A program made the position numbers and the translations under genes. Below are positions 1 to 64,000 of a stretch of 64,000 bases of DNA, in pieces. Source of the DNA: a virus. Every line of letters starts with the position of its first letter. Positions within the stretch are counted from its first letter, which is position 1. The notes beneath the pieces are model-generated. The model was given only the letters and a program-made list of their open reading frames with translations. It did not search any database and was not told the origin of the DNA. The DNA is taken from the IMG/VR virus record IMGVR_UViG_3300046694_000196, positions 62,344 to 126,343 of that record. One strand, written 5' to 3'.

Positions 1-279
1 CACTTCGAGTCCTGGCAGGTCCTGTCCGCGGGCGCCCGTCGCCCCAACGGGGTCGCGGTTGAGGGAGTGTCGGCGTCGATGGTCCGAGAGGCCTGCGTGG
101 CCGAGGACCTGGGCACGGTCCGGTGGTGCCTGCCTGACAGGCTCGCGCCATTCGCAGAAGAGATCATCGAGAAGGTCAAGGCCGTCCATACCGTAGAGGA
201 GTCCCTCAAGACGGTACAGTCACTCAAGCGGCGCCAGGCCCGAGACGTGGTCCGGAAGGCAGTGTCCCGCCTGAAGTAA
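1..279 (+). CDS. C-terminal part of cytidyltransferase-like (nucleotidyltransferase) protein, truncated by window edge
   Basis: Frame open from base 1: ...VLSAGARRPNGVAVEGVSASMVREA resembles the SAGxR...EGMSASKMR motif of T4-like phage cytidyltransferases. Confidence 0.6.
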   Translation, partial: HFESWQVLSAGARRPNGVAVEGVSASMVREACVAEDLGTVRWCLPDRLAPFAEEIIEKVKAVHTVEESLKTVQSLKRRQARDVVRKAVSRLK

Positions 280-292
280 GCGGCTCCCGAAA

Positions 293-300
293 TATAAATA
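293..300 (+). promoter_or_regulatory. T4-type late promoter TATAAATA
   Basis: Exact TATAAATA 33 nt upstream of the ATG at 334. Confidence 0.8.
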
Positions 301-333
301 GGACGAGAAATTCATCCTATCGGGAGAGCGACC

Positions 334-891
334 ATGCCACTTTGGGGCAATCGAGACCAGTATTCAGACGCGCCGAAGTTCACGACGCAGGTCACCAATG
401 GCCAGACGGGCCAGCAGCAGTACGGTAACACCGTATTCCTCGCGGACAACGTCGAAGTCTCTGTGAACAAGGCCATCGCGGCACCCGGTTGGGTCAGGCG
501 CACGGTAGGCACCGGCGCGGTGGCCTCCATCACCATCACCTCGGGCGGCACACTCTACGCGAACGCTGACACCATCACCGTCTCTGGCGGAGCCACGAAC
601 GCCGCCGCTAACGTCGTGACCAACGGAAACGGCGTCATCACTGCCGTTAACGTGACCAACCCCGGCTCCGGCTTCACTTCTGCGCCGACTATCGCGGTCA
701 CCACCTCGACCGGCTCCAACGCGACCTTCGCCGCAGTCCTCAACGGCCGCGCAGGACGCGTGTCCTGGGAGACCCTGGTGGCTATCTCGGGCCCGATCAC
801 TACAGACGCGGTGTCCTTCTCGAACACTTCTACCGCTAACGTGGCAAACTCCACCGGAACGGCTGACGACTCCGTCCTCCCTGACGCTTAA
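334..891 (+). CDS. Putative virion structural protein
   Basis: MPLWG N-terminus; Thr/Gly/Ala-rich beta repeats (ITITSGGT, VNVTNPGSGFTSAPTI) typical of T4-like structural proteins; late promoter upstream. Confidence 0.6.
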   Translation: MPLWGNRDQYSDAPKFTTQVTNGQTGQQQYGNTVFLADNVEVSVNKAIAAPGWVRRTVGTGAVASITITSGGTLYANADTITVSGGATNAAANVVTNGNGVITAVNVTNPGSGFTSAPTIAVTTSTGSNATFAAVLNGRAGRVSWETLVAISGPITTDAVSFSNTSTANVANSTGTADDSVLPDA

Positions 892-902
892 CGGAGGCAG
901 CC

Positions 903-1175
903 TTGGCTGACGAACCGAACGAGGGCCTCTTCCTGAGCACGAAGAGGCTCAGCTTCATCCTATCGCTCGTCACCATGTCCAGCGTCATCTTCGGGGGCTT
1001 CTCGACGGTGACCGGCTACGTCTACCGAGTCCAGAAGATCGAGAGCGACCTCACGGTGGTCTTCGCGCAGACGTCAAAGATGGTCGACAAGGTCGGGACT
1101 CTCAATGACCAGCTCGTGTCACTGACCATCACGGTCAACAGGATAGAAGAGCGACAGGACATGCGAAACAGATAA
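903..1175 (+). CDS. Small membrane protein (one TM helix plus coiled coil)
   Basis: Hydrophobic LSFILSLVTMSSVIFGG segment then heptad-like region; TTG start. Confidence 0.5.
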   Translation: MADEPNEGLFLSTKRLSFILSLVTMSSVIFGGFSTVTGYVYRVQKIESDLTVVFAQTSKMVDKVGTLNDQLVSLTITVNRIEERQDMRNR

Positions 1176-1567
1176 TGTATGAACGGCTGGACGACTCAAA
1201 CTTCATCCTGTACGCGGCGAGGCACTACGACAACCCCCACTGCTTCGACGACGAGGAGTTCTTTGACGACCTCAAGAGGTTCAAGTACCTCAAGAAGCTG
1301 TTCAAGAAGTACCGGGACTCGGGGGTGCTGCGCGAGCGGCTCATCCTGAACCACGTCATAGTCATCTACAACTTGTTCGGGCCGGAACCCGCCACCCGGA
1401 TGCTCTTCAGCAAGATGGACGGCTACTACCCCGAGCTCAAGGCCTGCCTGCTCTTCCTCAACTACATGCCCCCGAAAGTCTACAACGTCGGCCCCGAGAA
1501 CTCCACTGTCTCGTCGGCCGACGTCGTCGTAGACGGGCGCATGCTGGAATCGCTGAGGTCGATATGA
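1175..1567 (+). CDS. Conserved T4-like phage hypothetical protein
   Basis: YAARHYDNP...EFFDDLKRFKYLKKL...RLILNH motif recalled from the gene found near primase in T4-like phages. Confidence 0.7.
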   Translation: MYERLDDSNFILYAARHYDNPHCFDDEEFFDDLKRFKYLKKLFKKYRDSGVLRERLILNHVIVIYNLFGPEPATRMLFSKMDGYYPELKACLLFLNYMPPKVYNVGPENSTVSSADVVVDGRMLESLRSI

Positions 1568-1722
1568 GCGAGCCAGTCAACGTCACGGGGAACGTATCGG
1601 GCATAGGCTCGCGCGGGGTGGACGACAAGCTGAAGGTACCCAAGTCTGCAGCTGAGAAATACAAGAAGAGGAACCGGCTAGGGTTCCTCGAGTTCGTCCG
1701 TAGAGGCAAGCCCGGCGTCTGA
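1564..1722 (+). CDS. Small basic protein (52 aa)
   Basis: ATGA overlap with upstream stop; MSEPVNVTGNVSGIGSRG...KKRNR; followed by terminator. Confidence 0.5.
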   Translation: MSEPVNVTGNVSGIGSRGVDDKLKVPKSAAEKYKKRNRLGFLEFVRRGKPGV

Positions 1723-1733
1723 CCGGGCTTTTC
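1708..1733 (+). terminator. Rho-independent terminator
   Basis: AAGCCCGG-cgtctga-CCGGGCTT followed by T run. Confidence 0.75.
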
Positions 1734-1770
1734 TGTGCTTACTTTAAGTTAAACGTTGGTAATGTATGCA

Positions 1771-2030
1771 TTCTATGGGTTGACAACTTTTCTAACTTTG
1801 GTATAATAGCAACTGCTGCTTCTCATGATAACCACTGAAATTTCGAAGCTTGCTTCGACTTGAGCTTGCTCAAGGAAACGACTGAACGCGTAGCGATACG
1901 AACCAGTCGTGAACGGGAAGAGAGATGCATGCTCGTCATTTCCGTATCAATGACAAAGTGTGTCCTCCGGACCCGTGCTCTCCCGCCGGTACTCTGACTC
2001 GGTCCCTCCGGGACGGAGCGAGCTCCCGAC
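1771..2030 (+). repeat. Promoter plus multi-stem-loop cassette, copy 1 (PeSL-like)
   Basis: TTGACA(1780)-16-TATAAT(1802); blocks CGAAGCTTGCTTCGACTTGAGCTTGCTCAAG and TTCCGTATCAATGACAAAGTGTGTCCTCCGGACCCG are identical to copy at about 41993-42240. Confidence 0.85.
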
Positions 2031-2037
2031 TTACTGG

Positions 2038-2066
2038 TTGACACTGTGTCGACTAGGTGATACTAT
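2038..2066 (+). promoter_or_regulatory. Sigma70-like promoter for primase
   Basis: TTGACA-17-TACTAT. Confidence 0.65.
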
Positions 2067-2084
2067 AGACCTTTCCAATCACGA

Positions 2085-3116
2085 ATGGCTTTCATGAGCG
2101 ACCTCTACGTCGACCAGAAATACGCGTCCATCATCTCCTCTTCCCTCGAGATGGTCAAGGACAAGTCGGACTCCAAGTTCAAGCTAAACTTTAGGTGTCC
2201 GTTCTGCGGGGACTCCAACAAGTCCAAGTACAAGACCCGCGGGTGGCTGTTCGAGTCAGGAGACCGACTGGCGTACAAGTGCTTCAACTGCGGCGTGTCT
2301 CCCCCGTTCGGCAAGGTGATACAGACCGTGTCTCCCCACCTCTACCGGGAGTACTGCATCGAGCAGTTCCGCCGAGAACCCCCGAAGCGCGCCGTCAAGA
2401 CGACCGAGCATCCCTCACCCTTCGAAGAGAAGGCCGAGTTCACCCTCAGGGGAGTCACGTCGATCCGTGACCTCTCTGACAACCACCCCGCGAAGCAGTA
2501 CGTCCTCGGTCGTAAGATTCCCGAGTTCATCCTGGGAGACGTCTACTACGCCCACGAGTTCTACAAGTGGGTCAATGAGACCCTGGTGCCCGACAAGTTC
2601 CGCGTGAGGCGAGACGAGCCCAGGATAGTGTTCACCCTTCGGAGGCGAGACGGCTCGGTGTTCGGCATACAGGGCCGATCGCTGGACCCGGACTCTACGC
2701 TGCGGTACGTCACCGTGCGCACCGAGGACTCTGACGACCCCAAGATATTCGGCGTGGACCGGTGGGACCCCGACGTCAAGACGTACGTCGTAGAGGGACC
2801 GATCGACTCGCTGTTCCTCCCCAATTGCCTGGCGATGGTGGGCTCGGAGGCCCGACTTGACCGCGTAGTCAACAAGGAGTTGACCACCGTGGTGCTGGAC
2901 AACGAGCGGCGCAACCGCGAGATCGTGGCCGTCATGAATAAATACGTACTCGACGGATGGCAGGTGTGTATCTGGCCAGACGACTTCAAGCACAAGGACC
3001 TCAACGACGCGATCAGAGCGGGGTACAGCCCCGAAGAACTCGAGGGCGTAGTCGCGTCCAACACCTACCGCGGCGCAGCCGCTGCCCTAAAGATGAAGTA
3101 TTGGAACAAGACATGA
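2085..3116 (+). CDS. gp61: DNA primase (T4 gp61-like)
   Basis: Zn finger NFRCPFCGDS...YKCFNCG, TOPRIM VVEGPIDSLFL, DNERRN, KDLND. Confidence 0.95.
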   Translation: MAFMSDLYVDQKYASIISSSLEMVKDKSDSKFKLNFRCPFCGDSNKSKYKTRGWLFESGDRLAYKCFNCGVSPPFGKVIQTVSPHLYREYCIEQFRREPPKRAVKTTEHPSPFEEKAEFTLRGVTSIRDLSDNHPAKQYVLGRKIPEFILGDVYYAHEFYKWVNETLVPDKFRVRRDEPRIVFTLRRRDGSVFGIQGRSLDPDSTLRYVTVRTEDSDDPKIFGVDRWDPDVKTYVVEGPIDSLFLPNCLAMVGSEARLDRVVNKELTTVVLDNERRNREIVAVMNKYVLDGWQVCIWPDDFKHKDLNDAIRAGYSPEELEGVVASNTYRGAAAALKMKYWNKT

Positions 3117-3337
3117 AGATGTACGTCACGCGCGTCGAGATAGTCGACGGGCAGCTCTCTATAGTTTTCCCTCCCGGCTTCCTAGACAAGCTGGACCTGA
3201 AGCACGACCAGTTCCTGCTCTGGGAAATTTCCGACGAACAAATTTTAATCAAGAAAAAAATTCAAACAGGAAGCAAGCATGACGCAAAACTCGACCGTCT
3301 CGACGACGAAACTACTGTCCGAGGCGAAGTTCTTTGA
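3113..3337 (+). CDS. AbrB/MazE-like small DNA-binding protein
   Basis: GQLSIVFPPGFLDKLDLKHDQFLLWEISDEQILIKK fits swapped-hairpin pattern. Confidence 0.55.
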   Translation: MKMYVTRVEIVDGQLSIVFPPGFLDKLDLKHDQFLLWEISDEQILIKKKIQTGSKHDAKLDRLDDETTVRGEVL

Positions 3338-5501
3338 GGCCTACTCGAGGTGGGACGACGGTCTAGGGAGGTACGAGACCTGGTCAGAGGCTGTAGGACG
3401 CGTCATGACCATGCACAGGAAGAGGTACGCGCGACAGCTCCGTGAGAGCGACGAGCTCGGTGAGGCGTTCGCGTCTGCCCAGAGCGCCTACGAAGACAAG
3501 CTCGTCCTCGGGGCGCAGAGGGCGCTGCAGTTCGGGGGAGAACAGATCCTCAAGAACAACATGAAGATGTACAACTGCACCAGCACGTACGCGGACCGCC
3601 CCAGGGCCTTCGGAGAGATCTTCTGGGCACTGCTGTCGGGCTCCGGCGTCGGGTTCAGCGTCCAGAAACAGCACGTCGACAAGCTGCCCGACGTGGCAGA
3701 GCGAAAGAAGCAGCCCAAGATATTCGTCATCGCAGACTCTATCGAGGGCTGGGCCGACTCACTGGCCGTGCTCATGTCCTCGTTCTTCGTCGGCGGTGGT
3801 ACGCACCCCGAGTACGAGGGCAGGAGGGTGTTCTTCGACACCACGAAGATCCGTGACAAGAACGCGTTCATCTCGGGGGGCTTCAAGGCGCCCGGCCCCG
3901 AACCGCTCAGGAGGGCGCTGGACAAGATCGAGCACCTCCTGCAGGGGCTCGTGCTCCGCGGAGTCAAGAGGCTCGAGCCCATTCACGTCTACGACGTCAT
4001 CATGCATGCCTCTGACGCGGTGCTCTCAGGCGGCGTCAGACGCTCGGCCACCCTCTGCATGTTCTCCCTGGGAGACGAGGCGATGATGTCCGCCAAGACC
4101 GGTAACTGGTTCGCGGACAACCCCCAGCGCGCTCGCTCAAACAACTCCGTAGTCCTCATTCGAGACCGGATCACGCGTGAGCAGTTCGCGGACGTCATGC
4201 AGAAGACCCGCGAGTTCGGAGAGCCGGGTTTCCTCTTCACCGAGAAAGAAGACTTCGCGTACAACCCGTGCGTCGAGGTGTCTATGCTCCCGTTCGACTT
4301 CACTACCGGCGAGTCGGGGTTTCAGGGCTGCAACCTCACTGAGATCAACGGCGGGAAGATGACCTCGAGGCAGACGTTCCTCGCCGCGTGCGAGGCCGCA
4401 GCGGTGCTCGGTACTATCCAGGCCGGGTACACTGACTTCCCCTACATGACTCCCGTTACCAAGGCCATCTTCGAGCGAGAGGCCCTCCTGGGAGTCTCTA
4501 TCACGGGCTGGATGAACAACCCCGAAGTGCTGTTCGACGAGGAGCTCCTCCGAGAGGGTGCCGAGCTCATCAAGAAGGTGAACCGGAGAGTGGCCGCGCT
4601 GCTCAACATCAACCCCGCCGCGCGCAGCACCGTCGTGAAGCCGTCTGGCACTGCCTCTATCATCCTCGAGACCGAGTCGGGCATACACGGCGGGCATTCC
4701 GCCAGGTCGTTCCGCAACGCCCAGATGAACAAGGAGTCCGAGGTAGTCCAGCTCATCCGTGCACAGAACCCCTACATGGTAGAGGAGTCCGTCTGGTCAG
4801 CCAACGGCACTGACTACGTGGTGTCCTTCCCGGTCACCGCTCCCCGAGGCACCGTCTTCAAGCGAGACTTGCTGGGAGTGAAGCTGCTCGAGAAGATACG
4901 CCTGGTACAGAACTCCTGGATCGAGGCCGGCACTGACGTCGACCTGTGCGTAGACCGCGGCCTGAGGCACAACGTGTCGAACACCGTCGACGTGCCCGCC
5001 GACAAGTGGGGCGAGGTCGAGGAGTACCTCTTCGAGAACAGGTCGTCCTTCGCGGGCGTGTCCCTCCTTCCCGCTACCGGTGACAAGGACTTCGCCCAGG
5101 CGCCGTTCACCTCGGTGCTCTCTGAGCAAGAGATACTCGACGCGTACGGCACCGCGTCTTTCTTCGCTTCGGGGCTCATCGTAGACGCGGCGAAGGTGTT
5201 CTCTAACCTGTGGCGTGCGATCGACGTCGTGAAGGACTCATCGCGGCAGACACAGGAGCGGCTCGACGTGCAGACCGACTGGATACGACGCTTCAAGAAG
5301 TTCGCAACTAACTACTTCGAGGGTGACGAGAAGAAGGCCGCGTACTGCCTCAAGGACGTAGAGCTCCTGCACAAGTGGGAGAAGATACAGTCGAACTTCA
5401 AGGACGTCGACTTTGTGAGTAACCTGTCAGCCAAGAAGTTCACTTCGGTAGACACCATGGCAGGCGCGGCCTGCTCGGGCGGAAGCTGCGAGTTGTTCTG
5501 A
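3279..5501 (+). CDS. nrdJ: Ribonucleotide reductase, monomeric class II (RTPR/NrdJ-like)
   Basis: YNC, SGSGVGFSV, GGVRRSA, SNNSV, GEPGF, NPCVE, CNLTEIN, KPSGT and C-terminal ACSGGSCEL; no beta subunit adjacent. Confidence 0.8.
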   Translation: MTQNSTVSTTKLLSEAKFFEAYSRWDDGLGRYETWSEAVGRVMTMHRKRYARQLRESDELGEAFASAQSAYEDKLVLGAQRALQFGGEQILKNNMKMYNCTSTYADRPRAFGEIFWALLSGSGVGFSVQKQHVDKLPDVAERKKQPKIFVIADSIEGWADSLAVLMSSFFVGGGTHPEYEGRRVFFDTTKIRDKNAFISGGFKAPGPEPLRRALDKIEHLLQGLVLRGVKRLEPIHVYDVIMHASDAVLSGGVRRSATLCMFSLGDEAMMSAKTGNWFADNPQRARSNNSVVLIRDRITREQFADVMQKTREFGEPGFLFTEKEDFAYNPCVEVSMLPFDFTTGESGFQGCNLTEINGGKMTSRQTFLAACEAAAVLGTIQAGYTDFPYMTPVTKAIFEREALLGVSITGWMNNPEVLFDEELLREGAELIKKVNRRVAALLNINPAARSTVVKPSGTASIILETESGIHGGHSARSFRNAQMNKESEVVQLIRAQNPYMVEESVWSANGTDYVVSFPVTAPRGTVFKRDLLGVKLLEKIRLVQNSWIEAGTDVDLCVDRGLRHNVSNTVDVPADKWGEVEEYLFENRSSFAGVSLLPATGDKDFAQAPFTSVLSEQEILDAYGTASFFASGLIVDAAKVFSNLWRAIDVVKDSSRQTQERLDVQTDWIRRFKKFATNYFEGDEKKAAYCLKDVELLHKWEKIQSNFKDVDFVSNLSAKKFTSVDTMAGAACSGGSCELF

Positions 5502-5502
5502 G

Positions 5503-5835
5503 TTGCTGCGTGAGATAACCCTGGCGGCCGTGATAGCCGCCTCCCCGCACAAGGCGTCAGCTGAGTGCGGGGTCGCTTCCTGGTACGACCTCGGAGGGAG
5601 GACCGCGTCGGGAGAGAAGATGAACGGGAAGAGACGGACCGCCGCGCACCGGACGATCAAGTTCGGCACGGTCCTGAGGGTGACCAACCCGGCTAACGGG
5701 AAAGTTACCGAAGTAATAGTGAACGACCGGGGACCTTTCACCCGCGGGCGCGTGTTAGACCTGTCACGTGCCGCCGCGAACGACCTGGGAGTAGTCTCGA
5801 AGGGACACGCGAGGGTGTGCTTCTCCCGGCGATAA
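5503..5835 (+). CDS. rlpA: RlpA-like double-psi beta-barrel lytic transglycosylase
   Basis: GVASWY...TASGE...TAAHRT...GTVLRVTN...VIVNDRGPF...LDLSRAAA; N-terminal signal-like segment. Confidence 0.9.
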   Translation: MLREITLAAVIAASPHKASAECGVASWYDLGGRTASGEKMNGKRRTAAHRTIKFGTVLRVTNPANGKVTEVIVNDRGPFTRGRVLDLSRAAANDLGVVSKGHARVCFSRR

Positions 5836-5842
5836 ATATCGC

Positions 5843-6277
5843 ATGGGTGAATGGACATACCGGGGCAGCACTTTCACGGCCGACGACGTCGGCGCGCACA
5901 AGGCGTTCGTGTACGTCATAACCAACCTCACGGACGGCCGCCGCTACGTCGGCAAGAAGCTCCTGTGGACCCGCAAAGTCAAGACAGTCAACAAGAAGAA
6001 GAAAAAAATCCTCGTCCAGTCTGACTGGCCTTCTTACCACGGGTCTTCTGAAGAGCTGAAGAGGGACGTGGAGCTCCTCGGGGAAGACAGCTTCTCTCGC
6101 GAGATACTCCACCTCTGTGCAGCGCCGGGCGAGGCGTCCTACCTAGAGATGAAGGAGCAGATACTCCGCGACGTGCTCCTCCGCAAGGACTACTACAACC
6201 TGTTCGTCGGCGGGAAGATACACGCGAACCACGTCAAGAACTTGTGGGTGACAGATGACAGACCGCCTGCACGTTGA
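5843..6277 (+). CDS. Short GIY-YIG family nuclease (T4-like conserved)
   Basis: AFVYVITNLTDGRRYVGKK...SDWPSYHGSS...FSREIL. Confidence 0.8.
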   Translation: MGEWTYRGSTFTADDVGAHKAFVYVITNLTDGRRYVGKKLLWTRKVKTVNKKKKKILVQSDWPSYHGSSEELKRDVELLGEDSFSREILHLCAAPGEASYLEMKEQILRDVLLRKDYYNLFVGGKIHANHVKNLWVTDDRPPAR

Positions 6278-6485
6278 GATAACTAACGACGACGTCCCGT
6301 ACGTGGTGGGCGAGTGCTCCGCGTGTCACCGCGGAGAGAACACCCTCATAGTCTACCACCAGATGCTCCACCCGAACGTCCGCGAGCGCAAGTCACGGAA
6401 CAACATCGTCTTCATGCAGTGCGTCGCGTGCGGTTCCAAGTTCAAGTCGACCACAAAGGACTTGATCGGAGACGGAAAACTCTAG
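6255..6485 (+). CDS. Small Zn-ribbon protein
   Basis: CSAC...CVAC pairs. Confidence 0.55.
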   Translation: MTDRLHVEITNDDVPYVVGECSACHRGENTLIVYHQMLHPNVRERKSRNNIVFMQCVACGSKFKSTTKDLIGDGKL

Positions 6486-6514
6486 TTTACATTCTCGTGA
6501 GAATGAGTTATACT
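6486..6514 (+). promoter_or_regulatory. Sigma70-like early promoter with palindromic spacer
   Basis: TTTACA-17-TATACT; ATTCTC-GT-GAGAAT palindrome at 6491-6504. Confidence 0.7.
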
Positions 6515-6544
6515 GTACTTCAATCCCTACAACATGGAGGCGAC

Positions 6545-6808
6545 ATGGCCAAGAAGAAGAGCAGACCCTCGTACACGTCCAGGGGCACCGGCAAGAGCGT
6601 GTCGAACGCGCGTGCAGCCGGCGGCCGCTCCCTCACCTCTCCCATCGACCGGATGCTCGACAAGCGCGAGGCCTGGGCCAAGGGTCAGAACCCCAACCTG
6701 GTCATGGCCAACCCGAACCCCAACGAGACCAACCGGCCCTTCATCAAGCTGAAGGCCAACGCCGTCTGGGGCGACCCGCGGAAAGTGCGAGGCTACGAGA
6801 ACCGATGA
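6545..6808 (+). CDS. Conserved T4-like hypothetical basic protein
   Basis: GGAGG RBS; KREAWAKG...NPNPNETNRPFIK...WGDP motif. Confidence 0.65.
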   Translation: MAKKKSRPSYTSRGTGKSVSNARAAGGRSLTSPIDRMLDKREAWAKGQNPNLVMANPNPNETNRPFIKLKANAVWGDPRKVRGYENR

Positions 6809-7053
6809 TCCAAGTATACGGCCGCCGCGACCCGCCCTGTGCTTTCTGTGACAGGGCGAAGGCCCTGCTGGAGAGCAGAGGTTTGGACTACGCTTTCTTA
6901 TCTATGCCCGAAGACCTCAGCCTCATAGAGTTCCAGGCGAGGTTTCCGGGTCGGAAGACCATCCCACAGATAGTAGTGAACGGCCGGCTCCTGGAAGACG
7001 GCTACGCGTCACTCGTCGAAGAACTAGACGGAGGCTTCGGCCATGATTTCTAA
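6805..7053 (+). CDS. nrdC: Glutaredoxin
   Basis: CAFC active site, TIPQIVVNG. Confidence 0.9.
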   Translation: MIQVYGRRDPPCAFCDRAKALLESRGLDYAFLSMPEDLSLIEFQARFPGRKTIPQIVVNGRLLEDGYASLVEELDGGFGHDF

Positions 7054-7393
7054 CGAGAAGACGCTCGACATGATGTCTAAGGGCATCGTCTACATCGAGT
7101 ACGAGAAGATGGACGGCACGCTGCGGAAGGCCCACGCGACCCTGCAGCCGGCGATGATCCCTGCCCGACACGCCCCGTCAGACGAGGCCGTCGACTCCGT
7201 GAACGTCAAGAAGTACACCCGCTACTACGACCTGGACGTCGGTGACTGGCGCGCGTTCATCAACGACAACCTCAAGAGCGTCGAGTGGTCAGGAAAGACC
7301 TTCGTGGTCGCCCGTCCCGAGTTGCTCGACCGAGAAGCGACTGAGTGGGAAGTACCCGACGACATCGTCCTGGTGGAAGGCCCGGCCTTCTGA
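7043..7393 (+). CDS. SH3/WYL-like fold protein (DUF2693-like)
   Basis: IEYEKMDGTLRKAHATL...YYDLDVGDWRAF. Confidence 0.6.
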   Translation: MISNEKTLDMMSKGIVYIEYEKMDGTLRKAHATLQPAMIPARHAPSDEAVDSVNVKKYTRYYDLDVGDWRAFINDNLKSVEWSGKTFVVARPELLDREATEWEVPDDIVLVEGPAF

Positions 7394-7623
7394 TGTGGAC
7401 TAAGAAGAGCAAGGGCAACGCCAAGGTCTACACTCACCCCGGAATAGACCACGCAATCGTAGTCAACCACAACGGCATCTCCTGGAACGGCAACGTGTTT
7501 CCTACGTTAGACGCAGCCAAGGCGTGGGCGACGAACTACACTGAGATCGTCGACTCCCTGGTTGACGTCATCCGCAGAGAAGAAGACCTGAGGGTCTTGG
7601 AGGCGTTGAAGAATTGCTCGTAG
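7393..7623 (+). CDS. Hypothetical protein
   Basis: TGATG coupling to upstream gene; operon context. Confidence 0.5.
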   Translation: MWTKKSKGNAKVYTHPGIDHAIVVNHNGISWNGNVFPTLDAAKAWATNYTEIVDSLVDVIRREEDLRVLEALKNCS

Positions 7624-7832
7624 TCTACGGTGACAGCCGCGGCTGCTTCACATGTGCAGTCCTCAAGACCCTCCTGAAGTCCTCTAAGATAGACTACCGC
7701 TTCTACGAGCTCGACGAAGACTACACTCTGGGAGAGCTCTCCGAACTCTACCCCTCTTTCTCGGCCGTGCCGTTCATACTTAGAGACGGAGTCGAGGTCC
7801 CCCTCCGTGAACTGGAAGAAATGCTGCTATGA
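7614..7832 (+). CDS. Second glutaredoxin-like protein
   Basis: CFTC motif, AVPFIL cis-Pro motif. Confidence 0.7.
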   Translation: MLVVYGDSRGCFTCAVLKTLLKSSKIDYRFYELDEDYTLGELSELYPSFSAVPFILRDGVEVPLRELEEMLL

Positions 7833-8077
7833 TCAAAGTCAAGTCAACGTATGCTCCCGAGAACCTGCAGTACCTGCTCTCTAGGTGCAACATATATCCT
7901 CCGATCAAAGTAGCCGCCGCAGCGACGGGCGAAGGCGGCGTCACGACGTATGCGCTGGCCTCGGACTGGCTACCGTTCGACCTAGACAGCTATTACGAGC
8001 TGATCTTCACGACGTGGACCGTGTACGAAAACAGCCCGTCCTACACGACGTGGACCATCCGGAAGGTGACAGAATGA
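7829..8077 (+). CDS. Hypothetical protein
   Basis: ATGA overlaps at both ends. Confidence 0.5.
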   Translation: MIKVKSTYAPENLQYLLSRCNIYPPIKVAAAATGEGGVTTYALASDWLPFDLDSYYELIFTTWTVYENSPSYTTWTIRKVTE

Positions 8078-9027
8078 CGCAGATCCTTCGAGGCGAGTTG
8101 AAGTACAACGAGCTTACGTCGAACGCCCGTGGCGGCACAGAGCTCATGGCGCGCCGCATGGTGGACACGATCCCCCAGGAGCTGCTGAAGGGGTTCCAGA
8201 TCGTCCACTCGCGCGTCCGAGACCTCGACCCCTCCCTCAAGAAGGTGCTCGTGCTCCACGACCTGCCGAACGACCCCGAGTCCGACAGGCTAGCAGACCC
8301 GGCCTTCCGTGCGCAGTTCGACAAGATCGTGTGCGTCTCTGACTGGCAGCTCCAGATGTACAACGCCTACAAGGGTCTCCCGTACTCGGAAGCGGTCGTC
8401 ATCAACAACGCGATAGTCCCCATTGACGACTGTCACGACAAGTCGACCGATGAGATCAACCTCATATACCACACGACGCCCCACCGGGGACTGGCACTGC
8501 TGGTCCCCGTGTTCGAGGCCCTCGCGAGGGTGCACGACGACGTCCGCCTGCACGTGTACTCGTCCTTCGAGGTCTACGGCTGGGGAGAACGCGACAAGCC
8601 CTACGAGCCGCTGTTCCACGCCTGCAAGAACCACCCCAAGATCGAGTACTACGGCGCGAGGCCCAACGACGAGGTCCGCGCCGCGCTGGCCAAGACAGAC
8701 GTCTTCGCCTACCCCTGCATCTGGCCCGAGACGTCTTGCCTGGCCGCCATCGAGGCCTTCAGTGCCCGCAACGTGGTGGTGACCCCCAACTACGCGGGCC
8801 TGACTGACACCTGCGCCCGCTGGGCCGACTCCTACGCATGGACTGAAGACGCGCAGGTGCACGCCAACGTCTTCTACAACAAGCTGAACCACGTCGTCAA
8901 CCGCGTCCGCGCCGACAGGTCTGCGGCTGACCAGTACCTGGACTCTGCCAAGGCCTACTTCGACACGTTCTACAACATCGACAACGTCAAGCACCAGTGG
9001 ATCGACCTCCTGTCCTCGATAAAGTGA
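8074..9027 (+). CDS. Glycosyltransferase (GT-B, group 1/GT4-like)
   Basis: GGTELM N-terminus, YHTTPHRGL, FAYPCIWPETSCLAAIEA (EX7E motif). Confidence 0.85.
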   Translation: MTQILRGELKYNELTSNARGGTELMARRMVDTIPQELLKGFQIVHSRVRDLDPSLKKVLVLHDLPNDPESDRLADPAFRAQFDKIVCVSDWQLQMYNAYKGLPYSEAVVINNAIVPIDDCHDKSTDEINLIYHTTPHRGLALLVPVFEALARVHDDVRLHVYSSFEVYGWGERDKPYEPLFHACKNHPKIEYYGARPNDEVRAALAKTDVFAYPCIWPETSCLAAIEAFSARNVVVTPNYAGLTDTCARWADSYAWTEDAQVHANVFYNKLNHVVNRVRADRSAADQYLDSAKAYFDTFYNIDNVKHQWIDLLSSIK

Positions 9028-9090
9028 AAGAATGGGTTTACATTCTTTACGAATAGGATATTATGGTACCAGGAGCAAAGGAGAATTCCC

Positions 9091-10212
9091 ATGGCACTGC
9101 CCAAGGCTAAGAAACAGAAGAAAGCCAGGATGTCCGCCGGAGCGGCGAAGACTTTCTTCCTCAACAACTTCGGCGGCGAGCCCACTTTCTCGCCTCTCGC
9201 CGAGCTCACGAACATGGAGCTCATCAAGGTCTACACCTGGTACTCCAACGTGATGTCCCGCAAGGACGGAATGCAGTTCCTGTACGACTACCTCGCCAAG
9301 CGCGACAAGCCCCTGCTCAAGAAGCTGAGGGCGATCGGCGAGACGAAGGTCTCGATCAGCTACTGCTGGCTGGCGCGCCTCATCGACAGGGGAGCCCCCC
9401 TCTCGGCCGAGACAGTAGCCAAGCTGCCCGCCCACCTCGAAGAGGTCATCGGGCGGTGGTACGGTAAGGAAGAAGAGACGGAAAAAAAAACTACTTCGGA
9501 CGAGCCTCCTAGGGTAGACCGGTCGGTCGAGAAGGAGAGGTTCTTCATCGGGGACGTCGAAGAGATACTCGACCTCGACGGCTCCAAGTCCGTGTACGAC
9601 TACCTCACGGCCAACGAGGTCCCCAAGGGCTACGCGCCCAAGATCGCGGCCTACTACGCGCCGGTCCTGGCCGAGCTGCGAGAGGCCCTCGAGGGCAAGG
9701 ACCGGGACCTCAAAGAGGGCTACCGGCACCTGTCGAAGGGCAAGCTGCGTGACCTGGTCAACCGCTACCAGCGAGTAGTAGACGACTGCGAGCGCTACGC
9801 CGAGAACAAGACCGTCAAGCGAGTGGTCAAGAAGAAGGCCGTCCCGATCGAGAAGCTCGTGGGCAACGTGAAGTACATGGCGCGGTTCGACGAGTACCAG
9901 CTAGTCTCGAAGCACCCGTCGGTCATCATCGGCGCCAAGGAGTTCTGGGTCTACGACGCGCGGTACCGAGACATCATCCGGTACGTGGCCGGGGAAGACG
10001 GGTTCACCGTCCGAGGCACCTCTGTCTACGGCTACGACGAGACGCTCTCGGTCAAGAAATCGACCGGACGTAAGTCCCGGGAAGTGGTCGACGCGCTGAT
10101 CCGCGAGGGCAAGGTCGGCCTCAAGAAGTTCATGGACAACGTCAAGGCGCCGCCGAGGGAGCCGAACGGGCGGATCAACGCCAACATGCTGATCGTGAAG
10201 GCGATCACCTGA
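9091..10212 (+). CDS. Conserved T4-like hypothetical protein (373 aa)
   Basis: Long ORF with own promoter (TTTACA 9037, TATTAT 9059) and RBS; C-terminal NGRINANMLIVK motif. Confidence 0.7.
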   Translation: MALPKAKKQKKARMSAGAAKTFFLNNFGGEPTFSPLAELTNMELIKVYTWYSNVMSRKDGMQFLYDYLAKRDKPLLKKLRAIGETKVSISYCWLARLIDRGAPLSAETVAKLPAHLEEVIGRWYGKEEETEKKTTSDEPPRVDRSVEKERFFIGDVEEILDLDGSKSVYDYLTANEVPKGYAPKIAAYYAPVLAELREALEGKDRDLKEGYRHLSKGKLRDLVNRYQRVVDDCERYAENKTVKRVVKKKAVPIEKLVGNVKYMARFDEYQLVSKHPSVIIGAKEFWVYDARYRDIIRYVAGEDGFTVRGTSVYGYDETLSVKKSTGRKSREVVDALIREGKVGLKKFMDNVKAPPREPNGRINANMLIVKAIT

Positions 10213-10219
10213 GGCGGAG

Positions 10220-10227
10220 TATAAATA
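10220..10227 (+). promoter_or_regulatory. T4-type late promoter
   Basis: TATAAATA. Confidence 0.75.
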
Positions 10228-10262
10228 CTGGGTCGGTAACAACGCCGACCCAAGGATGCCCA

Positions 10263-10625
10263 ATGTCGAACGTAATCAAGTTCCCCGGTGTCTCCGACCT
10301 CCCCCTTGACCAGAACGAGTTCATCGAGAGAGTGCACTCGATACGCACCGAGTACGCCGAAGAGGCTGCCGAGGAAGCGTTCGAAGCAGTGCTCATGATC
10401 GCGAGGAACTACGGCTTCCTGACGCGTCAGGACAAGTTCAACGTCAAGGACATGGTCGCGATGTCCGACACCATCTTCTCTTCCCTCCTGCGGTACGCCG
10501 ACGTCCACCACCCGATGCAGGACGTCATAGACCAGGTCATCGAGATAACCGACGACCGAGACCTGCCCGAGGCGTCTCCCCTCGAAGACTTCTCAGTCGA
10601 GATACCCGACCCGGTAAAGGTCTGA
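10263..10625 (+). CDS. Hypothetical protein (MSNVIKFP N-terminus)
   Basis: Phage-typical NVIxFP start; AAGGA RBS. Confidence 0.6.
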   Translation: MSNVIKFPGVSDLPLDQNEFIERVHSIRTEYAEEAAEEAFEAVLMIARNYGFLTRQDKFNVKDMVAMSDTIFSSLLRYADVHHPMQDVIDQVIEITDDRDLPEASPLEDFSVEIPDPVKV

Positions 10626-10641
10626 AAATTAAGGCTACAAC

Positions 10642-11514
10642 ATGATCCTCTTTGACTACTCCCAGGTGTGCATCGCGAACGTGATGGTGCACTATCGAGA
10701 CCTGCGGGACGACGACGGCGCGCTGTCCCTAGACAAGTTCCGTCGGCTCGTGCTGGCTACCGTGCGCAAGAACGTCCTGAAGTTCCGCGCCGAGTACGGG
10801 CGAGACGTGGTCATAGCGGTGGACTCCGGCCCGTCCTGGCGCAAGGACTACTTCCAGTACTACAAGGCCAACCGAAAGACGGGCCGCGACGAGTCGACCC
10901 TTGACTGGAACTTCATCTTCGACTCCATGCGGGCCGTGAAGGAGGAGCTGAGGGACAACTTCCCGTACCGCGTCATCGAGGTGCCCCGCGCAGAGGCCGA
11001 CGACGTCATAGGCACCATAGCGCACCGCTTCGGCGCCCAGCTCGGCGACGGCGAGCACAGGATGCTCATACTCTCGGGCGACAAGGACTTTATCCAGCTG
11101 CAGACCTACAGCAACGTGAGGCAGTACGCCCCCGTGGGCATGAAGGTCGGATACGTCAACGGGGGAGACCCCGACGAGTTCCTGCTCGAGCACGTGATCC
11201 GCGGCGACGGCGGCGACGGCGTGCCCAACGCCCTGTCGGCAGACGAGACGTTCATCAAGCCGGGAGGTCGCAACATGACCCTCAGCGCGAAGCGGATGTC
11301 CGCCCTCAAGGACTCCGTCCGCGCCGGCACCTGCACAGAGACGGGTTACTTCCGCAACCTGGTGCTCATCGACCTCGCGAGGACCCCCGAGTCCATCAAA
11401 GAGGCCATCAACGCGTCGTTCGACTCCCAGGGAGGGAAGACGCGACTCAAGCTCATGAACTACTTCATCAAGCACAGGCTCGCAGACCTCGTGCAGAACC
11501 TATCGGACTACTGA
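10642..11514 (+). CDS. rnh: RNase H / 5'-3' exonuclease (T4 rnh, FEN-like)
   Basis: ILFDYSQ, WRKDYFQYYKANRK, EADDVIG, SGDKDFIQLQ, GDGGDGVPN. Confidence 0.95.
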   Translation: MILFDYSQVCIANVMVHYRDLRDDDGALSLDKFRRLVLATVRKNVLKFRAEYGRDVVIAVDSGPSWRKDYFQYYKANRKTGRDESTLDWNFIFDSMRAVKEELRDNFPYRVIEVPRAEADDVIGTIAHRFGAQLGDGEHRMLILSGDKDFIQLQTYSNVRQYAPVGMKVGYVNGGDPDEFLLEHVIRGDGGDGVPNALSADETFIKPGGRNMTLSAKRMSALKDSVRAGTCTETGYFRNLVLIDLARTPESIKEAINASFDSQGGKTRLKLMNYFIKHRLADLVQNLSDY

Positions 11515-11517
11515 ACC

Positions 11518-11934
11518 ATGGCCATGCTCCACGTATACAAGCACCTCAAGACCGCCGACGAGATCAAGGGCCGCAAGGAGAGGATCGAGTTCCTCCGTGC
11601 GAACCGGAACTACACGGTCGACAAGCTCCTCGCCCTCACCTACCGCGACGACGTCGAGTTCGACCTGCCCGACACCCCGCCGCCGTACAAGCCCTCGATA
11701 TTCGAGGAGTACGGCAACCTACACCAGGAGATCAGGAAGATCGAGCGCACTTTCGTCAAGGGCTCCGTCCCGGGCTGGCCGCGCCACAAGCGAGAGGCCG
11801 TCTTCATCCAGGTGCTGGAGTACGTCGACAAGGACGACTCGACCCTGCTGATCGGCATGCTCGCCAAGAAGCTCCCGTTCAAGGGCATCGACAAGAAGCT
11901 CGTCCAGGAAGCGCTGCCGGAGCTGTTCGCCTGA
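11518..11934 (+). CDS. Conserved T4-like hypothetical protein
   Basis: FDLPDTPPPYK...KREAVFIQVLE motif found downstream of rnh in T4-like phages. Confidence 0.65.
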   Translation: MAMLHVYKHLKTADEIKGRKERIEFLRANRNYTVDKLLALTYRDDVEFDLPDTPPPYKPSIFEEYGNLHQEIRKIERTFVKGSVPGWPRHKREAVFIQVLEYVDKDDSTLLIGMLAKKLPFKGIDKKLVQEALPELFA

Positions 11935-12170
11935 TGCCGAGCTACGACTTCTACGACGCAGACGCGGGCGAGTACGTCACGCTCACGATGAAGATCGCCG
12001 AGCTGGACGAGTTCAAGGCCGCACACCCCAACATGCGCCAGCAGCTCTCGAGGGTGAACGTCTGTGACCCCACTCGAGTGGGCGTCACTACCAAACCGGA
12101 CTCAGGATTTCGCGACCTCTTGAAGGACATCAAGGGCAAGCACTACGGCTCGGAGATCGACACGCACTGA
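11934..12170 (+). CDS. Small conserved protein (FmdB-like, MPSYDF start)
   Basis: MPxYDF...KPDSGFRDLLKDIK. Confidence 0.55.
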   Translation: MPSYDFYDADAGEYVTLTMKIAELDEFKAAHPNMRQQLSRVNVCDPTRVGVTTKPDSGFRDLLKDIKGKHYGSEIDTH

Positions 12171-12219
12171 CTCCGCCGTCTTCGTCATGTGGTTAACCCT
12201 CCAACGATGAGGAACTCAC

Positions 12220-13005
12220 TTGCAGTCTAGGACTTCCCGGAAAGAAAAGCGCAAACAAGAACAGGGAACCACCGTCGAGAGCGGGCTCAGGCTCGACCCG
12301 ATAAAGCCTAAGACAGAAAACCAACGAGCGGCGTTCAGGGACTACGAGGCGGGAGACACCCTCTTCCTCCACGGCCTGCCGGGTACGGGCAAGACCTTCG
12401 TGGCACTGTACCTCGCGCTCAAGTCAGTGATCAACGAGAAGACCCACAGGCGAGTGGTCATCGTCAGGTCCGCGGTCCCTACTAGGGACATCGGGTTCCT
12501 CCCGGGCTCTGCGGCCGAGAAGATGAGGGCGTACGAGGCGCCCTACGCGGCCATCTGCGCTGAACTCTTCGGACGCGGCGACGCATACGAGGTGCTCAAG
12601 CAGAAGAAGCTGGTGGAGTTCATCCCGACCTCCTTCATCCGGGGCGTCACCATCGACGACGCGGTGGTCATCATCGAGGAGGGGCAGAACATGTCCCGCC
12701 AGGAGATCAGGTCGGTCGTGACGCGCGTGGGAGAGAACTCCCGGGTGATCGTCGCGGCGGACGCCTCCCAGGACGACCTGACCTCGAAGAGGTACAGCGA
12801 GGAGTCGGGCATCGACTGGTTCATCAAGGTCATGAAGCGGATGCCGTGTGTCTCCTTCATCGACTTCGTAGTAGAAGACATCGTCCGTTCGGGCTTCGTG
12901 AAATCGTTTATCCTGGCAGAGTATGACATCATCATTCCTAGACATGAAGAACAAGAAGCCGGAGAGAGTCACGCTGACAGACGTCAGGGCGTTCTCGCAC
13001 TCTGA
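12220..13005 (+). CDS. phoH: PhoH-like ATPase
   Basis: GLPGTGKT Walker A, RDIGFLPG, FIRGVT, IIEEGQN, DIVRSGFVK. Confidence 0.95.
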   Translation: MQSRTSRKEKRKQEQGTTVESGLRLDPIKPKTENQRAAFRDYEAGDTLFLHGLPGTGKTFVALYLALKSVINEKTHRRVVIVRSAVPTRDIGFLPGSAAEKMRAYEAPYAAICAELFGRGDAYEVLKQKKLVEFIPTSFIRGVTIDDAVVIIEEGQNMSRQEIRSVVTRVGENSRVIVAADASQDDLTSKRYSEESGIDWFIKVMKRMPCVSFIDFVVEDIVRSGFVKSFILAEYDIIIPRHEEQEAGESHADRRQGVLAL

Positions 13006-13654
13006 GCTCACCTGGCGAGAAGTAGACACCCGCGACATGGAGTACGGTCGCGGGTACGTCGTCTCAGAGGACGAGGTGTACCCCTCCATCACCACGATTC
13101 TGGGATCGACCGCGGACAAGTCAGGCCTGGACGCCTGGCGGGCCGCGGTGGGCGAGGAGGAAGCTGCGAGGGTCTCGAAGCGGGCCACCGACAAGGGCAC
13201 TGCCGTGCACGAGATGTGCGAGCTGTACCTCAAGAACTCACTGGTCGACGTCACGGGATACGGCCTCGTCGAGAGAGAATCGTTCCTGCGGCTCAAGCCG
13301 GTGATAGACGCCCACGTGACCGACGTCTACGCGCAGGAGACTCCCCTGTACTCGAAGAGACAGAGGATGGCCGGCCGCGTAGACCTGATCGCCAAGTGGG
13401 ACGGCGTGCTGTCTATCATCGACTTCAAGACCTCGAACAGGCCGAAGGTCAGGGGCTGGATAACGGACTACTTCATCCAGGAGACGGCCTACGCGATGAT
13501 GCTCTACGAGATGACGGGCACTGCTGTCCACCAGGTGGTGACGCTCATCACGGTGGAAGACGACGACCCCCAGGTCTTCATCGAGAAGCCGCGAGACTGG
13601 TTCAACGAGGTCATAGCCCGCCGGAGAAAATTTCGTGAGCTGCGTCAAGTTTGA
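12944..13654 (+). CDS. PD-(D/E)XK exonuclease
   Basis: YPSITTIL, GTAVHEMCE, AGRVDLIA, IIDFKTS, QETAYAMM. Confidence 0.85.
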   Translation: MKNKKPERVTLTDVRAFSHSELTWREVDTRDMEYGRGYVVSEDEVYPSITTILGSTADKSGLDAWRAAVGEEEAARVSKRATDKGTAVHEMCELYLKNSLVDVTGYGLVERESFLRLKPVIDAHVTDVYAQETPLYSKRQRMAGRVDLIAKWDGVLSIIDFKTSNRPKVRGWITDYFIQETAYAMMLYEMTGTAVHQVVTLITVEDDDPQVFIEKPRDWFNEVIARRRKFRELRQV

Positions 13655-13690
13655 GTTTACATCGACCCCGACATAGGATATAAGGTACTC

Positions 13691-13873
13691 ATGACAAACA
13701 AAGTAATCCTGGTCGACGACCAGAACCACACCGTCGCGAACATCGAGCTCGACTCCCTGGACGAGGTGATCACTTACAACGGTGACTTCTTCGTCAAGCA
13801 GGGTGGGCCGTCGCTCGGCGACCTCTCGTGGACGGTCTACAAGAAGACCTTCGCGCGGACGCTCGACCAATGA
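13691..13873 (+). CDS. Small hypothetical protein
   Basis: Downstream of TTTACA-17-TATAAG promoter. Confidence 0.5.
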   Translation: MTNKVILVDDQNHTVANIELDSLDEVITYNGDFFVKQGGPSLGDLSWTVYKKTFARTLDQ

Positions 13874-14106
13874 GGCCTACTGAAGAAATGCTAGAGAAGT
13901 TTCACGCGGCGTACGATGACTCTCTGGAGCTGCAGCCGCGCGAGACCAACCAGGCGATCTATGACGGCCTCTGTGCCGCGCTGGACGCTATGGGAGAAGT
14001 CGCCGACCTGGTAACTCGCCTGCAGAGAAATCTCGACGGGCGGGACGAGTACATCGTCAGCAAGGGCCTCTGGACTGACTTCGTGGCCGGCCTCAATAGA
14101 CCATAA
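13870..14106 (+). CDS. Small hypothetical protein
   Basis: ATGA overlap with upstream stop. Confidence 0.5.
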   Translation: MRPTEEMLEKFHAAYDDSLELQPRETNQAIYDGLCAALDAMGEVADLVTRLQRNLDGRDEYIVSKGLWTDFVAGLNRP

Positions 14107-14148
14107 ATATTACGTGAATGCATTCTTACGCGTGAAGGAGTTTTGCGC

Positions 14149-15207
14149 ATGATAAAGTATGACGCCGCCGTCCTCATCGGCAAGTTTTCACCGTTCCACA
14201 ACGGACACCTCCGAGTAGTCGAGGAGGCCCTCGCGGTCTCAGACTACGTCGTCCTGATAGTAGGCTCTGCCAACCGCCCCAGGAACACCTACGTCCCCTT
14301 CACTTTCCGAGAACGACTCGCGATCATCCGGGCCTCGCTGCCCGAGTACGCCCTCGAGCGCGTGGTCATCACTTCCTGTAACGACTACCGTTACAACGAC
14401 GCTCGCTGGATGGCGGGGGTCCAGAAGGCCGTGACTGACGCCCTGAAGGGCCTGACGTTCACCAACCGGGGCTTCAAGGACTACAACCACCGCATCGCCC
14501 TCGCGGGCATGTACAAGGACGGCACTTCCTACTACCTCAACAGCTTCCCGCAGTGGGACAACTCCATCGCGATCCGTCCCGAGGAGTACGCCGGAGAGGT
14601 CCTCTCCGCGACGAAGATTCGTCGACAGATATTCACGGGCGAGACCGGCTACGTTAACACGATGGCCCCCGCCGCGAAGTTCGTCATGGAGAGCATCATC
14701 GACTCGGTCTTCGAGGGCGAGTGGTCCAGGCTGCAGTCCGACTGGGCCTACGAGCAGAAGTACGAGTCACTCTGGGGCAAGGGCCCCCACGTCACGGTAG
14801 ACTCCGTGGTAGTCCAGGCCGGCCACGTCCTGCTCATCGAGCGGGGCAACGAGTACGGTCGCGGACTGCTGGCGATGCCGGGCGGCTTCCTCAACAGGCG
14901 CGAGAAGGTGATTGACGGCGCGGTCCGCGAGCTCCGCGAGGAGACCCGCCTCAAGGTGCCCGAGAAGGTCCTGCGCGGCTCCCTCAAGGACGTCAGGGTC
15001 TACGACGACCCTTACCGGTCCAACCGGTCACACATCATCACCCACGCGCACCTGTTCGAGCTCTCGAACGTCGGCGAGTTGCCGGCAGTCTACGGCTCCG
15101 ACGACGCCGCGAAGGCCCACTGGTACCCCATCAGCCTGGTCCAGGACATGGAACAGCTGTTCTTTGAAGACCACTATTCGATACTTGGGGATTTGTTAAG
15201 TCTTTGA
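14149..15207 (+). CDS. nadM: Bifunctional NMN adenylyltransferase / Nudix hydrolase (NadM-Nudix)
   Basis: GKFSPFHNGH (HxGH), SATKIR, Nudix box GGFLNRREKVIDGAVRELREET, GSDDAAKAHW. Confidence 0.92.
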   Translation: MIKYDAAVLIGKFSPFHNGHLRVVEEALAVSDYVVLIVGSANRPRNTYVPFTFRERLAIIRASLPEYALERVVITSCNDYRYNDARWMAGVQKAVTDALKGLTFTNRGFKDYNHRIALAGMYKDGTSYYLNSFPQWDNSIAIRPEEYAGEVLSATKIRRQIFTGETGYVNTMAPAAKFVMESIIDSVFEGEWSRLQSDWAYEQKYESLWGKGPHVTVDSVVVQAGHVLLIERGNEYGRGLLAMPGGFLNRREKVIDGAVRELREETRLKVPEKVLRGSLKDVRVYDDPYRSNRSHIITHAHLFELSNVGELPAVYGSDDAAKAHWYPISLVQDMEQLFFEDHYSILGDLLSL

Positions 15208-15731
15208 CGTTTTTCGGCGACTGTGCGACGCCTTGCAGCACTTATGTTTGCGCGCCATTCGTCACTAAATTTTAGGCCTCTTCTTTTCTCAGCGAGAATG
15301 GAATAATCCCGGGTTGCATTGTATAATTTTATGCGCTCAGAATTTGACTTAGCTATGTTAAGTTTACCTTGCTCGGATATAACTGGCTTCTTGTAACTGT
15401 CACGCATCTTTTGCTTGGTTTCTTCGGAATGTCTTTTCCCGGCAAATCCTCTAGTTGTATGACTATCTGGAGATATGTTGTACCACGCTGCGTCGTCAAC
15501 ACAATTATATTGAGAAATGAGTTCTTTCTCTTTCTCGATTAGAAGTTCTTTGGTAGAGCATTCTATGAGTATGACACGGGAAAAGTTCTCGTTACCATAC
15601 TTCTTGATGGCTCTCTTGATAGCCTTTCCAGAACCGAGATAGGTTTCCCAATCTCTCTTACCGTACCGGCACCGGCCTAGGTACCTTTTCTGGTTGACTA
15701 AATTTGTAGTAATGTATATAAATCCAAACAT
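15174..15731 (-). mobile_element. Free-standing GIY-YIG homing endonuclease with NUMOD3 repeats (Seg-like)
   Basis: GFIYITTNLVNQKRYLG, YLGSG, GKRHSEETKQKM; AT-rich and antisense between nadM and nadV. Confidence 0.85.
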
Positions 15732-15805
15732 TAGTAGTCTCCTTTCAGATATTTATCAGAATGAGACCACTGTGATATCATAACGCTCACAAGAAGGAGT
15801 TTCAC

Positions 15806-17248
15806 ATGAGCATCATCAAGCACAACCTCATCCTGCAGTCCGACGCCTACAAGAACTCGCACCCGTTCATGGTCTCCAAGGACGTCGACGGGCTCACGTC
15901 ATACATCGAGGCCCGCAAGGGCTGGACGGACGAGCTGGTCTTCTTCGGCCTGCAGGCGTTCATCCGCGAGTACCTCTCTAAGCCGATCACCGTCGAGGAC
16001 GTGGCCGAGGCAGCCCGCTACGCGAAGTCCGCCGGCATCCCGTTCCACGGTGACATGTGGGAGCACGTGGTGTCGCGGCACGGCGGCTTCCTGCCGGTCC
16101 TCATCCAGGCGCTCCCGGAAGGCTCGGTAGTCGGACACGGCGTCCCCGTGGTGCAGGTCACCTCCACCGACGACAAGTACCCCGGCCTGGTCTCGGTCAT
16201 TGAGACTGCCCTGCTGCGCGCAGTCTGGTACCCGTCTTCGGTGGCTTCCCTCTCGCGGGCGATCAAGAAGAACATGCAAGCTGCGATCTTGCGGACTTCT
16301 GACCTGGCTCCCGACCTGGCCCTGCCGTTCATGCTCAACGACTTCGGCGCCCGAGGCACCTCTTCGGGGGAGTCGGCCGCGATCGGCGGGCTCGCTCACC
16401 TGGTCAACTTCATGGGCAGCGACACCCTCGAGGCGATAGGCGCTGCGGTGACCTACTACGACCACAGCCTCGAGCGAGACGGCCCCGTCCTCCTCTCAGT
16501 GCCGGCGACCGAGCACTCGGTGACGACCATCAACGGCGAGGACGGCGAGTGTGACTTCATCGGGCGGGTCATCGACACGTTCACGGAGCAGGGCTTCCCG
16601 ATCATCAGCACGGTCGCAGACAGCTACGACATGGACCGGTTCGTGACCGAGTACGTCGGCGGCGCCCTCAAGGACAAGGTACTGGCACGAGACGGCTGGC
16701 TAGTGGTGCGGCCTGACTCCGGCACCCCCTCCGAGGTGGTCCCGCGGGTGCTGGGCCAGCTCTGGGACTCCTTCGGGGGCACGGTCAACTCCAAGGGCTT
16801 CAGGGTCCTCGACCCGCACGTCCGTGTGATCCAGGGAGACGGCGTCAACTACGACAGCATCAACACCATCCTGTGGGCCGTCGAGCGCGAGGGTTACTCG
16901 GCCGAGAACGTGGTCTTCGGCATGGGCGGGCAGCTCCTGCAGGGAGTCATGAGGGACGACCACTCCTGGGCCATGAAGACCAACGCCGTGCGACACCGCG
17001 GAGACGAGCACTGGAAGGACGTCCAGAAGCGCCCCAAGACAGACATGACGAAGGCGTCCAAGGCCGGCCGCCAGGCGGTCGTGTACCACGGCGGCGAGTT
17101 CCACTCCGTCCGCGAAGAGAACCTGCTCGTCGCGAACGCGGTCGGGCACCACGGGGCGTACAACTGGCTCGAGGACGTGTGGGACACCGGCGAGACTATC
17201 CGGACCACCACTTTCCAGGAAGTCAGGGACCGCGCTGCTCTCACTTAA
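15806..17248 (+). CDS. nadV: Nicotinamide phosphoribosyltransferase (NAMPT)
   Basis: SDAYKNSH, FFGLQ, NDFGARG, AHLVNFMGSDT, PATEHS, DSYD, VVRPDSG, VIQGDG, FGMGG. Confidence 0.95.
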   Translation: MSIIKHNLILQSDAYKNSHPFMVSKDVDGLTSYIEARKGWTDELVFFGLQAFIREYLSKPITVEDVAEAARYAKSAGIPFHGDMWEHVVSRHGGFLPVLIQALPEGSVVGHGVPVVQVTSTDDKYPGLVSVIETALLRAVWYPSSVASLSRAIKKNMQAAILRTSDLAPDLALPFMLNDFGARGTSSGESAAIGGLAHLVNFMGSDTLEAIGAAVTYYDHSLERDGPVLLSVPATEHSVTTINGEDGECDFIGRVIDTFTEQGFPIISTVADSYDMDRFVTEYVGGALKDKVLARDGWLVVRPDSGTPSEVVPRVLGQLWDSFGGTVNSKGFRVLDPHVRVIQGDGVNYDSINTILWAVEREGYSAENVVFGMGGQLLQGVMRDDHSWAMKTNAVRHRGDEHWKDVQKRPKTDMTKASKAGRQAVVYHGGEFHSVREENLLVANAVGHHGAYNWLEDVWDTGETIRTTTFQEVRDRAALT

Positions 17249-17416
17249 GCCATTGAGATAGTTCTGATATCTCGTGAAACTGGTGAACGGATCACGAAAG
17301 AAGAGCGGGGGCCGATAGATTATCAGTCCTCGCGTTTTCGTTGAGAATTGCCTCTCCAGGCCATTGAGAACGTTACGCGATTTCTTTGAAAATCTCAAGA
17401 GTTCATCACTTTGACG

Positions 17417-17445
17417 TTTACAAGGCATTCTCGACTTGATATACT
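17417..17445 (+). promoter_or_regulatory. Sigma70-like early promoter
   Basis: TTTACA-17-TATACT followed by GATCAACGGAAAGGATC leader. Confidence 0.7.
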
Positions 17446-17473
17446 GTTCTTGATCAACGGAAAGGATCGAGAA

Positions 17474-17806
17474 ATGGAAAAGGTAGAAATCCTGGTAGAA
17501 GCCTACAACGACGATGAGCGGCACTGGAGCGGCGACTACGTCGCAAGGGTCATCTTGCTTGATGTCAATGAAGACGGTTCTAAGACCATCCGTGACATCC
17601 TAGAGATGGTCATGGACAGCGAGCTCAAGAACGCCCGCCGCGTCGCCGGCATCGCGCTCGGCCATACAGACGACAGGGAAGTAGTCATCTTGGGTGACTA
17701 CGACTTCGGAAAGAAGAGCGCCCTGGTCTCACGCCTCGACGAGGCGGTCAAGCAGACCGTCGCCGCCCGCAAGGTAAAGGACGCTCTCGATGCGGCTGCT
17801 AACTAA
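17474..17806 (+). CDS. Early hypothetical protein
   Basis: RBS AAAGGA and promoter upstream. Confidence 0.55.
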   Translation: MEKVEILVEAYNDDERHWSGDYVARVILLDVNEDGSKTIRDILEMVMDSELKNARRVAGIALGHTDDREVVILGDYDFGKKSALVSRLDEAVKQTVAARKVKDALDAAAN

Positions 17807-18077
17807 GGGCGAGGCCCTGAACTACGCCTGCCGCGTCCTGTCACTGGACCACGGTTTCTTCAGGATAGCGGGGAAGCACTCGACGTCCCTCTACTACACG
17901 AGGCGAGGGACGTCGCACAAGATACGCATCTCGGACCACGTAGACCCCTTCCGGAACGACGACGTGCGGGCCGAGGTCATCATAGGCGACTCGACGATCG
18001 AGGCCGACGTGAAGTACCGCGTGGCGAAGGCCGTGGCCGAGTTCGCGGTCCGAGACAGGAACAGGGTGACTCGATGA
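17790..18077 (+). CDS. Hypothetical protein
   Basis: Overlapping operon context; HKIRISDH motif. Confidence 0.5.
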   Translation: MRLLTKGEALNYACRVLSLDHGFFRIAGKHSTSLYYTRRGTSHKIRISDHVDPFRNDDVRAEVIIGDSTIEADVKYRVAKAVAEFAVRDRNRVTR

Positions 18078-18222
18078 AGAAGCTGAAGGATTTCTGGGTG
18101 AAGTACGACTTTTGGGTGATGTACCCCTTCGCGTGCGCCGCTGCTTTCGCCATCACTTACGGCTTCGCCCTGCTTGGGGAGCCTCGCTCTCTGTGGGTGA
18201 TGCGTCTCCTGGGACTGCTGTC

Positions 18223-18600
18223 ATGAGTGACTACGCGAGAGACGACTCGTTCGATTGCTTCGACCTGGTCTGGGACGCGGAGTACTCCGCGTGGGACCTC
18301 GTCCACCAGTCTACGGGCCAGCACTACTTTCCCGGAGAACTGCTGTTCCTGTTCACCGACTGCGCGGACTACGACTTCCTGCGCTTCCGTAAGAATTCCG
18401 CCGACTACGCGTTCAACGAGATGGGCGGCGAGTTCTACCGTGCGTGGCTCGTCAAGATGCACGCCGCCTACGTGCTGTGGTTCGCGGAGACCAGACGCGT
18501 GGAGTACCTCGAACAGAACCCCGGCAAGGGGAAACAGGCCGAGAGGGCCTACGCGGAAGCGATGGCCGAGGCCGAGAATTTCTACAGGAGGATGAAGTGA
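18223..18600 (+). CDS. Hypothetical protein
   Basis: ATG at 18223 overlapping the stop of a small membrane ORF (18074-18226). Confidence 0.5.
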   Translation: MSDYARDDSFDCFDLVWDAEYSAWDLVHQSTGQHYFPGELLFLFTDCADYDFLRFRKNSADYAFNEMGGEFYRAWLVKMHAAYVLWFAETRRVEYLEQNPGKGKQAERAYAEAMAEAENFYRRMK

Positions 18601-19031
18601 CAGAACCCAAGAGACCCGGAGGGGACGCGGTCCTCTTCATCGTCATGAGGACGGACCTGAAGTCAATGGTTCCGGGCAAGGCCATCGCGCAGGGCTCACA
18701 CGCCGCCAACGCGGCCGCTAAGCACGCCGAGGCCTCCGCGCCCGAGCTCTACCGTGCGTGGTCGACGTCCACCATGCAGCACTTCGGGACGGTCCTCGTG
18801 CTCGACGGCGGCAAGAGCATCGACGCGATCGAGGACCTCGTCGCGGAGGCCTCTGCCATGTCCGCAGTCCGCGGCCAGGAAGCGGTCACGGGCATGGTCT
18901 TCGACCCGACCTACCCCGTCCGAGACGGCGAGGCGACGCACTACGTCCCGGTCACGACCTGTGCCTACCTCATGTGCTACAGGGACAGCGAGGCGCACAA
19001 GGTCATCAAGCAACTGAAGCTTCACCCATGA
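18597..19031 (+). CDS. Peptidyl-tRNA hydrolase type 2 (PTH2)-like
   Basis: LFIVMRTDLKSMVPGKAIAQGSHAA matches the PTH2 N-terminal motif; VFDPTY...T. Confidence 0.75.
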   Translation: MTEPKRPGGDAVLFIVMRTDLKSMVPGKAIAQGSHAANAAAKHAEASAPELYRAWSTSTMQHFGTVLVLDGGKSIDAIEDLVAEASAMSAVRGQEAVTGMVFDPTYPVRDGEATHYVPVTTCAYLMCYRDSEAHKVIKQLKLHP

Positions 19032-19209
19032 GCATAGTGCAGTTTCTCGACAGGGGCTGGGAGGTCTACGACGAGGGCGTCCGGGTCACAGACATGCTCT
19101 GGGAGGCCGTCTTCGAGGAGGAGTCCCCATTCGAGGTCTACAGCAAGAGCCAGTGCGAGATGCTGGTGAAGTTCGTGCAGGACAACGACATCGACTACGC
19201 GAGGGTAGC

Positions 19210-19428
19210 ATGAAGGTAACAGATGTAGTAGGGAAAGACAAGGTATGCCGGTTCTCACACTTCGTGAACAGCGAGCTGTGGTACGAGGCCGAGAACGGTT
19301 TCCTGTTCCCCGTGACCACTTACGACGCCGGGACGGCTCGCTTCAACGCCGAAGAGAAGAGCGTCCTGCTCATGCGGTGGGTCCGACAGCACCTCAAGAA
19401 AATCGAGGAAGCCCGTGAAGAAGTTTGA
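19210..19428 (+). CDS. Conserved small phage protein
   Basis: ELWYEAENGFLFPV...FNAEEKSVLLMRWVR. Confidence 0.55.
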   Translation: MKVTDVVGKDKVCRFSHFVNSELWYEAENGFLFPVTTYDAGTARFNAEEKSVLLMRWVRQHLKKIEEAREEV

Positions 19429-19915
19429 CATAGACGAGGTCCGCGCCTTCATCGCGAAGCAGTCGCGCTCGACCAAGATATACATAGGGTGTGACTCCTA
19501 CCGCTTCAAGCGGGAGGGCGTGTGGCACGCGCGGTACACGACCGTCTGCATCGTGCACATCAACGGCAAGAACGGTTGCGCCATCTTCGGTGACATCGAC
19601 ACCGAGCGTGACTATGACCAGAAGAAGAACGCACCGCGCATGAGGATGATGAACGAGGTCTACCGTTCTGTCGGCATGTACCTGAAGCTCGCAGAGGTCA
19701 TCGGAGACCGCGAGATGGAGCTCCACGTCGACATCAACCCCTCGAAGCTGCACGGCTCCAACGTGGCGTACGCCGAGGCCGCCGGGTACATCCGGGGCGT
19801 CACGGGCGTCACGCCTAAGTTCAAGCCTGAAGCATTGGCGTCGTCGTTCGGCGCGGACCACTTCCGCACCTACGGCGGCAAGAAAGAGAAGGCCAAGGAG
19901 GCCGAGTTGTCATGA
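19415..19915 (+). CDS. RNase H-like YkuK (DUF458) family protein
   Basis: IYIGCDS, RMMNEV, ELHVDIN, GSN, KP.ALASSFGAD. Confidence 0.8.
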   Translation: MKKFDIDEVRAFIAKQSRSTKIYIGCDSYRFKREGVWHARYTTVCIVHINGKNGCAIFGDIDTERDYDQKKNAPRMRMMNEVYRSVGMYLKLAEVIGDREMELHVDINPSKLHGSNVAYAEAAGYIRGVTGVTPKFKPEALASSFGADHFRTYGGKKEKAKEAELS

Positions 19916-20136
19916 GCGCTGCGGCCTGGTACCTGATACTCAACCTGGGCTCGGTCTCGTCTGCAGTGATCGTGCCGCAGACGTACCCTGACGAAGACAC
20001 GTGCCGGAGAGCGGCCATCATCGCTGTAGAGCGCTACAACACATCCACGAACACTGACTCGATGTCGTACGTGAAGTACGCGTGCATACCCAACGCGGAG
20101 GCCGTCAAGAAAGAAATCGAGGACCTCCCGGAATAG
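19912..20136 (+). CDS. Small secreted or membrane protein
   Basis: Hydrophobic N-terminus, two Cys. Confidence 0.45.
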   Translation: MSAAAWYLILNLGSVSSAVIVPQTYPDEDTCRRAAIIAVERYNTSTNTDSMSYVKYACIPNAEAVKKEIEDLPE

Positions 20137-20140
20137 ACGG

Positions 20141-20171
20141 TTGACAAACCGGTCGGATCGTGGTATAAATA
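20141..20171 (+). promoter_or_regulatory. Dual early/late promoter for RNA cluster 1
   Basis: TTGACA-17-TATAAA overlapping TATAAATA (20164-20171). Confidence 0.75.
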
Positions 20172-20179
20172 TCACACGA

Positions 20180-20494
20180 TCAAGCGGGAAGCCGCTTGTC
20201 AACGAGAAATGACTCTCGACGCAGGTAGCCACAGGAAATATTATAGTGGTGAGGGGCGCCGGGAACGTACGCAGGGCCCGTCCTGGTACCGGAGACGTCC
20301 GGTCGCACAAACCAGGCATTTCTCGACTCTATACGCCTGCAGACCTCTCCGGACAGGAGAGTAGCTAACTCCGGGTCTAAGTGAAGCAAGAGACAACGCG
20401 TCATGTCTGGGTTCTACTCCCAGATGCTGATAACAGCGCGGCGCCATGCTGCCTTGTCTCCCTAGAACACGACGGTCTGCAGGCGTATAGAGTC
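20180..20494 (+). ncRNA. Putative structured ncRNA of about 315 nt with a 21-bp terminal inverted repeat domain
   Basis: CGAGAAATG(20203)/CATTTCTCG(20317) stem; perfect 21-bp IR 20325-20345/20474-20494; nested hairpins; no plausible ORF. Confidence 0.6.
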
Positions 20495-20496
20495 AA

Positions 20497-20578
20497 GCAC
20501 CCTTATCGTCCCCGCCTTCTAAGCGGTCGTTAACGACGTAGACGGAGTAGGCTGGTTCGAGTCCAGCAGGGTGCTCCA
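20497..20578 (+). ncRNA. D-arm-less tRNA-Arg(TCT)-like RNA
   Basis: Acceptor GCACCCT/AGGGTGC-T-CCA, loop CTTCTAA, T arm GCTGG-TTCGAGT-CCAGC; only 8 nt where the D arm should be. Confidence 0.75.
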
Positions 20579-20623
20579 CTATTTCCGCTGGTGAGACTGC
20601 CGCGTACGGGCAAGTCACCGGTC

Positions 20624-20745
20624 TCGGGGCATAGAGGCCGGCTGCAGAGGCAGTCGCTGGTGCGAGTCCAGCCCGTTAAGGAAACCATTTCTGATCGTGA
20701 CGGGGAGCGCGCTAACGCCCTCGTCGCCTTTGCGCAGCAGGTCGC
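20624..20745 (+). ncRNA. Possible permuted tRNA-like element (T arm, closed acceptor-like stem, D-like hairpin)
   Basis: GCTGG-TGCGAGT-CCAGC then CCGTTA...TGACGG stem. Confidence 0.35.
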
Positions 20746-20777
20746 GGACTCCTTTAGCGGGGAGCCCTAGACCTGAG

Positions 20778-20845
20778 TCGGAATCGTCCAACTTGGATAG
20801 GACACTGCCGTCTAGGTGGAAACCAGGTTCAAATCCTGACCGACG
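20778..20845 (+). pseudogene. Degenerate tRNA-like sequence
   Basis: D arm GTCC-AACTTGGATA-GGAC, T loop TTCAAAT, 5-nt anticodon loop GTCTA, only 5-bp acceptor, no CCA. Confidence 0.5.
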
Positions 20846-20858
20846 TCTGCAACAATTC

Positions 20859-20940
20859 GCGGCTGTGGTGTAACGGTAGCCACGCAAGGTCGAGAGCCTT
20901 GTTCTTCGGAGTGAGAGTTCGAGTCTCTCCAGCCGCACCA
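20859..20940 (+). tRNA. tRNA-Leu(GAG)
   Basis: Cloverleaf, CAAGG-TCGAGAG-CCTTG, variable arm, CCA. Confidence 0.85.
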
Positions 20941-20945
20941 AGTTT

Positions 20946-21032
20946 GATCGTGTCACCTTAGCGGCGATAGGTTCCGGCTCTTAACCGGATGATGAAAGTC
21001 CACCGTGGGTTCGAGTCCCACCGCGATCACCA
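20946..21032 (+). tRNA. tRNA-Lys(CTT) with long variable region
   Basis: TCCGG-CTCTTAA-CCGGA; about 15-nt variable region; CCA. Confidence 0.8.
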
Positions 21033-21055
21033 AATCCCTACACAATGGAGAAATC

Positions 21056-21577
21056 ATGACCACGAACTGGAATTCACCGATCGCTGAAGTGAACCCGACC
21101 GAGGGCAGGAAAGACTTCCTCCTGAACATCGGCGACGTGGTGCTGTACAACTACCTCGGGTACAAGCGGTACGACTCGTTCGACAAGTCGCGGTCCCTCG
21201 AAGTCATCGAGGTGTCTACGGGCCCCACGGGGAACGTCATCTTCCGCGGAAAGCAACAGAAGAACGTCCGGTACAACACGAACGGCACAGCTCCAGCCGG
21301 GTGGCTCGAGACGCCGTTCCTGTCTTCGAAGTACTTCCGAGTGGTCACTCCCGCAGTGCCCGTAGAGTCGTTGAAGGGCTCACCTCAGCCCCTCCCGGTC
21401 GACACCCTGATCGTCGACGCGACCACCCTGAAGGTGCTGAAGGCCTGCAACAACATCAACCAGAAGAGTGAAGTCGAGGCCATCCTCCGCAGGGACATGA
21501 ACCAGAAGCTGTTCGTGTTCGCGCGAGTCGCAGAAGTGTCGGTCGGCGAGCTGCCCGTGAAGTGGGACTGGAAATGA
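21056..21577 (+). CDS. Hypothetical protein in tRNA cluster
   Basis: GGAG RBS, 173 codons. Confidence 0.55.
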   Translation: MTTNWNSPIAEVNPTEGRKDFLLNIGDVVLYNYLGYKRYDSFDKSRSLEVIEVSTGPTGNVIFRGKQQKNVRYNTNGTAPAGWLETPFLSSKYFRVVTPAVPVESLKGSPQPLPVDTLIVDATTLKVLKACNNINQKSEVEAILRRDMNQKLFVFARVAEVSVGELPVKWDWK

Positions 21578-21813
21578 GCCTCTTCCTCATACGTGACGTG
21601 CTGTCCGGGGAGTACCTGGACCAGAACACCGTCATGTTCGTGGCGGACCCTGAGAAGGCCCGCGCGAAGTTCAACTCTCGCCAAGCCGCCGAGAAGAAGA
21701 TCGCGTTCGTAGTCAAGGAGAACACACGGTTCAACAGGTACTACGACTACGAGCGAAACCCGGTGCAGTTCGAGCCCGTAGAATTCAGACTGGTGGAGGT
21801 GACTCATGAGTGA
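21574..21813 (+). CDS. Small hypothetical protein
   Basis: ATGA overlap. Confidence 0.5.
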   Translation: MSLFLIRDVLSGEYLDQNTVMFVADPEKARAKFNSRQAAEKKIAFVVKENTRFNRYYDYERNPVQFEPVEFRLVEVTHE

Positions 21814-22225
21814 GCTGCTCAAGACTATCAAGGCCGACTTCCTGGCAGCGCGCAAGGCGCGAGAAGCCTCGACCGCCTCTTTCCTCTCGGGGCTCGTGGG
21901 CACTATCGAGCAGGAGTTCGCGGGGAGAGCCACGGGCGACGCGACCGACGAGAAAGTCATCGCGGTCATCAAGCAGTTCCTCAAGAAGAACGAGGCGCTG
22001 CTGGCCATCGAGAACCTGCCGCAAAACGCGATCGACATGGTTGAGTTCGAGACCAGGATCATCGAGAAGTACCTGCCGGTCCAGATGACCGAGGACAAGA
22101 TACGCGAGGTCTTTACTGAGCTCGACGCGTCCAACCTGGGCCTCATGATGAAGCACCTCAAGGAGAACTTCGCGGGTCTCTACGACGGAGCACTGGCGTC
22201 GAAGGTCGCAAGGGAGTTCCTGTGA
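21806..22225 (+). CDS. GatB/YqeY domain protein
   Basis: LLKTIKADFLAARKARE...VIAVIKQFLKK...IIEKYLPVQMTEDKI...LGLMMKHLK. Confidence 0.85.
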   Translation: MSELLKTIKADFLAARKAREASTASFLSGLVGTIEQEFAGRATGDATDEKVIAVIKQFLKKNEALLAIENLPQNAIDMVEFETRIIEKYLPVQMTEDKIREVFTELDASNLGLMMKHLKENFAGLYDGALASKVAREFL

Positions 22226-22407
22226 AAGACACGTGGTTCACTATGAGGCCCGTGGGCGACGTCTTCATCGTCGAGTCACACGTCAGAAAGTTCTCGGCAT
22301 TCGAGAAATGTGAGACGACTTACAAGAACTACGTCGGTACTTTCGCGAACAGGCTAGAAGCAGCCGAGGCTATAGACGCAGTGAAGAAACGCCTCGGCAT
22401 CGGTTGA
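22222..22407 (+). CDS. Small hypothetical protein
   Basis: GTGA overlap. Confidence 0.45.
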   Translation: MKDTWFTMRPVGDVFIVESHVRKFSAFEKCETTYKNYVGTFANRLEAAEAIDAVKKRLGIG

Positions 22408-22441
22408 CGTCTCGGTGCTTTCTCGATAAATAAATTTCTAT

Positions 22442-22523
22442 GCACATGTATCCGCCGGGCTTGCGAAGCTCGAGTCAGGTAACTGGATGGAAGATATGGG
22501 TTCGAGTCCCATCATGTGCTCCA
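22442..22523 (+). ncRNA. D-arm-less tRNA-Arg(GCG)-like RNA
   Basis: GCACATG/CATGTGC-T-CCA; CGGGC-TTGCGAA-GCTCG; ATGGG-TTCGAGT-CCCAT; 7-nt TATCCGC linker instead of D arm. Confidence 0.75.
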
Positions 22524-22524
22524 T

Positions 22525-22616
22525 GCACCCGTATCCCGCTGCGCTTCGAACGCAGACAAAGGTAATCGGAAGTGGCCGCGAGGCTGATGCAGGTTCGAGT
22601 CCTGTCGGGTGCTCCA
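22525..22616 (+). ncRNA. D-arm-less tRNA-Arg(TCG)-like RNA
   Basis: GCACCCG/CGGGTGC-T-CCA; CTGCG-CTTCGAA-CGCAG; GCAGG-TTCGAGT-CCTGT; 7-nt TATCCCG linker. Confidence 0.75.
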
Positions 22617-22674
22617 AATTTTATCGTTGACACTCTTCTCATTCTTGATATTATCGAAAGACAGTAATGGAAAT

Positions 22675-22995
22675 ATGGCTGAACGAGTGGTACACGAACG
22701 GGATATCATACCTGGCGACAGTCAACCTTCTCTACCTGGAGAGCCTCGTGAGGCTCCTCGGCTGAGGTACTTCGGAGACAGGATGCGGCACCTAGTGTGC
22801 GTGCCCTACTCCGTCGAGAACCTCCACGAGATGGCACGGGACCTGGGAGTAAAGGGGTGCTGGTACCACGCGAGGCCGCACCCGCACTACGACATGCCCA
22901 AGAGGGCGGTCGCGGAGTTGTCGGAGAGAGTCGAGATGGTCTCTCCGAGGGTAATCATGAGGATCATACGGGATGCGCAACTCTCTGGTGATTGA
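22675..22995 (+). CDS. DUF4031-like protein
   Basis: HLVC...ENLHEMARDLG...WYH...HYD. Confidence 0.5.
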   Translation: MAERVVHERDIIPGDSQPSLPGEPREAPRLRYFGDRMRHLVCVPYSVENLHEMARDLGVKGCWYHARPHPHYDMPKRAVAELSERVEMVSPRVIMRIIRDAQLSGD

Positions 22996-23182
22996 CCTCG
23001 AACGGTGGAACTCACTCAAGTCCCGCTACTTCGAGCTGGAAGCGATGCTGGACCTGATAGTGATCACGGACGGGACGGACTCGTTCTTCGTGAAGAAGAA
23101 CAGGTACACCGACGACGAGCTTGGACAGCGCTCCGGTTCTCTCGGAGAATACGTGAAGAAATACAGTGCCGGGTTAGTGTAG
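22973..23182 (+). CDS. Small hypothetical protein
   Basis: FVKKNRY motif; end overlaps tRNA-His. Confidence 0.45.
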   Translation: MRNSLVIDLERWNSLKSRYFELEAMLDLIVITDGTDSFFVKKNRYTDDELGQRSGSLGEYVKKYSAGLV

Positions 23183-23244
23183 CTGGATGTGCAAGCGCCG
23201 TTGTGAACGGCGAAGAGTCGGTTCGATCCCGACACCCGGTTCCA
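23168..23244 (+). tRNA. tRNA-His(GTG)
   Basis: CGCCG-TTGTGAA-CGGCG, T arm, CCA. Confidence 0.85.
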
Positions 23245-23251
23245 GTTTGTT

Positions 23252-23539
23252 ATGGAGACGAAGATGGAAGACGACGGCAACATAGGTCTGTTGAAGACCG
23301 AGCTCGTGAAGGTGATCACCGCGTACGAGAAATCGATCGCGGACTACATCGAAGAGAACGGCGTCCCGAAATACCTGACCGCAGACGAGGTGAGTGCTTA
23401 CCAGTTCAGCGTTGACCGCGACGGGGTGCCCTACGCGGCCGGCCACGCCGAGGACACGTACGGCTCGGGATACGACAACGGGCTGACAGAGGGCGAGGCC
23501 ATGCTGGCCTACCGACTCCTGGACATCCTCGGAGAGTAG
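23252..23539 (+). CDS. Acidic hypothetical protein
   Basis: ORF between tRNAs. Confidence 0.5.
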   Translation: METKMEDDGNIGLLKTELVKVITAYEKSIADYIEENGVPKYLTADEVSAYQFSVDRDGVPYAAGHAEDTYGSGYDNGLTEGEAMLAYRLLDILGE

Positions 23540-23603
23540 AGTGCTGCTCTTCCTGGTAATAGTGGCCTTCATACTCATCGCGTCCCATAAATACGACGAA
23601 TAA

Positions 23604-23674
23604 CAGTCTAGATTAGCTGGTGCTTTTCCGCGGTCCGGAGCCGTAGAGGCGTGGTTCGATCCCACGTAGACTGA
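23604..23674 (+). tRNA. Degenerate tRNA-Pro(CGG)-like
   Basis: CAGTCTA/TAGACTG-A (C1:G72, A73), T arm, loop TCCGGAG; irregular D arm, no CCA, abuts next tRNA. Confidence 0.5.
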
Positions 23675-23749
23675 GGGCTGCAAGTCAAATGGCGCGACGC
23701 CTGCACGACACGCAGTAGACAGGAGGTTCGATTCCTCCGCAGCCCACCA
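23675..23749 (+). tRNA. tRNA-Val(GAC)
   Basis: Loop ACGACAC, cloverleaf, CCA. Confidence 0.8.
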
Positions 23750-23755
23750 ATACCT

Positions 23756-23829
23756 GCCCGGTTCGTTCAATGGTAGGACACCGTCTTTACATGGCGAGGA
23801 CAACAGTTCGATTCTGTTACTGGGTACCA
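23756..23829 (+). tRNA. tRNA-Val(TAC)
   Basis: Loop TTTACAT, CCA. Confidence 0.85.
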
Positions 23830-23977
23830 AAACTATGACAGACCTGTTCCGGTACAAGATAGGTAAGCTGACTGCCCAGAGAGACGGCGCAGAAGCAGCG
23901 GGAGAATACGGTGAGGCTCTTCGCCTGACGGACGAGATCTTGCAGGTCATCGCGAGACAGAAGAAGATGCTCAGCAT

Positions 23978-24052
23978 TGGGAAATAGTCTAATGGTAGGA
24001 CGCCTCATTCTGAGTGAGGATGGTGTACGTTCGAGTCGTACTTTCCCAGCCA
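23978..24052 (+). tRNA. tRNA-Gln(CTG)
   Basis: U1:A72, loop TTCTGAG, G73-CCA. Confidence 0.9.
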
Positions 24053-24057
24053 AATTT

Positions 24058-24144
24058 GGAAGGTGAAGCAGCCAGGTGGCTGCGTCGGTTTGCTAAACCT
24101 GACGGACCTCACGGTCTGCGTTTCGAGTACGCCGCCTTCCTCCA
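24058..24144 (+). tRNA. tRNA-Ser(GCT)
   Basis: Loop TTGCTAA, long variable arm, CCA. Confidence 0.8.
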
Positions 24145-24153
24145 CGCATTCGA

Positions 24154-24179
24154 GAAAGGGGCCTTCGGGCTCCTTTTCT
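24154..24179 (+). terminator. Rho-independent terminator
   Basis: AAAGGGGCC-TTCG-GGCTCCTTTT. Confidence 0.8.
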
Positions 24180-24181
24180 TG

Positions 24182-24210
24182 TTTACACGGCATCGAGAAT
24201 GTGTTATACT
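24182..24210 (+). promoter_or_regulatory. Sigma70-like early promoter
   Basis: TTTACA-17-TATACT. Confidence 0.75.
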
Positions 24211-24234
24211 CTATCAAGTAACACAGGAGCGGAC

Positions 24235-25883
24235 ATGGACCTCATTCGTAACGGACCCGGCGACTACGACCTCTCCACGAACGGCGTGGTGACGCACAAG
24301 ATCGCGTCGATCAGGGTACCCGCTGCTGCCGGCACGCAGTACAGGAACGGTGCGAGGCCGACCCACGTCACCAAGTGGGTGTTCCGCGCGGTGAACGGCA
24401 CCTACGAGAAGTGCCAGAAGTTCGCCTCGCTAGACGACCTGCTGAGCGTGGCCTTCCCGGCGCGGGTCATCAAGCTCACGCGGATGACGACATGACCCTC
24501 GAAGAGAAATTACGATCAGCACGCGCGAAGCTCCGAGAATTGCAGGTCACCCTCAACTACATCCACTCGTTCGGCGCTGCCACTGAGTGGCGCGAGCCTG
24601 GCCTGTTGAAAGAGCTGCGCGAGTTTGTAGAGAAGTGGCGCCGCGCTGCCGTAGACTACAACCGGTTGGAACGAGAGTTCCTGGAGTCACTGTGATGAAC
24701 ACGCTGAGACAGGTAATTCGGGGGTGCGGCTACTTACCTCACGTCGGTGAGCATCCCGGCACGATCCCGCTGGTCGTCTTGACTGTGATGATCACTGCCG
24801 CCGTAGGAGTCTTCGGACCGATCGGCATAGCGGCCGGTTTCATCATTTCTGTGGCTTTCAACGGCGCGCTGTACCTCCGCGGCGCATACGAGCGTGCAGA
24901 GTTGAGTGACTCGATAGAAAAGAGGACGACTCGCTATGAGTAAGCACCTCTTTGAGATCTACGTGCCAACCCAGAAGAACTGCGGCAAGCCCATCAGGAC
25001 TCGCCAGCACAGGGAGTGGGACCGTCGCGTGAGGAAGATCACGGGCGGGCTGACCGTGTACAAGCCCGTGAAGGGCCAGTGGGTCGACAAGTCCGACGAC
25101 AGGCTCTACGCGGAGAGGATGATACCCGTGAGGGTGGTCGCGACCGACCAGGAGATGCGCTGCATCGCGGACCTCACCAAGAAGTTCTACGAGCAGATAA
25201 CGGTGCTCTACTACAAGCTGTCGTCGGAGGTTCACTTCGCATGAGTATATGGAAAGAAGAGTGGCCGGTCAAGAAGTCTAGTTCCTTGAAGAGGCTGCTG
25301 TGCCTCCTAGGGAAACACCACTGGGTACAGGGAAAGCACCGAAAGACCGGCTCCGTGGTCGCTCACCTCATCTTTCCCGTACACGAGATGGAAGCAGACT
25401 ACCGGTGCAAGCACTGCCTCAAGGATACAGTCAAGTCCGGGCTGTCGTCAAGTCCGCTGCGCGCCTTCTCACCCAGAGACTTCCCGATCGATCCGGTTGA
25501 CGGATGGCCGCTTGACTCTGAAGGCAACCGACTACCATTCAAGAGGAAGACATGAGAGACCTGTTCAAGGAAATCGCTTTCGACACGCTGGTACACTCCG
25601 CGATCTTCGCGGTGGTGTTCGGGCTGGCTTACTTTCTGCAGGTGCACGGTTTGTGGCTGTTCATCGGATTGTGGATGCTCGCGTCAGGGACGTACAGCGG
25701 CTACGGGAAATGGGCAGGCCGATGACCGAGAAAGAATACCGCGTCAAGTCGGCGTACGACGGGTGCTACTACGTGCAGCACCGAAAGGCATTCCTGGGTC
25801 TCTCCTTCTGGTGGACTCTCGGGATAGCGAGAGACACTGAAGAGATCAAGGCCCTGGTCGAGCACCACCGCACGAGACTGTAG
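24235..25883 (+). other. Run of small early hypothetical ORFs (24235-24495, 24492-24695, 24695-24943, 24936-25244, 25241-25555, about 25721-25883)
   Basis: Stop/start overlaps; downstream of early promoter; some with TM segments. Confidence 0.55.
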
Positions 25884-25893
25884 GAGGAATGAC

Positions 25894-26547
25894 ATGACGC
25901 TGCCGAATTTTCGAGTACGCGAAGACATCATCGACGGCCTCGGGCCGTGGCACTGGCCGATCGAAGACTCGGGCGCATGGGACGGCCCCGTTGATGACTG
26001 GGTGACGTCCCACCGGGCTATCATCGAGGCCCTGCCGAACCGTCGCGGGTGCGTCCAGGCGGGCGGCAACTGCGGCCTCTACCCGGCGCTGCTGTCGAAG
26101 ATGTTCGAGCGAGTGTACACCCTCGAGCCCGACTCTGACAACTTCAAGTTCCTGACGCACAACGTCGAGGCGCACTCCGGCGACAACGTCTTCTACCGCG
26201 AGGGCGCGGTCGGTGACTCGTCCAAGAAAGTCGGACTGCGCCGGCTGACTCCCCACAACGTCGGGATGCACCAGGTAGTGGACGTGCCCGACGGGGACAT
26301 CGAGATGCACGCCATCGACGACCTGCTGTCCCTAGAGGACGGGCCGATCGACCTGATATGGCTGGACATCGAGGGCGGCGAGTACCTGGCACTGCTGGGC
26401 GCCATGGAGACGATCAAGACCTGGCTCCCCGTCATCGGGGTCGAGCGGGCGTCACAGTCGATACGAGACCTGCTGCGTCCCCTGGGCTACAGGGAGTACG
26501 CGGAGTCCAAGATGGACACTTTCTTCAAGATAGGAGACCTGACGTGA
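25894..26547 (+). CDS. FkbM family SAM-dependent methyltransferase
   Basis: VQAGGNCGLY, YTLEPDSDNF, IDLIWLDIEGGEYLALLGA. Confidence 0.85.
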   Translation: MTLPNFRVREDIIDGLGPWHWPIEDSGAWDGPVDDWVTSHRAIIEALPNRRGCVQAGGNCGLYPALLSKMFERVYTLEPDSDNFKFLTHNVEAHSGDNVFYREGAVGDSSKKVGLRRLTPHNVGMHQVVDVPDGDIEMHAIDDLLSLEDGPIDLIWLDIEGGEYLALLGAMETIKTWLPVIGVERASQSIRDLLRPLGYREYAESKMDTFFKIGDLT

Positions 26548-27020
26548 CTTTCACCGTGAAGAGAGACTCGTGGCATTACAGGTGGCTCCTGTGGTACTCC
26601 GCCACGCGAGACATCGACTACTACGACGCACAGGACCTCGTAAGCCTCAATGCAGTCGAGAAAAATTTCATGATCTTTGACCGACTGCCCACAGACTTCT
26701 GTGCTTACTGGCGTCGGGTCCTCCTGTGGCCGGCGATCCGGATCGGGCTTAACCTGCTATGCTACGTCCCGCTCGGCGTCGCGATCGCAGTCACGGGCGT
26801 GTCTGGCCTGGCCGGTCTAGGATGGGTCCTGGCATCGGCCGTCACTCTGGGCCTGTTCGGCCTGGTGCTGGGCGCCGGCATGTGGGCGATCGACGCGGTA
26901 AAGAAGAAATTCACCCGCAAGACTGCCCGGAACGGGGACGAGTTCATCGCCCACGTCGCAGAATCGATGCACGGCAAGTTCTGCTCTCGCGTCGAGTACG
27001 AGGAAAAGTCCGATGCGTAA
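26544..27020 (+). CDS. Membrane protein
   Basis: Two hydrophobic segments; DFCAYWR motif. Confidence 0.55.
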   Translation: MTFTVKRDSWHYRWLLWYSATRDIDYYDAQDLVSLNAVEKNFMIFDRLPTDFCAYWRRVLLWPAIRIGLNLLCYVPLGVAIAVTGVSGLAGLGWVLASAVTLGLFGLVLGAGMWAIDAVKKKFTRKTARNGDEFIAHVAESMHGKFCSRVEYEEKSDA

Positions 27021-27589
27021 GACACTCAACGTTCTCAACCTGCTGTTCTTCAGCTTCGAGACCAAGGCGATCGTCGGCTTCATCACGTTCCTGTACGTCT
27101 TGTTCGCGATGGGCGGCGCTGTCACCCTGGGACGCACGACGACGGGTTACACTACTAAGACGATGGCGTGCTTCCTCCCACCGAAGAAAGCCACAGACGT
27201 CCCGCAGGACGAGCTCCTCAACGAGACCTGGACCTGTGACGTGAGGGAGAAGAAAGTTGACTTCTAAGCCAGTACCGTTCAAGGGAGAACTCTGTCACGT
27301 CCGCAGTTCCGTGCGGCCCGCCGAGCTGGGATACGTCACCGAGCGGACCACTACCACCGTCACGGTCCAGTTTCGCGGGGGCGTGATCGGGAAGTACGAC
27401 ATCGCGAAGAACGAGTTCACGCGGGTCAACGTCTTTCCAGGTGAGGACTGGTACGGGCTCACGATCGACGAGCGGATAGACGCGGTCGACAAGAACCTGT
27501 ACACCGCCGCGCGGTCACCGTCTAGAGCGCCGTGCTCGTCACGGGAGCCTCACGACGTCCGAGAGTGGCTCGACGGGCTGGAGGACTGA
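27013..27589 (+). other. Two small hypothetical ORFs (27013-27267 membrane; 27257-27589)
   Basis: Overlapping operon structure. Confidence 0.45.
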
Positions 27590-27590
27590 G

Positions 27591-27950
27591 ATGAAGCCGT
27601 GGTCACACGCGAGGGCGTCTGCCAAGAGGTACGGCGGCAGGCCCGAAGATTACGTGGCTGTCCATGACTGGTTTGATAGCACCAAGTCAGCCTACGCCGA
27701 TACTCGTCACCGGGCCATCTTACACAACACTTTTGGTATCTTCCTGGCCGAGCAGCTCTTTGGTCACGTGATCGTGAACAGTGACGGCAAGGAAGTTCAC
27801 GTGAGGAACATCGCAGAGGACCATGTAGTGGAAGACTGCGGGTTCATACCGACGATCGAGAAGTGGCTAGAGGGCATTCCGACTGAAGACTGGATGCGTG
27901 GCCGCGGCATGAAGAAACGACTCAACGAGCTGGGGATAGAGTATGACTAA
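27591..27950 (+). CDS. DUF6915-like His-rich protein
   Basis: PWSHARASAKRYGG...VHDWFDSTK...RHRAILH...FG...AEDHV.ED. Confidence 0.7.
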   Translation: MKPWSHARASAKRYGGRPEDYVAVHDWFDSTKSAYADTRHRAILHNTFGIFLAEQLFGHVIVNSDGKEVHVRNIAEDHVVEDCGFIPTIEKWLEGIPTEDWMRGRGMKKRLNELGIEYD

Positions 27951-28470
27951 AGTCGACAAGAGCGCATTCAAGAAAACCTATGATAACCTGCAGAAAGAGA
28001 TAGCTTCTCTACAGGAACGGGTGAAGATCGAGAGCCAGAAAATGGTCGATGGTGTCTTCGCGAAATTTCTGGAAGACAACCCTAAAGTTCACGGAGTGGG
28101 TTGGACACAGTACACTCCGAGCTGGAATGACGGCGAGGAGTGTTACTTCTCTGTCAACGAGCTCCATTACTACTTCAGTCAGGACTCGTGGGAAGACATC
28201 GGTCCTCACGAGGGTGACGACGAGATCACGTACTACCTGAAGTACGCAAAGGGTCAAGAGCTCATTGATGACACCGCGAAGGCGAAAGCTTCACTGGAAG
28301 AATTCGGTCTCGACCTAGACTCTGTGAAAACCGTCAATGATGACTTCAATGCCCTGAGGGAGACGATAGCGTCGATCGACGACTCCTACATGGAGATGAT
28401 CTTTGGCAACCACGTCAAGGTTTACTACACCCGCGACGGCTTCGAGGTCGAAGAGCACTCGCATGACTGA
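27943..28470 (+). CDS. Acidic partner protein of the DUF6915-like gene
   Basis: WTQYTPSWNDGEECYFSV...FGNHVKV...EEHSHD. Confidence 0.6.
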   Translation: MTKVDKSAFKKTYDNLQKEIASLQERVKIESQKMVDGVFAKFLEDNPKVHGVGWTQYTPSWNDGEECYFSVNELHYYFSQDSWEDIGPHEGDDEITYYLKYAKGQELIDDTAKAKASLEEFGLDLDSVKTVNDDFNALRETIASIDDSYMEMIFGNHVKVYYTRDGFEVEEHSHD

Positions 28471-28664
28471 CGTGACGACCGGGGACTTCGTGGTGCTAGA
28501 CCCGGAGTCCCGTTTCTTTGACGAGTACCTCCCGGAACTGGGCACAGACTCGCTGCGAGTGTACAGGGTGCGGTACGAGTACAGCCCGTGGGTCTCAGGC
28601 GAGGTGTGCGAGTACCAACTGTGGAGAGGCTTCTGGAGGGCAGAGGCGTTTAGGAAGGTGACAG

Positions 28665-29237
28665 ATGAGTGAAGAACTGAGGATAACGCTAGCCGACTAC
28701 AATGACGACCTGGTCGCCGAGTGGAAGAAGGCTACGCACTACGACTTCCACCATGGTGACATCTTTGAGCTGTCGGGTGACGCCATAGTCTCGCCGGCGA
28801 ACTCTTTCGGGTTCATGGACGGCGGCATAGACCTGGTCTACGTGCACAGGTTCGGGAAGCGGGTCGAGAAGGCCCTGCAGGACAAGATCAAGGGGCTGCC
28901 GTTCCAGGAGCTGCTTGTGGGACAGGCCGTCACGGTCCCCACGGGAGACGAGAAGTTCCCGCACATGATCTCGGCCCCGACTATGCGGGTGCCCATGCAG
29001 ATCACAGACCCCAACGCGGTGCGCCTCGCCATGAGGGCCGCTGTGTGGCAGGCCGAGCTCCAAGGACTCGACAGCATAGTGACTCCCGGACTCGGCACAC
29101 TGACCGGGATGATGCGTCCGGACTGGGCCGTCGCGATGATGCTGGCCGGCATCGACGACGCGCTATATCAGCCGCCGTTCCCTTCGTCGGTCCGCGAAGC
29201 GGTCGACAGGACAGTAGCCGCTTACGTGAAGGCTTAG
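28665..29237 (+). CDS. Macrodomain (ADP-ribose processing) protein
   Basis: HGDIF...DAIVSPANSFGFMDGGID...APTMRVP...PGLGTLTG. Confidence 0.9.
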   Translation: MSEELRITLADYNDDLVAEWKKATHYDFHHGDIFELSGDAIVSPANSFGFMDGGIDLVYVHRFGKRVEKALQDKIKGLPFQELLVGQAVTVPTGDEKFPHMISAPTMRVPMQITDPNAVRLAMRAAVWQAELQGLDSIVTPGLGTLTGMMRPDWAVAMMLAGIDDALYQPPFPSSVREAVDRTVAAYVKA

Positions 29238-30076
29238 ACTCGTCCGCGGTTGAGCGTGAGTGCGTAACCGGCGGCGTTCACCTTCTGGAGCTCGTCGTCG
29301 TTGAGGTACCTGTTGTAGACAGCGAGGGAGTCGATAGTTATGATTCCCGTCCTGGTGTTCTGGTGGATCGCACCGGCCCGTACAGGGATAGAAGACACGA
29401 AGACTGAGCTGCTGTTAGTGGCCATGGCCACTGCGTTAGCCGTCCAGCCCGCGCGGGTCGAGCGACCCGTAGCGCCGTCGAAGTCCATGACTGAGAAGTT
29501 ACCGGCGCCGTCGTGTCTGAGGAAAGACGTGCGCGTGTAGCCCCACCTAGCGGTCCAGGGCTTCATGGTCTGCCCCGCTGAGACCTGGGTGCCGTTCTGG
29601 TAGTAGACGCCGTAGGCCCCGTGCAGGTCTCCTACCGCGTGGGGCTGGCCTGCTGTCTCCAACCCGTTGAACCACCAGGTGCCGCGCGAGAAGCTGTCGC
29701 CGAACGCGAAGAGACCCATCGAGGTGCTGTTGTTGGCCACGTTGGCGGTGGCTCCGGTGAGGGCTATGGTCCACGCGCTCACGATGTTGGCGGAGGGGCC
29801 CGTGAGTGCTTTCCACCCCTTCATGACGATGCCGCCGTTGGCCGAGGCCGAAGTGGTGGAGTTGTTGCTGTCTGAGGGCAGCCCCTCGAAGTTGTACACC
29901 TGACCAGTTACGGTGTCCGCGGTGCCGTTCGTGAAGTCTGTCTCGGAGAACTTGAAGAGGTTAGACAGGCCGAACGACGGGAAGTTGTCGGACGTCCGGA
30001 GGGGGACCAAACGAGTACCCGCGCCGTTGTTGGGCGCTGGGACCAGGGTCTTTTCTACTAGTGTGGTGTTGGCCAT
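29234..30076 (-). CDS. Tail-fibre-associated beta-sandwich (LamG/ConA-like) protein
   Basis: Ser/Thr/Gly/Asn-rich; C-terminal IDSLAVYNRYLNDDEL motif; coupled to upstream gene. Confidence 0.5.
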   Translation of the reverse strand: MANTTLVEKTLVPAPNNGAGTRLVPLRTSDNFPSFGLSNLFKFSETDFTNGTADTVTGQVYNFEGLPSDSNNSTTSASANGGIVMKGWKALTGPSANIVSAWTIALTGATANVANNSTSMGLFAFGDSFSRGTWWFNGLETAGQPHAVGDLHGAYGVYYQNGTQVSAGQTMKPWTARWGYTRTSFLRHDGAGNFSVMDFDGATGRSTRAGWTANAVAMATNSSSVFVSSIPVRAGAIHQNTRTGIITIDSLAVYNRYLNDDELQKVNAAGYALTLNRGRV

Positions 30077-32487
30077 CAGGACGTCCTAACGCTCTTGGTG
30101 AAGTTGATGCAGAAGTTGTTGAGGGGGTAGTACTTGCCCTGGTGCGAACCGTACGAGGTGTCGGTGAACTTGTACATTGACCTGGTAGGGTCGCTGTCCA
30201 TGATGGTGCCGGTACCGAAGACCGAGTACACGTTGAAGCCGTCAGATGCCACGTTAACGGGGGCACCGAAGCTCACTGCCTCGCCCCGGAGGACCGTGGT
30301 ATTGGTCCCCGAGTCGTAGCGAGCGTCGCGTATGATGGGGTTCGTTGTAGAGCTGGCCTGGTACATGCGGAAGCAGCCGTTTCGCAGGCACGGAGTGAAC
30401 GTGCTGAGGATGTTCCCGGCGTACACTATCTCTTTCGAAGCGAGGCCGTTGGGGTACGGTGAGCCGTCACGGTACGCCGCTACCGGCTGGGTCACGCCGA
30501 ACGCGAAAGTCTCTTCACCGTAGGTCACCACGAAGTTCCCGTTCGCAGTGATCGGGCTGTACATCGCGATCGAGATGGTGTCATCAGAGATGATGTTGAC
30601 GGTGTTGATCGACAGCTGGTTAGACGTGTTCGAGAAACCGTCGAGAGTCCCGGGGAACACTCTGAGGCCCGCGAGTCGTACCGGGAAGGTCCACGTAGTG
30701 TCGAACTGCAGGGGCTTTACGGGGACGTGGAACTTGATCTGTATCTCGTCGTCCTTGACCCTGTACACGTCTGTGGGGTACAGGGGCTGCCACGGCTTAC
30801 CGTCTCTGAGGACGGTGTTCATGACCTTGCCGATGTGCTCACCGCACCACCTGTTGCCGTCTGCAGACATGTGCAGGATGTCACCGTGGTAGCGGCCGAG
30901 AGCGTCTGTCGCGGGGTTGAGAGTGGAATTGAACGCGTTGGGTGCGAAGTAGTTCGGCCCGACGACATAGACGTGTTCGTCGGCCGCCGCTACCTGGGTC
31001 AGCGCCTCACCGAGCAGCCCGTAGCGACCTACCATCGCGAACATCGGCATGTCACGCGTCTGTCCAGTGATCGTCTGCACGTCTGTCTGCATAGACGCGC
31101 GCAATGAGATGAGGTTGTTGGCCCAGTTGTCACGGACCTGGCTGAACGAGAAAGTAGCGCTGTTCGAAGAGAGCTTCAGCGAGCTGGCCTCGCTCTCGCC
31201 CTGCGCGAAGACTACGCCGCCGAAGCCGTATGACCAGCCCTTCTCGAGGGCCTTCTTCTTGGCGCGGGCGATGTCGTCCTTGAAGAGGTTGTAGTACCCG
31301 GCGCCCTCAGTGTCAGAGGGGAGCATGGTAGAGAGATAGATGCCGCCCGTCGTCGGGCTAGACATGAGCATGTGTGGCGCCGCGAACTTGATGCCGCCGG
31401 GGTTGTACCTGTTGCCTAGGTGCGAGGCCTTGAACTGCCCCGTGATCCCGGTGCTGTAGAACTCACCCTGCCCATTTCCGTAGTCTCGCTCGTACATCGG
31501 GACGATGTCGAACATGGCATCTCCGCGTCCCGCGGGGCCAGAAAAGTTGGTGCTCCAGATGAAGTTCCAGGTCTGCATGCCCATCGCGAAGCTGACGTTT
31601 CCTAGGTCCTGGTTGGCGTTAGACACCGGGGGCAGAGCGTCGGCGCCGCCGGCGTTAGACTGTCCGTAGATAGACCAGTGATACAGGTCGGGGAAGTCAG
31701 CGACCCTCTCGTGGCCGCGGACGTGTACCCTCGAGCCGTCCCGCGGGACGCCGAGAGCGAGCTGGTTGGTGTCTCCCCAGGTGACCGCGTAGTTGTACTC
31801 GGGGGCGTTGACTATGTCGTGCCGGCCCGTGTCGAAAGTTATGCCCTCTACCGTGCGGCCGCCGAGGAGCGTCATGTCCGAAGCGGTGGTCACTGACAGG
31901 AGGTTCATGTCGGCGTACGTGAGGTTCGCGGAGTTGTTCGCGACGTCCTGCTTGCCTGACTGCAGCGCGCTTATCTTGGTGTTGAGAGCAGAGGTGTCCG
32001 CGAACTGGGTGAACGTGATGTTAGACGTGCCGACCGTGATCGGGCCGGGGGTGTTGCAGACGAACTGCTTGCCGGCGTTGACCGTGCCGGTGTTGACGAA
32101 CACCGCGGCGTTGAGGAGCTGTACGCCGGTGTTGGCGTCGAGTGCCCGTGACCACACGCCGGTGTTCGAGACCCATACGCCGTTCTGGTTGGCGAAGGCC
32201 TGGTCCTTGACGAGGACGCGCGAGAGGCTCGTGAGCACCCCGTCGATGGTCTGCTCGCCTGAGAACGACGATATGCTGTTGGTCGACGCCACGTTGACCG
32301 CGGTCTTCCACTGCACGCCCACCGTGGTGATGTTGAGCACGTCCTGCTGGAACTTGCGGATGGAGGCCACGCTCACGCCGTTGGACGTGACGTAGACCGT
32401 GTTGGCGTCGCCGTTCACCCAAGAGTCGACGCGCTCCTCGTTGGTCTTGAAGCGAGGTATCGCGGTGAGGAGGGGCAGCTGCGTCAT
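30076..32487 (-). CDS. Tailspike/tail fibre with SGNH (SASA-type) carbohydrate esterase domain
   Basis: Fibre module (SGEQTIDGV...RVLVKDQ...QNGVWV), YGQSN, QGESE and DILH catalytic-like blocks. Confidence 0.75.
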   Translation of the reverse strand: MTQLPLLTAIPRFKTNEERVDSWVNGDANTVYVTSNGVSVASIRKFQQDVLNITTVGVQWKTAVNVASTNSISSFSGEQTIDGVLTSLSRVLVKDQAFANQNGVWVSNTGVWSRALDANTGVQLLNAAVFVNTGTVNAGKQFVCNTPGPITVGTSNITFTQFADTSALNTKISALQSGKQDVANNSANLTYADMNLLSVTTASDMTLLGGRTVEGITFDTGRHDIVNAPEYNYAVTWGDTNQLALGVPRDGSRVHVRGHERVADFPDLYHWSIYGQSNAGGADALPPVSNANQDLGNVSFAMGMQTWNFIWSTNFSGPAGRGDAMFDIVPMYERDYGNGQGEFYSTGITGQFKASHLGNRYNPGGIKFAAPHMLMSSPTTGGIYLSTMLPSDTEGAGYYNLFKDDIARAKKKALEKGWSYGFGGVVFAQGESEASSLKLSSNSATFSFSQVRDNWANNLISLRASMQTDVQTITGQTRDMPMFAMVGRYGLLGEALTQVAAADEHVYVVGPNYFAPNAFNSTLNPATDALGRYHGDILHMSADGNRWCGEHIGKVMNTVLRDGKPWQPLYPTDVYRVKDDEIQIKFHVPVKPLQFDTTWTFPVRLAGLRVFPGTLDGFSNTSNQLSINTVNIISDDTISIAMYSPITANGNFVVTYGEETFAFGVTQPVAAYRDGSPYPNGLASKEIVYAGNILSTFTPCLRNGCFRMYQASSTTNPIIRDARYDSGTNTTVLRGEAVSFGAPVNVASDGFNVYSVFGTGTIMDSDPTRSMYKFTDTSYGSHQGKYYPLNNFCINFTKSVRTS

Positions 32488-32639
32488 GGGTTACCTACGT
32501 CGTTGGGCAGGTCTACGTTGACCGTCGTGTTGAGCTGGTCCTCGAGTTGCGAGAACGCCGCGAGGAGTTCCAGGAGCTCGAGTATCCACTGGTCCTGGTC
32601 ACGGCGGAAGCCGTCTATCTTGTAGGCGAGTTTCTGCAA
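32484..32639 (-). CDS. Small ORF translationally coupled to the tailspike gene
   Basis: TTG start, 51 aa; TGA overlaps the ATG at 32487. Confidence 0.35.
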   Translation of the reverse strand: MQKLAYKIDGFRRDQDQWILELLELLAAFSQLEDQLNTTVNVDLPNDVGNP

Positions 32640-32665
32640 TTTTCGGAGTTTCTCAAACTTTATCG

Positions 32666-32694
32666 TTTACATCGTGGCTTGCATTATTTATACT
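32666..32694. promoter_or_regulatory. Back-to-back promoters: plus-strand early TTTACA-17-TATACT and minus-strand late TATAAATA (32685-32692)
   Basis: Forward TATTTATA is the reverse complement of TATAAATA and overlaps the plus-strand -10. Confidence 0.75.
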
Positions 32695-32719
32695 GATACC
32701 AGGAGCAAAGGAGAAACCC

Positions 32720-33232
32720 ATGCAGAAGACCTTCACCTCGACCGAACACGACCGCACGGTAAAGTGGATAGAGGGGGGTCGGATCATCCACTGCGACCTC
32801 GCCGGTCGCGTGCTGGCAGTCGAAGACTACTCGAAGAGCGCTATCTCGAAGATCCTCAAGTTCTTCGAGCGGGGAGCCGCTGCGAAGCCGATGAAAGTGG
32901 CTACGTTCAACGCCGCGGCCCAGGAGGTCCTCCGAGACATCGAGGGCTTCGAGGTGGACTTCGCCGACGGGAAGATCACCGCGCGGGCGACGTCCCGAGA
33001 GAAGTCCACCAACAAGGTCTTCCGCGGCGCCGACACGCGCTACAACAGCAAGTACGAGAACACCATCCTCTACACGAGGAAGGGTGACGGCTTCGCGGAG
33101 AACACCCGGTACTCGGTCGTGTTCCACTCCGACGGCCTGGTCGAGTTCGAAGAGTTCGAGAAGATCTCGTGTGAGAACCTGAACGTGCGGCACGACCAGC
33201 CGCTGCTCAGCGTGTACGTTACGGAGGGCTGA
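32720..33232 (+). CDS. Early hypothetical protein
   Basis: Promoter and AAAGGAG RBS. Confidence 0.6.
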   Translation: MQKTFTSTEHDRTVKWIEGGRIIHCDLAGRVLAVEDYSKSAISKILKFFERGAAAKPMKVATFNAAAQEVLRDIEGFEVDFADGKITARATSREKSTNKVFRGADTRYNSKYENTILYTRKGDGFAENTRYSVVFHSDGLVEFEEFEKISCENLNVRHDQPLLSVYVTEG

Positions 33233-33465
33233 TGGTAGAGGTAGTAGGGCGAGACGAGAAAGCCAAGAGGCGGGTCACGCACAGTAGGTGCGGCATGATC
33301 CTCGAGTACTACGACAGGGAAGTCAGGTCGCAGCGCTACACCGACTACGGAGGCGGCTCTGAGACCTACTACTTCATCGTGTGCCCGGAGTGTTTCTCGG
33401 GAGACGCGGACGCGCCTGCGTGCGCGATCAGTTCAAACGCGAAAGTGGAGGTGGAGTCGTGCTAG
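33232..33465 (+). CDS. Small Zn-binding protein
   Basis: HSRCG...CPEC. Confidence 0.5.
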   Translation: MVEVVGRDEKAKRRVTHSRCGMILEYYDREVRSQRYTDYGGGSETYYFIVCPECFSGDADAPACAISSNAKVEVESC

Positions 33466-33637
33466 TCAAGGCTGCGATCATGATCATCCTGACACAGTCT
33501 GGCACTTTCTCGGTGGAGAGGTTTGACTCTCTCCGTGAGTGCGAGTCTGCCAGGACAGTGCTCATTGAGAACGCGAACGAGATGTTCTCGACCTGGTTCG
33601 ACAAGGCGAGACTGTTTCGTTGCAGGGAGATCGACTG

Positions 33638-34786
33638 ATGGAAGTGATCTGGATATCGTTCACCCTATGGGCGTTCCTGGGGTTCGCCTGGTGGGTACGG
33701 AGGTCTCACGACCCCGACACAAGGCACTCTTTCTACGCCTACGTCGCGTCCCTCGTGGTCGTGCTGGCGGTCGCCTACGGCGTCACCTACACCACCCAGT
33801 TCGCGGTCACTACCGACACCGAGACCTGGAACGGCGCTGTCTCCAAGAAAGTCAACGACGTGAGGCAGTGTCCTGCTGGCTGGCAGACCTCCGAGGACAG
33901 TTTCTGCGAGGTCTACGACACGCGCAGCGTCTATGACGGTCAGGACTGCACCACCGACTCCAAGGGAGACAGGTCCTGCGTCGACAAGTACCACACCGAG
34001 TACCGGTACGTCTTCCCGTGGGAGGGCAAGTGGTTCATAGAGTCGGCAGACCTGGGCGAGGTCTGGGAAGTAGACCGCGTAGACCGGCAGGGCGCTCTGA
34101 AGCCTCCGCTCTACGCCTCTACTCACGAGGGGGACCCGGTCTCGTCCGTCCACCGCTACACCAACTGGGTGAGGGCGGCGTCCGACAGCCTGTTCAACGA
34201 GGGCTACTACAGGGACCGTTACGACGCCCACCTGCCTGCGTACCCGCAGGAAACTTACGACCTCTTCAAGATGGACCGGGTGGTGCAGGTGGGCCTGGAC
34301 CTCCCCGAAGATCAACTGCGCGAGTACGACCGGCTGCTGTCGGTGGCCCTGGCCGAGCTCGGGCCCAAGAGACAGATGAACGCGATAGTCGTCCTCCTGG
34401 ACGCGCGGGTCGCTGACGTCGACTACCCACCGGCACTGCGCAGGGCCTGGAAGGGCTTCAAGAAGAACGACGCGGTCCTGTTTGTCGCCGTGAACGATGG
34501 GCTGGTAGACTGGGTGGACGTGATGTCCTGGTCCAAGGACGACTCCTTCAACGTGCTCCTGCGCGACGACCTCGCGAATATGCGCGGGAAGGAGCTCGAC
34601 TTCAAATGGGTAGCGCTCAGGCTCTATTCACGGGGCATGGAGCACTACGTCCGACGGCCCATGGCCGAGTTCGAGTACCTGCGAGACGACCTCCCGACTC
34701 CCTGGTACGCCATACTGCTGACCTACGCGCTCCAGGCAGGAGCGGTGTTCGGTGTCCCTCAACTCATCAAGAAGGTGAAGAAATGA
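33638..34786 (+). CDS. Membrane-anchored protein (TPM-like periplasmic domain)
   Basis: Two N-terminal and one C-terminal TM helices; Cys-containing extracytoplasmic region. Confidence 0.55.
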   Translation: MEVIWISFTLWAFLGFAWWVRRSHDPDTRHSFYAYVASLVVVLAVAYGVTYTTQFAVTTDTETWNGAVSKKVNDVRQCPAGWQTSEDSFCEVYDTRSVYDGQDCTTDSKGDRSCVDKYHTEYRYVFPWEGKWFIESADLGEVWEVDRVDRQGALKPPLYASTHEGDPVSSVHRYTNWVRAASDSLFNEGYYRDRYDAHLPAYPQETYDLFKMDRVVQVGLDLPEDQLREYDRLLSVALAELGPKRQMNAIVVLLDARVADVDYPPALRRAWKGFKKNDAVLFVAVNDGLVDWVDVMSWSKDDSFNVLLRDDLANMRGKELDFKWVALRLYSRGMEHYVRRPMAEFEYLRDDLPTPWYAILLTYALQAGAVFGVPQLIKKVKK

Positions 34787-35328
34787 TCAAGTACGTAATC
34801 GCGGGTCTCGGCGCGTTCGCACTCGTCGCCGCAGGCATATCCTACTTCAACGCGGCGTCGTACGGCAACCGGGCCGAGGCCGGCCTCAAGGCACAGTACG
34901 AGCAGAACCAGAACGCGCTCAGCGAGTACTCGCTCAAGGTAGCGGAGGCCGCGCAGGTCCCGGGCGTCGCCAAGGACCACATCATCGAGGTCACCAAGGC
35001 TGCGATGTCTGCGCGGTACGGCTCCGAGGGCTCCAAGGCCGTCATCCAGGCCATCACTGAGGCCTACCCGGGCACGGTAGACCCCGCGCTCTACGCCAAG
35101 GTCCAGACCATCATCGAGTCGGGCCGTCGGCAGTTCAGCGTCGAGCAGGAGAAGCTCATCGACAAGAAGCGGGTCTACGAGACCGCGCTCGGCGCTCCGT
35201 GGAGCGGTATGTGGCTCACCCTGGCTGGGTACCCGAGAGTAGACCTGGAGAAATACCTGGTCATCAAGTCGGACTACGCCAAGGACGCCTTCGGCTCTGG
35301 GGTTGACGCCGGCGTCAAGCTGAAATAA
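34783..35328 (+). CDS. LemA-like membrane-anchored helical protein
   Basis: N-terminal TM, YGNRAEAGLKAQYEQNQN, IESGRRQF. Confidence 0.55.
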   Translation: MIKYVIAGLGAFALVAAGISYFNAASYGNRAEAGLKAQYEQNQNALSEYSLKVAEAAQVPGVAKDHIIEVTKAAMSARYGSEGSKAVIQAITEAYPGTVDPALYAKVQTIIESGRRQFSVEQEKLIDKKRVYETALGAPWSGMWLTLAGYPRVDLEKYLVIKSDYAKDAFGSGVDAGVKLK

Positions 35329-35352
35329 ATTCGAGAAATCAGGAGAAGAGAC

Positions 35353-35870
35353 ATGGAAATAATCACCGACCGCGTCACCGTCAAGAACGGTGAATACATC
35401 ATACTGCTCGACTACGTTAACGACGCAGCGACGATCTCTAACATGTGCGGCGAGCTCTACATCGACGACATTCACGACCTCAAGACGCTCGCCGAGGTGA
35501 TCAATGCCGCGACGAAGCTGATCGAGGAACGTATGTTGAACACCGATGAGCGGCCGGTGATCTGATGAAGAAGACCCTGAGGATGACCATCGACGTGGTG
35601 GTCGAAGACATGTCTGAAGCAGACCGCCGAGAAATCTGGGAGGGCATGTGCCTCGTCCCGGGAGAAGACGAGCTCGAAGACATCAATGACTTCAGCGCGT
35701 ACGGCATAGCCGACGCCGTCGCAGCCTTCCTGAATGAAGACACCTCTAACGACATACTCGAGGGCAGTGACTACGTCGTCTCACTGGTGGCCGCGGACGT
35801 CTTTGAAGCGGAATGGGTGTCAGATGCAGAGGGCGAACCTGCCCGAAGGAAATTTGGAGACGACGAATGA
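35353..35870 (+). other. Two small acidic hypothetical ORFs (35353-35565, 35565-35870)
   Basis: RBS AGGAG; TGATG coupling. Confidence 0.5.
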
Positions 35871-36991
35871 GGACGCTCTACAAGGTAGACGAGAACGAGA
35901 ACGTCCGGACCTGGTCCATGGAGACCGACGGCCCCAACTTCCGCACCCACTCCGGCGTGCTGGACGGGAAGATCGTCGTGTCCGGCTGGAAGACAGCGAA
36001 GGCCAAGAACGTCGGCCGGGCGAACGCCACGACTCCCGAGGAGCAGGCCGTCCTAGAGGTAGACAGGAAGTACCTGGACCAGCTAGAGACGGGCGGCTAC
36101 TACGAGACGATCGAGGCGGCCCGCGAGGGAGTCACGGCGTACTTTGACTGCATGCTCGCCCATAGGTGGGGCGACGAGAAGCACCGGGTCACGTTCCCGG
36201 TCTACGAGCAGCCGAAGCTGGACGGCATCCGGTGCATCGCCACGGTTGACGGCCTCAAGACCCGCAACGGCAAGCGCCTCGTCGCGACGCCGCACATCGA
36301 AGAACAGCTGGAGAGGCTCCACCGTGAGCGACCGCGGGTCACCCTCGACGGCGAGCTCTACAACCACGAGCTCAAGGCCGACTTCGAGCAGATCGTGTCA
36401 CTCGTGCGACGCACCAAGCCCGACGAGCTCGACTTCATCAAGTCCCGCGAGATGGTTCAGTACCACGTCTACGACGTGTACGACGCGGACCGGCCGGGTC
36501 TCACGACTGGACAGCGCTCGCGGCTCCTGTACGAGCTCTTCGAGGAGTACTTCGGCGAGCTTTCACACGTCAGGCACGTCGAGGCCCACCTCGTGTACGA
36601 CCAGGAGGCCCTCGACGAGTGCTACGGTAACCACATCGAGGACGGATACGAGGGTCAGATGGTCCGGCTCGACGCGCCCTACGAGCAGAAGCGCTCGCGG
36701 AACCTCCTCAAGCGCAAGGAGTTCGAGGACGCGGAGTTCCGGATCGAGCGGGTCGAGAGCGGAGTCGGGAACTGGAACGGCTACGCCAAGCGCGTGTACG
36801 TCCGCCTCGAAGACGAGACGGTCCAGCGGGCCGGCACCCGCGGCAACCAGCCATTCCTGAAGAAAGTGCTGGAGGACGCCGACTCGTACGTCGGGACGGA
36901 AGTGACCGTAAGGTTCCAGAACCGGACCGCGGACGGCAAGCTGAGGTTCCCCGTCGTGACCAAGTTCTGGCACGGCGCCCGAGACCTCTGA
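35867..36991 (+). CDS. gp30: ATP-dependent DNA ligase (gp30-like)
   Basis: QPKLDGIRC, LDGELY, YHVYD, YEGQMVR, LLKRK, KLRFP. Confidence 0.95.
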   Translation: MRTLYKVDENENVRTWSMETDGPNFRTHSGVLDGKIVVSGWKTAKAKNVGRANATTPEEQAVLEVDRKYLDQLETGGYYETIEAAREGVTAYFDCMLAHRWGDEKHRVTFPVYEQPKLDGIRCIATVDGLKTRNGKRLVATPHIEEQLERLHRERPRVTLDGELYNHELKADFEQIVSLVRRTKPDELDFIKSREMVQYHVYDVYDADRPGLTTGQRSRLLYELFEEYFGELSHVRHVEAHLVYDQEALDECYGNHIEDGYEGQMVRLDAPYEQKRSRNLLKRKEFEDAEFRIERVESGVGNWNGYAKRVYVRLEDETVQRAGTRGNQPFLKKVLEDADSYVGTEVTVRFQNRTADGKLRFPVVTKFWHGARDL

Positions 36992-37170
36992 AATCAGACT
37001 ATTTTTGGTACATCGGTAAATTTTAGTTGACACGTGAAAGAGGCGTTGACATCGCTTTCCGGTTTGGATATACTGAACCGGACGGTTACCAGGCGTGCCG
37101 TTGTCGAGGAACGTGGGGTCCCTTCGACGAACACAGAAAAGGAAACGTGTCAACAACCGGAGTAACGAGT

Positions 37171-37467
37171 ATGTCACGCAATGCAATGTGGAAAGACCGA
37201 GATTTCGTGCTGCGACAGCTAAAGCTGCTCAGCCGAGGCCGCAAGATGGAGGCGTCTTACCACGTCTCCAGAGTAATGGAGGACAACGGGTTCATCAAGG
37301 CCCAGTTCGTCCGGCCCGAGGGCAAGGGGAGGACCGTCAAGGAGTACGTCCCCTTCGGCCGCGGGAAGATCATGCTGACCGCTGAGGCGAAGCGGAGGGC
37401 CCGAGACAGGGCACGGAAGGCAGAAGAGAGGTCGGTCAGTATCCCAAGTGACCAGGTCTCAAAGTAG
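37171..37467 (+). CDS. Small basic early protein
   Basis: After TTGACA-17-TATACT promoter at about 37046; GGAG RBS. Confidence 0.5.
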   Translation: MSRNAMWKDRDFVLRQLKLLSRGRKMEASYHVSRVMEDNGFIKAQFVRPEGKGRTVKEYVPFGRGKIMLTAEAKRRARDRARKAEERSVSIPSDQVSK

Positions 37468-37486
37468 GCCGCGCAGGAGCGATTTC

Positions 37487-37513
37487 AGGGGGAGTCTTCG
37501 GGCTCCCCTTTTC
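37487..37513 (+). terminator. Rho-independent terminator
   Basis: AGGGGGAGTC-TTCG-GGCTCCCCTTTT. Confidence 0.8.
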
Positions 37514-37561
37514 TGTGTTTACTTCTCTCGAGAAATGGTATACGCTTAAGGTAGAAGGAGA

Positions 37562-40500
37562 ATGGCCATGATTAAGTTCTATGATAAGTTCGAGCCCCCA
37601 CGCGTCTGGTACGACGCCGAGCACTACCAGAAGCTGGGCGCAGACCGGTTTGGCGTCCTCTCGGGCATCACCGACGTAGACGAGTGGGTAGAGTGGGCGG
37701 CCTTCACGGCTCGCTCCTACCAGGCCGCCCGGACGCTGGCGGGAGTGATCGACGAATGACGATGTACGGGATGCACTACGACTGGGTGCTGCAGGAGATC
37801 ACGGGTGTTGAGCTAGACGGCAAGACGTACACCGAGGAGCAGCTCGCCGAGGTCATCAAGGCCTACGAGAAGGCGCGTGAGACAGAAGATGAGCTGGACC
37901 GGGCACGGAGAGAACTCTCTGCACTCGAGGCGGCGTACTCTTCGGTCCTGAGAGACGCCGCCTACGAGCTGGTCGCATGCAAGAACGAGGGGTACGAGAC
38001 CGGTTTTGATGCCGGCTACAGCGAAGGGAGAGAAGATGCGCGACGCTTCCCATAGGTACGCGGTAGAGGCGAAGACGGGTGACGGGAACGTCGTCCACGT
38101 CCTGAACCCCGAGACCCACGGCGTGACATTCGAGAGTCACTCGTCGGCGGCCAGGACGGCCGAGACGATCGGGAAGCTCCTCGAGCACTCCGCGAGGGTG
38201 TCAGTAGTGACGGTGACGATGCACTGAACATTCTTGAAAATAGTAGTTTACATTCTCTCCGGAATGGTATATCTTAGAATTATCAAATCGGAAAGGAACA
38301 CCGCAATGCTGACTTTCAAAGAATTCCAGGACACCAAGGTCTTCTACGAGGACCTCGCGACAGTCATGACCGACTACGACGAGGAGCTCCGCGGGGTCGC
38401 AGGGTACGTCTACGCAGGCTACCTCTACATCGACAGGGACTCGGACGAATATCACCTGATACTCTGCTGTGACGAGTACTGGGACAAAGAGCTCGGAGTG
38501 CTTGAGAAGACGCTGTACGACGAGTGGTACGCGCCGGAACACGAGGGAGAGTGACATGACGAACTACCCTACTGCAGCGATGATCGTGGAGCGCCTCATC
38601 GTGAAGCGAGTGATCGCCGACCTGCTCGAGAAGTATCCGGGACCGATCACCGTGAACGACGGTGAGGAAGACGTGCTCACTTCTCGGTCTGAGTCGGAGA
38701 TATACGCTGCGATGTTCTCGACCTACGAAGACATCCTGCTCTTTGACGTGAAAGACGACCCCTGGAGCTTCGTACACTTCATCTACGGCAATGACGGTAC
38801 CGACGTCATCCACGACTACGGGATGCGCATAGAGGGCGTGATGGCTCCCATCAACGCCTGGATCGACGGAGGGATGGGCACGTGACCGGCTTCACATACA
38901 GGCCTCCCCTGGCCATGACAGACCGACACGTAGTAGACATGGCCCGTGCCCTGCTCGACATGCGAGAGGTGGAGGTGACTCCCGCGTCCATGTTCGAGGC
39001 AGTAGAAGCCGTCCTCGACGACCTCTTCGCTGCGCTGGACGACGAGCCCTGGGCGATCATCACGGTCGACGGCGAGGAGTTCATCCGCTGCCCTCGGGGC
39101 GATGACTACGCGTCCGCCTTCGACGACACCGTGGCCCGCGTCGGCGGCGAGGTGTCCCTGATGGTGTACGACCCTAGAGCAGGTTTCCACGTGCGGCAGG
39201 TCACTACGGTGACGGCGCACAAGTCATAGGAGAAGAGACGTGGACGACACGGCGATCAGAGACATCTTCGTCAAGAAGATCATGGAGTCAGGCGAGTGAC
39301 CAAGACACGAGAAGAACTCAAGGCGGCGGCGATCAGCGTCATACGGGGCTGCGGCTGGAAAGCCGGCGACCGCTTGTCACTGCACTCGGTGTCGGAACTC
39401 ATGGTCGCCCTTGCCTGGCAGCTGCAGGATAATCTTGACGAAGATGTCGAAGTCACTGTCTTGAAGAAAGCTGCGCGGGTCGCCCGGGACTTCGGAGACG
39501 AAGAATTCAGGACGGGCGAGAAGGGGTTCATCCGGGGAGTAGCCTACGCCTCTGAGTCGATCGCGCTGGCGATAGAGGACCTCTCGGGATCAGATCTCGA
39601 CTCTCCTGACGTAACAGAGCAGCTGCGAGACAGGGTCGAGGGACTCGAGGCAGACCTCGACAGTGCCGTGGCGGTTGCCTGGTGCAGGGGAGCGATTGAC
39701 TGGGTGAAACTCAACTACCCGTCTCACGCCGCCCGCCTGGAAGAGACATTCCCGTCTGCGGGCGTAGAGTACGAATACCTACCGAGAGGACGACTGACAT
39801 GAACGAGCACATAGAGCTAGAAGACCTATTACTGATCCCTAAAGAACTGACGGATGAGGAATGGGCCAAAGTAAAGTACAATGTTGATCGAAAGGCAAAT
39901 CCTGATATCCCACTGTGGCGCATTCAGGAAGCAGTCAAGTACGCGGAGTTCATCGCAGGGCATCGGGGACAGGCAATGCTCAACAAAGCTCTTTCTTCAC
40001 AGAATGCTGCCAAACGTCACTTCTACGATGACGCCGAGGACTTCGCCTACATGACCGGTGACTACGCCTCGCGGGCCGAAGTTGTCTTCCTGCGAGACAT
40101 CGACGGGACCGGCAGCATGCACCCCTGTGCCGAAGGCGACTCGGGTGCCGTAGAATACGTACCTAGAGAGGACGACTGACATGAACAAGTACGTGCAGAC
40201 ACTGCGAGGCCTCCAGGAAGCGAGGCGCGCCAACCGCACGGTCGATGTGCACAGCGTAGTGAAGGCCGTCGTCGACGCCATCGCTGACTCTGTAGAGACT
40301 CCCCAGGCCGCCTGGTACGAAGACAGCACGGGCTGCTTCCACCTGAGCCTCGACGTCGCCATCATCGAAGAGAACGCCGCGGAGAACGGACACCGGGTTC
40401 ACTACCTGTACGGACGACCCGTCGAGCCCGCGGTGCGCGAGGACGACATCGAGAACGTAGAGGAAGCGGTCATGGGAATGGACTGGTTAGGAACTGGCTC

Positions 40501-41663
40501 CGACTCCGCGTCCGCTGACAGGGAGAGAGCGGCTGCTGAACGCAGCTGGGAAAAGATCAAGGCGTACCTGCGGGGAGGCGATCATGGCTAAGGTCCTTCA
40601 CCTGTTGAGTGCCGGCCTGATGGCCCTGCTGATGATAGTCCTGCTGCTCACTTTCGCGGCGCCTCACACGTACAGCGTCAAGTGTGGTGCTGAACAGGGA
40701 GCCTGCCAGGAAGTGATCAGCTACGGCTGGTTCTGGGTGACGTCGGGAGGAGATCGATGAGCGTGACTCGACTGAGAGAACTCGTCACGTCCTGGAGAGA
40801 CAAGCACGGAGACCCGAACGGCGCTCCGTACGAGCAGGGCCAGTGGGACATGGCACAGAGGGTCCTGGGCAGCCTCCGAGAGGAAGGGTACTCGATGCGG
40901 CCGATCACCGAGGCTCCCCGTGACAGGACCGTGCTCGGGTGGGGGCCGCACATAGGCTTCTCGCTGGTGTACTGGGACAGGCACGGCGACCAGTTCCAGA
41001 AAGTAGACCTGGGCTCGCCGTACCGCTTCGGCAAGGATGCCGTCACCCACTTCACCCTGCTGCCCGAGAAACCCGAACTCTGAGAGAATAACTATGACGA
41101 TAAGTGACGCGATGATAAAGGCGCTGGAGTGGAGGCCCGTCGAACCCTATGATTTTTGTAAGGCTAGATGGTTCGCGATACATGCATATGGCGGCTATCA
41201 CATTGAGGAGCGCGATACGAACGGCATGGGGCGCATACGCTACTTCACGATCCCTGTCAAAGCTCTTACCGAATACCTCACATTCGATGAAGCCGTTGCA
41301 TCTGTTCAGGCCGACTACGAACAGCGCATCCGCTCCGCTCTCTCCACATCCCAAAGCGGCCCCTCACACATAAATCCTGAACTGGAACCAGGCGAATACG
41401 TCGTCACAATCGCTACCAAAGGCGGCGCGGTCCAGATTAATGGACAGGTCAATCCTGCGCCTGAGGTGGCTGCGCTTAGGGCTGAGAACGAGCGGCTGCG
41501 GGATGCACTCCGCAAGATCATTCGACAAGATGACACCGGACCCATGGTCTACAAACCCAGTAGAAACGGTCCTTCGCAAGCAATCGGTGGATCGAAAGGA
41601 AAGTTTGCGGCAATCGCCCGGACTGCCCTCGATGAACGTGAGGGCCGAGTCGATGGCGACTAA
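37562..41663 (+). other. Hypervariable run of small early hypothetical ORFs (about 13 ORFs)
   Basis: Overlapping stop/start codons, promoters at about 37518 and 38248, patches of lower GC (about 39780-40000 and 41090-41640). Confidence 0.55.
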
Positions 41664-41937
41664 CCCGCGCGCCAAGTGGCGTGACCGGTTACGAGAACTC
41701 CGAGGCTCGAAGTGCTGCTACTGCGAGCGCGAGACCGTCCCCAACGTGCACGGGGCTCCCGAGCCGCTCTCTGAGACGCTCGAGCACCTGCACAGGGTCG
41801 AAGACGGCGGCGTCACCGAGCTGCACAACCTGACCATAGCGTGCTGGGAGTGCAACTCCGGCCGCGGACGCATCGACTGGCTGGTCTACAAGTCCTACAG
41901 GATGGGAGAGCTCACGGAGATCTGTGAGCTGGTATAG
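41653..41937 (+). CDS. HNH endonuclease
   Basis: CCYC...TLEHL...GG...NLTIACWECNSGRG. Confidence 0.85.
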   Translation: MATNPRAKWRDRLRELRGSKCCYCERETVPNVHGAPEPLSETLEHLHRVEDGGVTELHNLTIACWECNSGRGRIDWLVYKSYRMGELTEICELV

Positions 41938-41992
41938 TGACATATGAGTAACAGTCGTCGAGAATCGTACAGAAATAGTGTAACGATCTGAA

Positions 41993-42240
41993 TTCTATGG
42001 GTTGACAGGCTTTTCAGGTAGTGGTATAATAGACCCATCGTCTAGGCTGAATGACTCCGACAGAAGTACGAAGCTTGCTTCGACTTGAGCTTGCTCAAGC
42101 AGGCGACGTAAACGCGTAGCGAAAGACGAGCCGTAGCAACCGAGTAGCTGAAGCAGTCTGATTGACTTCCGTATCAATGACAAAGTGTGTCCTCCGGACC
42201 CGCATTCAACCGCGACTCGCGACCCTCCGGGTCGGGCTCC
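41993..42240 (+). repeat. Promoter plus multi-stem-loop cassette, copy 2 (PeSL-like)
   Basis: TTCTATGGGTTGACA, TGGTATAATAG, 31-nt double-hairpin block (42069-42099) and 36-nt block identical to copy 1. Confidence 0.85.
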
Positions 42241-42438
42241 GCCAACGCTGGTGTAACATGATATCTCTGATAGGAGTGGTCACCCTCGTGGCCGCGGCGT
42301 ACTTCATAGTGACCGACCCGAAGAGGGACAGGTGATGCTCGAATTGCTGATCGTCGTTCTCGCAGCAACCGTGTTCGTCGTGTTGTTCTCCAAGTTTCTG
42401 GACTGGTTCTTGGACTGGTTTTTCTTTGGAGGCCCGAT

Positions 42439-42933
42439 GTGATAACCTACGAGACCGGAGACATCACCTCCACCTACTGTCACGCGATAGCCCACGGCTG
42501 TAACATGCGAGGCAAGATGGGCGCCGGAGTGGCCCTGGCCATACGTCAGAAGTACCCTCGGGCGTACGACGAGTACCTCCGGTTACTCCCTGGCAGGAGC
42601 CTGGGCGACGTCATCACGGCCGAGTGTGACGGTAAGCTCATCGGCAACCTCCTCACGCAGGACCAGATCGGCCGTGACGGGAAACGGTACGCTTCTTACC
42701 CAGCAGTGTACAGGTCACTCATGGTGTTCACCACCTACTACAAGATGACCGGCGCATCCACGACTGTAGACTCGTCACTGTCGCCCATCGCTATACCGAA
42801 GGTCGGCTGCGGGCTGGGAGGCCTCAGGTGGGACTACGGACAAGTCGGCGTGAAGCGCATAGTCGAGGAAGTGTCCCGCCTGACGGGAGTCGACTTCGTA
42901 GTGTACTCAGACCGCCGAGAAGACTGGAAATGA
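42439..42933 (+). CDS. Macrodomain protein (Poa1p/T4 Tk.4-like)
   Basis: GDIT...IAHGCNMRGKMGAGVALAIR...IAIPKVGCGLGGLRW. Confidence 0.88.
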   Translation: MITYETGDITSTYCHAIAHGCNMRGKMGAGVALAIRQKYPRAYDEYLRLLPGRSLGDVITAECDGKLIGNLLTQDQIGRDGKRYASYPAVYRSLMVFTTYYKMTGASTTVDSSLSPIAIPKVGCGLGGLRWDYGQVGVKRIVEEVSRLTGVDFVVYSDRREDWK

Positions 42934-42992
42934 ACGGTTGACATTCTCGACGCAGCTTGATACAGCTGGTACGAGAAACGGAAAGGACGACA

Positions 42993-43556
42993 ATGTTTCA
43001 GAGAGTAGACTTCACCGAGGCGCAGCTCGCGAACATCGAGAAGCTGCGTGCTTTCCTGCAGGACCTACCGGGCCGTAACTTCGATCACAGTTACTGGAAC
43101 GGGTGGTCCGGGGCTAGCGACCACGCTCCCGTCGTCGTGGAGGACGTCAACGTCTGTGGCACGTCGGCGTGCATCGGCGGCTGGGCGGTCATAGTGGGTG
43201 AACTCGCTCCATACGCGGTCGTCGGCAATGAGGTCGTCTTTCTGGACAGGGTAAATTTCGGAAAGGTCGCCGGCGAGTGGCTCGGCCTGACCGACAGGCG
43301 CAGCCAGACAGCTCTGTTCTGGCCCATGGACGCCTACGACCTCGTCCGTAACTTGCCGATGACTTACTTCAGTGAGATCGGTTCTCGCGAGCGCGAAGAG
43401 ATCATTGAGCTGCAGTATGGCGGCTTCCTACACAGTGACACGACTCCGCAGCAGGCCGCGGCATTCCTCGCGAGGATGGCCGCAGAGGGAGGCGTCGACA
43501 TCGCCTGGTGGAGAGACATCAAGAAGGACAACGGGGAGACTCAAAGTGACCACTAG
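42993..43556 (+). CDS. Hypothetical protein (CGTSACIGGW motif)
   Basis: Promoter TTGACA at 42938 and CGGAAAGGA RBS. Confidence 0.6.
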   Translation: MFQRVDFTEAQLANIEKLRAFLQDLPGRNFDHSYWNGWSGASDHAPVVVEDVNVCGTSACIGGWAVIVGELAPYAVVGNEVVFLDRVNFGKVAGEWLGLTDRRSQTALFWPMDAYDLVRNLPMTYFSEIGSREREEIIELQYGGFLHSDTTPQQAAAFLARMAAEGGVDIAWWRDIKKDNGETQSDH

Positions 43557-43911
43557 AGAACAAGACGAGAACATCAGGGTCTGGGTCGCCGCCCTGCGGT
43601 CGGGTGAATACAAGCAGGGCCGAGGCACCCTCTTCAACCCCAATGAATTTGGAGCAGATGCTGGTCACTGCTGCCTCGGCGTCGCCGGGCGAGTGGTGTG
43701 TCATATCGATGACGTCACCCTGGCCGAAGGCGGGGGCTACGGCCAGGTAATGGACGCTGTGGGTCTGTCTTCGACGCTGGGGTTCTTCAGTGACAAAGAC
43801 GGGCGAAGACTGTCTCTGGCCCTGCTCAATGACTTCAATGACGATCGACGCCTGAACTTCAACCAGATCGCAGACCTCATCGAGTCGCGGCCGAAGGGAC
43901 TTTTCATATGA
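43546..43911 (+). CDS. Hypothetical protein, paralog A (WVAALRSG.Y.Q..G.L, CCLGV)
   Basis: Clear similarity to the adjacent ORF. Confidence 0.65.
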   Translation: MTTREQDENIRVWVAALRSGEYKQGRGTLFNPNEFGADAGHCCLGVAGRVVCHIDDVTLAEGGGYGQVMDAVGLSSTLGFFSDKDGRRLSLALLNDFNDDRRLNFNQIADLIESRPKGLFI

Positions 43912-44279
43912 CCACACGAGAACAAGACGTGAAGATCGAGGCGTGGGTGGAGGCGCTCCGTTCCGGCAAGTACGCCCAGACACGCGGCGAGCTCTGCAGG
44001 ATCCGCGACGACGGCTCACCCTCTTACTGCTGCCTCGGCGTCGCTGGTTCTCTCCTGGGAATCGCTGACGAGGCCATGCAGCGCGGTCTAGACGTCGAGA
44101 TCGGCACGATAGGACCGAACGAGACTTACGAGAAGGTCAAGGACGCTTACGGCCTGACTTCTACTCTGGGTAGGTATGCCAGAAGTGCGCTCTACACCCA
44201 CAACGATACCCACCAGTGGACCTTCGAAGAGATCGCGGACCTCATCGAGTCACGCCCGGAGGGTCTCTTCGTTGACTGA
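43908..44279 (+). CDS. Hypothetical protein, paralog B
   Basis: MTTREQD...WVEALRSGKY...CCLGVA...IADLIESRP. Confidence 0.65.
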   Translation: MTTREQDVKIEAWVEALRSGKYAQTRGELCRIRDDGSPSYCCLGVAGSLLGIADEAMQRGLDVEIGTIGPNETYEKVKDAYGLTSTLGRYARSALYTHNDTHQWTFEEIADLIESRPEGLFVD

Positions 44280-45366
44280 CCTCCTCTACGCGCAGACCGG
44301 CCGGGCCATAACTGAAGCCATCGCTGCCGGGGAGTACTCGATCAAGTTCGTCGACCTCAATGACTACTGGCCAGAGCTCCTCTTGACCCTCCCGAAGTCC
44401 AAGTCATGGAACAGCGTGAGGGTCACTGCCACACTCCGATGGGACCACCTGCGGCTGAACTGGTTCTACGGTTGGAATGAGGGCAACCCGATATTCTCGA
44501 CGGTCGACGTCAAGTTCGGTCTCTTCTCGAGTTACGAGCTCGAGCGTGAATTACTGTTCGACGTGGTACAGCTGACGATGATCGAGCGTGCCCTCTACGA
44601 CGCGCTTGCCCGTAAGAACTCTGAGCTGGAGGCCGCGCACAAGGTCCGGGACCTCTCGATCGCCCGACGCCTGCAGAAATCTTTCGGTATCAGTTGACAC
44701 GCATCTAGAATTGGTATAGGCTGGTAACAACAACGGAGGGTGACATGGTATTCGTAGTCATGACTGTGGCGTACCTCGGGCACGTCGAGCAGTTCAAGTT
44801 CCGCTCGAGAGACGTCGAGACCTGCGAGGGCAACCGGGCCTACGTGACCCGCCTCGTGGAGTCACAGGTCACGGACTCGAGGGTCTCTTACTCCTGCGAG
44901 GTCGAAGATGCAGCGCATTGACCTCTACTGGGTGTGCGTCGGCATAACCTTCGCTATCATCGTCGTCTCCTGCCTGGTGCTGAGCTCATGAACAAGTACT
45001 TCACTTTCGCGCTCGCGATCGCCATCAGTTTCGTCCTGTGCCTGCTGCTCGGGACACCCATCGACGCCCGCTTGACCGGAGGCTTCGTCTTCGGGGGAGC
45101 CTACGCGTTCTTCCTTTCCTGGCTGGAGACACGATGAGAAACCTGCTCTACACGTACCTCTCGGGAGCGGCCGGCATGGTCATAGCGTACTTCATGCTGG
45201 GTATCTTCGATCCGTCATACGTCATCGGGTTCGTAACGGGAGCGGCCATCCTCGCTTTCACGATCCGTACGGAGCTGTTTGGCCCATGAGACGCCTAGGC
45301 TTCCTCGTTCTCGCGGTCGCAGTGGCGTTCACCGCGGTCTTCACCCTGATCGCCCGCTCTGAGCGA
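44272..45366 (+). other. Small hypothetical and membrane ORFs
   Basis: 44272-44697 plus several short hydrophobic ORFs after a promoter at about 44694. Confidence 0.45.
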
Positions 45367-45409
45367 CCGCTCAGCATGTCTCTCAATGCTTACCTAGAGG
45401 AGCAATCAC

Positions 45410-46225
45410 TTGAATAGGTTCCTGTTCTCCCTGGCGCTCGGCGCCGTGCTGACCGCAGCCTCGTACGGTGCAGGCTACGCCCTCGGACTCATCGACTCGG
45501 TGTCCTGGCTCGAGGCCTTCGCGGTCTGGACTTCCTACAGCTGCACGTACCTCTGCGTCAAGCAGACCCGCTGGAACTACCCGGTCGGGGTCGTCACGAC
45601 TGCTGCCTGGTCGGCTGTCTTCTGGCAGACGGGTGCTCCCGCTCTCGCGGCGTTCAACCTCTACCTGGTGTTCTCCCTGGCCTACGGCTGGTTCCGGTGG
45701 AGGCCCGACTCGGAGACGCGCCCCGTGACCGACACGCCCCTGAAGTCCTGGCCGCTCTACGCTCTGCTCGGTGTCGGCGTGACCGCCCTCTTCCTGGGCG
45801 CCAACTGGGCCTTCAACCACACGTTGTCTTTCTATGACGCGACCTCTCTCCTGAGCCCCATCGACGTGGGCCTCGCAGCTTTCTCGGGAGTGGCGCAGTT
45901 CCTGCTCGACAACAAGAAGAGCTCCAACTGGCTCGTGTGGATCGGAGTCGACGTGGTCTCGATCCCCTACATGTTCTCGCTCGGGCTTCCCGTGACGGCC
46001 TTCCAGTACGTGCTCTTCACGGCCAACGCAGTCTGGGGCTACTACGAGTGGAGGAAGTCCATGAGGGTGGACGAACCAGTGCAGGATCTCCGTGGTGATA
46101 CATGGCCTTACGGCGGCGCCTGGGGTGGACTGGGCAAGGACGACGCGAACCACCCAAAGTGGTCACCGCTCACGGAGTGTAACTACCGCCGCAAGGACGG
46201 CCTTGACTGGGAGGACTCGTATTGA
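45410..46225 (+). CDS. pnuC: PnuC nicotinamide riboside transporter
   Basis: Multi-TM; EAFAVWTS..C.YL..KQ..WNYP, KKSSNWLVWIGVDVVSI, GYYEW. Confidence 0.9.
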   Translation: MNRFLFSLALGAVLTAASYGAGYALGLIDSVSWLEAFAVWTSYSCTYLCVKQTRWNYPVGVVTTAAWSAVFWQTGAPALAAFNLYLVFSLAYGWFRWRPDSETRPVTDTPLKSWPLYALLGVGVTALFLGANWAFNHTLSFYDATSLLSPIDVGLAAFSGVAQFLLDNKKSSNWLVWIGVDVVSIPYMFSLGLPVTAFQYVLFTANAVWGYYEWRKSMRVDEPVQDLRGDTWPYGGAWGGLGKDDANHPKWSPLTECNYRRKDGLDWEDSY

Positions 46226-47247
46226 CCAACGGAGTGATCCTCATGACCGCGCTAGTCCCGACCAAGGGTCACGCGGCGCTCATCGACTTCGCGCGAGAAT
46301 TCGTGGGGCCTAACGGTATCGTTGACGTGATCGTCAGCACCCGGTCCCACGAGCCGGTCGCGGGCTCACTCAGAGTGATGACACTCAAGGAGCACTACTC
46401 CCGAGACAACGTCTTCATCATCGAGCACGCCGACGACTTCGCTCCCCAGAACCCCTCCAGTCGCCATGACTGGAATTACTGGCGGGACGTAGTGGTCGGA
46501 CACGGCGAGTACGAGTATGACTACCTCTTCGCGAGCGAGCCCTACGGGGCGAAGATGGCCGAGCTGATCGGGGCAGAGTTCATCCCGTTCGATCCGGGTC
46601 GCGTCTTCGAGACCGTCAAGGGCACTGACGTTCGAAAGCACCTCGAGTACAGGTTCGACGACCTGCTGCCCGAGTTCGGTCGTCGAGTGTCCAAGAAGGT
46701 CGTCTTCTTCGGCCAGGAGTCCTGCGGCAAGACCACGATGACCCGTGAGATGGCGGCTGAGTACTGCTCCTACATGACTGACGAGTGGGCCAGGCCCTAC
46801 CTCGAGTCCATGGACGACAAGACCGTCACCGACGAGAAGATGCACCGGATAGCCGAGGGCCAGTACGCACTGCAGAGGGTCGCACGGTCCAAGGGCGACC
46901 GTCCGTTCGTGTTCCACGACACCGACCTGCTGTCCACTATAGGCTACGGGCGTATCTACGGCGGCGAGCCCCACCCGCGGATCGAAGACTGGTTCCGCGT
47001 GACCAAGGCCGACCTCTACGTCGTGATGAACGACGCGGTGCCGTTCGTGCCCGACCCCCTTCGCTACGGCGGGGACGTTCGAGAGTCCACCCGGCAGTTC
47101 TGGGTAGACCTGCTCGAGGAGTACGGCTGTCGCTATCACCTGGTAGAGTCGACGGGCTACGACGAGACCCTCCAGGAGCTCTACCGAGTGGTAGACGACC
47201 TCTTCGGAGAGACCTGGAAGCCCATACGAGAATTCGAGAGAGAATGA
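46222..47247 (+). CDS. nadR: NadR-like NMN adenylyltransferase / ribosylnicotinamide kinase
   Basis: PTKGH (HxGH variant), ASEPYG, GQESCGKTT Walker A, EWARPY, DTD, DPLRYG. Confidence 0.88.
   Translation: MTNGVILMTALVPTKGHAALIDFAREFVGPNGIVDVIVSTRSHEPVAGSLRVMTLKEHYSRDNVFIIEHADDFAPQNPSSRHDWNYWRDVVVGHGEYEYDYLFASEPYGAKMAELIGAEFIPFDPGRVFETVKGTDVRKHLEYRFDDLLPEFGRRVSKKVVFFGQESCGKTTMTREMAAEYCSYMTDEWARPYLESMDDKTVTDEKMHRIAEGQYALQRVARSKGDRPFVFHDTDLLSTIGYGRIYGGEPHPRIEDWFRVTKADLYVVMNDAVPFVPDPLRYGGDVRESTRQFWVDLLEEYGCRYHLVESTGYDETLQELYRVVDDLFGETWKPIREFERE

Positions 47248-64000: not shown

What the first reader, a model, noticed from the sequence alone, without database searches (positions are those of the whole stretch)
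20497..20578. tRNA-Arg(TCT)-like RNA with the D arm missing from its normal position
Seen: a perfect acceptor stem, U73-CCA, a canonical T arm and a CTTCTAA anticodon loop. Only an 8-nt TATCGTCC linker precedes the anticodon arm, and a 24-nt segment (GTCG-TTAA-CGAC hairpin, GACGGAG) follows it. The architecture matches the two RNAs at 22442-22616, so it is a family rather than decay.
Basis: seen in the sequence. Interest (0 to 1): 0.7.

Follow-up and report, generated by a model that had tools for sequence, protein, structure and literature searches.

The report
Rewired-core arginine tRNA of phages
This is a real, conserved phage gene for an arginine tRNA whose D arm is not lost but rebuilt from two distant segments that pair around the anticodon arm, a layout that standard tRNA finders miss and that I could not find described in the literature.

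Summary
20497-20578 has a perfect 7-bp acceptor stem, U73-CCA, a canonical T arm and a CUUCUAA anticodon loop (UCU, Arg), and no D arm in the normal place. Two RNAs at 22442-22616 (GCG, UCG) share the plan.

It is not decay. I parsed 189 distinct members from about 165 viral contigs, plus cultured phages of E. coli, Rhizobium, Streptomyces, Pseudomonas and Xanthomonas. Apart from two GAU (Ile) cases, all carry Arg anticodons.

The short linker after U8-A9 pairs with the bases just 5' of a 7-8-nt bulge UA(A/G)NNGGA, enclosing the anticodon arm. One pair is formed in 189/189 members with four Watson-Crick types. The bulge acts like a D loop: its third base covaries with the base before the T stem as a Levitt 15:48 pair does (A:U 174, G:C 11, G:G 4). 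The A after GG (183/189) matches A20, the main ArgRS determinant.

ARAGORN overlaps 7 of 186 members, and most cultured-phage copies I checked are unannotated or misnamed (tRNA-Val in Yaboi).

Charging, decoding and the 3D fold are inferred. This scan found the same family earlier in Felix O1-like phages. I found no publication describing it.

The parts
20141..20170 (+). Promoter-like site upstream of the RNA cluster: TTGACA, 17 nt, then TATAAA(T), preceded by TGG
   Evidence: Read. The consensus scan did not list it because the last base of its second hexamer is A. Function is not shown.
20497..20503 (+). A: acceptor stem, 5' strand GCACCCU
   Evidence: Pairs perfectly with 20568-20574. The acceptor helix is 99.7% paired across 140 relatives, and all 7 pairs show changes on both sides.
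20504..20506 (+). A: U8-A9-U. This is the 5' strand of the outer D-like helix (H_D2) and pairs with GUA 20547-20549.
   Evidence: U-A, A-U and U.G pairs. GUA follows GG(A/C) in all ten members of the A subtype. Across the family the partial covariation is L-5:+1 58% against 47% when shuffled, and L-7:+3 73% against 48%.
20507..20510 (+). A: CGUC, the 5' strand of the inner D-like helix (H_D1)
   Evidence: Pairs with GACG 20535-20538. Relatives carry CGG/CCG, CGC/GCG, CUUC/GAAG (E. coli phage Bas94), CUC/GAG and CAG/CUG. Alignment columns 13-42 read GC 83, CG 46, AU 8, UA 2, other 1.
20511..20527 (+). A: anticodon arm CCCGC-CUUCUAA-GCGGU, anticodon UCU at 20518-20520
   Evidence: Four Watson-Crick pairs plus an outer C.U. 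The helix is 96.1% paired in the family, and all 5 pairs show changes on both sides.
20528..20534 (+). A: connector CGUUAAC, specific to the A subtype (consensus CNUYAAN)
   Evidence: Conserved in L003, L155, L162, L211, L141, Bas94 and Yaboi. Its role is unknown. It was misread as a Val(AAC) anticodon loop in the GenBank record of Streptomyces phage Yaboi.
20535..20538 (+). A: GACG, the 3' strand of H_D1 (geometric analogue of positions 10-13)
   Evidence: Lies immediately 5' of the bulge, as in all 189 members. Linker position -4 with bulge-1, and position -3 with bulge-2, are paired in 189/189.
20539..20546 (+). A: 8-nt bulge UAGACGGA, the D-loop analogue (A14, G15, G18-G19, A20)
   Evidence: The family consensus is UA(A/G)NNGGA, 7-8 nt in 185/189, with A after GG in 183/189. 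The third base covaries with the base before the T stem.
20547..20550 (+). A: GUA (3' strand of H_D2), then G20550, the analogue of position 48
   Evidence: G20541 with G20550 is one of the 4 G:G cases. The family has A:U 174, G:C 11 and G:G 4, and never G:U or A:C.
20551..20567 (+). A: T arm GCUGG-UUCGAGU-CCAGC
   Evidence: 99.6% paired in the family. The T-loop sequence was part of the search patterns, so its conservation is not independent evidence.
20568..20578 (+). A: acceptor 3' strand AGGGUGC, U73, encoded CCA
   Evidence: CCA is encoded in 140/189 members. The discriminator is G in 85, A in 54, U in 49 and C in 1.
22404..22431 (+). Promoter-like site TTGACG, 16 nt, then ATAAAT, ending 10 nt before B
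   Evidence: Read. Not listed by the scan. Function is not shown.
22442..22523 (+). B: rewired tRNA-Arg(GCG). Linker UAUCCGC; CC 22452-22453 pairs with GG 22478-22479; bulge UAACUGGA 22480-22487; anticodon 22463-22465.
   Evidence: 78.0 bits with R1. Its homologue in L003 and L004 has a fully changed but still paired acceptor stem.
22525..22616 (+). C: rewired tRNA-Arg(UCG). Linker UAUCCCG; GG 22561-22562; bulge UAAUCGGA 22563-22570; extra hairpin GGCC-GCGA-GGCU 22574-22585 at the place of a variable arm; anticodon 22546-22548.
   Evidence: 74.4 bits. The anticodon stem CUGCG/CGCAG becomes GCACG/CGUGC in L003. Variable hairpins sit at the same site in L030, L056 and L098.

Best explanation
20497-20578 is a gene for a working arginine tRNA (anticodon UCU, codon AGA) with a rewired core. 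It is one of three such genes in this phage; the others are GCG at 22442-22523 and UCG at 22525-22616.

The RNA keeps the acceptor stem, anticodon arm, T arm and encoded CCA of an ordinary tRNA. After U8-A9, however, the chain runs straight down one strand of a short helix into the anticodon stem. After the anticodon arm it comes back up as the partner strand (GACG). It then loops out as an 8-nt bulge (UAGACGGA) that does the job of the D loop, pairs again with U8-A9-U (GUA), and enters the T arm.

The D-like helix plus the anticodon stem form one long arm of about 12 layers, roughly the length of the normal D/anticodon stack. The bulge supplies A14 (for U8), R15 (for the position-48 analogue), G18-G19 (for the T loop) and A20. 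The molecule should therefore still fold into an L shape.

It would be cut out of the tRNA-array transcript by RNase P and 3' processing. The host ArgRS would charge it through A20, C35 and U36. It would then read the phage's own Arg codons.

Shown here: the gene family, its secondary structure, the 15:48-type covariation, the restriction to Arg anticodons and the phage-only distribution. Inferred: expression, processing, arginylation, decoding and the 3D fold. Why phages keep this layout is unknown.
For: (1) Family size. Pattern scans that fixed neither the anticodon nor the linker returned members with Arg anticodons only, apart from one GAU. Together, I parsed 189 distinct members: UCU, ACG, UCG, CCU, GCG and CCG.

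(2) Helix H_D1. Linker position -3 with bulge-2 is paired in 189/189, as GC 107, CG 67, AT 12 and TA 3, against a shuffled mean of 93. Position -4 with bulge-1 is paired in 189/189. The tool count on 140 sequences of at most 90% identity gives columns 13-42 as GC 83, CG 46, AU 8, UA 2, other 1. The whole-structure covariation score is 0.861, against 0.205 shuffled and at most 0.156 slid.

(3) Tertiary signature. The third bulge base against the base before the T stem gives A:U 174, G:C 11 and G:G 4. Fisher p is 1.7e-15 on the non-redundant set, and G occurs in several subtypes. The tool count is AU 130, GC 7, other 3. This is the rule of the canonical Levitt pair, which I cite from established knowledge.

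(4) Arg identity. A follows GG in 183/189 members. A20 is the main determinant for bacterial ArgRS, together with C35, U/G36 and A/G/U73 (PMC9976931). Window A has all of them.

(5) Context. 135 of 186 members lie within 300 nt of another tRNA gene. A, B and C lie in this phage's tRNA arrays behind promoter-like sites.

(6) Need. The only cloverleaf tRNA-Arg in the 126-kb record is CCU at 51613-51689. The three rewired genes would cover the other five Arg codons, about 58 per 1000 codons.

(7) Score separation. In five phage genomes, family members score 52-81 bits with R1 and ordinary tRNAs at most 37 bits.
Against: There are no expression, end-mapping or charging data; no RNA run holds this DNA. 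The L-shaped fold is argued from covariation and helix lengths, not modelled. H_D2 is only partly supported across the family, being paired in 42-73% of members depending on position.

For A itself, nearest-neighbour energies favour another fold. In it CGUC pairs with the second GACG (20541-20544) and the GUCG/CGAC hairpin forms, at -28.3 against -25.4 kcal/mol. The outer anticodon-stem pair of A is C.U, and its 15:48 analogue is the rarer G:G.

All search patterns required a GGUUCGANUCC-type T arm, and my parser required UA after the acceptor stem. Conservation of those parts is therefore partly built in. The sequences are also related, so counts are not independent events.
Confidence: 0.7

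Rival explanations
1. It is a tRNA-shaped decoy or regulator that is not used for decoding. For example, it could soak up a host nuclease or another factor that targets tRNA-Arg, or bind ArgRS.
For: The family is confined to phages. Ten of 165 loci also carry an ordinary tRNA-Arg with the same anticodon, for example Microbacterium phage Zooman, so in those phages it is not simply filling a gap. This phage also carries two RNA-ligase-family ORFs, which fits a conflict over tRNA damage.
Against: A decoy would not need all six Arg anticodons, a strict 7-nt loop with U33 and purine 37, an encoded CCA, and A20 all at once. In this phage the rewired genes are the only phage-encoded readers for five of the six Arg codons. 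Anticodons differ between members while the rest stays fixed, as expected for isoacceptors.
Confidence: 0.14
2. A, unlike its relatives, folds into the energetically preferred alternative. In that fold CGUC (20507-20510) pairs with the second GACG (20541-20544) and encloses both the anticodon hairpin and the reader's GUCG-UUAA-CGAC hairpin.
For: With the acceptor and T stems enforced, this is the minimum-energy fold at -28.3 kcal/mol, against -25.4 for the family fold without H_D2.
Against: The nearest relatives have a single partner segment directly 5' of the bulge, so they cannot form this fold (L211, L003, L155, L162, Bas94). The same bulge UAGACGGA occurs in members whose linker (CGG) cannot pair with it (L147, L174, L328), so the second GACG looks coincidental. 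This fold would also bury the G of the conserved GG.
Confidence: 0.08
3. It is a truly D-armless tRNA of the mitochondrial kind. A short unpaired connector replaces the D arm and an unrelated extra hairpin follows the anticodon arm. This is the first reader's 2D, and also the logic behind the GenBank call tRNA-Val(aac) for the Yaboi homologue.
For: The hairpin can be drawn in A and in L211. Engineered D-armless tRNAs can work in E. coli (PMC11551756).
Against: The connector is paired in every member, with compensatory changes. The hairpin is absent from most A-subtype relatives. The 'AAC' triplet lies in a connector that varies (CGUUAAC, CGUUAAA, CAUCAAC, CUUUAAA), whereas the UCU loop is invariant.
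Confidence: 0.03
4. It is a decaying tRNA pseudogene or a chance tRNA-like sequence.
For: Standard finders reject it.
Against: About 190 distinct relatives keep every helix through changes on both sides. The homologues in the related phage (L003, L004) have diverged in sequence but not in structure.
Confidence: 0.01

Closest known systems
Canonical bacterial and phage tRNA-Arg (Rfam RF00005), for example the ordinary tRNA-Arg(CCU) of this phage at 51613-51689
   Same: 7-bp acceptor stem, U8-A9, 5-bp anticodon stem with a 7-nt loop, and T arm GG-UUCGANU-CC. The discriminator and CCA match, as does a D-loop-like motif A-R-N-N-G-G-A that includes A20. Covariation of the 15:48 type is present, and variable-arm hairpins sit at the usual place.
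   Different: The order of the strands differs. The partner of the D-stem strand and the D-loop analogue lie 3' of the anticodon arm, so the D-like helix encloses the anticodon arm and the D loop becomes a bulge. There is no cloverleaf. RF00005 does not report A at all, and reports B and C only in sensitive mode.
Metazoan mitochondrial D-armless tRNAs, for example mt-tRNA-Ser(AGY) (PMC9427863; reviewed in PMC7609411)
   Same: No D hairpin lies between the acceptor and anticodon stems. A short stretch joins them.
   Different: Here the stretch is base-paired. A D-loop analogue with GG and a canonical T loop are kept, so an elbow contact is expected. The host system is bacterial cytosolic translation. 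According to PMC11551756, natural armless tRNAs were known only from mitochondria.
tRNA-like structures of plant RNA viruses (TYMV TLS-Val, BMV TLS-Tyr; PMC7749636, PMC10870377)
   Same: Both build a tRNA shape from a non-standard strand topology while keeping synthetase recognition.
   Different: Those are 3' ends of RNA genomes with pseudoknotted acceptor stems, and they do not decode. This is a free-standing gene with a normal acceptor stem and anticodon loop.
Circularly permuted tRNA genes of Cyanidioschyzon merolae (PMC3978253)
   Same: The order of tRNA segments is rearranged relative to the cloverleaf.
   Different: There the gene is permuted and processing restores a normal tRNA. Here the mature RNA itself would have the rearranged order, and only the D-arm parts are moved.
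Same family noted earlier in this scan (Felix O1-like phages; notes e1-232865, e1-241338, e1-124062, e1-282655, e1-238319)
   Same: Arg anticodon, D arm rebuilt around the anticodon arm, missed by tRNA finders, widespread in phages.
   Different: This phage carries three members of two subtypes, with the GCG, UCG and UCU anticodons. The 15:48 covariation test and the list of cultured carriers given here are my own results.

Membership tests
Rewired-core phage tRNA-Arg (family defined in this scan; model R1) | Linker strand pairs with the bases immediately 5' of the bulge, enclosing the anticodon arm | tested here: met
   In A, CGUC 20507-20510 pairs with GACG 20535-20538. Family-wide the pairing is 189/189 at two positions, with four pair types.
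Rewired-core phage tRNA-Arg (family defined in this scan; model R1) | 7-8-nt bulge UA(A/G)NNGGA, 3' of the anticodon arm | tested here: met
   In A, UAGACGGA at 20539-20546. The same bulge occurs in 4 other members.
Rewired-core phage tRNA-Arg (family defined in this scan; model R1) | The third bulge base and the base before the T stem follow the A:U / G:C(G) rule | tested here: met
   A has G20541 with G20550, one of the 4 G:G cases. The rule has no exception in 189 members.
Rewired-core phage tRNA-Arg (family defined in this scan; model R1) | Arg anticodon in a 7-nt loop; 7-bp acceptor stem; T arm; discriminator plus CCA | tested here: met
   UCU in CUUCUAA, with U73-CCA. R1 scores it 63.4 bits, but A was in the seed alignment.
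Canonical tRNA (Rfam RF00005 / cloverleaf) | D stem-loop between position 9 and the anticodon stem | tested here: not met
   Only 7 nt lie there, and they pair with a segment 3' of the anticodon arm.
Canonical tRNA (Rfam RF00005 / cloverleaf) | Score at or above the family's gathering cut-off (29 bits) | tested here: not met
   A has no RF00005 match even at E up to 10. B scores 31.8 and C 35.5 bits, in sensitive mode only. ARAGORN finds none of the three.
Functional tRNA-Arg (arginine acceptor and decoder) | Bacterial Arg identity set: A20, C35, U/G36, A/G/U73 (PMC9976931) | tested here: met
   A20 analogue at 20546, C35 at 20519, U36 at 20520, U73 at 20575. This shows sequence presence only.
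Functional tRNA-Arg (arginine acceptor and decoder) | Expressed, processed to G1 and CCA, aminoacylated with Arg, active on the ribosome | not testable with these tools
   No RNA run holds this DNA. This needs tRNA-seq and charging assays.
Mitochondrial-type D-armless tRNA | The D arm is replaced by an unpaired connector, with no D-loop analogue and a weakened T loop | tested here: not met
   The connector is paired, a GG-A bulge is present, and the T loop UUCGAGU is canonical.
tRNA-Sec (Rfam RF01852) | 8/5 or 9/4 acceptor/T helices, long D stem, UCA anticodon, score at or above 47 bits | tested here: not met
   28.3 bits. The acceptor/T helices are 7/5 and the anticodon is UCU.

The most novel reading that the evidence does not exclude
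These are the first natural tRNAs outside mitochondria that work in translation without a cloverleaf. They keep the L shape through a different strand topology. Phages maintain the design across many host phyla because it makes their arginine decoders invisible to a host factor that reads the ordinary D arm or core of tRNA-Arg, such as a tRNA-targeting defence nuclease or an RNA quality-control enzyme.
Probability: 0.2. Interest if true: 0.92.

Novelty: new variant of a known kind. Interest (0 to 1): 0.8.

Why it matters
A 2024 paper still states that all known bacterial tRNAs are cloverleaves and that natural armless tRNAs exist only in mitochondria (PMC11551756). If these RNAs are charged and used, they show that the tRNA core can be rewired in nature while keeping its tertiary contacts.

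They also expose a systematic blind spot. ARAGORN overlaps only 7 of 186 members. Most cultured-phage copies I checked are unannotated, and a few carry another tRNA's name. Phage tRNA censuses and codon-usage arguments therefore undercount arginine. In this phage, three of the four Arg tRNAs would be missed.

The design would be useful for engineering orthogonal tRNAs. Its restriction to arginine and to phages raises a concrete, testable question about host-phage conflict over tRNA-Arg. Carriers that infect E. coli K-12 (Bas93, Bas94) make that experiment practical.

Tried and rejected
Single-sequence MFE folding of A, B and C gave no significant or tRNA-like folds (z from -0.2 to -1.5), so it was uninformative.

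Pairing of the linker CC with the GG inside the bulge is the 'UCC/GGA' reading, which was my first idea and also that of note e1-5936071. I rejected it because columns 13-49 are unpaired in 89/140 sequences.

A register in which the A of GGA pairs with the linker does no better than shuffling.

Megablast of the region against cultured phages gave one irrelevant hit. The search for related loci with the neighbouring YqeY-like ORF gave one distant locus, which I did not use.

The look-up of sequencing runs listed no RNA holder, only the probable source metagenome.

There is no ArgRS gene in the 126-kb record (PF00750). The record is about 73% complete, so this is weak.

The pattern scan of 185,579 prokaryote species genomes gave 11 hits. 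Four of them parse as members, on three MAG contigs. This fits phage DNA in bins or prophages, but it was a single pattern.

Six literature searches found no description of such tRNAs. Subscription journals are not covered.

Full report
**What is in the sequence.** The element at 20497-20578 (A) reads as follows:
- Acceptor strand GCACCCU.
- A 7-nt linker UAUCGUC.
- Anticodon arm CCCGC-CUUCUAA-GCGGU, with anticodon UCU. The outer pair is C.U.
- 23 nt: CGUUAAC-GACG-UAGACGGA-GUA-G.
- T arm GCUGG-UUCGAGU-CCAGC.
- Acceptor strand AGGGUGC, then U73 and CCA.

Two neighbours have the same plan: B at 22442-22523 (anticodon GCG) and C at 22525-22616 (anticodon UCG). ARAGORN finds 24 tRNAs in the window but none of these three. 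Rfam's tRNA model does not report A. It reports B and C only in sensitive mode, at 31.8 and 35.5 bits. For A the best Rfam hit is tRNA-Sec at 28.3 bits, against a cut-off of 47. The window is the second half of a 126-kb IMG/VR phage record from a rhizosphere metagenome. Its ribonucleotide reductase is 63% identical to that of Rhizobium phage RHph_I1_18.

**It is a large family.** A related uncultured phage (L003, L004) has homologues of all three RNAs. Its acceptor, anticodon and T stems are changed in sequence but still paired. Two pattern scans of IMG/VR fixed only the motif after the anticodon arm and the T arm, not the anticodon or the linker. They returned more than 100 contigs each. Every family member among them carried an Arg anticodon, apart from one GAU case. 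Together, I parsed 189 distinct members from about 165 loci: UCU, ACG, UCG, CCU, GCG and CCG.

- 135 of 186 members lie within 300 nt of another tRNA gene.
- ARAGORN overlaps only 7 of them and names 3 correctly.
- One pattern scanned over 185,579 prokaryote species genomes gave four members, on three MAG contigs.

**Cultured phages carry it, mostly without annotation.**
- Xanthomonas XacN1, Mesorhizobium Cp1R7A-A1 and Microbacterium Zooman.
- Stenotrophomonas SOVA965, Agrobacterium Atu_ph04, Limnohabitans DC31, Pseudomonas PAK_P2 and phiPsa397, and Streptomyces BE-type phages.
- E. coli phages Bas93, Bas94, 1-6af and FH3.
- Rhizobium RHph_I1_18, with two copies. One lies in a tRNA array where a locus tag is skipped.

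In Streptomyces phage Yaboi the homologue of A is annotated as tRNA-Val(aac). That call reads the connector CGUUAAC as an anticodon loop.

**Secondary structure.** I anchored positions by sequence landmarks, not by pairing. The linker was counted back from the anticodon stem, and the partner was counted back from the start of the UA(A/G)NNGG motif.
- Linker -4 with motif-1 is paired in 189/189. It is C-G in 186, and the three exceptions are all compensatory.
- Linker -3 with motif-2 is paired in 189/189, as GC 107, CG 67, AT 12 and TA 3. The shuffled mean is 93.

A MAFFT alignment of 140 members of at most 90% identity (A1) gives a matching tool count. Columns 13-42 read GC 83, CG 46, AU 8, UA 2, other 1. 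The acceptor stem is 99.7% paired, the anticodon stem 96.1% and the T stem 99.6%. The covariation score is 0.861, against 0.205 shuffled and at most 0.156 when partners are slid. The alternative, in which the linker pairs with the GG inside the motif, fails: 89 of 140 are unpaired at the informative pair.

In A the helix is CGUC/GACG. Relatives carry CGG/CCG, CGC/GCG, CUUC/GAAG (Bas94), CUC/GAG, CAG/CUG, and CC/GG in B and C.

A second, outer helix joins U8-A9-N to the bases after the motif. It is clear in some subtypes: AGC/GCU with compensatory ACA/UGU, AGA/UCU and AGU/ACU. It is also clear in A and its ten closest relatives (UAU/GUA). Family-wide it is only partial.

In the B/C subtype a further pair joins the last linker base to the second base after the anticodon stem. 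It is paired in 50 of 58, as C-G 38, G-C 8, A-U 2, U-G 1 and U-A 1.

**The bulge behaves as a D loop.** The 7-8-nt motif is UA(A/G)NNGGA, with A after GG in 183 of 189. Its third base covaries perfectly with the base immediately 5' of the T stem: A with U in 174, G with C in 11, G with G in 4, and never G:U or A:C. G occurs in several unrelated subtypes. Fisher p is 1.7e-15 on the non-redundant set, and neighbouring positions show nothing. The tool count is AU 130, GC 7, other 3.

From established knowledge of tRNA structure, this is the rule of the Levitt pair R15:Y48, and G15:G48 is a known variant. I therefore read the motif as N13-A14-R15-N-N-G18-G19-A20 and the tail as the 44-48 region. 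Extra hairpins, as in C at 22574-22585, are inserted exactly where a variable arm would sit.

Three points follow by inference.
- The strand 5' of the bulge corresponds geometrically to positions 10-13.
- The linker corresponds to 22-25 followed by 26.
- The composite arm has about 12 stacked layers, like the D/anticodon stack plus the core layers.

The molecule could then keep the L shape with connectivity 9 to 22, 44/45 to 10, and 20 to 46-48.

**Function.** According to PMC9976931, A20 is the main determinant for bacterial ArgRS, with C35, U/G36 and A/G/U73. A has all of them. This phage has no ArgRS gene in the 126 kb held. Its only cloverleaf tRNA-Arg is CCU. Its ORFs use CGC 22, CGG 12, AGG 11, CGA 10, CGU 8 and AGA 5.5 per 1000 codons. 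The three rewired genes would be its only own readers for five of the six Arg codons.

Promoter-like sites precede both groups: TTGACA-17-TATAAA at 20141-20169 and TTGACG-16-ATAAAT at 22404-22431, the latter ending 10 nt before B. I conclude, with confidence of about 0.7, that A is a working tRNA-Arg(UCU).

The restriction to Arg is most simply explained by descent from one rearranged tRNA-Arg. Its anticodon could drift within the ArgRS-compatible set. Two GAU (Ile) members exist, L036 and Yaboi 74542-74621. The Yaboi copy lacks the A after GG.

Why phages keep the design is open. Ten of 165 loci also hold a cloverleaf tRNA-Arg with the same anticodon, and this phage has two RNA-ligase-family ORFs. 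Both facts fit, but do not show, a role in escaping a host factor aimed at tRNA-Arg.

**Caveats.**
- No RNA data exist for this DNA.
- All patterns fixed a GGUUCGANUCC-type T arm, and my parser required UA after the acceptor stem. Those features are partly built in, and the true family is wider; Bas94, for example, has UUCAAAU.
- The sequences are related, so counts are not independent events.
The nearest relatives cannot form it.

**Novelty.** Six full-text searches found no description. PMC11551756 (2024) states that all known bacterial tRNAs are cloverleaves and that natural armless tRNAs exist only in mitochondria. Earlier reports of this same scan found the family in Felix O1-like phages and also found it undescribed. 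I reached the same architecture independently before reading them (note). My own additions are the 15:48 test, the three-member set of this phage, and further cultured carriers.

Noticed in passing
window 52381-52463: Another tRNA-shaped RNA directly after tRNA-Gly(GCC). It has acceptor ACCCGAG/CUCGGGU, a canonical T arm and an ACCA end, but no recognisable D or anticodon arm. Neither ARAGORN nor Rfam calls it. R1 scores it 32.3 bits.
   Followed up: partly
window 60066-60144, 60354-60424, 60866-60945, 61271-61349: Four more tRNA-like stretches inside the tRNA arrays, with weak R1 hits of 17-25 bits. ARAGORN calls none of them. Some have unusual T loops (GUGCGAUAC, UUCAUGU).
   Followed up: no
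window 20582-20687: A 106-nt RNA-like element directly after A. It has a UUUCC/GGAAA closing stem, a T-arm-like hairpin and a CCA end, but no anticodon loop.
   Followed up: no
window 63861-63934: A high-scoring tRNA (68 bits in Rfam) with anticodon CUA. ARAGORN labels it 'Pyl', that is, an amber-suppressor-type tRNA in the phage.
   Followed up: no
window about 48359-48877 (ORF 47819-48913) and about 55252-55674 (ORF 54931-56145): Two ORFs match the RNA-ligase family PF09414 (101 and 27 bits). Together with the many tRNAs, this hints at tRNA repair.
   Followed up: partly
L036:190-271 (- strand); Streptomyces phage Yaboi NC_048730 74542-74621: Two members of the rewired family carry a GAU (Ile) anticodon instead of Arg. 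The Yaboi copy has GGU instead of GGA in the bulge and scores lower (52 bits).
   Followed up: partly
Streptomyces phage Yaboi NC_048730 86686-86764: The homologue of A is annotated as tRNA-Val(aac) in GenBank. The comparative data say it is a rewired tRNA-Arg(UCU).
   Followed up: yes
Rhizobium phage RHph_I1_18 MN988519 15119-15199 (- strand): An unannotated rewired tRNA-Arg(ACG) lies between tRNA-Phe (tag 034) and tRNA-Ile (tag 036). Locus tag 035 is missing from the record at exactly this place.
   Followed up: partly
L008:5533-5617: A family member (linker UAUCGGA) whose anticodon loop appears to have 8 nt (UGUUCUAA) between CCUGU and ACAGG. It could be a frameshift-type reader, or my parse may be wrong.
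   Followed up: no
window 20326-20346 with 20475-20495: A perfect 21-bp inverted repeat closes a stretch of about 130 nt that ends 2 nt before A. An earlier report (e1-5936072) covers it as a leader 'clamp'.
   Followed up: no
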